This document shows positions 1 through 64,000 of a stretch of DNA of 64,000 bases, in pieces. Within the stretch, counting starts at the first letter, position 1. Each line of letters begins with the position of its first letter. This stretch comes from Diadema antillarum (taxonomy: Eukaryota), in assembly GCF_040938485.1 (NCBI RefSeq), contig NW_027271175.1:1302001-1366000 (forward strand), read 5' to 3'. The notes under the pieces are model-generated. The model had not been told where the DNA came from, ran no database searches, and saw only the letters and a program-made list of their open reading frames with translations. The position numbers were made by a program, and so were the translations under genes.

Positions 1-262
1 CGAGCGATCGAGTGCGTTGTGCTGGTGGTTGACGTTGACATATTTGACGTATTTGACTAACCCATATAATATAACAGATCATGATGACTTTTGTTGTCGG
101 GAACATGTACCAAACGTTCCACCCTCAGGGTTTGAAATGCTATTTCGGGAGGCTATAAGTCCCTCGACTTCGTCTCAGGACTTATAACCTCCCTCAATAG
201 CATTTCAAACCCTTCGGGTGGAACATTCGGTATGTTCCCTCCCCCGCCAGTCATCATCTATA
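1..262. mobile_element. Palindromic non-autonomous element (Crypton-like by inference), truncated by the window start
   Basis: About 180-nt imperfect palindrome (gatgact...gggaacat...gtttgaaatgctatt...tataagtccc / gggacttata...aatagcatttcaaac...atgttccc...agtcatc). Reverse-complement copy at about 35650-35930 with 5 mismatches over about 180 nt by eye. Confidence 0.75.
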
Positions 263-1454
263 GATATAATGTACACCGGGGTAGAAATACAACTGTACAT
301 TTTATGTATTGTACCAGTGTGTATGTGTCTTGGTAGTATCATGTACACTTGTACAGCTGTACTTACAATGTACAAGTTGTCGTATGATTCGGACTTGTAC
401 AATATCTAGCAGTACAGAAACAGGACTGATTTCACCATTAAAACAAGTGGCTTAAAAAAAAAATGCATTAAAGGACTTTGTTGTTACAATGTATTCTGTT
501 ATCACTTGGAATGCGCACTATTGTGCATCATCTCTAGGTAGATAAAAAAGAACAACATTTGAAGGAAATACAGTATCTTCAAAAATGTGTGAGTGACAAA
601 AGCTTGCGATCTAGAAAATCGGTATGCAGGGGCAGGCCTGTTGACTCAACCAGTCAACAAACTTTTTTAATCGAAGGCATTTCACCAGCATTACAGAAAC
701 TACTCTCAGTTGTATTTTCTTGATATTGGATCATGAGAATTCAGTCATTGTTTTTAATGCCATTAGAGAATTAACTGTAACACAATTCAGTTGATCAGTT
801 GATGATGCAGTGTCTATGACAGCTTTGTGTGTGTCAAAATAGATGTTTTGATTGATTATGTACTTTCTTTGTTAATGTTGTCTTGTGCATGCTTGTACCA
901 GATTTCAAATTGTGCCAAAAAGACTTTCTGAATGTCTTTTTTAATGTAAAAACAAACAAACAAACAAACAAATAAACTATTGGAGAAGACAGGCATTTAT
1001 GCACTTTTGTCCTGTAAAGGTGGACATTTTCACTCATTTTATGCAACCAGAAGCTAGCGCGAAAACAAAAGCATGCGAATATTTTTGCATGCCATATATG
1101 TTCCAGTAGTTAATGTCTTGATTGCGCAGAATTAAAAACAAGCAATATTATTTTTACCCGGCCGAGCACAAAAAATTACTCACGCGAAAATATCCACTTT
1201 TACAGTACGCTACTCTTGATATGAAGTGTACATGTATACATGTACAATTCGTTCTGTACAATAGAGGGCAATACTTCTGTGCAATCTGCTCTAGATTTCA
1301 CAAAAACTGAAAAAAATGAATATTCCATCATACCATTTACTATCTGCCCATGTAATGTGCACAGGTTTGGATAGGATTTTTTTTTTTTTCAAATTTATAT
1401 CTGAAGATTGATGTCTGGCAGAATAGAGAGCCCTTCTCAAACAGGTATCAATCA

Positions 1455-1594
1455 GGGGGGCGTTTCATGAAGCGTTTTGTCAGATATTTCGTCTGACAAA
1501 ATGTTAAAAGCTACTGAAATCCTTGCATCTGATTAGCTGAGAGCAAATTTGTCCGACAAGTTGTCGGACAAAAATGCTTCATGAAATGCCCCCC
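1455..1594. mobile_element. MITE with GGGGGCGTTTCATGAAGC terminal inverted repeats (PIF/Harbinger-like by inference)
   Basis: 5' ggggggcgtttcatgaagcgttttgtc and 3' gacaaaaatgcttcatgaaatgcccccc. Core (gctactgaaatccttgcatctgatt..ctgagagcaaatttgtc) is shared, inverted, with 17068-17215. Confidence 0.8.
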
Positions 1595-2023
1595 AGTTGC
1601 GAAACATGATCTGAATGTGAAAGGAATGTATAGTCTCTTTGTCTCGGATTCATGCATTACCACTCAGGATACACCGTTGTGGCACAGAATTCAGCATGGG
1701 AGTGATGTACGATAGAATAAGGGGAGAGAGGGTGTATTGTGACAGCCATTTTAGACCTTTTTTCTTGTTTTCTCCCGGTTGCTTCCATTTGAGATGCTGC
1801 CGAGAGCTGCACTTTTGTGTTGTGCTAACAGTCAGAGTGCTCCGGCAATATCAGAGGTGTGAAAGATCATGTTTACAGAACTGTGCAAATTTTGAACCAT
1901 TCCCAGATATATATATTACCCTTTTTTCTTTTTTTTTTCCCCTCCCCTACTTGCAAAGGAACATTATGCTGTTTGTAAAGGAAATAGCGAAAGGAGACCA
2001 CCACTTCTGTATTCACAAATGAG

Positions 2024-2226
2024 GTATGTAGGAGAGAGAAAAGGGCAGGGGGATAAAAAAGGGCATAATGGGTGTATAATATGGACATCCTGAAGTAGAA
2101 AAGGTTTTCTTTTGCATTTGAACGGGAAAGGAAGGGAGGGGGGAAAAAAAAACCTGCTTGATAATATTCCTAGGTCTTGATTGACATGCAGAGTGTTACC
2201 TGTGACTCACTCAACCACATTTTCAG
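2024..2226 (+). other. Possible 5' UTR intron of the CDK2AP1 gene
   Basis: Donor-like GAG|GTATGT at 2024 and acceptor-like cattttcAG at 2226, upstream of the first in-frame ATG. No transcript evidence. Confidence 0.3.
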
Positions 2227-2547
2227 TGTATCAGAGAGAAGCTTTCCATTCCGTGTGTGTCGGGGAGAGATGCAGGCTGTTCTCAAGTTCTCTCACGTCT
2301 AGTCGTATGTGCATCTTTTGCCGGAGACAAAAAGTGGGCCCCCGCTTTCGTGCTGCACGGCGTACAGGGATCTCTGGGACTAATTTTAGCCGAAATTAAG
2401 TTGCCGAGTCGACTCCAGAGAGGCCCCGGTCTGTCCGCCCAGGGACCACAACGAGCAGGGATCACCCTAAATAGATAGAAAAAAAAAAGGTTGCACCCCT
2501 CTAGAGGCAGCGAAAACAGAGTACGAGAGAGAGAGAGGGAGAGAGAT

Positions 2548-5500
2548 ATGTATCATCATTATCCTTTCTCACTCTATCCGCCCCAGGATCAGCTGGAGCT
2601 TCTTGACTTACAGCGCCACCACCACCACCATCAGCAGCAGCAGCAGCAACAGCAGCATTTCATGACCGAGCTCGACAAGAAGCCGGTCATCCTCGTCGTG
2701 CCCAGCGTCCCCGGCCCGTCCACGCCGTCGTCCACCTACTCGTCCTCACCGAAGATGGCCACGCCCATGAACGCGGCGGCCGCGGGAGGCAGCCGCATGA
2801 TGACCTCAATGAGCGGCCAGACCATGCACATGGCGGGAGGCGGAGGGGGAGGAGGGGGAGGGGGATCAGCCGGCCTGCCTCCTGGGATGCTGTCCTCCCA
2901 GGAGATGCCCACAAACTTGATGGTGAAGCCCCACGCTCCGGCCGGCCAGCAGTCTGTACATGCAGGAGGTAGGACTCTTGTGCATGCACCCGCCAAGAGA
3001 GGTATTTATGTCTTGCTTGCTTTGCTTTCACCGCTCTCACTCCTCCTGTCAGTAGAAACTTGTATTGAGGATTAAACTTGAATTGAGGACCGACATTTTT
3101 CACTCCTTATACCATGGCCTAGGGGAACACAGTACACTGTACAGTACAATAAGTGTACAAAAGTTGTATTCACCACATTCATGCTGATGTCCACTTTCTG
3201 CCCCCAAAACATTGTTAAAAAAAAAAAAATAGTTATGTCGTTAAATTTGTTTTAAGGTATCTTTGCAAAATTGGTCACAAATACTGCCAAAACTTTCTGT
3301 TCACCAGCAATTACATTTATGTTGAATTATTGAATCTCTGTTTTATGCAAGGACTTGCAAGTAATTAGATTTTCTTGCGTTCGCATCAAATGCATTTACT
3401 TTCAACAAGTTTCTACTGCTCCATCTTGTGATTATTTTATGCACTTGAAATGTGATTCTTTCACTTATTTTGGTTTGTTTTTTATAAGTTTCACTTGAGA
3501 TTAATCACTCATCTTTGTGTTGCTTATGTTATAACAGTCTTTCTCATTCTCGTACTTGGAACAACTGTAGGTCTTCATCTCACACTTCAACTGTGTATTG
3601 TTATTCCATAAAGCTATATATTCACCCATCAACATCTTTCATATCAGACTGTATTGTGTACAGTTCTCATTGCAGCATACACTTTATACTTCATAAATGT
3701 ATGCCATGCATGGACGAATATGTAAGATACAATTTACTGTCACATGGGCGTACCGGTATCATAGTATAAATTTAAGACTTCCAAAACAGAATGCTTCTTT
3801 TACTATTAGCCTACTGAATCCCAAACTACTGATACCATTTTGTTTTTAAACCAGCAAGAGAGCACACATGCATGACTTCTGTAAAAAACAACAACAACAA
3901 CAACAACACTAAAAAGTACCAGAACATCATAACATAGAGTTCCACCTTTCTTTTTATTGTAACATGGAAGATGTCTTCTCACATTTATGCATGTGTGTGC
4001 TTGCTATCATGTGAAAATTCCAATGTTTTGAGCCCAGTATCACTCAAATACCATTATTTCAAAGACAGTATCACTTTCTGATTCTGTGGATATAATATTA
4101 TGCTCATTTATATGTACAGGTATGGTGTGTTACTGTTGAAACTTCAAGTACATGTATGTACATATATAATTTGTCTATTTCCCCTGCAAAATTACCCTAG
4201 GGCAATTCCATGAGATGGGTGTCATGGGGTGAAAAATAAATTGTTATGTTGAAACTTGCCACCTATTTTATTTTGTTTTAAACTACGTCTAGGCATGTGG
4301 AACAGTCATTTTTTACACTAATATACCTCCAGAATGACAGATATTACACTTTAAAGTCAAATTACATTTTCATTGAGAATTACATTGAAAATGTACGTGA
4401 ATGTTTGAGTTGTATCCATAGAATATAAAAGAATGGTAAGTAATTGATTTGTTGATTTTTACGATGTATTGGGTATTAGTTACTAGTTGTCAGTAAGGAA
4501 AAAATGATCCGTATTCCCATGAATTGGTATTGCAGTATTATTTATACAGTTTTAGTTATCATATTTTTACAGTGTTCACCGTTTGTCACAACAATGGTAA
4601 AGGCCAGACTGTCTCTTCCAATTCTAAATAGTGTATGCTAAAAAAGGAGGGGTGACTGGTACATGTACCAGTATTCTATTTTGAACATTCAAAAAGTTTG
4701 AATACATACACCTTTTAGTATTATAATAGGCTCTTGAAGGAAAGGTGTTAGAAATCAAATGGAAGTAATAGGAGCTATCACTTTCTATTTCAATTTTTAA
4801 CTCCTTTTCTTCTAACGCCTTTCTTTTTCATCACACAAAACTATAGCAAGTACATTACCGTATGTATGCTGTAGATATATTCTCCCATATGAAGGAAGGT
4901 AATTTGATATGATTTTCACATCTCTTAGAAGAAGATTACACAAATTGCTTGACCTGAAGTTTTCAAGATTTCCGACCAAATCTTATCCTGAAAAATTTAA
5001 TGACTCGCATTTACTCTACAGTATAATTTTCATTTGGGGGAAAGGCAAAAAGAAGCATGTTACTCATGGTATTTTCCAGTCGAGTCATGGAGAGTTCATA
5101 TGATAAAATGTCAAAAGGCAAAGTTTTGAAGAATTTTACTGGAATTCTTATTTGAACTGGGGGAGTACAAATGTACTTTGTACAAAGACTGATGGTTTAA
5201 TTCTGCCCAGTGCCTCATCATTTCAATGTATTTTACCAGTGGTGATTTATCTGCACTATATTAAGATTATCACTAAGTAGTGATTGGAATATGGCATTAT
5301 AACTCAGGTTGGGAAGAAAGGAGATTGAAAATGTCTCCAAATGATTGTTAAGGACTCTCAGGGAAAATGTTTAATACTAATGTAGCATTTCTGTACAGTA
5401 ATTCTAGTGAGGAACGAGTTTGTACTGCATTACATTGCAGCTGTAAAAGCTGATTATCGGCAGTTAAAACTAGTTGTAAATGTTTCCAAGGCATGCACAT

Positions 5501-8500
5501 TTAGCTCAAGTTCACATTTCAAAAAAAAAAACTACTCTCAAATTCTTTTGAAACGCAATAAATAAACGCTCCCAAGTAGACACTCAAAATGGACTCAAGC
5601 AGCTATACATTCACTGTGTTGGTCATTGATTGTTATCAGTAATTTCTGTTTGACACCATTATATCATTATCATTTTTTTTAAAGTCTGCAAAATTCCCAA
5701 AAACATTTTCACCTTTGTACAATGCATTGAAAATCCACACATTCACATAGCCTTTTGCTCCCATCTGATTTTTATCATTTCTTTCTTTCTTTCGTTTCCA
5801 TTGGTACAATGTACTGTAGCATTTGGCACATAACACCGTGCATGAAGTACGCTCGATGCGATTTGCATTCTAACAGCGTCACTCAGTGTGTTCATATCAC
5901 TTATCTCTGCATGTGAGCATCTTGAAAGCCATTTTGCTCCGCTCCGCATTGAATTTGAAGAGTATTGACAAAGGGTGGTATTCTCCCATCCTGATGCATA
6001 CATCAACTGTACACAGTGAAGATGCACCTGCTCGTTGAAGTGGGCCGAGCTCCTTTTCGTTGCTCTCAAGCAGTTTCATGTAAAGCAATATTAACATTGT
6101 AGTTTATGACTAGTAATTCAGCTAATTTGTCTCATTACTCTGCAGTTCTGTTGTTTAATTCGGTTATCTTGTATGTATAGTCTGTTATATTTTTTTTTTG
6201 ATTGAATTACATTCAACTTTATTGTACAGCTTGCATGCTAGAGATACAATTTGTACATGGCTCAGAATTACTGTGTGAAGCATACACATTTTAAGTGAGA
6301 TTTTTCATAACCCATCTTATTCTTTCATATGAAACTCTATCCTCTCAACCTGAAGGCAAATCAGCCTTGTAGCTGTTTAGAGGTTGCAATTATACACTCT
6401 GCAATGTATTGTGAGATTCTAAATTTAGGGTGACAATTTAGGGTGCTTCAACAAAGAAATTATGTTTATTAATGAATTCACTTTAAATGTCAAGATGTTA
6501 AATCATTTATGCCATTACTCTGTGTAGTTAAGGACCTAAACACAAACATACCGTAAAGCAGGTAGATTTTTGCAGCATGACATTTTTGCAAATTGGGGCC
6601 GACAGCCTTTTTGGGGCATGAAATTTTTACATATTGTCACTGGCATTCAGTGCATTTAGTGAAGACAAAAACTTTGACATGCATTTTATGGAAATTTTGC
6701 AAATCTTGGCTCTCGCGAAATTTGAGAAATTGAAATGCACGTGAACAATCCTCCTCTTACAGTATCAGACACAGTATGCTTTGATTATATAGAAGCATGT
6801 ATTTGATGTATCACTGAACACACACAGCCCATTTTCCAACGAAGACATTCGATTTAAAGAACATTATACAAGACGAGTCAGGTACAGGAAAAAAAAAAAA
6901 GTGTGATTCAGAATTGTCTCGCAATGATGAATTTCCTGTTCTCCTGCACACTCCAGACAATGTCGTCAACCTCGTTCTTCAGAATGCAACCTCCCATCGG
7001 GTACAAATGGGATTTCCTGTGTCTACGAAACATTCAATGTTCTCACAGACAAATGCCTTAGTCATGAGGTGGTGCATCAGTGATGCTGTGATACTGACAC
7101 AGCGTTGGAAGTGTATACAATTTTATTTTGTTATTGTTAATTTGGATGGATTTATTGATTGAACTCCATACGCCAATGTGAATCACGCTTTCATTCTTGC
7201 GTAGACAAGAGAATTTCCGTTGGCATGACACTTGACTTCCTTTGTGTGTTTGGTTGCCATGTAAACGTACAGCTTGCCGTCATCGCGGGCGTTGGCAAGA
7301 GTGAGGTGCAGTCAGTGAAAGGATTTTAGCAAGTCTAGGAATTCATGTTAATTTATTCATAAGATGTTATGTGCCAACACATGGAAATTTTTGCTATCAC
7401 TACTCAGAAAGAAACACAATTCAACAAATACAAGAACATTGATGTAATGGCATTTTGTGCACAAGCAAGATTGTTCAGTGGTGCCTTTCGATAGAGCGTC
7501 TGTAGTTTGAAAAAGATCAAAGTTGAAAATGAAAAGACTGCCTGGAAATGATGCATGTGTTCACATTTTTCAGCATGTCTTCACATCTGTTTGGTGAGAC
7601 GCTGCATTTAGTATCAAAAGCATGTGTCAAGAGGAGTACATGTACATAGTACTTCAGAAGCAGACACTAGTGGAGCTTGCTTGAATTCACAGATGCGGCC
7701 TTGGCAATATACCGTATGTCCCCCCAAAAAAATTACAGTGGGACCCTCCGCAATGATAACTTTAGAACTAGTGAATCAATCCAAATACAATTTCAGGGTA
7801 TGAAACTATAACTCATTGCCCACATCCTACAGAAAACCCCATTTGATTTGTTTCAGTGGTCAAAGAGAAATGAGAAGTTTTGTAGAACATGTCAGGAATC
7901 CCTTCCCTTCAAGTTCTGTCGATTGTGTTAAACTTGGAAGAATCAGACCCATGACATGCTTTACAATAATCCACATTTCTCTATGACCCCATAACCAAAT
8001 TGAATGAGGTTTTCTGCAAAATAGAGCTAAGATGTTGTCTTATAAGACCCTGATGTAGCATTTAGACAGTTTAATCATGTTGGGAGTTATCAATGCAAAA
8101 AGCCGATTGTAATTTTTTGGGGGGACATACTGTACCATTCATTAGTTTTGATGTCTAATTGAGGTTGCAGCACTCTCTTTGCTGTGAAAAGTTTTATGAG
8201 TTGACTGGCACGTCTTATGTGTGATGCAAACTCAAGTCTTCGTGAAGGCTTTTTTTTTTTTGTAAATTGTAAATGGATATTACTGTCTACGCAGTTATAC
8301 TGTGCAGGGTTTTTTTTTTTCATTATTTAATAGCAAATTTTGCAAGTTGACTGATGATTCGCAAAATTAACAACTTGGCAAAAAGTTATTGCCTCTCATA
8401 ACACTAAAAGCATTTTATATCGTCTCCAAGTTCGGAACTTGCTCATTTTTCTCTTGAGATTTGGTAATAATTCAATGTGGCACGTACTAGCTCGATTCAA

Positions 8501-11500
8501 CCACTCACAAACAAGTCCCGGGAGTCTTTGAAGGGATACATTGTACTCTTGTAAAATGAGGTGTATACCACGTAGTACAGCGATAGATATTACAGGCTTA
8601 CACAAAAGATACCACTTGAAAAACTTCCAAAGGTATACTTGATCAGAAGGTTGTTTCTAGAGTTTTAATCCTCTGCCACAAAGTGTTGCCAGGAGCATTA
8701 TGTTTTTGGTTGTCCATCACTCCGTTCTTGCGTCCATGATCAGTTTCGTAGACAATGTAATGCAAGAACCATTTGAGGTATTCAAGGTTTTGAGCCATAG
8801 GGTCAAAGGCCAAAGATCATGTGCAAATGCTAACTTTTCACTTTTTTGTCCATGACACAAGGTATCTGCATCAATTCTCAATACATTTACAGTACCTTGT
8901 ACAATGTACATGAATTGCCTGACAATGATTCACTCTCGAAGTTTTGGGTCATGGGGTGAAAGGTCATGATAAAATGCTAAAATTGCATTATTAAATCTGA
9001 AATTACACCTTTGTTCTCTCTCTCCATACTTTGGGAATGATTCAATGTTAATTAGATTTGGTATATCCAGTGTATGCACAACTAATGATTCTGTAGGGAA
9101 AGATTGTGGCCATGTGGTCAATGGTCAAGTCAAACAATTTAGCCATCCAGATGAAACTTGGTTCAAGGAATGTTATTATAGCCACTCAACACGTTATGGG
9201 GTTGTGCCATCAAACTTTCAATCAGGCCAAGTTGTACTAGACCCATTAGAAGAACAATGCAATATAGCGAAGGCATGTACACCAGTCGCTGCAGCAACAT
9301 TTTTTTTTTTTTTTTGGGGGGGGGGGGGGGGTGAGAAAAAAGAAGTTATCAAAGAAGAGATGCTCAGAGTAATTTTACTTCTTTGAAAGTCACAGGTTTT
9401 GATTGTTGCTTTAAAAATGTGAAGTATTGTGTAGGCAAGGAACATTTTTTTAATACCCAGGAGGCATGGCTGATGATTTAGATCAAAGGAATGGGCTAGC
9501 CTTTCAAAACTTACTGTACAGCCAAATGAACTTTGTGAAAATATTCAACTGGTAACCATTGTGTGGAATTCACATTTGTGTGCTAAGTGAATAGTATGTA
9601 ATATTAATTTCTTGGATCTTTGATGGACCTCCCAAACATCTCCTGTCGAGTTTTAACTGGAGGTTGCGTAGAGAGTGGACTTTCAGAAAAAAGGATGAGA
9701 AGGAAGGGTCCTCAAAAAGAGCATGTTTTGAAAACTTAGGAGGGTCCTTTTGGGAAATAGTAGATACACTGTAGAGCCATTTTGGTTCCATGCTTTTATA
9801 GTGCATGCACGAAAGGAAAACTTGTAGACATCAGATGAAGTTTGATATAAATCACAAACTGCTTGGTATTTAATACGTAATTTATTAAAAGCAAAATATG
9901 TCAATCTTTTAAATGGTACCAGTATTCAGTAGTGGCAAATAGTCACAGTAAGTTTTTGTACAGTGTATATTTTCATTGAAAGGGATGATTATACATTTCA
10001 GTACAATACCCTAAATATCAGAACTTTACAGGAATAAAGAAAATTGATATCTTGAGTACATAGATATCAGTGTTGGCATTTTCGAAAATTAGTTCAAAGC
10101 ATAATATTGACATAGTGAACAGCAGCCAGAGCTTAGCATTTGATTTGTACCGCAAATTGTATCTGTTGTGAAAGAATGCATTCATAATTCAGTGTGGACT
10201 GCACTTCATGTGCCTGATCTCATACATTTATGTACATGTATGCTTGTTTGTGGATCATACATACTGTATGTAGCTCTTCACTGGATGACTCAGAACCGGT
10301 GTACACACAATGTGTATGTATCTAAGAACAGGTACAGGTTGAGCTCACTTGAGGTGGGGAATCCACACACTGCTGAGAACTGGTAATGTTCTGGCCTCCT
10401 TGAAAGGTATCTAGGTATCTAGAACCAACATGTGGCTAAGAACCATTTACAGTGTATGTATGTTCCAACCCATCATAACAGAAACTAGGCCAGCGTTTAA
10501 AAAAAAGAGAAGATAAAACAACATTTTAACATGAGAACAGGCACGTTAGCCCATCTTGGGTTTGGACATATTTGGTGTATTTGGCCCACTTCTGTTTTGA
10601 TGAGAAATGCTGATTACTAGCCGCAAAGCAATTATTCTGCATACAGTGCTGTGTGCATAGCTATTTGATTGACAGCACTGCACATTGTTCTATTTTCATG
10701 CAGTTTTGTTTGTCAGCCGTCCCCCACCCCCCCCCCCTTCCTCAAACTTGATATATTACTGCACATAAATGGTGTGCTCCTATCACCCCTACACTGTGTA
10801 TTCACATCTCAATATAAAATTTGCAGAATCAGATTTTATTTCAGATGACCGTATAATACAGTACAGTCATAATTATTCTCATGTCTTATCCAGTAAAACT
10901 TTGACTAAAGGCACACTGATGTTTTCTTTTGTTTTGTTTGGGAAGGACTGAATGCCGCGGCAGTGATACAGCAACTTCAGCAACAGAGGCCGTCGGCGCC
11001 ACAGAGCAAATACGCCGAGCTACTGGCGGTCATCGAAGACATGGGCAGGGACATCCGACCGACGTACGCAGGGAGCCGGACGGCCACCGAGAGACTGAGA
11101 AGAGGTTTGATACCTCCCTGACCCCTCTACACCTTTCTTGTTTTGTTTTTCCCCTTAAATGTGATCCATATGTGGAGTGGAAAATTTAGTTGAAATTCTC
11201 GTGAGTCCTTCCATAAAGTCTTGTTCCTGACTTTCTGATTGTCAATAGAAAGTTAGTGAGTGTCAGGTTTAAACGAGCAAGTGTTCATAAACTTTGCGGC
11301 AGAGCACAGAAGCAATATCATGTGAATATAAACAGGAAGATTTGCATGCTGTGTGAAAACATTTACTTCTTGGTCCTAGGACAGACTTGGCAGCAAATTT
11401 GATTCTTATTTCCTCTCTCCAATGACAGTCCTCTTTGAGATGGTATAAATGTGTATGATTTGAGCATTAGATTTCACTGGTGCGTCAATGTAAAAGATTT

Positions 11501-11948
11501 AAAATAATGCATCAATACATGTATGTTTGTGTTAGGAGTTTGCCGTTTTACAGCCAGACTATGCAATCATATACTTTAGCCATGTCCCCTGCACACTTCT
11601 GAAGGAGACCCCCCCCCCCCCCCCACAATACCGAAAAAAAAAAAATCAAAAAAAAATCAACAACCCATAACAAAATAAATCCAGGAAAGAAGACTAGCTT
11701 TTCATATTATGGCTGCTCTGCTGCACAAGCCAGTAACTAAAAGAAAAAAGACAAGAAATTTGGCATAGCATTATTGTGTTGTTGATCAATCCTATGTTAA
11801 TGACTGATCGTGAACACCGAATGATGACATAATATGTGTATTTTTCCATGTTTCTCCTCCCTATTCTCTTTTGATGGAAGGGATCACACACGCCAAGGCC
11901 TTGGTGCGAGAGTGCCTGGCGGAGACGGAGCGCAGTGCCAGAACATGA
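2548..11948 (+). CDS. CDK2AP1: Cyclin-dependent kinase 2-associated protein 1/2 (DOC-1, NuRD subunit) homologue; join(2548..2968,10946..11104,11881..11948), about 215 aa
   Basis: Exons 2-3 encode [35 protein letters not shown]|[22 protein letters not shown], closely matching the human CDK2AP1 C-terminus. GT-AG junctions are phase-consistent (1,1). Exon 1 and the start codon are less certain: ATG 2548 is the first in-frame ATG after a stop, and extra exons in the 8-kb intron cannot be excluded. Confidence 0.9.
6549..6764. mobile_element. TA-flanked MITE (taccgta...tacagta termini) in CDK2AP1 intron 1
   Basis: Termini taccgtaaagcagg / ctcttacagta with internal attttcgc/gcgaaa-type motifs. Same style as 58649-59136 and 59753-60509. 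Confidence 0.5.
7710..8134. mobile_element. Tc1/mariner-type MITE in CDK2AP1 intron 1
   Basis: About 27-bp TIRs taccgtatgtccccccaaaaaaattaca / tgtaattttttggggggacatactgta with TA ends. Confidence 0.75.
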
Positions 11949-14900
11949 TTAATCCTCCCCGGGAGACGTCCCATTCCCCCCAGCTCACATCTCAGCCCAT
12001 GAAGCATCTTGGAGAGAGCTGAAGAAGAGTGTCCTAATAATCAAAAGGAGGGACGGGATGTGTGTGCATTTTGTGCGAAGGACAGAAGATTGACTGAGGT
12101 TTCTACCCCTTCCCCCCAACCTCTTCTTCTTTTGCTCCTCCAGTGAACAACTGCTTGTTCTTCTCTCTCTATCTCTCATTTTTCCCCTCACTGTGGGAGT
12201 ACAAGACAGTAAGAACTCACTGATCTCAGCATGTTTTCACGTCTTCGCAAAGATTACTGCCAGCAAAACAGCCAGCGCAACCTGATATTTTTTCAAACTA
12301 TCGCCATGCTTAAAGTCTCTAAACATCATGGAAAGGCTGACAGATGTTATTTTGGTATAATTTGAAGCCAGTACTGCTCTTGTGAGCATTATGGCATATC
12401 CAGTCATTTTGTGTGGCATGAAATTGAAGAGAAGTAATTCTCCTTGTGGTCCAGTGGAGTTGAAATAATAGAGGCATATTCCACATGTGCTTTGGCTTAA
12501 TGCTGTGTTCTATGAAAATAACCCTCGTTGTTCAAAGAATTTTAGGCAAGTGAAAACAAAGATTTTTCTGCGATTTTTATTCTTTTTGATCTGGGCTCTT
12601 TTTTTTTGGGGAGGGGGGGGGGGGGGGGGAGGGGGTATCAAATATATGTGAGTGTTATTAAATGAAAGACCAAAGTGGTATCAGGTATTCAGTTCATGAC
12701 ATGGCCCGTTGTTGCACGCAACATCATTTGCTCTAATGTCCACTGCATGACATGAGCAGAATGTTGGACACGAAAGTTGTTTGCATTGACCCTCTGCCAA
12801 AGAAGAGGACAGGGGGGAGCCGATCTCGGCTAAGTAGATGCGGCAGGTCGTGGAACATGAAATGGCAGGTGACGACGCCCCGTGCCAAAGCCTTGATTGT
12901 GTTGACACCAGCAGATGCAGGCAGCACGCATCTCAGTTAGGGGTGAAACAAGTAGAGCATGATTCCAGGTAGGATTGAGGGATTTTCAGGTTAACATGTT
13001 CATTGAATGGGGTTGGGAGGGGGGGGGGGGAGGGGGTGAGTGATGGTCATGGTAGAGTTTAGGTAACAGTTACTTGGAATAGCAACCTTCTGCTGCTACA
13101 TTTCGTGCAAACAAAATAATCTGTAGGACTCTTTTTGCTGCTTGTACGCCTTACATATGATGCCATTTTGGCACTTTTGAGATGGTGCATAATGTCTCTT
13201 CTGATGCCAAGCTACTTATCAGGTCCAAGGTGATAATATCTGTTGGTAAATAACTCAGAAAGCTGGGTGCATTTCTTAGCCTTTCTTGCATATCCCCTAT
13301 CATATGTCGAGAATGTTCATTGCTCATGTAAGTGCTTTGTGGAAAGATTGTTGGGGTTTTGTTTGTGTGTGTGCAGAAGTCTCAAGTAATGCTGTTGGAG
13401 CAATTGCACAAGTTGAAGTTGTAACTCGTGTCAAGCCTCACACTTGGGGCTTACACACCTGCCCAATCAGCTTGTTCGATTGTCACCCATATATGTGGCT
13501 TCAACTCTCTGCGCTTTTGTCTGTTGGCATTACAAGACAGCAGAGCATTGAAAATCATGAGTGGAAAGTTTACCCAGGTAATGTACTGCCCTTTTTTTTT
13601 TTTGACAGAGTCATGTAGATTGCCATCCCTAGTTGAGTCATCAGATTTCAGCCAGGTCTCAGTAAAAGGACTTTGACATGGTCATGAATTTGGCAGGCAA
13701 GATTAGCGTGACAACTGTCATTGTGATTTAGACACGGAAAGGTTCCCAGCATAAATAACACATGAGCTTTTGCTGCTTTGTAATGTGGAATGTTGTTTTT
13801 GTTTTTTGGTGGATTGTTTTTTCTATTTTTTTTGTCTACAATGTGAAAGTAAGAAGCGTTTTCGCCAAAAAGTGCTTGTTAGCAGCACATGGCAGTTTTG
13901 TGTTAGGTATAATTGTGTGTGTGTGTGTGTGTGTGTGTCTCTCTATATGTGTATGTTTTGGTCCTGTTGCATTGTTCTTTGTATTACCGAGGAACATAGT
14001 AACTTATGTGATGTAATTTCTTCAACTGCTAGGGAGTATTGAGACATTTGAAATGCTGTAGATAATGCATTCTTTGCTTTGTAAGTAGTAAATGCTGGTA
14101 ACATCCAAGTTAGATGTGAGTTTTGTAAAGAAGGAGAGTGTAGAGTGAATGCAGAATGATTGGAAAGATGCATTACATTGTATTGAACAAACGTAGCACT
14201 GCTCAGTTGAAATCTGAAAAAAAAAAAGTGATTAAAATAATTGAGATATAATAAGTGAGTACTAAAATGCAAAGGCTTAATGCATGTGGTAACTTAAAAC
14301 CTGTGCTGCAGAGTTTTTGCAGTTACTATCCTGCGGTGTGAATGATCTATCTTGAATATATAGTTAGATCTTTTTTGTTTTCCACAAAGGTGGTAGTAAA
14401 ACACAAAACAACATTTTTTCCTGTGTCTGCAGAGTGCACAGAGAGAAGTGTTATGATGAAATGCAATTTTGATGGTATTTCGTACAAGAAAACCTGTTTG
14501 AAGAGAGAACAAATGCTAACCTATTGTTGCCCTACCTAGTTTACATGACTCATAATTTACACCTTACTCAAAGATCTTTAAAAGAGCTACGGCATGTCTT
14601 ATGTAAGCACAGAATATGAAATAATCATAAGAAAAAGATTTTTTTTTCTCAGATCGGAGGGGGCCATGCTGGGACCATGTATGCTTCATTGCAAAAGTTG
14701 ACAACAGCCTTGTTTGAGAGAAAAAAATGAGAAAAAAAAAATCAAGAATACCTTAACTTTAATGTTCAGTGATTTTTTTTTTTTTCGTTTTTTCTTGTCT
14801 TTCTTTTTTTTATATTTGAAATCCCCCGGGGTCAATAGGACATGAAAACAGCTCCTCCCTAGATCGTATGTAATGCATGTGTGAAACATGCAGTGAATGT

Positions 14901-17067
14901 CATGGATGTCAAATTCCAAAAGTGCCCTGTCATGCTCCTTTGCATGCGTCATGCCTCGGAGACACAACATGCCCGCCAGCGCGGATGCTGCGGACGCTCA
15001 TGGGTCTCATTTCCAGCGCTGTCAGAAAGAATCGAGCCCCGTCTGTCCCGGTGATTTCGCGATCGGGAGGCGGATGGACGGAGTCACTTGCGATGACACC
15101 CGTTTTGAGATTGTGACATTCGGGGAGTAAATTTGTTGTGTCATCCACCTGTCTCTTTGGTGGCTCCCGCCCGTGATTCACTTTACCCACGAAAGATAAT
15201 AGGAGTTCAGATTGGAGATTTGGGTGGTGGTTTGATGGTTCAACACCGGTTCAGAAGGAGGGGGTGAATCCTCACTCCAGAAGTGGGTAGCACAGTGAGT
15301 GAGGGAAAAAATAATGAAGTGTGCTGGGATCTTTCTCATTTTGTCCTTTTTTTTGTCTTTTTTTTTTGGTACGCTGACCATAAAGTTTGTTTGGAGTACA
15401 GACTATACTGTGTATTTACGAAGGTGTGTTGATTCATCAGTGGCTCAATTGAACGCTGTGTTCGTTATCGTTTGCAGTAAATTCATTACATCTCTTTCAG
15501 TCAAGATCAGGGGCAGTGTGCGAGTCATCATCACACACTGTGATAAAGATGGATTTGCTTTTCACTTCTTCAAGTATTTTCGGGTGGAGCTGATGGGGTG
15601 TCATTATGTTACTGTTTGTTTTAGGGGTTTTTGATCAGCTTATCATGCATTATCTCTGTATTTTCACACAGATGCAAGGTGTAGATTGTGACAACTGCTT
15701 TTGGTATAGATCTCCTTATTTTGCAGTTTTAACCTTTTCTTCAAACATTCCCCCCCCCCCCCCCAAAAAGGGAAAAAAAGAGAAGAATAAATTCTAATGG
15801 GGGTTTCCTGCTGTGCAGAGAATCAAGGAACCTTGGTAAGTTGCCGTTTCCTCCCAAGAGAGTAATTACGTCAACAATGGGGTAGAGCAACTGTGAAAAT
15901 GTCGAGACAATAGGGAGGGAATTACTAGTCTGCCATGATGCAGGATGACTTGGCATAAAAAAACAAAGCTAAACAAAGCAAAGAGAGCACAGATAAAATA
16001 GAATAACAAAACAACAACAGCATGTCATTCAGGCGTTGCGGGGGAATGTTATTTACTAATTAACTTTGACTGGTGCACACACAGTGACCTTCTGAAACAA
16101 TGTCCAAGTTTTATTGGATATCTCTGTTCCTTCACAAACCCAATTTCCAGAAGTCGTCTGAAATGCAGAGTATTCAGCATAACATTTGCAATTCAAGAAA
16201 TTTTCTGATCGTTTTTCGTTTACCAAAATTCGAGGCGAAGGCGCACCACCCATTTCCGTGCAATTCTTACATGCAAGTCTGGCCAATCAGCAAGGAAATG
16301 TCATGTTCTCGGCTTGCTTGCTTGCCACCATTGTATGAGCTAACAAGATAAGTGAGACTTTTTGGAGTGGATTGCAAATATTCTGCACATGTCTGGTAAT
16401 TTGTAACTAGTATGTGTTTTTCATATCTCTTTGTTTGCATTTGGCATCAGCAGTTCAGGATAAGACAGTTAAGGAAACAGACAAGGGAATTTGTTTAGAA
16501 TGGGAAATACATGTATAAGCTGTGTGACTCGTTGTGCAAGTACTTGTTATTTAGTGTGAGAATGTTACGTTGGACAAGGACGAAGTTTCCTTAAAACAGG
16601 TCAAGGTCATACTTACTGGTCCAAAATGAAGAGAAGCTTTTTAGTTTTTCAACTGTCATCCCGCAATTCCCGCTCACCAACTTCTGTTTGTGACTTTTAA
16701 TTGTCATGTAATGTAATTTGTGGAAGCAGCGAAGTGGTTTCCGCATTGCTTTGAATGAAGGATGTACAGAGTCAATATTAATGTTATCGTATGTATCAAC
16801 ATAAGCTTGCAGCCTTGTAAATACTTGTATAACATGTCACTGATTTTTGTATTTTGCATATTGTACAGTTAAATAAAAGTAACCTGAATGCACTTGGAAG
16901 TAAACTGTGTCTTCATTTTCCCCTTCCAAGACCAAACATGTGGGTCAGTGGAGGTAATTTTTGTTTTAAAATTAGACTGCCATCTCCTGGTGAAAAATGT
17001 AGAGTAGTGGGAGACCAAATACATTTGGACTCTCATTAAACAACTTCCTCAAGACAGGTGAAATCAC

Positions 17068-17215
17068 CTGGGTCCCATTTCATAAAACTTGTAATCATGA
17101 ACAGCTGCCACATTTCTATGACAAATTTGCTCAGCCAATCAGATGCAAGGATTTCACTAGCTTATAACAACTATCGTAACTTGTTATTGGCATCTAGTTT
17201 TATGAAACGGGGCCA
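17068..17215. mobile_element. MITE related to 1455-1594
   Basis: Termini ctgggtcccatttcataaaact / agttttatgaaacggggcca; shared core aaatttgctc-agccaatcagatgcaaggatttca. Confidence 0.7.
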
Positions 17216-17829
17216 TAGTCTTTGATCTGCAAGCACTGATATTTTGCTGTATCATTCCTTAATAAAAATATGTAGAAACTCTGAACTTTTGGTCAAGAAA
17301 ATTCACTTCATCATCATGAGAGAAAAATACTATATATCAGTGATGTTTGTTTTTGTAAGAAAAGCTGATGATGACTTTAAACACATTCTATTGAGCATTA
17401 TTTTTTTTTCTTGTGTGTGAGACAATGTGCTTTAATGTCTTCATTGATGCAAGAGTTCAGAGTTATTACGATGGGGGGGGGGGGGGGTGATGGTGGCAGA
17501 TGGGTGTGGGCGACTGTTGGAAGTTTAAAGTTGACTCAGATAGAACCAAATCACAACAATTGAAGTGGTAGATGCATTAATAATGATGCTTTAATAATGC
17601 TTTACCACAAAAAAATAAATAAATAAAAATAAGTTATGCAATGTGAAATTTAACTTGATTTTGTAAAACAATGATACCAGTCACAATCCCATGGGCAAAT
17701 TAGACAAGTCAGTAATGTCAGTGAGTTGTTACAACTCTCCCATTGATTTGAACAGAAGTTAAATATGAGAATATTATTTTGTCAATTCAGCCAAGTATAG
17801 CCCTTGCCCATTAACCAAGGAAATTCTGC

Positions 17830-18510
17830 TTAAAGGACAAGTTCTCCTTACAGACATGTGGATTGAGTAAATGCAGCAACATCAGTAGGACACATTAGTG
17901 AAAGTTTGAGGAAAATAGACAGTCCGTTAAAAAGTTATGAATTTTTAAAGTATCTTGGCAGTCACTGCTGAATGAGAACAGTTTATGTCACGTGCATACA
18001 ATACCATATAGAGAAAATATAATTTCATTTTTTGAAAAAACATATCTCCTCATCTTGTTACTGATATATGTTAAGGGTAATATTATTTCCCCTACCTTCT
18101 GAAAGAGGCAAGCCAAGTGATCCTTTATTATGCGGGAAAAAATGAAAATCTGTTGAGTTTTCTCTGTATTTTCCTCAATATTTTCTCTATGTCGTACTAC
18201 CCATGTGACATTACAGGCTGTACAATGTAGTAGTCTTCTCATCCAGTAATGGCGGCATTGAAACTTCAAAAATTCATAACTTTTTAATGGATTGTCAAAC
18301 TTTCTTCAAACCTTCACAAATGTGTTCTGCTAATACAGTGGTGGATCCAGAGGGGTGTGCACCAAGCACACACCCCCTCTTAATTTTTTTGTTAAAACAA
18401 AAGAAATAATGCCCCCCCCCCCCCCAATTTTGTAATGACACCTCCCCTTTACGGAATTCCTGGATCCACCCCTGCTAATATTGCTGCATTCACTCCGTCC
18501 ACATGTAAAT
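17830..18510. mobile_element. TTAA-flanked long-TIR MITE (Kolobok-like by inference), interrupted by a nested element
   Basis: Starts ttaaaggacaagttc...tgtggattgagt..atgcagcaa..tcag...gtgaaagtttgaggaaaa. Inverted arm at about 18230-18510. Homologous to 63067-63628. Confidence 0.75.
18336..18474. mobile_element. 139-bp MITE with CAG(T/G)GG.GGATCCAG TIRs and a 6-bp target-site duplication
   Basis: cagtggtggatccag...ctggatccacccctg flanked on both sides by ctaata (18330-18335, 18475-18480). Confidence 0.85.
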
Positions 18511-21504
18511 AACATGTTCTCTAACTTTTCTAACTCTTCAACTGATGTAAAGTACTAAGTAAAAAGAATTTTTTTAACATGTGGAGGTGATTTAGTAAAA
18601 TGTGTGTGCAAGTTGATGGGAGACTTGTACAGCAGTGACACCATCACGAGGAACATTACCTCATCTAATTTGCATATGAAACTGCGATTGATATTTTCAT
18701 TTGGGAAATATGTGGCGCTCGATGATTCCATGTTTGGGGGTTTTCAGTCAGATTTTGCTGAAACTGGCAGGTCAGTTCATTTGATTTCTCTATTTATTGA
18801 AGGCAGCACAAGCATGGAATTATTGTGGCAAGGAAAAAACAATAACAGCATGAAGAGGGATGAGAGATTATTTGTTCAAGAAAGAAGGCAAGGAGAGAAT
18901 GAGTGAGAGAGAACACTTCTTTTTTAATGTATATGAATATAATATAGCACTGTATACGCCAAATATTTTGTGAGTCGGGTAACGTGCTATTTGCAAAATT
19001 AAAGACACACAAAAATAACGACTCTGATCCTGATCTCAATCTGCCGCACATGTATACATTTCTCCCTTCAGTACAGTACTCCATGATCGCGAATTTAACC
19101 ACTCGCAAAATTGTTGGGAAGTCCCATCTTACAAAACTTTAGACTTGCTAAATATATGGAGTATACAGGACATGCGCGAGGCGTTTCAACATCTTTTTAT
19201 TTGGAAGTTGGATGTAGCTTGTCTAAGTCAATGAATGAAATAGACTACCGGTGGTACATCTAGTGATGTTGTGGTACTACACTTTATTTGTCAAGCTTTT
19301 GACCTCCTTGTCCATCTGTGTACATTTACGCATAATTCAGGCATTGATATGACGTTCAAATTTCCACTCATGATTTTAGTCACACAGTCAACCTTGCCTA
19401 TAAAGTCGAATCTTTTTGGACTAAGGAAATAGCTTCAACTTAGAGAAAATTTGACGTATGAGGGATTAAAATCTTTAGAATAAAAGAGAAGAGGACATGA
19501 AAAAACCTTCAACTTAGGCAATTGTTTGACTTATGCGAGGTCGACTTAAGCAAGGTTGACCGTAGTTTTAGTTGGTTGTACAGCCACTACCGAGGTCAAG
19601 AAGGCCGAAAGCTTGGCAAATACAGTCAAATCCCAAATCAACGAAGTCCTTGGGACCAGCATTTTTTTCTTTCCTTACATCGATATTTTGTTATAACCAA
19701 ACAAAACAATAAAAAACATATAACGTTTAATGTTGCGGTCTTAATTTTTACTTCGTTGTAACCAGAATTTCGTTTTACATGTAATGGGAGTGCCCTGTAT
19801 AAAGTGCAGTACAGCAATGCCACTGGATGTACCAGCCTATTTCATTCATATGTGTATGTATGTATATAATATATTATCACACACACATGCACACACACAC
19901 TCATTAAACAGTTGAAGAGTAGATAAAGATGGTAACCAGAGCTTCTCTACCCCTCCAGCTGATGCACAGTACAGTAATTTATGTGTTGCCCTCTAATGGC
20001 GGCATAAAAATGCTTGATGTTCTCAGATTCACAAACTTCAGCTACACAAGGCTTTCTACTTCTCTTTCTGTCACACACACACACACACATACACACAAAC
20101 ACATACATACATGTACATACAAGAGTTTGTTGTTTGTTTTTTTCTTACATCTACAGTACCTTGTATACATCACAACTAACATGACAAAAAGCCAAATGCC
20201 AGTTTATGAACATATCCAACATTTATACACACCATTTTGATTTTTACACAACTTCTTGAAAGTCCTCCGACATCCATTACACAATGATTTCTGGTGATGT
20301 CAATAAATCCACAAATTATAAAGTCTGGAACTCTTTGATCAAAATCAATACCACACCCACAGAGCTCCTACCCCCCCCCCCCCCCCCAAAAAAAAAAAAA
20401 AGATTGCCTACATGATGTTGACAATAAAGTCTGTTTTTAAAAATGAGCACCATTAATCCTAATGTTTTGCACCTTATCTTGGCTAATGCATAAACTCACT
20501 AAGTTTAATATGAAGTAAACAGGAACATGTAAATCTTACATATTACACCTTGTTCAAAGTGTACTAGGCCGGGGGGAGGGGGTGGGGGGGGGGGGGGGGT
20601 GGAGGATGCAAATAATGATAAAGTTGGTTCCTCGGTACTTTATTGCTACTCAAAAGTTGACCGCAACCTATAGGTGTGATCCTCTTTGCAGTTGATAACA
20701 TGTGAAAACGGTCCGGTTAAGTCTGACAGATAGTACCGGTATTCAAATTACGGCACTGTACATTTGAATTGCTTATTCAGCTAGAAAAGTGTATTGTGAC
20801 ACAAATGCAAACATACAAATGTCTATTGTAGATACACCTGTGCTTTACACAAACTCCCATCACAGTGAATACTGGTACATGTAGTATGACAAATGGAAGG
20901 ACAAAACACATTACATGTATACTGCCTTCTTCATATCCCATCATGTCAACAATTTGAAAATGCTGCCCTCTTTTGACCCATTCTGGAATACTCAATTCTA
21001 CAGATGACATTTGAGGACAAGATTTGTTTACTCTTCAATACTGTAGCTTTTGTTATGAGGTTGCAGCTTGCCTTACATGCTTGAAACTGGTTTTTTACTT
21101 CTGGTACTACTTGGTTTATAGTACTCTTCATTGCATCTGATTTCAAAATAGTTGTTTGATATGGTGAGAATAGGCCAAGAGTTACCATTAATACCAGTAA
21201 GGCAGGGTACATTCCGAACACCAAAACAACACTCCCATGTGACAAGATGAAAGAGTGTAAAGTGTAGAATCAAGGCTGGAAGCCACTCCTCCACAATGAT
21301 TTGCTGTGGTCAAAATCCTGTCAATAGGGGCAATTAATTTGCACAATTTCATTGTGTTACAGGATAACATAATTAATGAAATTCTTGCATTGAGCTGTTT
21401 TTACAGCAACTGATATAACAAATTGCCCTACATCAACGTAAACGTGCACTGAATTAATCAGTGTTTTAGTAGTAGCCATGATTAGAAAACAAAAATCACT
21501 GGCA

Positions 21505-21580
21505 TACATACTCGAGCATGATTCGAATCTACGACTTCCTGATCACCGGACAGGCATCTTATCCACTAGCTTCCGCCAGA
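21505..21580 (-). repeat. tRNA-derived SINE head or tRNA pseudogene
   Basis: Minus strand reads GGCGGAAGCTAGTGGATAAGATGCCTGTCCGGTGATCAGGAAGTCGTAGATTCGAATC: A-box-like TAGTGG, CCTG/CAGG stem, B-box-like TTCGAATC. No intact acceptor stem. Confidence 0.55.
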
Positions 21581-21787
21581 CAACCAGTGCTGGTTGTACA
21601 TCCTTATAGCATTTAGCGCGTACTGCATATTTTATTGAAATCAATGAAATTCTTGCGTCAGTTGTTTATAACTTTGATCGGAGTGTACATATTTCTCTTT
21701 TTATCATTCAAAAAAGTCCAACATGAAGATTTCAGATTCACCTCACTTCAAAGATGGACACTGTTGTTAAGTATAACAAGATGCCGG

Positions 21788-21860
21788 TCTGGGGGCCGAG
21801 AGTGGTGATGTAATGATGTTGACGCGAAGTGAGAATCGATATGGGTTCAAACTAGATGGG
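21788..21860 (+). repeat. Degenerate tRNA-like SINE remnant
   Basis: A-box-like ggccgagagtggt and B-box-like gggttcaaac about 45 nt apart. No cloverleaf. Confidence 0.3.
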
Positions 21861-21949
21861 TGAGCAGTGTGGATGGCAAGCAATCCAGTGATGCAAGAGA
21901 ATCAATACAGCATCCACTTTTACATACACACACACAAAACTTAGTGTGA

Positions 21950-23633
21950 TCAGTGTTCTCTAGTTTTGGGGTCCTCATCCTCTTCAAGCGAGGCCCTCAG
22001 TTCTCGCAGCCTCTCCAACTTCTGCCTTGTCCTGCGCTTCCTCTCCTCTCGCTTCCTGTGCATGGTCCGCTCCATCTGGGCGATGATGCTCTTGTCGCCA
22101 TGGAGATGCTGGTCCAGCTTCTCCCGCATCAGGAGACGGGCAATCTTCTGGTTCTCACTCTGAGACCTGGTCTGATGGCACTGTGAGGGGGGAAGAAATT
22201 CATCAATGAAGTTGGAAGTTTTCAACGAAGTCAAGTTATACTGTGAGCAAATGTGCGTGAGTGTTAGTTGGTCGGGGGCGAGATGGTTGCGGGGGGAGAG
22301 GGAGGAAAGAAAGATGACAATGACAAGAGCAGGGCATGAGAATAACTAGGAAGATTTATAGGACAGATATCTTTTTTTTATCTTTTCACCAAGTGTATTG
22401 ATAAACTAGGTCATGTCAGCTACATATAGGACTAATTTTGCAAATTGCAAACCATTAATAAATAAGAAGATGATAACTCCCAGAATCAAGTAATTAATGA
22501 AGACTCAAAGATTCTCTAAGGGCTCAATGATAAATGCTCACATTTAACTGCAAGAAGGGGCATAAGATAACATCAATTCTTTTACTCTTCTGATTGTCAC
22601 ATGCACTGAAAGTGTAAAAATGGGCCGCTACTTCCATTATGATATCCACTCTGATCAAACACCCTATTACTACTGCTTATAAGGTTATCTAGGAAAATAC
22701 TATCACATCAGAATCTATGAGGTGCCTCCCCCCACCCCCCGCCCCCACCCCATCCCTAGTGGTGGTAGCCATGCACATCAATAATCCCGGAATGCTCCTT
22801 TAAAGAGTTTCACTGAACTCACAAACCTTGACAGTGATACCCGTTGGGATGTGCTTAAGCACAACACAGTTGCTGGTCTTGTTTGTGGCTTGGCCTCCGG
22901 GCCCAGAGCCGCGGACGAACGATTCCTGTAGCTCCTCCTCCTTGAGTTCCGGGAGCTTGCTCCAGATCTTCTTGCGGAGTTTGTCCCTGGTGGTGGTGGT
23001 GGATGCAAATCGCACAATGGCTGCAGCATGCCGAGTGTCCATCATTGCCTGTGACTTCCACATCCCAAGCACCATGCTACCCCTCAGCTCTATCACTGAA
23101 GGTTTAATGTTGAATCCACAGTGCAAGGATCGATGGATGGCTCTCAGCGGAGAATTGCAATGCAGGGCAAGCATTTGAGTTGCAGTGGGTGATGGAGTGA
23201 TGTCATTTTCTAAGCGCTTTATACCTTGTGTTGTAGCACTAAATCTACTGATCTTCTTTGGAATCAAAGTTCTGCCAACTTGCACCGTGGCAGGTGTTCG
23301 TAAGTGGTTTGTCCTTTGACATTGTGAGTGCTGCTTTTGCCTCTCTCTCCAAGCCCATCCAGGTTCATTCCACACATGCTCAGTGATACAAGAACATGCT
23401 ATTCTATGGTGCTGCATCCAAGGGGTCTTGAGGCATTTCTCCATCATGTCTGCACTGCAACCCTGCTTGCCAAAAATGCCATCTTTTCTCAATGTACCTG
23501 TCTGACGGGCCTGAATTCCACTGGACAATTTCAGGGACGTGATGCATGAAGGCAAAGACACAAGATGGTTCTGACGAAGGATAACACACCAGGCAGACGT
23601 CAAACACCGTGCATACTTCTGATTCAGCACCAT
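21950..23633 (-). CDS. MTRFR: Mitochondrial translation release factor in rescue (C12orf65); complement(join(21950..22180,22827..23633)), 345 aa from the first ATG or 192 aa from ATG 23174
   Basis: RF-1 GGQ domain FVRGSGPGGQATNKTSNCVVLKHIPTGITVK|CHQTRSQSENQKIAR matches human C12orf65, followed by the basic helical tail (KREERKRRTRQKLERLR). Phase-0 GT-AG intron 22181-22826. The start codon is uncertain. Confidence 0.92.
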
Positions 23634-24404
23634 CTTTCACACTATCCCTGGCCTGGATCTCTGCAGCTGCGCATCACATGACAGTCCTGAACAGAAACAG
23701 ATTGGGGGCGGGGGGGCATCACAGAAAGGTATACAGAATTACTGGGTTTTTAGTCTCTTATCTGCTTATTAAATTTAACACAGTTAGGGCCTAGACCAGT
23801 ACAGCAGAAAAAAACTAACACTGTTAGTTTAGTGTTAGGGCCTAGACTCTTGCAATTTAAAGGATCTACACGTATATTGCTTAATTCAAGACAATCGTTG
23901 ATACTTTGATCTTCGTTTGCAGCCTCGCAAGGCAAGGTCTATTGATCCATCGTAAAAGGAAATAAAATCCGCTTTTAGCTAGACAAAAGGAAATACTGAG
24001 TGTCGAGTGTAAATTTAATGTGAGATTACGTGCCGAGAACGTAGAACCTCACTCCTCAGACCACCAGGCATACAAACACAGCATTGAACACATGGGACTG
24101 TAGCTAACATTATACGTGACTGATCACAGATTCTTGGTCTCGCTACTCCACCTTTTCAAGATCGAGCTAAAAACGCAGTTGTTTAAGTATGCCAGTAATG
24201 CCGTAATTCCAATGTTTTTCTTGCATTTTGTGGTTGTTTTGAGATGAAGTAATGTTGAATTAAGGTCTCACCTCTCTGCAGAGCTGCGCCAGGAGAGACG
24301 CTCACACTCCGTACTCCACGGTTGACTGTGACAGAAAGTGCAAGTGTAAACCCCCCGCTGCCCCCCCCCCCCCCCCCCCCCCCCCTCAACTCCTTGATAC
24401 ACTA

Positions 24405-24592
24405 GTATACGAATAATTTATGAGTTGTGAGTGCGTCAGGGCACGAATATCGCACGAGGCGCGAGATAAGCCGCTGGTCTATTCAACAAGGCGCGTAGCG
24501 CCGCGTTGAATAGACCAGTGGCGAATCTCGCACCGAGTGCGATATTACGTGCCCCAATGCACGAACAAAATCATAAATTATTCGTTTTATAC
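24405..24592. mobile_element. Palindromic non-autonomous element in the MTRFR 5' intron
   Basis: gtatacgaataatttatga...gggcacg.aatatcgcac...ctggtctattcaac [aaggcgcgtagcgccgc] gttgaatagaccag...gtgcgatatt.cgtgccc...tcataaattattcgttttatac. Confidence 0.75.
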
Positions 24593-24979
24593 AACACCTT
24601 GTCCACAATCACAGTACTAAATTGGTGACCGCCAACTCATGAAGGCCCAAAAATAAATGTAACAATTAGGCCGAGAATTGTAAACCACCCTGTGTACTGC
24701 TTTCAAACACTCACATGATTCGACCACACAGTCACAGGAATCACAAACTCTGCAGGGTCTACACCCATTCTACACTAACGTTTGGATCGAGTTAGGCCTG
24801 ACTGGTAGGCCAATCTGAGATGTCGGTAGATCTAGTAGTAGGTCTAGACTTTGTCTATTTCCGAAAATGATTTTGTATAAAAACACAGAAAAATAATCAA
24901 ATTACGGTTTCTCAACTTGAAATGAAGTCTTGATTTTGGGATCACTGTGGTCCACGTAGCAGATCAGAGTCAAAAGTAA

Positions 24980-25270
24980 AAACACAGCAGTAGGTATACA
25001 GTAAGGCCGCAATCACAATGCAACTAGCTAGGTAAGGTAGCTGCGCGTACACGTTAACGTTGCAGTACTCCGCCGCGCTGGTCTGTGAGACTTACCGGCA
25101 GCGCAGCGCAGCCGGCCAGCACGTAGTTTGCTGGCGCTTTGCTAGTGTGAGCCACAGAACTCTACAGTGAGCGGCCGTGCAATAGTAGCCCCCTGCGAAG
25201 CCGTGCTATAGTACCTTCGAGCCGTGCAATAGGCCCATGCCAGGGGCCTATTGCATGGCTGTCACTCTCA
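24980..25270 (-). promoter_or_regulatory. CpG-rich candidate promoter / non-coding first exon of MTRFR
   Basis: Local CpG/GC enrichment. Minus-strand donor GCCG|GTAAG at 25095 could splice to the acceptor ctgtttctgttcAG before 23686. No transcript evidence. Confidence 0.3.
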
Positions 25271-25397
25271 ATTAGTTTGATAGGTATTTTCTATTGAATG
25301 TCATGTGACATGTTCTTGGCCAATCACAATTCGACATCATTCTGAGGTGTTGTATAATATCCTCTGCTGCACACAGAGTATGCATGCACGGTAACGT

Positions 25398-26084
25398 TAC
25401 CGTAACGGCAACGGTCCGGTTTTTAGCTTTGGTGCGCCAAAAAGGAAGCATGTCTATAGTCACCTGTCCAGTATTCCCCTGTCTTGTCGGGCCTCTGGAA
25501 GGACAATAGTCTTGTAATGCCCTCCCACTTTTAGCAAGCTTCCATTGTGCTGTATGTCAAATTTGAATACATGAAGAGTTTGTTCGCAAAAAGCGATAAG
25601 TCCATATTTGCCAAAATGGAGATATTTGCGATTAAAGGTCAAGAAAAATAAAGAGAATAATAAGGATATTTTTGCTTCTTTTGACCATAACTTCAAAAAT
25701 ATACCTTTATATGTAGTGACCAATATATCATTTAAAGGGTATTATTTTGTACTTTATGACAGAGACCGTACTTCAAAATCTTCAAAAATGGACTTATCGT
25801 ATTTTGCGAACAAACTCTTCACATGTACCTTGACTTCTTATTTGCAGTTTTGACTGCAAATAAGAAGTCTGGTTCTGTTAGAATACCACTTCCCTGCTGA
25901 TATTGCTACAAAAAATCTTCATCTGGTAATATTGCTGTTCTTGATTAGTGACGTAAGAATTTTTTTTAGGTGATTGTATAATATTAGATTGTACCAAAAT
26001 TATTGATTTTTTTAACAGATCCATACATAGTTCCTTTTGGTGCACCATAGCAAAAAACCAGACCGTTGCAATTACACAATGGTA
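25398..26084. mobile_element. About 690-bp MITE with about 50-bp TIRs
   Basis: taccgtaacggcaacggtccggtttttagctttggtgcgccaaaaagga vs tccttttggtgcaccatagcaaaaaaccagaccgttgcaattacacaatggta. Confidence 0.7.
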
Positions 26085-26986
26085 TTTTCTGCGGCTGGGT
26101 ATAGGCCCTATATGGTTATTCTATTCTGAAATTCTGCGTATGCACAATTAAAGTTGCTAGGCTTTCGCAATTTAAAAATAAATACATTTACAAAAAAAAA
26201 GTCCTTTCTCCTTTTAATTTCATTGGTACACTTCATTCAAATTCGTTTCCACCTCGAGCAATCAATTAGCACGGTAGTATCATGGCTTTTATTCCACAAT
26301 CATTAACAAAATCATGTGTTTTCATCACTGCATCTTTATGCTTTAAGCTGCACTCAACGTGCCCATGTCTTTTCATTTATTTTTGCATATGGATAGGTAC
26401 ATGCATTATATTGTTACAGATTTCATGAAATCGCCTAATTCCACCCCCAATAGCATTTTCAATTTCACTTGCAATTCCAGGAAATGTTCATTTCCTTTAG
26501 GGAGGTGAGTATCTCCTAATTCCCACCTCCCTGTTTCCTTTGACTTTAATAGGCATACCATTATATCTCCTTTTTGTGATAATCCGTGCTCTTGGAACCA
26601 ATAATATAGGCTTCCATTATAGGGCTGATATATCGGCCCTATAATGTCTTCTCTCTTTTTTTTTTTTTTTTGGGGGGGGTCATATTCTTTAATTCTTCTC
26701 CTTTTTTTTCTTTCATTAGGGACCGGGTGCTTGGTACACTATAAGGTACTTATTGATTTAAAGATTTGATTTAAGGAGATCGAGTTCTTCATTGGGTATT
26801 TTCTTGGCAGTCGCGAGACATCTCGGGAGATAGGACTAGGTGTGTCTATATACCACAGAAATAATCGGTCCTATTCTGCTTTTCTTTTTCTGGAGTGAAA
26901 TCGCTAACTATCCATCTTTCTAACAAGTAAAACTCAAAATGCATTCTATGTGCCCCATGGTTGATAAATACATCTTGCCCCCCTAG

Positions 26987-27523
26987 TGTGGATTGAGTGA
27001 ATGCCTAACGTGTACTATCGCACGTCAGACAATCGGACAATCCGTACAAATATTACATATTTCCATACCGTGTTTTTTTTTTCAGTTCCGTCATCGCTGG
27101 TTGATAACTAGAATATAGAATAGATAGTTCGTGACGTCTCCACAGGACAACGATACAAAAAAATATATATATATATAAAGAATTCAACACATTGCTTTCA
27201 CATTTCTAGCATAATGGAAGAGCACTTGACTATACCTCGATCTTTCAGAAAGCAAGGAAAAAAACAATACCCTTAAAGTGTCAGTAACAAATTCATCAGA
27301 GAAAGTGTACTTTTCATTTAAAAAAAAATATCAAACTTTCTTTATATTTATTTTTGTTGTCCTGAGTTGACGTCACGAAATGTTGTAGTATTAATCTCAT
27401 CAAGCGATGGCAGAATCGAAACTTTAAACATTTTAAAACTTTGAACGTATTGTCCGATTTTCCTCGGATTTCACTGACGTGTTCCCTGACCCTATATATA
27501 TTTTGCTGCATTCACTCAATCCA
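26987..27523. mobile_element. Degenerate member of the tggattgagtgaatgc TIR family
   Basis: tgtggattgagtgaatgc at 26987 and its inverse gcattcactcaatcca at about 27508-27523. Same motif as in 17830-18510 and 63067-63628. Confidence 0.45.
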
Positions 27524-28590
27524 TTATTTCGATTTCATTCCCCTTTGACAGTGTTCCAGTGTATGCGGTTATATGTTCTGTGTAGTCCAAGTGACTGAGT
27601 CACGTGGTATATTCTCAATTTAGTATGTATACTCATGTAGGTGTCTTTATTATTAATCTAGTATTCATATGTATTTGATGTGATATACATCATAAACGAT
27701 AAACATGATAAATGTAACAGCCAAGTCGCTGCTGCTTTGAAAATATCTCATTATAGAGGAACGCATTCTTCATCAGTCCACTTTTTATCATTTTAGTCTT
27801 TTCTTAAACCGCACAGGATAAATATGATCGTAATGAAGATATCCTCAAAGCAAAATTTTCTTTGTTTAATCCATGATAGTACGTTGTGATCAGTACAACA
27901 ACAACAATGCAAAGTTTGCACACATGACGTCTTTTGCACTGGTCATGATTTATTTCAGTGATGAAACCTGTGTCGGAGCTGGAAATTTTTATTCCAAGCC
28001 ATTAAATCAACCTTATAGGTTACGATCTAATCAATATAGTACTTTCTATTACACCCAAATGATCCAACAATATGATGTATAATGAAGCATACACTTACAT
28101 GCTTTCCATGAATCCAAGGTAATTTTGTGAAGTTTCTTCAGAAATTGGATGCAGGTTAAAAAAATTGAACGTTAAATGATCAGCATTCGACATAGGGTCT
28201 ATTCATTAGCAATATCAAAAATATTTGCTATATAGTTGAACATGGTTATGTGGCATGCAAAAAAAAATAAATAAATAAAGAATAGAGCCCACGCAAATCA
28301 ATACAAACTGCTGTAACACAAGCGCTGTCATTTTGATATAGGGTACCTATTGCATTGTAATGCGACTTGATGAATGCAAATTCTGAGGCTAGTTAAGTCC
28401 GCGAAGAGTCCTCCCTGTATGCCCCATCCCACTAAACACACACATACTATACATTCACACATTACAATTATACATAACATACATACCAGCACAGCATTCA
28501 TCCATGCAGACAAGGATACGTTCGGGAAATGGGGGGGGGGGGGGGGGCGAGAGTTCATATACAGAGAATCTATACATGGTGCAGAGCAGT

Positions 28591-28593
<3 letters not shown>

Positions 28594-28633
<40 letters not shown>
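28594..28633. repeat. (AC)n microsatellite; similar tracts at 13914-13937, 33872-33900, 36415-36438, 36883-36917
   Basis: Directly visible dinucleotide repeats. Confidence 0.95.
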
Positions 28634-28636
<3 letters not shown>

Positions 28637-30519
28637 AAGATAGGGCCTTTACTTACACTTTAAAGATCATGAATTGACATTTACGCAAATAGTTGCTTCC
28701 TAAAAAAATCAGGCAGCAATATAATCACGTGATAGTTGTATTTTGATTTGAATAAGTCTATAGGTTTGTACAAGAACCTCAGTATACTTCGCAGAATTTC
28801 TGGGAAGAATTTATGACATCAGTTTGATAAGAAAAAAAATCCAGTACGTGTCATAGAACATTAATAGTGACGTCATTACATTGAGATTACTTTGCAAATT
28901 TTCAGACTTGAACACTAGCCGTATATAGGCATCAAAACATTTCCAAGACCATGAAATTTGATTCTTTTCTTGAGCGAATGTGATTTTGATGTGTTTCCCG
29001 CTTGAAACATTGTAACAAAAATGAAATGAGAGGTCGGATCTATTCATGTGACTGGTCGGATAACTGTAGAATGCATAACCACGTGGAACAGTTACTATAT
29101 ACATGTATATCAAAGTCTCAGAAAATGCAGAACAAATTGACACTAATCCCAACAATATAGAAACCATGACAATACCATTGTCAATTAATTTCTGTAACAC
29201 AGTGACATGACTAGGGATCGCAAAATGAAAGTCTTGATCATGGAATTGGCAAACTTCCGTTGTAAATCCACTCAAAATGTTGATATCTTTAACTTTTTTA
29301 TTCTTTATTTGTTTGTTCGCAACTTGTAGTCTGTCAAGTTGATCGACCCAGCATAGAGGACAAAGCATGGACCAACAGAGAGAGAAGGAAGACTTTCATA
29401 GTTTCAAGAATATACCTAATTTAGTCATGTTGCGCGAAGATCGAACAAGAGTATCAATAAGAAAAGCTGGAGATGTATGATATTGTTACATGGTTTTACA
29501 TGAAGAATAACGTAGCCGATAGACTTCATGTCAGATGATTTACTGACATCTGAACATTTGACACTTTCTCAAAACCATTCAAGTTCGCTCACGTTCACTG
29601 GTCAGCTGCCCACTTGTATACTATGAACATCATTTCTAAGAAATTCTTTTTAAATGCCGCGGCTATGATATGTCGACCACGGGTTGACTTCATTATTCTT
29701 GCAAAGGCAGTAGTCAACTAAATGATATAATGAGGAATAACAGATATCAAAATGAACTATTCAGATTATAATAGTGCGCATTTCGATTTTTTTTTTCTTT
29801 TCCAATCCCATGATTGGTCTGATCACATCATGTACATTGCAATAGGCTTCATCCGACTTTTTTTTTTTGCTTGATTGCGATTTGTTTGTTTGGTGTTGTT
29901 GTTGTTGTTGTTGTTGTTATTTTACATGGTATATGCATGTACCAGCCTTCCAATGTACATAAGTGAATGTATTCACACCTCACCTTTTCTTCCTGTCTAG
30001 ATATAGGACTGTATATATACGTACAATCCTCTGGAAAATCTACCGCTTGCATACAGATATTCGCTCTATTAAAGGTGCCACGTGGATTTGAATATACCAT
30101 ATCACACTATATGATACTAAAACCATGGTCCAGTGATCAACAAAGACAGGCAACGGCAGCAAGACAACACTTCACTGCATAAGGCTTGAGAAAGTCCTCA
30201 GCGGAGTAGGACCAAAGCTTACCCACTACAATTAAAGGTTGGTAGAAGCTTAAACATTTAAATTCATATCACACTACAGAAAGCAAGAAAAAAATACAAA
30301 AAGTTCGATGTAGAGTCTACAGCATTAACATCATTGTACATAGCGTTTCCCCGAGGCAGACTTATTTCACATAAGAATATATTTTGTGTGTATGTTTCCG
30401 TGCTTGTGTCTGTCTGTATCAAATGTGTGCATAATGCGTGAGTGTATGTTCCTATAACTTATAAGATATTTCTAGCGATGAGCTAACGCCTTTTCGAACG
30501 TAATATTATATAGAATTAC

Positions 30520-30718
30520 CTGGGTCCCGTTGCATAAAACTTTTTTAGCAACCTTAAAAAATTCAGGTTGGGATTTGCCCAACCTGAATTTTTTAAGGTT
30601 GCTAACCTAAGAATGTAAAATCCGTTGCATAAAAACTCTGGTTGGGAGCTTCCAACCGGAGTTTCGTGATTTCAACCGGAAAAAAAATCCGGTTGGAGTT
30701 TTATGCAACGGGCCCCGG
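30520..30718. mobile_element. MITE with GGGTCCCGTTGCATAAAACT TIRs just 3' of the TRIM stop codon
   Basis: ctgggtcccgttgcataaaact / agttttatgcaacgggccccgg. Internal perfect 28-bp inverted repeat at 30545-30605. Confidence 0.8.
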
Positions 30719-30868
30719 GTCCCACAATAATCTCTTTCCGTGAAAGAGCCCTCGATTCAAACATGAATTTTTTGAAGACTATACTGCAAGGAGAATCGCG
30801 ATCGTATCTTGAAGAAATCAGTTTACTTCTATAATGTCACAATCATTGTTGTCGCACCAAGGGGTCAT

Positions 30869-32764
30869 CTAATTTGTCGGCATTTGTTGATTGATGTGCG
30901 TGCCTGTAAAAATGTAGAGCTTATCTGTGGTGCAGAATGCGATCTCACCCGACAGATATTCTTGCATGTAGAACCACTCCCTTTTGGGAATTTCGATCTT
31001 TTGATTCTTGACAAGAGTTCGTACGTACTTGAGGTCGACGGTGAAGAGATCGATGATGAGCAGCTTTTCGATATAATTCACCCAGCCAATCAGAATGTTG
31101 TCGTCGTGACGTACAGCGGGAAACGCCCAAAAGAAATCCGCGTCTTTACTGACGAGATGTTTCGTCACACCCGACTCGTCTATCAGACGTATTGTATTCT
31201 TATCACTCCTAAACACCAAGTCCTTGCGGAAGTTCATTGCAAACACTTGCTGAGGACTGAAGTCGCTGCATGGCATCTCTCGGATTGCCTTGCCGCCAGA
31301 TGGCGTGAACACCTGAATCTTCTTGCACTTCCTGTAGCTTACAAAGATTTGTTCTTCACCATCAGTCGCCAGACAGGCAGACCCGACGTCACCATGACTG
31401 AGATTGTCGAATCGGCTTGGGAGCCGCTCAAACTCGGGCGTGTACAGAGACATGTTGTTCGAGATGGTCAGTACAACGGCTCGACCATCCGACAGAAAGG
31501 AGATCTCCCTGACTTTGACATTCTTCAAGACAGTCTGACATAGTTCACCATCTCTCGAATAAATGTGGACCCCTTCGAAGCACGACCCTAAAGCCATCTT
31601 GCCATCTGATGTGGGAGCTAAAGCATTCATGCTGTTTTTCATAGGCAGCTTCACTTCTTTCTCCAGCTTCCACTCGATTTTAACGACATCCCCGAAGTGT
31701 AATTCGTTATACCCCTTGCATCTTATGAATTTCACACTCTTGGTGTTGTTCTCCAACTCCTTGACGACGTCACTGTCAGGATTGTCCTTATCAAGTAGTC
31801 CAGATAGAGCTTTGCATCGAGAATGGGTTACAGCGACAGCATCACCTTCTAGAGGATTCTTGAGACATTTCTGTACTGATTCGCTGCCTCTCTCAATTTT
31901 CGAAATGAACTTGTCATTCACAAGTTCAAGTTCCTTGAATTGCCGTTGAACTGCTTCCTTCTCCTTTTCCAGCGTTTGCATGAGTTGGGTCTTTCGCTCA
32001 GTCAACTTCTTCACGGCATTTAGACGGATTACTTTGACGTGTGCTATTTCTCGTTCGAGGTGCGATACTGCGCTCCTTTCCTTCTGCTCGACGTACTCAG
32101 CATATGCCTTCAGTGTTCTCATTTTGTCCTTCACTGCATTGTCCAGTTTGTCCAGTTTACTCACTCTACTCTTGTTGTATTCTGAATAACTCAACACAGA
32201 GTGACCCTTCTTTTCATGATGAAGCACGCGGCATTCTATACAGACGGTCTTTCGGCAGTCAATACAAATGTCTGTACACAGATGAATTCCATCCTCTTCT
32301 TGTGGGTGGTTCTGACACGGGATCTTTCTTTCGACCCTCACCTTACCCCGCCTGATATCTTCCACACTGACCACTCGGTGCTTCGAGTTGATTCTCCAGG
32401 CGTTGTGCTTGCCCTGGCACTGCTCACACATGTACAGCTCGCAGTCCTGGCAGTAAGTGACGGCGGGGGAGTCGTCCACCGATCCACAGTGAGTGCATTG
32501 CTGCTTCGCGCTCTTCATCTGGTCCAGCAAAGATCCCATCTCCTTGTCCGCTCTGAGATTGCCGGCGTCGCCGCCCAAGATTATGGTAGTGTTGTGGCAC
32601 AGTGGACAGGAAATGTCGCTGTCTTCGCCATTAGATCTGTGAAGGTGGCGGAGACAGCTCGTGCAAAAGGTATGAGGGCAAGCCAGGAGTTTGGGTTCTT
32701 TGAGATATTCCTGACAGATCGGGCAGTGAAGGTTTCTCTGAACAATCTGCTCCAGCGACGCCAT
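30869..32764 (-). CDS. Intronless TRIM E3 ubiquitin ligase (RING-HC, two B-boxes, coiled coil, C-terminal NHL-like beta-propeller), 631 aa
   Basis: RING CPICQEYLKEPKLLACPHTFCTSC...CPLC; B-box1 CTHC...YCQDCELYMCEQCQGKH...H; B-box2 CQNH...CIDCRKTVCIECRVLHHEKKGH; heptad-rich middle; C-terminal strand-turn repeats (ALAPTSDGKM, SFLSDGRAVV, LATDGEEQIFV). 5' UTR acceptor ttttcAG before 32853. Orthology to a named vertebrate TRIM cannot be assigned. Confidence 0.9.
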   Translation of the reverse strand: MASLEQIVQRNLHCPICQEYLKEPKLLACPHTFCTSCLRHLHRSNGEDSDISCPLCHNTTIILGGDAGNLRADKEMGSLLDQMKSAKQQCTHCGSVDDSPAVTYCQDCELYMCEQCQGKHNAWRINSKHRVVSVEDIRRGKVRVERKIPCQNHPQEEDGIHLCTDICIDCRKTVCIECRVLHHEKKGHSVLSYSEYNKSRVSKLDKLDNAVKDKMRTLKAYAEYVEQKERSAVSHLEREIAHVKVIRLNAVKKLTERKTQLMQTLEKEKEAVQRQFKELELVNDKFISKIERGSESVQKCLKNPLEGDAVAVTHSRCKALSGLLDKDNPDSDVVKELENNTKSVKFIRCKGYNELHFGDVVKIEWKLEKEVKLPMKNSMNALAPTSDGKMALGSCFEGVHIYSRDGELCQTVLKNVKVREISFLSDGRAVVLTISNNMSLYTPEFERLPSRFDNLSHGDVGSACLATDGEEQIFVSYRKCKKIQVFTPSGGKAIREMPCSDFSPQQVFAMNFRKDLVFRSDKNTIRLIDESGVTKHLVSKDADFFWAFPAVRHDDNILIGWVNYIEKLLIIDLFTVDLKYVRTLVKNQKIEIPKREWFYMQEYLSGEIAFCTTDKLYIFTGTHINQQMPTN

Positions 32765-33868
32765 GGTTGCATGATACTCAGATTCAAAGCAGTCAGTGAT
32801 GAAAGAATCGACTGACCAGTACCATAAGCTACGCCAGCATCCAATGCCAAACTCTGAAAATCAAACAAAATAGGTACGAGAAAATGTGACAAAATGGCTT
32901 GGAAATTGAAAATAGACAACCCCATCCCTTCGGCATCAGAATATTGGTAAAATACTCATGAAATTTAAACACCGGTGACTGATCCAAACGAGTCATACTG
33001 ACATACAGGTGACACCTTCTCCTTTGCTAAATATTATACTGAAAATCACATTTAGAATTGCTAGGTCAGCTATGACAAATAAGAAGATAGACGGCATTTA
33101 AAGTATGTGAAAGGAGGTCTGACACTATGCCACAACCAGCATCGCACTTTTATGGTAATTCGTGATGTTGGCCCTACTCCATTCTTGAACCATAACTTAA
33201 TGTCCACATTATCCAATATAAGATGAACTCCGCCATAACTTTAGGATGCCATGCCACACTAACATATGAGATATTAGAATCCAATTAAAAGTTTTGTGTT
33301 TAAGTTTTTTAAAAGCATTCCGGCTACGGTTTATACAGCACTTTATAAGTCAATAAGCCAGACGACGCCGGATAAAAAAGGCTGATGGTAAAAGCAAACT
33401 TAACGATATGGAACTCCCAAGTCCATACTTACATAAACACCACGAGAACACGGTCCGAAACGACAGCACATGCAACATTAAATCCAACGCCTTACTGAAA
33501 TTGATTGTAATCAATGTCACAGTCATGTTTTAGTCACACCCATTATATTGCGTTCGTCGTTGCCAACGGGCAATCCGCACTAACAAGCCGTGGGCGACAA
33601 TGCAATATACATGGTCATGCGTGGAGCCATTTAAAATGGAAGGCGTTGTTCTACATTCGTCTTTCTGTTTAAATCTGTTTGATTCCTCGTCATGCGTGTG
33701 ACTTTGAATGATGTTGATACAGATATCTGACCTTGATTGGTCCTTGTGTGGGAAAACAATGTAGACAGCGTATTTATAGACGCTTGTCGTAGGCGATATC
33801 CTCAATAATACACATAGGGGGCCTACAAACAAAAACACAAATACACACAGACTTAAATGCGTGTAAAG

Positions 33869-33902
<34 letters not shown>

Positions 33903-34566
33903 ATAGGATTGAAATATTGGTTCGTAATTGTTAAGTCCGTTCTTTTTTTCAGTCAACAAGATTTACGTAAAACATACCTCAGCATAAAAATGATATGGGG
34001 GCGATATCATATAATGATGTATAAAAATGACATGTTCAATGTTATTGAATCCTGAAATCAGTTTTGTACACTCTTCTGACAACATTGAAAATTTCGGCGG
34101 TTGGCAGTTGAGTCTATAGGCCTATAAGATAACAAATCAAAATGGGTGTTTATATATTAGTGACGTGGCAAGAACGTGAATCAATTCAAGTTTGAGAGAT
34201 CGCCCTATTCTGACTGAGGTGCATATAGTTTTCAACAGTGATACATGTAGTTTGATATAATCTTCATCAGTCTTATACAAAATTCAAACAGTTCATCAAC
34301 ATCTGATTTAGTTCCTATACGCACAATAAAGTATAACTTCCCCTAATCAAAATGACAAATACCATGTTAACCAAATCGATTTGAAGAAAATAATTTGACA
34401 TGGGGTGTTTCTAAACTTATGCCCAAATCACATAATGCTCTACATCCGGCGTCGCGTCAAAAAAAAATCAAAACCAAAGCAAACAAAACAAACAACAACA
34501 ACAACAACTACAAACTTTTTTTTTCTGTGAACTCCCACGGATCCTTTCCCGGAGGTAAAAAATTTC

Positions 34567-35377
34567 GGGTGCACGTCACGAGACCGACACCCACGAGTCA
34601 TACAGCCCACTAGTCATACAGCTCACAAATCATACAGCCCATGAGTTATACAGCTCATTTCATTCGTTCATTTCATTTATTTCATTCTTTCTTTCTTTTC
34701 TCGGCAAACATAACACGAAATGAATCAGAAGATATAACATAGGCATGTATTCGACTTCAGTCATGGTAGATAATGGTTAACAAATACGAAATTATACATG
34801 CATATACCGGCAAAATGCAAAGTTATGTCTGAAAAAAAAAAAAAAAGAACCGAGAAGTTCACTGAAAAGCATGCTTGTAAATTGTGAACCACTCAAAGGA
34901 TTCTTGTGAATATATTTGTTTACAAAGACAGGACAGAACAAGACAGGAGAAACACAACGACATTACATGACTTTACAGAAGGGTATACCAATGACAGTAA
35001 TAAAACACAAAAGAGTAATGGAAAGAAAGGAAAGAAAGAAAAAGGAAATGAAAGGAAAAGCCAACACGCTGAACATCGGGATCGGAAGAGGGAATTGAGG
35101 TGCTTCAGAGCTCGAGCAGCTGAGCAAAGTTTGTACAAATAAGATGCTATGTAAAAGATACACAATAATGAAATCAATGATACAGCCCATAAGTTCGACA
35201 CTAAGCTAACAAGGCCCACGAGACCGACACATAAGTCCCGTGTTTTATCTGTCGAATTCGTGGGCAGTTTTTACAAAGTGTCGAACTCATGGGCCGTATG
35301 ACTCATGCATGGACCTGTTTTCAATGTCGAACTCGTGGGCTGTAAACTCCTGGGTGTCGGTCTAGTGGGATGACCCC
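34567..35377. mobile_element. GG-terminal DNA element with 16-nt subterminal arrays and 8-bp TSD (copy 1, carries an insert)
   Basis: gggtgcacgtcacgagaccgacaccca...gggtgtcggtctagtgggatgacccc, flanked by a perfect aaaatttc duplication (34559-34566, 35378-35385). Confidence 0.8.
34668..35180 (-). mobile_element. Probable 3' UTR remnant of a non-LTR retrotransposon nested in copy 1
   Basis: Absent from the compact copy at 45177. The minus strand is T-rich and ends AATAAATGAAATGAACGAATGAAATGA (poly(A) signal plus short-repeat tail). Confidence 0.4.
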
Positions 35378-35649
35378 AAAATTTCCTGGCGTGATCTGTG
35401 TCCAAGCTACGGATAGTAACGCTCACTTACGGATAGTCGCGCTTAAATTGCTGTTACTCGGGCAAATCTGCATCCATGGCGACTCACTACGAAATTGTGA
35501 AAAATTCAAAATTTCGCAAGCTATGCTACATTTGCACCGTGTTCCCGGCGCCCAGGACGACCTCGTTTGCTCGAAACGTAATGCGCCTTTCGTAAATAGA
35601 TGAGACATTCTCCTGTTTTCCCCCTTCTTAGTCTAGTCTCCTTCGTTCC

Positions 35650-36095
35650 AGCCCTCGCTCCGGTGAACTTAGATGATGACTGGCGGGGGAGGGAACATAC
35701 CGAATGTTCCACCCGAAGGGTTTGAAATGCTATTGAGGGAGGTTATAAGTCCCGAGACAAAGTCGAGGGACTTATAGCCTCCCGAAATAGCATTTCAAAC
35801 CCTGAGGGCGGAACGTTGGGTACATGTTCCCGGCAACAAAAGTCATCATCTGTTATGGGTTAGTCAAATACGTCAATTGCGCCAACGTCAACCACCAGCG
35901 CAGCACAACGCACTCGATCGCTCGCGCAGAGCCAAATTCACTGTGCGCGGGTCCTTCTGTCATGTGTTACGTGAATAATGTTCTCCCATTGGAGAACATT
36001 ACGAAAATATTCTGCCCATGGGCGAACATAACGAATGTGCCTCCATCACGTGACTGTGTTTAGCCAATCACTAACCGGTATTTGACTAACCCATT
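35650..36095. mobile_element. Second, more complete copy of the palindromic element at 1-262 (inverted)
   Basis: Reverse complement of 1-262, plus a further arm bounded by tatgggttagtcaaatac (about 35855) and gtatttgactaacccat (about 36080-36095). Confidence 0.75.
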
Positions 36096-36414
36096 TGATA
36101 TATTGCTATAAGACGTTGTTCTCAGGGGGAAAACTCTTTAGTTGTTTTTGTAGATAGTTCTATTCTCTCAGTGAATCATTGTTGTTACTTCATTTTACTT
36201 TTGATTACCGAAGAGATATGATTATCATGGTAGGATAAGGGCATGCAAATAAATACCATTTCATATGCAACGTCTGCATCATTGCACTTATTGTTAAAAT
36301 ATATCATCTCATTCTTCCATATACCCAAGTCGACAAAGCTTGATGATTTGATATACATCATTTATTACATATTATTTGGTGAGACTGAGGCTGGAGTCCC
36401 ATGTTAACTATTTA

Positions 36415-36449
<35 letters not shown>

Positions 36450-36877
36450 CACATAAATCATATTACCGCCACTTGTAATTGATAAATCATTACATTGAGG
36501 ACTGACTGTTTCATTTTGACTGTAGTTTCAGTTTTAATTCTCCACTTGTACAAATGCATAATATGACAAATCAACAATAGCATAGCATCTCATGAAAAAA
36601 AACTAAACTCAACTGAGTATAAGAGAGTAATAAGATGAATAAATGAAATCACGTGTATGAACATAATATCGTATATAAAGGTATTATTATGATAGGATAC
36701 GAGTTTACGAACGAATACACAAATAATTTTATATGACACATCGGCATTACTTCTTGAATGTGTTGCTCCATTCTCGACAGACCTTGCAGACAAATCAAGA
36801 TGATCATGATTTTATACAATAAGCAATTCTGTTTGATGATTGAGGCTGAGGGCCCAATAAATGGTGCGTGTACGCGT

Positions 36878-36919
<42 letters not shown>

Positions 36920-39900
36920 TATGTATGTGTATTGAAAAACAACAAAAAAGTGAGCATGTGTGAGGACATGAATCGTATCGTCGCTAGTAATACAAGTAGT
37001 AAATCAGTACAATGAGGACTGATTGTTTCATTTTTTACAGTTTCCGTATGTTTTTTTTGCTTTTCCACAAAAAGTAATGAATCATTTAGAACAAATCAAC
37101 AATGTACAGCTCATGGAAATATAAATGAGTATTTAAAGAGTTTTAGAGGAATAGATAAAATAAAGAGCGTACAAGAACATACGAAGTACATAATATACTA
37201 TAACAGAGTTTTATTCCGAAAGCAAATGAAAACTTGGTCACAGTCAAGATTTATGATTAGTTTAGTTTATATCAAATATGTATATCTCATTTTCTTTCTT
37301 TAGTGTTATTTCTTTTTAATTGGTCTAAACTTGTTTATCCGCTCTCCGTTATTTATTCAAGGACACGGATTAATCGGGGCTTACAGCCAAACAAGCTTGC
37401 TTTTATGTATAGCTCCCGTAGTACTTCTCTTTGTACAACCGAATCCGTACTTTAGATTTCGATCGCTTATCATCTAATTTATTACAACATAGAGAGTATC
37501 TTTTGTTTGTTAACTATTTACAAAGTACAATAATTTGTGTTATATAGTTTTCAGTGTAACCCGATATGTAAAATAAACTGAAACTCTAACTAAAACTGTC
37601 GTATCTTAAATTACATAAACCTGTTCAATTCAGTTTTATTCATTTTCCATCCAACAAAGAGTGAAACAAAATACAAAGCATGCATTACACAATCATATTG
37701 ATTGAGTAAGTTAAAAAAATAACGCAATGTGGATCGTAGAGTATATAATAATAAGATATACAATTAAATAGAATAACTAAGAACACCAATGCATGCTTTG
37801 TAAGGTTGACAGAAAAGTAAGGCTTTTTAGAAAAGTGTGATCCAATGGAAAGCAAGGTTTGTAATGCGTGGATCACTCAGGATATAATTATATAATATGC
37901 AATATTAATACATAATAATAATGTCAATACCTACATCACCATTATAAACAGTAATAATTCTAAAATTTGAAAAAAAAGACTAGTCTTACAATGTTACAAA
38001 GTGTTGGCGCTATTCCCTAATCCATGAACACTTCTACCCATCCAAAGAATAGTAAAAAAAAAACAACAACAATAGTAGATATAAACACAGATGCGCATGC
38101 ACCTGCCCACACACGTAACAAGAAGAAAACTAAAAAGCAACAGATAAATACATACAAGAAAGAGGCTAGATCATACAAGGAATTGGAGAGCACAATGACA
38201 TTACAAAAACAAGGAAGTACAAGAAGAGAGAGAACAGCAGAAAGGAAAAGGAGCAGAGAAGAATGTAGAGAGGCCTGCATAACAGAACACGCCACTCAAC
38301 CATCAGTACAGTGAAAGCACAGTGTTATTACATTTTCGATTGTTTTATGCCGAAAGCAATTTTGTTTTCTTAGTTTACATTTAAATGTAATAAAGTTTAC
38401 AAGATAGTAAATAAATCGGCAGTTTGCTTGACTGTGATAGCGGCCTCGGAGTGATGCGATATCTTGTGATCATTCTTTTTATTTCAGTGGAAGAAAGAGC
38501 GGGGAGAGTGAGAGAGATGTAGAGGATAGAGAAGAAAAGATACCTCTATAAGAATTAGAGAAGGGAAGGATTTACCTCATTTCTCATATCTTTATAGCAG
38601 GAAACTTTATCTGGATATCTGTCCACCGGCCGCACTTCACCAATGCCCTCGTGTAGTAAAGTCAAGATTTCGCGGTATCTGAATTTCAAACAGGACTTTG
38701 GACTCGATACCCATCACAGCTCATGGAAAGACTCTAAACTCGGAACCAGATAGTGAATTATTGTGGCGTCGCGCGAAGTTGGTTCAGAATTTAGAGAAGT
38801 CGCCCCCACCCCCCCCCCCCCCTCTCTCTCTCTCTCTCTCTTTTCCTTGCTTCCTCATTATTTCACTTTGGCGGCATACATCTTCAAACACGACAGTGGC
38901 ATCAGTTGGGTTTCGGATATTGTAACGTATGACGGCAGTTATTATTGTCAGTGACGACAGAACAAACTGAACTCAGTGCCTCGTGATCGCCATGTGCTGG
39001 ACTCGGTGTGTGCAGTAGTCAAAGGTAGTTTGACAACATCACTATTTGATAGCTGGCCCTTCTTCAGAAGAGAACCTACACCTACCTGCGTTCGTTGGCG
39101 TGTATGTGATGTGCTGCGGTCGGGTGAGTCGTTGTGGTAGTTTAATTATGCACTGGGGCGGAGAGGCAAGGGTATATATAGGAAACAAAAGCGTGATCCA
39201 TTTATATCGTTATTTCAGTCCGAAGTGCAAATATGTCGTCGATGAATTCTTTATGAACGTTTTGTATGATGGTATGTGAACTATAGATATATACTCACCT
39301 TGACATAAAACGTCACGTGCGTGATAATATCATATGTCAATCGTACTGTTATCAGCTACCATACTCAGTCATTTAAGTGGAACTTCTGGCAATTTGGCAA
39401 TTTGAGAAGAAATTCTAAGAATTAATACTACGTAGTTAGCATTTCTTTTTAACATGTCGATGCGTGGATTCTCGCGTACATCAACTTGTTCCACTTTAGC
39501 GAATTGCAGTAAGGTCGTGGGAAATTCTTATGGTCGACACCTACACAAATAGGTTCTGTATCTGAATTTATGTAGAAAGATATGAATGAATTTGTATTCC
39601 ATACTAGAAACTAGTAGGGAGCATGCATTATACTTTAGGCCTATACTTCACCGTAACTGTCATCTCCGATTCAGATAGCGAGGGTATCAATACATATGCA
39701 ACACATCCCGGCACCAGTGACGATGTTTATATGCGCCCTTTCAGTATCAGTTCGAATCTATAAATGATGGTAATTATAACTATAGTTAGGGCCTGTAATG
39801 ATAATAAAGACAATTAGAATGGTGCTGAAAAGTCCCAAAACATTCCGTTCCAGCTGGAGGTCATCGTATCATGACACACCCGGTATAACAGGAACGTCAA

Positions 39901-40349
39901 TTTATCAGACTACACTGTGAAACAGAATATATTTTAAAGGCGCAACGGTAGCCATGATAGCGTTTGCGGAATGAGATCCGATGAGTTGTTTATTTTTGTA
40001 TTATCCTCGGCTTGTTACAAATCATTGATATTTGACAAATGTATATATATATATATATTTATATAACCCATAACTGCATTCAGACAAAACATGACGCCGA
40101 ATTAAACAAAGGCTGTAGAAGAAAGCCTTATTCGTCACTGAGAGCTAGTTCCAGGAAGTGATGATATCCTTTAAGTCATTTAATTGTTCTCATTCCATAA
40201 GATCAATTCTAAAATGAAACTCGGTTGTAAAACTTTACGATATAATTAGTCAAATAATGGTCACTTAATAAGGTTTCAGTCCATAATGAAAGTGTCTACA
40301 GTGTTTCCGGCCCTACGTACGCACAACAGTAAGTTTGGAGCTGAAATTT

Positions 40350-40466
40350 CACCCAGTCATACAGCCAACGAGTCATATAGCGCACGTGTCACACTGCCCT
40401 CAATTAAAAATTTTTAATGTCTTAGATCGTGAGCCATATGACTCGTAGGTCTAGCTCGATGACTGC
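40350..40466. mobile_element. Short deletion derivative of the cacgagtcatacagcc family
   Basis: cacccagtcatacagccaacgagtcatatagc ... gagccatatgactcgtaggtc. Confidence 0.45.
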
Positions 40467-41743
40467 GAAATTTCTCGTAATGTATAGTGTCCCAGTAATT
40501 GTGATGTCAGGCAAAGAAATAATTGTAAATTTTGTATAAAGTTAAGACGCGATCGTTCTGGTATAACAATAGGGCAAAGCTAGCACTGGTATTACCGACT
40601 GCCGCACCAGCTTTTGTCAGACGTGGTGACATTAGTTAGTGAAATAAGGCGAACAAACAGAAAATACAAACAAGAAAACAATAATGGGCTGCATGAGTTT
40701 TATAACGAGAACGAAAGGAACGGATCGATGATTTTCATACTGGGCCGGCAACACGGAAGTGGTATTTGATATCTGCATCCGGTTCCTAAAGGAAACCGGA
40801 ATATATTAGTGTTATCCTTCAGAAAAAAAAAATCATGGTCGCCAAAATACGGCGACTAATGTGTGGAATGTACTCTAGAATCGTACTAGAAGATAAACTA
40901 GAATCCCCCCCCCCCCCAAAAAAAAAAGAAGAAGATCCTATATAGCAAACGTGATCAGATATGCCAGCTTGATATGATAATCGTGGCTGATGAGGTGCAT
41001 AATTATTATATTTACCAAGATCGCATCAGGCAAGAGACGCTCTTCTTAAAATCGCATGTAATAGGGAGGCTATTACAGTATTCGGCGCATATTTGCAAAT
41101 CACCTGCTATCTTATAGTCGTGGCTAAAGGACCTCTGATCGGACTTTCGGCAGCTCTACGTCTACCCTCTGTCATATTTCAGAACGGTTTCAGAGAAAAA
41201 CTGAATAGATAACTTGGATACTATACTAGTAAACACGGCATAGATTGAATCTCTTAAGTATTTCATAGAATAAGTTGAGAGTGTCTATCTTATCGGGATA
41301 CCATTAGCAGATGGTGAAACCTTTATCAACGTCCAGGCGCCAATCACGTGCCTTAGCCATAAACTATTGCATGCTCCCTGTTGCAAGGTAGCATTTGAGC
41401 TTTGACTTTCATGAGCATGACGAATTCTCTTTGACTTTTCCTCCTCTGTTTCTTCTACAATATGCATCACAGACGTCGTCACTGGAAGGAACACAATTCA
41501 TCAGAACAGATCACCATCATGCTGACCCAGTCTGTAATGCTGTCGGTAGCCTGGCGCTGTCCCAGCTAGACATGTAAACTGAACGTATACTCACCCCCTG
41601 TTATCTTTGTCGAATGATTTCGAACAGATAACGGACCTATCAAGAACACACAAACGCAACAGTCGCAAGGTCATCACCGACTTTGATCATAGCTGCATTC
41701 ACATTACATCAGGTGAAGTACATAGAGTAGCGTCATCTAAGAC

Positions 41744-44700
41744 ATGTCGCTGGACACGAAAGGAGTCAAAGGTGTGGCCAGATTGACATCTGAGATGGCA
41801 GAAACTTGTACGGGACATGGACAAGGTCCAGAAATCCATGCTTCGCCGAGACGCGGTCTAAACGATGAAGCTCTGGACATTCGCGCATGCGGTCTAGAAC
41901 CTCACCAACGAGTCCACCTCAAGGCCCATGTGTACACAGAGTCAGGCAAATACCGATTTGAGTCAACCGCCGAATATCGGGCAGATGCCAATGGGGAGAT
42001 CAAAGGTGAGAGGTTGATAACTGAGGTCACTTCTGGACGTCATGAAAAATTCAAGTACCGTTCATTATACGTTCTGCATTCCTTGGTTTATGTATAGGCC
42101 CATTCTTTTTTACACTTCATCTAATGAATCACAACAGACATTTTCCTCTTCTGCATGTAATTACAGAAGCTTTAACGTATACGTTCGATGAGAATTCGCT
42201 TTGTTGACACTTACATGATTAAAGGTTGATTTCTTTATGGCGAGAAGGTAAGGACGTTAGATGGTAAGAAGGCGACTTACAAAACTTGCCAAGGCGCCAA
42301 AAGGCCCCTGGCTGAGTTTTTTACCGAAATATACTCTCCCCTTCTAGTCCTGCGGAAGGCGCATCGGTGAGATTGAGCTACAGTCGTTTCGGCTTGAAGA
42401 CAAGTTTTGAGAAGTCGCTTCTTCGTCCTCTCATGAGGGAAAAGGTGTCTACCCATCACTTACAACATATCACATTTTGTCCTCTTCCTCGTTGGTAGTG
42501 GCGGAGGACCCTTCTCTAGGTGGGAGCTACACTGGAGTAGAGCCGATGGGTCTGATATGGAGTCTCGAGCCAGCCCCCGAAATCGCTCATAAGTACCCGC
42601 GTCTTATTAAGCGTGACATCAAGAGGCCGTTCGCCTTCACCTTCGAGCTGGTGGACGAGAGGAAGACGGTGTTGTCGTCGACGTCGGTTGAAAGGACGTA
42701 TCTCGCTGACTACGTTGAGAGACAGCTGATCAACCATGGCGTTGCCGAAGGTTGTCTGTATTTGCCGAAGAAAAAGGGTAAGGGCAATCAATGCCATGCA
42801 GATAATAAATCAAATCAAATCAAATCAAATCAAATCAAATCAAATCAAATCAAGTCAAATCAATAGTTAACGAATATAACATCCTGGTTCACAAAGCCTG
42901 GTTTTGTGTTTCGTTCCCGTATTCCCAGTGTATTTCTATTCACTCTCACAACCTAGAAAGTTAACGAGCCATATAGCACATTCCATATGCTGGCCCATTT
43001 TTCGTGGGTTCTTTTTCGCATGAGTAGCATTATTGGTCCTGTATGAGAAAATGTTCACGAATGCATTGAAGGATAATGATGCACCTTTGGAGAGTTCCAT
43101 GCAGGGTAGAGTAACGAAGAATGGTGGAGACAATGGTGTGCTGCTTTGGATAATCAGCAAAAGAAAATGATATGATGGCTCAAGGTTTGTCCGACATTTC
43201 AGTACATAATGCGTGAAAACTACATTATGTTTTATACTTACGCTTTCAATGCAATTCAAACTTTATTTTCCTTTTTATTCAACAGAGTGTATAATTGATA
43301 TGTGAAATTTGACATGCGTGTTGTTGAAACACAGCCAGCCAGAAATAACATGTTCATGTCTATATTATAATCAGTACAAAAAGAGATATACAATCGTATT
43401 TATACACTCTGTGAAAAAATGGAAGTATACCCACTCAAAAGACTATGTTTTTATTATGTGGGTAACTCAGAGGGAAGGGGGAAGAGGGGAGGGGTGAAAA
43501 GCTGACAAAGAGTGGCGGAAAGTGAGGAAAGAGGGAATAGAAAAATAAAATAAAATAGGTTATGCTTGAAACGTGTAGGTAAGTGGAAAACAAATTGTCA
43601 GGCTCTATATTGTTCAAAGGAGGAATACACAGATTGCAAGGAGCGTAATGTTTGTATATTTGGTGAGTTGGGTTATTGTCACGTTGGTTTTGTGCGATCA
43701 GGTTCGTCCGACCCACTGCCTGTCATCTTGGACGTTAGGGGCGGGGTGCCTTTCCTCGTAGAAGACAGACCATCCCTGATGGCGTCCCATGGTTTCGCCA
43801 CAATTTCCATCAACTACTTCCTCAAGCTCATGGACAAGAAGATTGTCATGAACAAGGCCAAGTACTTCGATCTTCAGATTTTTCTGGTGCGAGACCATAT
43901 TGCGGGGAATTTTGAATATTCTTTGAATTCTTTATGCCGAGGAATGATAAGTCAGTAAAGTTTATGATGATGACGATGGCATGAATGATAATCACGATGA
44001 TGATACTTATATGAGTGTGATAATGATAATGATAATAATAATGGTAATAGATAATGATAATAATAATCGTCATCATTCTAGTATAAACCCTTAATTGTTA
44101 CTAAGTTGATGGGAGATGATGAAATGAAAAATACAGCAGTATGTAAATACGTAAAAATAAGTAAACAACAACAACAGCTGCTGCGAATCTAGCAGAGAAT
44201 ATTCAATGGAGTTGTATGTATTTGCGGATTATGGTTAAAATCTTTGGCAATCGCAATGTCACCGAAATTACGACACTGTCGTATTCGGCATCTCTGACGC
44301 AATCAATTAAGAGCAAAACTGATACACAAAACAGCCTAATTTGTGGTCATTATCCATAGAATATGAGTTTTCACATACTCACAACACTCCCAAACCTCAT
44401 GATACGTAATTATCGTGATATTTTGCTTTTATTTAGTGTTTTACATAAGAATGAAAAAATCTTCTTCATGATTTACACAACTCATCTAAAAATAGAGGTT
44501 GGAAACTTGAAGCCCATTCTCAACCACAACTATATCATCCCTTTAAGTAACCACCAACAAAACTCAAGATAAACCATTGATTGGCTTTCATCACGTTACA
44601 TCGAGTGTAATGACAATCTTATAAGTTAGTGATAATGTTTAAGAACATGAATAGAATCTTATGTTCATGGAGTCAGGACTTAATTAGGACAGTGTAATGT

Positions 44701-47700
44701 CTGCGGGTATGATATACATACACGTATCGTCAGCAGAATAACCTTTCATTAACTATAAAATTATAGAGCTGGCATAATTATTATGTATTGTTCGGAAGTC
44801 ACGTACACGAGAGAAGAATTCTAATTTTCTCGTCTCAAGGATTAACATTCGAATGAGATCAGTGCTTTCCGTGTCGATCATAAAGATTTTTATCGATTTA
44901 AAAAGCAACATACCGGTTCTCTAACCCATTAAAACTTGCATGGATAAACGAATAACCGAATCTGTTTTGTTATCGTTTGTTTTAATTTATCTGCTTATCG
45001 TCAGCACTCTCAATACTTAATTCATCTTGCCTCCCCTCTCCTTTTTCTACATAAACATTGTTATTATTCTCCTTCATCCTCGTCATCCTCGTCTTCTCCT
45101 TTCATCATCAAAATCTGTTTCTACCCTTCTCCCATTCATCATCAACATCTTATCCTATTAACCTCCTTGTCTGTTTGGGTGCGCGTCACGAGACCGACAC
45201 CCACGAGCCATACAGCCCACGAGTCATACAGCCCACGAGTTATACAGCTCACAAGTCTTACAGCCCATGAGTTCAACACTAAGCTAACAAGGCCCACGAG
45301 ACCGACACATTAAGCCCCGTGTTGTATCTGTCGAACCCGTGGGCTGTTTTTACCTAGTGTCGAACTCATGAGCCTTATTTAATTGCCTATAGTCTCAAAC
45401 TCATGGGCCGCACGACTCGTGAGCTGTATGATTCATGGACCTGTTTTCAATTTGTCGAACTCATGGGCTGTATTTCTCTATGGGTGTCGGTCTCGTGGGA
45501 TGACCCCGGCTGTTTTCGCCTCATCTCTTTTACCCCCGTCTTCGATTCTTCGTGTATCGCAGGACATCTTTGATTTCATAGCAAAGCACCCTCGACTGGA
45601 CGTCAACCGCGTCGCCGTCGCATCGTCCTGTCTCGGCGGGGTCCTGAGCCTCTCCGCCGCCGCCTGGCTGAACGTGCCGATAAGATGCTTGACGGCCACG
45701 GGCTGTGTGGATCTGCTGGCGTACGAAATTGGCCTCAGGTTACCCGACGGCAAGCTGATCGAGCCATACGAGTGAGTCATCCTATTTTGTCGGGAAGATG
45801 TGTTTCTGTTGCTGTTTTTATTGAAATATCGCTAACTTTTCAATTGTTCAATAGGTTTTTTTTTGTCGATAGTACTGTACTGTTTTTGTTATATTTTCTA
45901 TGATCATATCATTATTGTTATTATTATTATTAATATTATTATCATTATCACCTGCCATCATTATCATACTTGTTACCCGCGTTATCATCGTCGTCATAAT
46001 CATTGCTGATAAGTTTCTTTTATGGTTATTGTGGAATTCTTTCAATTTCTTCGCCAACACTTAGGGAATGGGCATGGTCATGAACAATTACAGGAAATAG
46101 CGCGACCCATCAAGCCGATAATATGCAGTTAGATTACTGTGCCTTTGAAGCCATAATTATGATTATGTAGGTGAAACTGAAAGTGCGGCCAACCGCTCTT
46201 AACGTGGGCTGTTTTGAAGAGGAGACACGGTTTACCAACAGGAAAGCTCAACTGAACAAATCATAATAAGATTATAGAAATTTAGCAATCTTCAGCAGGA
46301 AAATGTAAACATCACACATGCACACACGATACGACACAAAACAAACAATTATTGAAACTTAAACAGACACTAGCAGTCGAAGGGATGAATGGGTACATAA
46401 GTATATTATCAACAAAGAGAGTGAATCTATGAAGAACGAATGAATCAATTTTCCAATGATTGAATGAATGAATAAATAGAGAATGAATGAGTAAATGAAT
46501 GAATGACCTAAAAACCAATCTACACAATGATTGATGGTTAATTAAAGATACATCTGAATAGTGATTTTGTCTACTGTGTATATAGGGTTGTTTATTTCCA
46601 CTTAGTTAGGTTTCAGTATATCAATTACATGTATTTTGTTGTATTACGTGTGGGGGCATGCACCCTATACAAGCACATTGATTTTTTAGCATTCCTCCCC
46701 ATTTCCAGCATTTCCGTAGAACATACTTTCAATATTTATTTTGCAAACTTATACATTTCCTTTATTATACATTGTGATGTAATTTATGCATTCATTTTTC
46801 TTAGATATTTATGTTTCTGCTGAAAATGGAAGAAAGCCTGAATGAATGAATAAATGAATGAAAATGTTTCTTGCCGTGAATTCATTATCTAGCTCGAGGG
46901 CGCACTATGAAGTAGTGGAGAAGGATGGTACTTATGTCTGGCAGCTGGAGAGTTTTGACGCTTTCGACAATCTTGAAGGAGATTTCATCATACCGGTATG
47001 CCATGGATTTTGTGAAACCCTCTTTTCACCCCCCCCCCCCCCCCCCCCGCCTCGGCAGATTGTTTTGTTGTTGTTGTTTTTTTGTCAGATTTTGTTACGT
47101 GTTATTCGCATCGTTTATCCTAAAAATCATTTTAATTTCGATTTGCTCTTTCCCCCAAATCCTATACGGGTATGGGGGGGGGGGGGGGGGGGTGCCTTAA
47201 ACCGAAAATGGGAACGGAAAGAGTGGTTTTTGATGCCGGATATTCTACGCTGGTCATCCTTGTTCCGATTCCTTAATAGGAGCTCGTATACGATAGGCAT
47301 TCGATATAGCCATACCATAAATGTTGCTGTGCTTTTGTATTAAAGTGTGTTTGTCTTGTATTTCCGTGTTTACTGTCCTGTCTGTGTTATTTCTAATTAC
47401 TTTATAATATTTTCCTCTGCTTAATGGTTTATGTCGATTGCATGAATTGTCCAAAGTGATTGTTCTTTAGGTATAGACGTCGCTCCCTCAGTGTTTTCCC
47501 TCAAACCTTGGATAATGTAACTAGTTTGATATGAAACTATGTACAACGTGTGTATACATGCTTTCAATTCGTTGATTACCTCGATCCTATTTTATCATAC
47601 AGTCCATTATTGTGTACTCAAGATCATTCGTAATTGTCTTGATCTAATGTTATGTTCTGCGGAAGAGGAAAAATTGAAATTAAGTAAGTTGATCCGTAAT

Positions 47701-49672
47701 GCCTGTATGCAGAATGGGGATACTAGGAATGAACATCCGTCTCTCATCTTGATATGGAACATTATTCTTCTGCTGGAATATTTTTGCTGTAAAATGACGG
47801 AGCAAATCCTGGTCGAAAGATTGGTTGAGAGCGCCACACGTGATCGTGCATTTGTTTTGCCTAACACGTGGTTTTGCTTGTCGTGACCGGCCATTAGCAC
47901 ATGCCAACGTCGCGATGGTGATCGTGCGAGCTTTCATCATTTTATTTACTAGTACTCTGCGAAATTCAAAGGGACTACATTTGAAATTCTTTCGACGACA
48001 AGTATCTGTTTCTTCATTTTATAAAACAAATACTGCACGTGACATTTTTTTTTCGGGTTATACATACCCACACTCGGTATCTTCGAAACAGTCTAACGAA
48101 CGCTCTCGGCTATCACCACACTCACAAACACACACGATCCTTTCTCGTATCAGTCGAGAGAATTAGCCGGTAAATCCAAATAGCAAATATAACTTGAGAT
48201 CAGGTGTTGTTGCTTTTTTTTTCTTTCTCTCTTTGTGTTGATATAGGTGGAGAGAATAAAGTGCCCAATGGTGTTTTTCACAGTTGGAGACGACCAATAC
48301 ATTCCGATCATATAAACGGATGATGAAGGTATAGCGGGAATGAACGAAGTCTCTTCTATTCTTTGCTTGCCAATAGGCCCTACTACTGACTCTACCTTTT
48401 TTTTCATATTTCTCAACAAGAATGGCATAATGAATAATATGATTGATACACACCACGAGAGGAAGGGATAGATCAAATTGCTTATTCAATCCAAGTGAAA
48501 TAATCACCATAATAATGGTAATCCGCAGGTTATTATGTGTCTGTTTCAATTAGGTTAATAGATTTTTTAATCCACTGGGAAAAGGATAAGCATGGTAAAA
48601 GTGGTGATAGTTAATTCAACATAATGGGATCTCGACCTCTTCCGATCGTCTTCAGTGTACATTATGCTTTGAGTATCTAACTGTCACAATGATAATGTAT
48701 TTTGCAACAACCCTCCTCCCCCCCCCCCCCCGAAAAAGGACATTGAACAACAACAGCCAAAATAATAAAATCATAGTAATAGTAATAATTATTACTATCA
48801 TAACCCAAAGGTAAGACAGTCCAGTCGTTTGGGATAAAACACGCCAAATCTATCCTCATCCTATTTATATTGACTATGTTCTTTGTTCTCCAACTACTCG
48901 TGAAAGATGAAGGAACGGATAGAAAAGGCGGGGAATGGACACCTGTTGGAAGTCGTTCATCTCGAAGGGGCGGGCCATTTCATAGATGCCCCGTACCTTC
49001 CTCTCTGCCGACAAGCCAATATGGACCCCAACCTTCCCTATCGTAAGTTGATACGCATCATACGCACGAGCATATAAAACAAGAGAGAGTCGTATACATT
49101 AGTTTTGTATAACCCTTTCGAAGTCACTGTCATACGATGCCACTGGTATTGGAAGCAGACAGAGTTCCGCGTCTATGACCAATTGCAGAGTCTCCTTGCG
49201 TTTATTTTCATCAAGAGGTGACAAAAACATTATAATTTCTTCGCGATAACATTGCAGGCAATGTCAATTATCTCTATTTGCGCCTGCAAGACATATTTAT
49301 GTTTCATGAAAGATCGTAATAAATAATGATGATTAATTGATTTCAGTGAACCGTGAAATAAAGGGGTCAAAGCGGCAATGCAGCAAATGGGACTATACTT
49401 TTTCACAAGATGACAGATTTTTTTTTCATCAGGGAAATTTATGTTACCTCTGTTTTGCTTTCGTAAAACACGACAAAGCTCTTTTGTCTGTCCTCGCAGC
49501 GGTCAATGGAGTGTTTGGAGGCGAGCCGCAGCAACACGCTTACGGAATCAGCGCAGCTTGGAGAAAGACTATCAATTATTTCCGGGATCAGCTGAATGTC
49601 ACAGAGGTCTACAGACCAGATTGGCTGGATGATCACAGCAAGAGCCGCCCCACGCTGACCTCTCGCCTTTGA
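41744..49672 (+). CDS. Type I acyl-CoA thioesterase / bile acid-CoA:amino acid N-acyltransferase (ACOT/BAAT) family protein, peroxisomal; join(41744..42005,42499..42777,43702..43886,45563..45771,46893..46995,48247..48328,48907..49042,49500..49672); about 475 aa if the one extra base in exon 6 is removed
   Basis: N-domain YRADANGEIK|VAEDPSLGGSYTGVEPMGLIWSLEP; PVILDVRGG...SLMASHGFATISINYF; nucleophile elbow VAVASSCLGG; FIIP|VERIKCPMVFFTVGDD (Asp); GAGHFIDAPYLPLC (His); FGGEPQQHAYGISAAWRK; ends -SRL*. All junctions are GT-AG and phase-consistent except exon 6 (82 nt between two phase-0 junctions; TAA at 48313-48315), so this allele may be non-functional or mis-assembled. Confidence 0.9.
42807..42862. 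repeat. (AAATC)n tandem repeat, possibly a retrotransposon tail, 30 nt into ACOT/BAAT intron 2
   Basis: About 11 AAATC units preceded by aataa. Confidence 0.85.
45177..45507. mobile_element. GG-terminal element with 16-nt subterminal arrays (copy 2, compact 331 bp) in ACOT/BAAT intron 3
   Basis: gggtgcgcgtcacgagaccgacaccca...gggtgtcggtctcgtgggatgacccc; TSD gtctgttt/ggctgttt (7 of 8). Ends 55 nt before the exon 4 start. Confidence 0.8.
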
Positions 49673-50537
49673 CCTCGTCTGATGCCTTCGGGACCAGCAC
49701 AATTATTATAATATAAGCCTATTTTTTTTATGAAGATTATATCATGACAGTGAAGAAGAAAGTAAGCCGTGTATGAAAAACAGAAATTAGCGTATGTGAA
49801 ATTTTGTCTAGTTTTCTATCTGAATTGTGAAAAGTAAGCAGAAAACACATATTTTTTATTGCAAACTTGTTATCACTATAACAGACGCCTAACAGGAAGT
49901 GATAAGAATTGATACAGATTATTGTATCGCCGAGGGTGTCGGTAATGATAGATACGGCGCATTATGTATGTTTATTGTAATTCCTTATTTGCATAGACCC
50001 ACTTTTGTTAGTTTTGTTTTTGTTCAGTCCTCTCTACAGTTAACCACCAGATTGATGATGCAACAAAATGATTATGAAAAACATGCTTACTTCTTCTCAA
50101 GTTTTACCCTGCACACTTAAAATACAATTCCACATCATTATTCAAGTTGACTGCAGTTATTATCATAGACGAATGTGTTGGGGGCAGTTTCATGTGAAAC
50201 GGAACAATAGTTATGGATTTTCAAAGGTTTGAATGTTTTCACTGAATAGTGATATTAGTCGCATCCTTCTCGGGTATTCACAATGTTATGTTACACTATA
50301 CCCTTGAGTGCGCCTGCATCTCGACTATTGCCCTCTCACTTATGCATCATTTTTTCCAAACAATACACCAGGCATTTGCCTTCTTATAGTGATTATATAC
50401 TCCATGAACATATTGTGAAAGTTGTTTCTCTTACACTGTGCAGGGTAAGCAATCATAGTAAATCATCTGAGAATGTACCGTTATAGTAAATCCAAGCCAT
50501 GTTGGTCATGCTATGCTCGTGATGTGTTGAGTTACAC

Positions 50538-51294
50538 GGGTGCACGTCACGAGTTCAACACCAACCAGTCTTATACAGTCCACGAGTCATATAGCCCACG
50601 AGTTATCTGACTCACGAGTAGAGCCCACGATGCAGACACCGAATTTACGAAGGTGGTACAAAATTAATGAAACCGTGGTTTAAACCATGGACAAAAACCA
50701 TCGAGCGCCAAGTGTCGCAAGGAATATTTCGTTACGAAATCAGTCTTCTCGCCGATGAAATTATTATTTTGTAACGAAATGACAACATTTTGTAACTATA
50801 AATGAACTTTTCGTCCACGAAATGATAATTTCGTTAACGAAACGGTCATTGTGTCGACGAAATGACCAATTTCGTACCGAAATATTCCGTGCGACACTTG
50901 GCGCTCCATGATTTTTGTCCATGGTTTAAACCATGGTTTCATTATTTTGTGCCACCTTTGTGAATTCGGGCCTGTAGTGGACACGTAGGGCCTACGAGCT
51001 GTATGGTCCACGAGCTAAAGGCACACGAGCTATATAGACACTATCATAGGCAAATAAGAATATAAAAAATAAGGCCCACTATATAGCTTGACATTACATC
51101 ACATGGCTTAGTGTCGAGCTCATGGGCCTGTTCTATGACACGGAGTGTCCAGCTTATGGGTATGTTTTACTTGGTGTCTATAGCTAATATGGGCTGTATG
51201 ACTTGTGGATCGAGTGACTCATGGACCGTTCATCAATGTGTATAGCTCTTGGACTGTAGACTCATGGACGTCTGTAAGATAGTGAGATGACCCC
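50538..51294. mobile_element. GG-terminal element (copy 3, diverged, carries a nested MITE)
   Basis: gggtgcacgtcacgag...gtgagatgacccc with degenerate cacgagtcatatagcc units. No clear TSD. Confidence 0.65.
50633..50974. mobile_element. Fold-back MITE with about 98-bp TIRs nested in copy 3
   Basis: gaatttacgaaggtggtacaaaattaatgaaaccgtggtttaaaccatggac...gagcgccaagtgtcgca vs tgcgacacttggcgctc...gtccatggtttaaaccatggtttcattattttgtgccacctttgtgaattc. Confidence 0.85.
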
Positions 51295-52215
51295 AAAATC
51301 TATATATTATACACAGTTATCGCCTCCCTGATTGTGGCCAGTGAATCGCAGGAATAAACCAAATATAGCAAAGTGTATCAATCTACAATAAATGATTAAC
51401 GTGTGTTGCCAAAATCATGAAACCCGTATACTGTCTTGGAGCCCATAGTTTTGTTTGCTTCTGGGGCTTGTGTGTTTGTTTGTATTTTTTTTTTCATAAG
51501 ATTTTCACGATATTTGGAGTTTTCAAAGCAATATTGTATGGAACAAAGTCAAGCATGATTGCAGTTTTTCTTTTCTTCCTCTTTAACCATGCTTGTGCCT
51601 ATCTTCCATCCTCATTTTCATCGCATTCATCCTGACTGGTGATAGTCTTATTCATCCAGTGTAGAAGTTAACCTTTTCAATGTTGTCACTGCTCTATACC
51701 AGAGGACATTACCATGCACTGCATTTATTTTAGGTGCCACGGCACCGGGATTGGAGTCAGACTGCACCCCCCCCCCCCCCAAACACACACACACACACAC
51801 GTTCTCGTAAGCTGCTTCAACCGGGGATATGATAGTCTGCTCAAGGTGACTGAGAATGATATATTAATTATTTGTATTCCATTATTGTTTCTGAAAAAAA
51901 AAAACTCCACAATAATTCTCTTTTCCGATAAACTGACTACTTTAGTGAAAACCATAGAAATGATAATTATTCAGTTTTTCATGTAGAGTTTCATGTAAAG
52001 TATAGATGCATACAAAACAATCGAGGATGGCTGACATGTACAAATTTTCAAATTTCCCTGTTTTGAACAGTGTAAAAGCTTTCCGCCCACATCCAGGTCT
52101 AGGACGCGCAGTCAAGGTACCCTTAGGGCCATAAGAGGGCGCTTTTTCATTAGTTTTTAAATATTCTGAACAAACCCCGGTAGCCTGGAGTGAAACACTA
52201 ATAATATCCCCCATT

Positions 52216-52356
52216 NNNNNNNNNNNNNNNNNNNNNNNNNNNNNNNNNNNNNNNNNNNNNNNNNNNNNNNNNNNNNNNNNNNNNNNNNNNNNNNNNNNNN
52301 NNNNNNNNNNNNNNNNNNNNNNNNNNNNNNNNNNNNNNNNNNNNNNNNNNNNNNNN
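52216..52356. other. Assembly gap (141 N)
   Basis: Run of N; true length unknown. Confidence 1.
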
Positions 52357-52990
52357 GAGAGAGACATATCACATATACATTGTATAATAAAAAAGAAAAG
52401 TCTTGTCCTCTGAAAACGTTCAAGCACTTCGCGGGACATCCATTACAGGCGCTTCTCGGACGGTTGGGCCGCGAAGCTCTAGCAGGTGGACCGGAAAAAA
52501 ATCGTTTTGATCTAAATATGGGCCGAGAAAAAACATCTAGGAGCCAAAGTGATCATCGAGCCAAAAAACAAACAACGACGACAACAACAAAGCGGTTCTT
52601 TACCACAGTGATCCCACAAAAAGTAAAGTTCCATTCCAGAATTATCATAACCATAGTTTGAGTATACGGAAATACTATTCGCACACCGTCATGAAGCATG
52701 TGTTAATCATAATGGATGTATGATTACTATGTGCGTGTATGCGTGTATGTATAAACAGAACTCACGTGTACATGTATGCTCAAACTGCATATCGGGATTA
52801 TAAGAGCATTTTGATCTTTTGATGATGATATACATCTGATGAAACACGCGGCCGGCGCCATGTTTTTTAAAGTGAGGGGGCAGTTTATATTCCTGGTGCC
52901 ACTTCCGGGTTTCATCACCTCGCAAGCAAAAACAAAAACAAAATAAAACAAAGCAAAAAAAAATCAAATAAACAAAAAAAAAAAAACGCG

Positions 52991-53024
<34 letters not shown>

Positions 53025-53351
53025 GACAGACAAAAAGGCATTATCAAAATTATTCTTTTTTCTGGTGCCACTTCCGCGGGGTTAACAAAAAAGTGGTAGC
53101 TAAAGTGGTTACACCCTACGTATAGATGTATAAATGTATTGTGGGGAAAAAAAAGTGGGAGCCGAGCCCCCCCCCCCCCCCCCCAACCAGCCCTGAAACA
53201 TACAGACAAACAAACAAAAATATGTCCTTTCTTAATTCTTCTCTGTTAGTTTACAAGTATCTTTAATCTCATAAGCTTTTCCTCCTCCTTTATCGGCCGT
53301 TAAGTTTTCTAGATATTCAAATGCCTCTCCCCCTTTACCCAGATCACACAC

Positions 53352-53523
53352 CTGGGGGTGTTTCAAAAAGCTGTTCTTAAAGTTCCGAACGGCTTAAGAA
53401 CGACTGGAACACGTTCTGATGTGCTATACTTATCAGAATTTCGATAATTCAGCACAAGAACCTATCACCAGTCGTTCTAAGTCGTTCATACCTTCGATAA
53501 GAACAGCTTTATGAAGCACCCCT
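53352..53523. mobile_element. MITE with GGGGGTGTTTCA TIRs
   Basis: ctgggggtgtttcaaaaagctgttctta...aacgactgg / ccagtcgtt...taagaacagctttatgaagcacccc. Confidence 0.7.
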
Positions 53524-55997
53524 CCCCCTCCCCCCATCCCCCGGACACTTTAAAAACCTACCGATACAACTTTTACCCCTGGGGAGTAAAAATTTGACCA
53601 AATCTTCATTTACCCAGTTAAGTATCATGATGCAGGAAGACTAGGATGTACATTGATGGTTATTATTGTCATCATCAGCAATGTAGTATTGCATCAACAA
53701 GATTCTGAATGATAAAATTCTGCTTGACTATTGTTTTCCAGGCACCCTGCTTTTTGTTTTTAATGGGAGGGGTCAGCTCATATACTATATCGTACAGACA
53801 TGTCCAAGCAAGGAGCATGTGATTGGCTAATTGTGACGATTTGACGCTATTTTTGGAACATCACCGAAGCCCCCGTACGCGCGTCAGTATAAAAAGAACT
53901 TGCTGGATATTGCTCCGTAAGAAATGCGTTGCTTTTCGGGCTGGAAACTACGTACACGTACTCCATGGTAAGTTGAATGCACGTCGTCGCGTGCGCACTT
54001 CTTTCGTAGGTGAACGCACGTACGTGAAGTAGCGCTCTACGATCTCTATTTCTGGCTTTGCTTTGCTACCTGTTCCTATTAGTTCCTGATGGATATAGGC
54101 GCGCGATGCTCACATTATCAAGTATTGTATGTAGCTATCGATGGGGCGATGAAGAAGAAGACTCGACTTAGTGCATGCATTAGTATACACGCAAAATATG
54201 CACGCAAAATATCAAATACATAGAGGAAAATACTTCAAGCAATCCTACTACCTGGTAGCTAGTAATGAATCAGTAACTGGATTCGATTATCAAACGCTAC
54301 CCTGATTGTCTCCACACGGATGGTATGTATATCGGTAGTTTCAAGAAAGAGTATAGGTCTAGATTAGGTGATTTCCAAGTGACAATGCGTCATCTCTAGT
54401 GTGGAAGGGCAAGTCCCTTTCTTCAGTCCCACGTACGATTCTAGATGTCAGAACAAACAGGGGTCTTCAATAAGTTACAGTAGTCGTGCTCGTGTTACAA
54501 CAGTTAATGTATAAATGCTCTACAATGTATACTGTTAAAAATTTACTGTTTACTGTGTGTCTGTGCTGCATGCTACTGTGGCTGTGGTGATCTTTCCTTC
54601 TGCAATTATGTCTAGAGTCTACTTGATGAACGTTGTAAATATAGTGAGGTGCCGGTGCCCGCACCTCGTCCTCGTCAGGGGGCCCGAATACCGTCACCCC
54701 GCTTAAAATTGTTTTATAGGCGCACTAAACAAAAATTTATGCCCGGGACTGTGTTCAGTATGCTTGAAACTTGGCAGGGCTACCACAACCAAGCAAATTA
54801 TGGTGAAGACCGAACAGTTTTTCGCGAAAATGTGAAATTTTAATCGGAATACGTGTTATAACTTATGTATCATCACTGTCCCCGCACGCATCTTTTACTG
54901 TAATATAGAGATACTGGTATCAATATGGGAGCATCATGGTCACGCACACGTCTTTTCCATGCTTTGTCTATTGGAGCGTGGGTGACGAGTTGTGGGCCCC
55001 TTCCTTAGCGCGCAACTTTTTAGCATCGTTCGCGGTTGACGACGATAGCTGCAAATTTTCGATATTGTCAGTGAACTTGTGATTCCATTGGAATTTTCAG
55101 CATTTTTCCTGTATGTGAGTTGAATTTCAAGGAATTTCAGTGGCGAAATGTGATTCAAATATGCGCAAACGCTAACTATGACGAGGTGCGGGTCACCCAA
55201 GTATACATGGTGTAAAATTTACGTGTAGTTTGTACTGATTTCCTGACATCTGTGGGCCTAGTAGGCCTATAAAGTTTATAGTATGCGAACATTTTATTGT
55301 ATTGGTAATTATTTGTTTGTTGGAAATGAAATAATTAAATCAACTTGAACTTGAACATTTGTTATTTGTTTTCATTCTCCATTTGGGAACGGAAAGACTT
55401 CCTTCCGTCCAAACTAGAAAATTTTTCCACATTTGTGGGTAAACTTGGCCTTTGCCACAGATCACAGCACACAGTGAGACATCAGACAATATTTAGATTG
55501 GCAAGTAGATTCTAGTCCTGCTTTATATGGGGGGGGGGGAGCATAGAGAAGTCTCGCCTACATTCGTAGATAAACAAGATGGTTTGATAGCCCATAATAA
55601 TCAGTACGAGCTGGTTTTCCATAAGGTCCAGTTTCATGTAGCCATGTTGGATGTACTTGGGGGCCATGTGGGCATGGCACAGATGGCTGGACCATTGACC
55701 GTCCGACCACTACCACTAGGCCCTATACTCCACCAGCCCAGGTTACCGGTTATATAATGTATCATGACGTGTATGCTCTTTGCGATGAATAAATGAAGCG
55801 GGAAAAGTGACATTTCTGTCAATTGATATGCTACAACTTCAAATTGTGGATATTTACTGGTGTAGTATAGAACTAACATTAGTAGTACATAGTAGCACTT
55901 GAGAATAATGAACAGTTGTCATTTCCTTTTTTATGTAGATCACAAACGGGATGCCATCGTAATTGTCTTTGAGGAGAGCTGAACCACTGCCATCAAC

Positions 55998-62971
<6,974 letters not shown>

Positions 62972-63066
62972 CCAGAGGAGATTGGATGCCTGTTTGGATA
63001 GATTTATTAACATATTAGTTGGCATCATCATCTTCTTCCATCCTGGAGTGTAGTGAGTCAAAAATG

Positions 63067-63628
63067 TTAAAGGACAAGTTCTGGATTGAGTGAATGTAGC
63101 AATATCAGTAAAACACAGTGAAAGTTTGAGGAAAATCAGACAGTCCGTTCAAATGTTATGAATCTTTCAAATTTCAGTGCCGTCGCTGCTGGATGAGAAG
63201 ACTACTACAGTTTGTGATGTCACATGTGTACAACGATTCAAGGGAAAAAATAGAATTCCACAAAATTTCATTTTTTGAAAAAGCATGCATTCCCTGGACT
63301 TGTTATTGACATATATGTTATTATTGACAGTAATATTATTCTCCTTGCCTTCTGAAAGAGACAGGGAGGCCCTAGAGTGCTCTTTTGTTATATGTGAGAA
63401 AAGTGGAAATATGTTGGATTTTCTATACATTTTCTTTATATTGTGCTATGCATGTGACATCACAAACTGTAGTAGACTATTCATGCAGGGATGACTGCAC
63501 TTAGACTTTTAAAATTCATAGCTTTTGAAGGGAGTGTCTGATTTTCCTCAAACTTTCACTGATCTGTTCTGCTGATATTGCTGCATTCACTCAATCCACA
63601 TGTATATGAAGGTGAACTTGTCCTTTAG
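63067..63628. mobile_element. TTAA-type long-TIR MITE (Kolobok-like by inference) in the MAPK7 3' region
   Basis: ttaaaggacaagttc...gaacttgtcctttag with about 160-bp inverted arms. Homologous to 17830-18510. Confidence 0.8.
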
Positions 63629-63755
63629 CAATAAAACAGTCTTGTTTTGGTAGTGTTCATACGAAAAAGCGTGTTATATGAAGGAAGTTCAATTGCAGCA
63701 AAAGATCTGATAAAGAGGTAGCATTCTGACATCCCTGCTGAAAAACAAATGACAA

Positions 63756-64000
63756 TACAGGGGAAACTCGGTATAACGAACACTGCTATAACGAGATATC
63801 GGTTATAACGAGGAAATTTTCTCGGTCCCAAATTTCCTTCCACACAAGTCTATGTGAAATGCTAATCTTATAGCGAGATCGGCTATAACGAAATAACTGC
63901 TATAACGAGATAAATTTTGTGACTTCCAAACAAAGAAAAACATAGTAAATCAAACCTGCTATAACGAGGTAAAGCAAAATGCCTTCGGTAAAGCTTTACT
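63756..64000. mobile_element. Tc1/mariner-type MITE with repeated TATAACGA motifs, truncated by the window end
   Basis: Starts tacaggggaaactcggtataacgaa; at least six tataacga copies. Confidence 0.7.

What the first reader, a model, noticed from the sequence alone, without database searches (positions are those of the whole stretch)
45611..45640. BAAT-type cysteine nucleophile (S-S-C-L-G) in an invertebrate ACOT/BAAT enzyme
Seen: the nucleophile elbow reads VAVASSCLGG (TGT at 45629-45631), with Asp (GDD, exon 6) and His (GAGHF, exon 7) completing a triad. Known (from memory): type I ACOT hydrolases have G-x-S-x-G, while human BAAT has S-V-C-Q-G (Cys235), and its Cys-to-Ser change shifts activity from N-acyl transfer toward hydrolysis. 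Both the Ser at -2 and the Cys match BAAT. Inference: a peroxisomal acyl-CoA:amino acid (taurine/glycine) N-acyltransferase in an animal without classical bile acids, either a pre-vertebrate origin of BAAT chemistry or convergence. I recall reports of N-acyl taurines and taurine-amidated steroids from echinoderms, which would need such an enzyme; this needs verifying. Caveat: some Ser-type members (mouse Acnat1) also transfer, so the residue is suggestive, not decisive.
Basis: partly seen in the sequence, partly recalled or inferred. Interest (0 to 1): 0.75.

Follow-up and report, generated by a model that had tools for sequence, protein, structure and literature searches.

The report
Sea-urchin BAAT-like enzyme with catalytic cysteine
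A sea-urchin gene of the acyl-CoA thioesterase / bile-acid-conjugating enzyme family carries a catalytic cysteine where most relatives have serine, as do nearly all its sea-urchin relatives; this makes it a good but untested candidate for the enzyme that makes N-acyl taurines in these animals.

Summary
The window comes from the sea urchin Diadema antillarum. On its + strand (41744-49672) lies an 8-exon gene of the type-I ACOT/BAAT family. Exon 4 reads V-A-V-A-S-S-C-L-G-G, with Cys265 encoded by TGT at 45629-45631. That Cys aligns with the nucleophile Ser of human ACOT2. Asp361/362, His397 and a C-terminal -SRL follow.

RefSeq already lists the gene as "LOW QUALITY PROTEIN: ACNAT1-like", because this contig has one extra base in exon 6 (48306/7) that creates a stop. 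The allelic contig and the D. setosum orthologue are intact. Contigs of three public runs lack the extra base, and one of them is spliced, so it comes from mRNA. dN/dS is 0.16-0.28.

Cys is found in 25 of 26 sea-urchin family members, which form one well-supported clade on a long stem. Cnidarian, mollusc, tunicate, bacterial and most vertebrate relatives have Ser. The Cys therefore most likely arose independently of amniote BAAT, although I could not obtain a tetrapod BAAT sequence to test this.

A transferase function (N-acyl taurine or glycine synthesis) is plausible but unproven. Published work shows that Cys versus Ser predicts poorly what BAAT enzymes do. I found no paper that describes these sea-urchin proteins.

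The parts
41744..42005 (+). Exon 1 (ATG at 41744): start of the N-terminal Bile_Hydr_Trans domain
   Evidence: Pfam PF04775, E 6.5e-09. 100% match to P0081 residues 1-87. GT donor.
42499..42777 (+). Exon 2: rest of the Bile_Hydr_Trans domain
   Evidence: Pfam PF04775, E 8.4e-20. AG/GT borders.
43702..43886 (+). Exon 3: start of the alpha/beta-hydrolase domain (SSDPLPVILDVRGG...)
   Evidence: tblastn with P0001 and P0020. AG/GT borders.
45563..45771 (+). Exon 4: the nucleophile exon, with elbow S-S-C-L-G at 45623-45637
   Evidence: The exhaustive HMMER search with this exon finds only sea-urchin-like proteins. RNA contig X3 record 18 covers 45562-45666 with 0 differences.
45629..45631 (+). TGT = Cys265, the catalytic nucleophile position
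   Evidence: Aligns with the nucleophile Ser of ACOT2 3hlk. Lies at the strand/helix junction of the model. Invariant in 20 sea-urchin sequences.
45686..45688 (+). TGC = Cys284, a second invariant cysteine (P-I-R-C)
   Evidence: Invariant in alignment A1. Shared with Ciona and the teleost acot19-like clade; Ala in other groups.
46893..46995 (+). Exon 5
   Evidence: AG/GT borders. Joined to exons 6-8 in spliced contig X3 record 20.
48247..48328 (+). Exon 6: 82 nt here against 81 nt in the allelic contig and in D. setosum. It holds G-D-D (Asp361/362 at 48289-48294).
48306..48307 (+). One extra base (frameshift). As assembled the frame ends at TAA after residue 368, before His397 and the PTS1.
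   Evidence: Window ATTCCGATCA against L002 ATTCCATCA. One letter is 'left out' at 48306 in every contig of runs X1, X2 and X3 that covers it. RefSeq flags the product as LOW QUALITY PROTEIN.
48907..49042 (+). Exon 7: G-A-G-H-F, His397 = CAT 48976-48978
   Evidence: Pfam BAAT_C, E 3.6e-06. Aligns with E-T-G-H of ACOT2. Coordinates.
49500..49672 (+). Exon 8, ending -S-R-L (49661-49669) and TGA: a PTS1-type peroxisomal signal
   Evidence: Pfam BAAT_C, E 1.6e-04. Coordinates. Orthologues end -SRL, -SKL or -SRM, while other sea-urchin paralogues have no such end.

Best explanation
The window holds one allele of a real, expressed and conserved Diadema antillarum gene (RefSeq XP_071493410.1; the intact allele is XP_071486798.1). 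It encodes a probably peroxisomal (-SRL) two-domain enzyme of the type-I ACOT/BAAT family whose triad is Cys265-Asp361/362-His397.

Proposed mechanism. His and Asp activate Cys265, which attacks the thioester of an acyl-CoA. CoA leaves and an acyl-S-enzyme thioester remains. An amine acceptor (taurine or glycine) then attacks that intermediate and releases an N-acyl amino acid. This makes the enzyme an acyl-CoA:amino acid N-acyltransferase working like BAAT, with fatty acyl-CoAs as the likely donors, and with hydrolysis as a side reaction.

What is shown: family, fold, triad positions, the Cys, its conservation, purifying selection, splicing and expression, and the C-terminal tripeptide.
What is inferred: acyl transfer rather than hydrolysis, the acceptor, the acyl donor and the peroxisomal location.

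The Cys was most likely acquired once, on the long stem of a sea-urchin-specific radiation of at least four paralogue lineages, independently of amniote BAAT. The frameshift in this contig is either a private null allele or a consensus error. It is not a property of the gene.
For: Family and fold: (TM 0.85 to ACOT2/ACOT4). Cys at the elbow. Cys is invariant in 20 aligned sea-urchin proteins and present in 25 of 26 in the tree set. Each of the four main subclades contains both Diadema and camarodont species, so the Cys has been kept since before those lineages split. dN/dS is 0.16-0.28. The spliced contig X3 record 20 joins exons 5-8 without the extra base, and record 18 covers the Cys codon. 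The allelic contig L002 is colinear at 97.6% identity and intact, and D. setosum is intact. All biochemically characterised Cys-type members of the family are transferases. BAAT is also the NEM-sensitive hepatic N-acyl taurine synthase (PMC10470208), its C235S mutant gains hydrolase activity (PMC6934887), and a search in four ungulates found no type-I ACOT thioesterase with an active-site Cys (PMC6934887). A matching product class is known from a sea urchin (N-acyl taurine, pmid 20460699, cited in PMC13745590).
Against: There is no enzymology for any sea-urchin member. Across mammals Cys versus Ser predicts poorly which amino acid BAAT/BAATP1 conjugates, and Ser enzymes (ACNAT1, and the BAAT of pig and cow) also transfer (PMC6934887). 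Cys-His-Asp alpha/beta-hydrolases that only hydrolyse do exist (dienelactone hydrolase; from general knowledge). Isolated Cys variants appear among otherwise Ser-type teleost acot19-like proteins (4 of about 120), so the switch can be near-neutral. Three sea-urchin paralogues keep Cys but have lost the Asp. The window copy itself, as assembled, cannot make a complete enzyme.
Confidence: 0.5

Rival explanations
1. The enzyme is a cysteine-type acyl-CoA thioesterase. The acyl-S-enzyme intermediate is resolved by water, and the protein does the ordinary job of a peroxisomal type-I ACOT (releasing free fatty or dicarboxylic acids and CoA). Cys would simply be the sea-urchin lineage's version of the nucleophile.
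For: Most of the family are hydrolases, and the closest solved structures are ACOT2 and ACOT4. No Ser-type family member turned up in sea urchins apart from the truncated P0015, so some Cys-type paralogue may have to supply type-I thioesterase activity. The residue is a poor functional predictor (PMC6934887). Cys appears sporadically in teleost acot19-like proteins.
Against: The characterised Cys-type members are transferases, and the Ser mutant of BAAT is the better hydrolase (PMC6934887). Strict retention of Cys across at least four old paralogue lineages contrasts with the frequent Cys/Ser flips in mammals and suggests that the thiol is needed.
Confidence: 0.3
2. The feature in this window is a dead gene copy: a frameshifted pseudogene whose elbow sequence has no functional meaning.
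For: As assembled, exon 6 has one extra base and the frame stops after residue 368, before His397 and the PTS1. RefSeq marks the product LOW QUALITY PROTEIN.
Against: This is the only defect. All splice sites are GT-AG. dN/dS against the intact allele is 0.16. No contig of three runs shows the extra base, including X2 record 11, which otherwise differs from the window by only two letters, and a spliced RNA contig. The allelic contig and D. setosum are intact. At most it is a young null allele or an assembly error, and the locus is functional in the species.
Confidence: 0.08
3. The enzyme is a Cys-dependent acyltransferase with a different acceptor or donor from BAAT. Examples would be transfer to another amine, thiol or hydroxyl compound, or use of steroid or branched-chain acyl-CoAs, with the paralogue radiation reflecting diversified substrates.
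For: The sea-urchin clade has a long stem branch (1.23 changes per column) and at least four diverged paralogue lineages, only one of which has a PTS1. The elbow exon is so diverged that Pfam BAAT_C and the PDB ACOT sequences do not match it on its own.
Against: There is no positive evidence for any particular substrate. The only matching natural products documented here are taurine amides (pmid 20460699 and pmid 31326449, cited in PMC13745590 and PMC7281419).
Confidence: 0.12

Closest known systems
[quoted passage not shown]
   Same: Same Pfam architecture, with a Cys nucleophile plus Asp and His at the family's triad positions. Both are peroxisomal proteins. BAAT also makes N-acyl taurines from fatty acyl-CoAs (PMC10470208), which is the activity proposed here.
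   Different: The sea-urchin proteins form their own clade on a long stem, and the Cys is most likely an independent gain. Sea urchins are not known to make bile acids (general knowledge). Identity to the vertebrate family members found here is about 26-33%. No BAAT sequence was available, so the relation is untested.
Mouse ACNAT1/ACNAT2 (= BAATP1 lineage), the name RefSeq gives this gene
   Same: Same family; peroxisomal; a taurine-conjugating acyltransferase acting on fatty acyl-CoAs.
   Different: ACNATs use an active-site Ser and resist NEM (PMC10470208). They arose by tandem duplication of BAAT before placental mammals and marsupials split (PMC6934887), so the sea-urchin gene cannot be their orthologue. 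The RefSeq name reflects best-hit similarity only.
Human ACOT2 and ACOT4 (PDB 3hlk, 3k2i), type-I acyl-CoA thioesterases
   Same: Best matches by sequence (E 1.9e-45 and 2.8e-42) and by fold (TM 0.85). Same two-domain build, with Asp and His motifs aligned. ACOT4 is peroxisomal.
   Different: They have a G-x-S-x-G serine nucleophile and are hydrolases. The ACOT1-6-type clade excludes the sea-urchin proteins with SH-aLRT 100. They have Ala where the sea-urchin proteins have Cys284.
Teleost acot19-like / 'BAAT-like' proteins
   Same: In the tree they group weakly with the sea-urchin clade and Ciona (SH-aLRT 86). They share the second cysteine (Cys284 position). A few members have Cys at the elbow (P0035, P0095, P0121, P0160).
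   Different: About 97% have Ser (G-L-S-F/L-G). Their function is unknown, and fish are reported to lack a BAAT orthologue (PMC8919083). Vertebrate monophyly is not rejected (p-AU 0.25), so the grouping is unsure.
Dienelactone hydrolase (Pfam DLH, Cys-His-Asp alpha/beta-hydrolase)
   Same: Same fold class with a Cys nucleophile at the elbow. DLH (PF01738) is among the precomputed Pfam hits for several sea-urchin paralogues.
   Different: It is a single-domain hydrolase of lactones, not an acyl-CoA enzyme, and it lacks the Bile_Hydr_Trans N-domain. It matters only as proof that Cys does not by itself imply transfer (general knowledge).

Membership tests
Type-I ACOT/BAAT family (Pfam Bile_Hydr_Trans + BAAT_C) | N-terminal Bile_Hydr_Trans (PF04775) domain | tested here: met
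   Exons 1 and 2 match with E 6.5e-09 and 8.4e-20, above the curated cut-off.
Type-I ACOT/BAAT family (Pfam Bile_Hydr_Trans + BAAT_C) | C-terminal BAAT_C (PF08840) alpha/beta-hydrolase domain and overall fold | tested here: met
   Exons 7 and 8 match BAAT_C. Full-length P0020 matches ACOT2 and ACOT4 at E 1.9e-45 and 2.8e-42. The model has TM 0.85 to 3hlk and 3k2i.
Type-I ACOT/BAAT family (Pfam Bile_Hydr_Trans + BAAT_C) | Nucleophile-Asp-His triad at the family's positions, with the nucleophile on a strand-turn-helix elbow | tested here: met
   Cys265, Asp361/362 and His397 align with the G-I-S-K-G, Q-D-D and T-G-H motifs of ACOT2. Cys265 lies at the junction of strand 254-264 and helix 265-277. 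The three-dimensional geometry of the triad could not be measured.
ACOT1-6-type thioesterases | G-x-S-x-G serine nucleophile | tested here: not met
   The elbow reads S-S-C-L-G.
ACOT1-6-type thioesterases | Placement inside the vertebrate ACOT1-6 clade | tested here: not met
   The mammal, reptile and fish-acot4 clade has SH-aLRT 100 and excludes all sea-urchin rows.
BAAT/BAATP1 (ACNAT) N-acyltransferases | Active-site Cys (or Ser) with Asp and His, as in human Cys235/Asp328/His362 | tested here: met
   Cys265, Asp361/362 and His397. The human residues are taken from PMC6934887.
BAAT/BAATP1 (ACNAT) N-acyltransferases | Orthology or clade membership with amniote BAAT | tested here: inconclusive
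   None of the three large searches returned a tetrapod BAAT sequence, and none is in the PDB by sequence. The sea-urchin clade stands apart from every vertebrate row sampled. Its sister group is unresolved (SH-aLRT 86; p-AU 0.25).
BAAT/BAATP1 (ACNAT) N-acyltransferases | Acyl-CoA:taurine/glycine N-acyltransferase activity | not testable with these tools
   This needs enzyme assays. Only indirect support exists: the Cys, and N-acyl taurine reported from a sea urchin (pmid 20460699, cited in PMC13745590).
BAAT/BAATP1 (ACNAT) N-acyltransferases | Peroxisomal targeting signal at the C-terminus | tested here: met
   The protein ends -S-R-L (49661-49669). Orthologues end -SRL, -SKL or -SRM. Actual localisation was not tested.

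The most novel reading that the evidence does not exclude
Sea urchins converted their whole type-I ACOT/BAAT family from a serine to a cysteine nucleophile once, on the stem of the lineage, and then expanded it into several paralogue lines, one of them peroxisomal. On this reading the family became a set of N-acyl amino acid / N-acyl taurine synthases that arose independently of vertebrate BAAT. It would be the missing biosynthetic route to the N-acyl taurines found in sea urchins, and a natural replicate of the thioesterase-to-transferase switch.
Probability: 0.3. Interest if true: 0.7.

Novelty: new member of a known kind. Interest (0 to 1): 0.45.

Why it matters
The enzymes that make N-acyl taurines and related lipids outside mammals are unknown, and even in mammals BAAT was identified as the liver synthase only in 2023 (PMC10470208). 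A sea-urchin clade in which the catalytic Cys has been kept in nearly every member provides a concrete candidate that can be expressed and assayed. It also offers an independent evolutionary replicate for asking what a Cys nucleophile does in this fold, a question that mammalian comparisons left open (PMC6934887). If the proteins turn out to be plain thioesterases, that too is informative: it would show that Cys is compatible with long-term hydrolase function in this family.

Tried and rejected
1. The elbow exon alone against Pfam and the PDB gave no significant match. The exon is too diverged, and only full-length comparison places the Cys.

2. Attempts to get tetrapod BAAT/ACNAT sequences for the tree failed. 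The search with the Cys-type Solea protein P0035 returned only teleost acot19-like proteins. The profile of 20 sea-urchin proteins returned sea urchins and then fish. The PDB holds no BAAT by sequence. The convergence claim therefore rests on outgroup states plus published BAAT history.

3. No starfish, sea-cucumber, crinoid, brittle-star, hemichordate or amphioxus homologue was returned by any search. The word-limited searches, and the 70-residue query of the exhaustive one, cannot show absence, so the age of the Cys beyond Echinoidea is unknown.

4. A synteny test of the Arapaima 'BAAT-like' gene for the MRPL50 neighbour of amniote BAAT failed. The neighbouring 147-aa gene is a decayed ACOT-like fragment.

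5. The ESM Atlas look-up gave only generic ACOT clusters.

6. The pseudogene reading was rejected for the locus.

7. The reads tool returned assembled contigs only, so allele frequencies at 48306 could not be measured.

8. I did not fill or look up the N run at 52216-52356.
Full report
**What is in the window.** The + strand between 41744 and 49672 carries an 8-exon gene. The exons are 41744-42005, 42499-42777, 43702-43886, 45563-45771, 46893-46995, 48247-48328, 48907-49042 and 49500-49672. All introns have GT-AG borders. Exons 1-2 match Pfam Bile_Hydr_Trans and exons 7-8 match BAAT_C. [quoted passage not shown] The window therefore comes from that sea urchin, and the gene is already annotated, named by similarity only.

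**The observation.** Positions 45611-45640 read V-A-V-A-S-S-C-L-G-G, with Cys265 = TGT at 45629-45631.
- In a HMMER alignment with human ACOT2 (3hlk), Cys265 falls on the Ser of G-I-S-K-G, G-D-D (48286-48294) on Q-D-D, and G-A-G-H (His397, 48976-48978) on E-T-G-H.
- An AlphaFold2 model of the intact allele has pLDDT 84.8 and pTM 0.84. It places Cys265 exactly between strand 254-264 and helix 265-277, which is the nucleophile elbow.
- The best structural matches of the model are ACOT2 and ACOT4, with TM 0.85.
- The protein ends -S-R-L, a PTS1-type tripeptide.

**The frameshift.** Exon 6 is 82 nt here and 81 nt elsewhere. The window reads ATTCCGATCA where the second D. antillarum contig (L002) reads ATTCCATCA. 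As assembled, the frame ends ...DDQYIPII-stop after residue 368, before His397 and the PTS1.

L002 is colinear with the window over 24 kb at 97.6% identity, so the two contigs are allelic haplotigs. L002 and the D. setosum orthologue (L001) both have an intact 1428-nt coding sequence.

I laid the contigs of four public runs on 45400-49800.
- Every contig of X1, X2 and X3 that covers 48306 lacks the extra base. This includes X2 record 11, which otherwise differs from the window by only two letters.
- X3 record 20 is a 572-nt spliced contig that joins 46893-46994, 48246-48325, 48904-49042 and 49500-49701. It is therefore mRNA, confirms exons 5-8 and shows expression of an intact frame.
- X3 record 18 covers 45562-45666 without a difference, so the Cys codon is transcribed.

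The extra base is a private null allele or a consensus error. Contigs cannot tell which.

**Selection.** Nei-Gojobori dN/dS is 0.16 between window and L002 (dS 0.04), 0.22 between window and D. setosum (dS 0.13), and 0.28 between L002 and D. setosum. This indicates purifying selection. The five elbow codons are identical in all three sequences.

**Relatives.**
- An exhaustive HMMER search of 1.84 billion representative proteins with the 70-residue elbow exon gave only 17 hits, and all named full-length ones are sea urchins.
- A word-based search with the S. purpuratus orthologue, and a profile search with 20 sea-urchin proteins, found about 25 sea-urchin clusters (Strongylocentrotus, Lytechinus, Diadema). 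In the profile search these score 443 bits or more; the scores then drop to 286 bits or less for fish, followed by cnidarians and bacteria.
- In the alignment of 20 sea-urchin proteins Cys265 is invariant. Of the 26 in the tree set, 25 have Cys, with elbows S-S-C, S-A-C, C-S-C, T-S-C and G-x-C. The one exception is P0015 (G-S-S-F-G), a truncated 328-aa model.
- Nematostella, Dendronephthya, Haliotis, Littorina, Ciona, all bacteria, and the mammalian, reptilian and most fish members have Ser.
- Among about 120 teleost acot19-like proteins, 4 have Cys.

**Tree.** I built an IQ-TREE of 67 rows with the LG+C20 PMSF model and a short search.
- The sea-urchin proteins form one clade (SH-aLRT 100) on a stem of 1.23 changes per column.
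- The clade has four starred subclades, and each contains both Diadema and camarodont species. The duplications, and the Cys, therefore predate that split.
- The ACOT1-6-type vertebrate clade (SH-aLRT 100) excludes the sea-urchin proteins.
- The sea-urchin clade groups weakly with Ciona and the teleost acot19/"BAAT-like" clade (SH-aLRT 86). Vertebrate monophyly is not rejected (p-AU 0.25), so the sister group is open.
- The tree needs five Ser/Cys changes: one on the sea-urchin stem, one reversal and about three in fish.
- Only the window's subfamily has a PTS1-like end (-SRL, -SKL or -SRM).

**What the literature adds.**
- PMC6934887: human BAAT uses Cys235, Asp328 and His362 and forms a covalent acyl-Cys intermediate. 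The C235S mutant keeps taurine conjugation, loses most glycine conjugation and gains hydrolase activity.
- PMC6934887 also shows that the amniote ancestor had Cys, that mammals switched between Cys and Ser at least 12 times, and that the residue predicts the conjugation pattern poorly. No type-I ACOT thioesterase with an active-site Cys was found in the four ungulates searched.
- PMC10470208: BAAT is the NEM-sensitive hepatic N-acyl taurine synthase. ACNAT1/2 have Ser and resist NEM. N-acyl taurines occur in sea urchins (Zhou et al. 2010, pmid 20460699, also cited in PMC13745590).
- PMC7281419 cites taurine-amidated polyhydroxysteroids from the starfish Asterias microdiscus (pmid 31326449).
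- PMC8919083 reports that fish lack a BAAT orthologue.
- Searches combining sea urchin with ACNAT, BAAT or amino acid N-acyltransferase found no paper on these sea-urchin proteins.

**Interpretation.** It is shown that this is a conserved, expressed, probably peroxisomal type-I ACOT/BAAT-family enzyme with a Cys-Asp-His triad, and that the Cys is a fixed feature of a sea-urchin-specific radiation.

It is inferred that the acyl-S-Cys intermediate is resolved by an amine, giving N-acyl taurine or glycine synthesis. The grounds are these:
- All characterised Cys-type members are transferases.
- The Ser mutant of BAAT is the better hydrolase.
- The Cys is strictly retained here, unlike in mammals.
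- The product class exists in sea urchins.

I put this at about 0.5. A Cys-type thioesterase is at about 0.3, another acceptor or donor at about 0.12, and a dead copy at under 0.1 (the last for this contig only). The outgroup states point to an independent Ser-to-Cys change, which needs a single base change from most Ser codons.

**Limits.** The tree has no tetrapod BAAT/BAATP1 sequence and no non-echinoid ambulacrarian sequence. The tree was a short search. The reads were contigs, not raw reads. The triad geometry could not be measured.

**Verdict.** The gene is a new (annotated but undescribed) member of a known enzyme kind, and it carries a lineage-wide cysteine that makes a specific, cheap biochemical test worthwhile.

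Noticed in passing
window 45686-45688 (Cys284, motif P-I-R-C): A second cysteine lies 19 residues after the nucleophile. It is invariant in all 26 sea-urchin family members and shared with Ciona and 10 of 11 teleost acot19/BAAT-like proteins. ACOT1-6-type, mollusc, cnidarian and bacterial members have Ala (one reptile row has Val). It may be a shared derived character of a deuterostome sub-lineage, or functionally linked to the active site.
   Followed up: partly
window 45400-45546, 46576-46722, 47164-47310, 48634-48780 (introns): These are very high-copy repeats. Summed contig depth in run X1 reaches about 22,000 and 3,300 at the first two places and about 260-300 at the other two, against about 15-20 for the exons. 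The first holds tandem-like GTCGAACTCATGGGCTGT units.
   Followed up: no
window 42808-42860: An (AATCA)n microsatellite lies just downstream of the exon 2 donor. In frame it reads as SNQIK repeats, but it is intronic.
   Followed up: no
L002 23647-25263, against window about 53548: The allelic D. antillarum contig carries a reverse-transcriptase (RVT_1) element that the window haplotype lacks. Otherwise the two contigs are colinear at 97.6% identity.
   Followed up: partly
window about 55500-58800; L001 25073-28357: A protein-kinase gene lies downstream of the ACOT/BAAT-like gene in both D. antillarum and D. setosum, so the gene order is conserved. Other first-stage notes call it ERK5.
   Followed up: partly
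Proteins P0016, P0029, P0030 (Diadema paralogues): These paralogues keep the elbow Cys (C-S-C-V-G), but G-D-D is replaced by G-A-E-D and the G-x-G-H motif is altered (A-T-T-H or A-T-G-R). They may be non-catalytic or may work differently.
   Followed up: no
L003 5639-7634 (- strand), Arapaima gigas: The 147-aa gene called next to the Arapaima 'BAAT-like' gene is a decayed fragment of another ACOT/BAAT-family gene, not MRPL50.
   Followed up: partly
Teleost proteins P0035, P0095, P0121, P0160: These are isolated Cys-nucleophile variants (G-N-C-F-G, G-L-C-F-G, G-F-C-V-G) within an otherwise Ser-type teleost acot19-like expansion. They look like further independent Ser-to-Cys switches in a group reported to lack BAAT.
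   Followed up: partly
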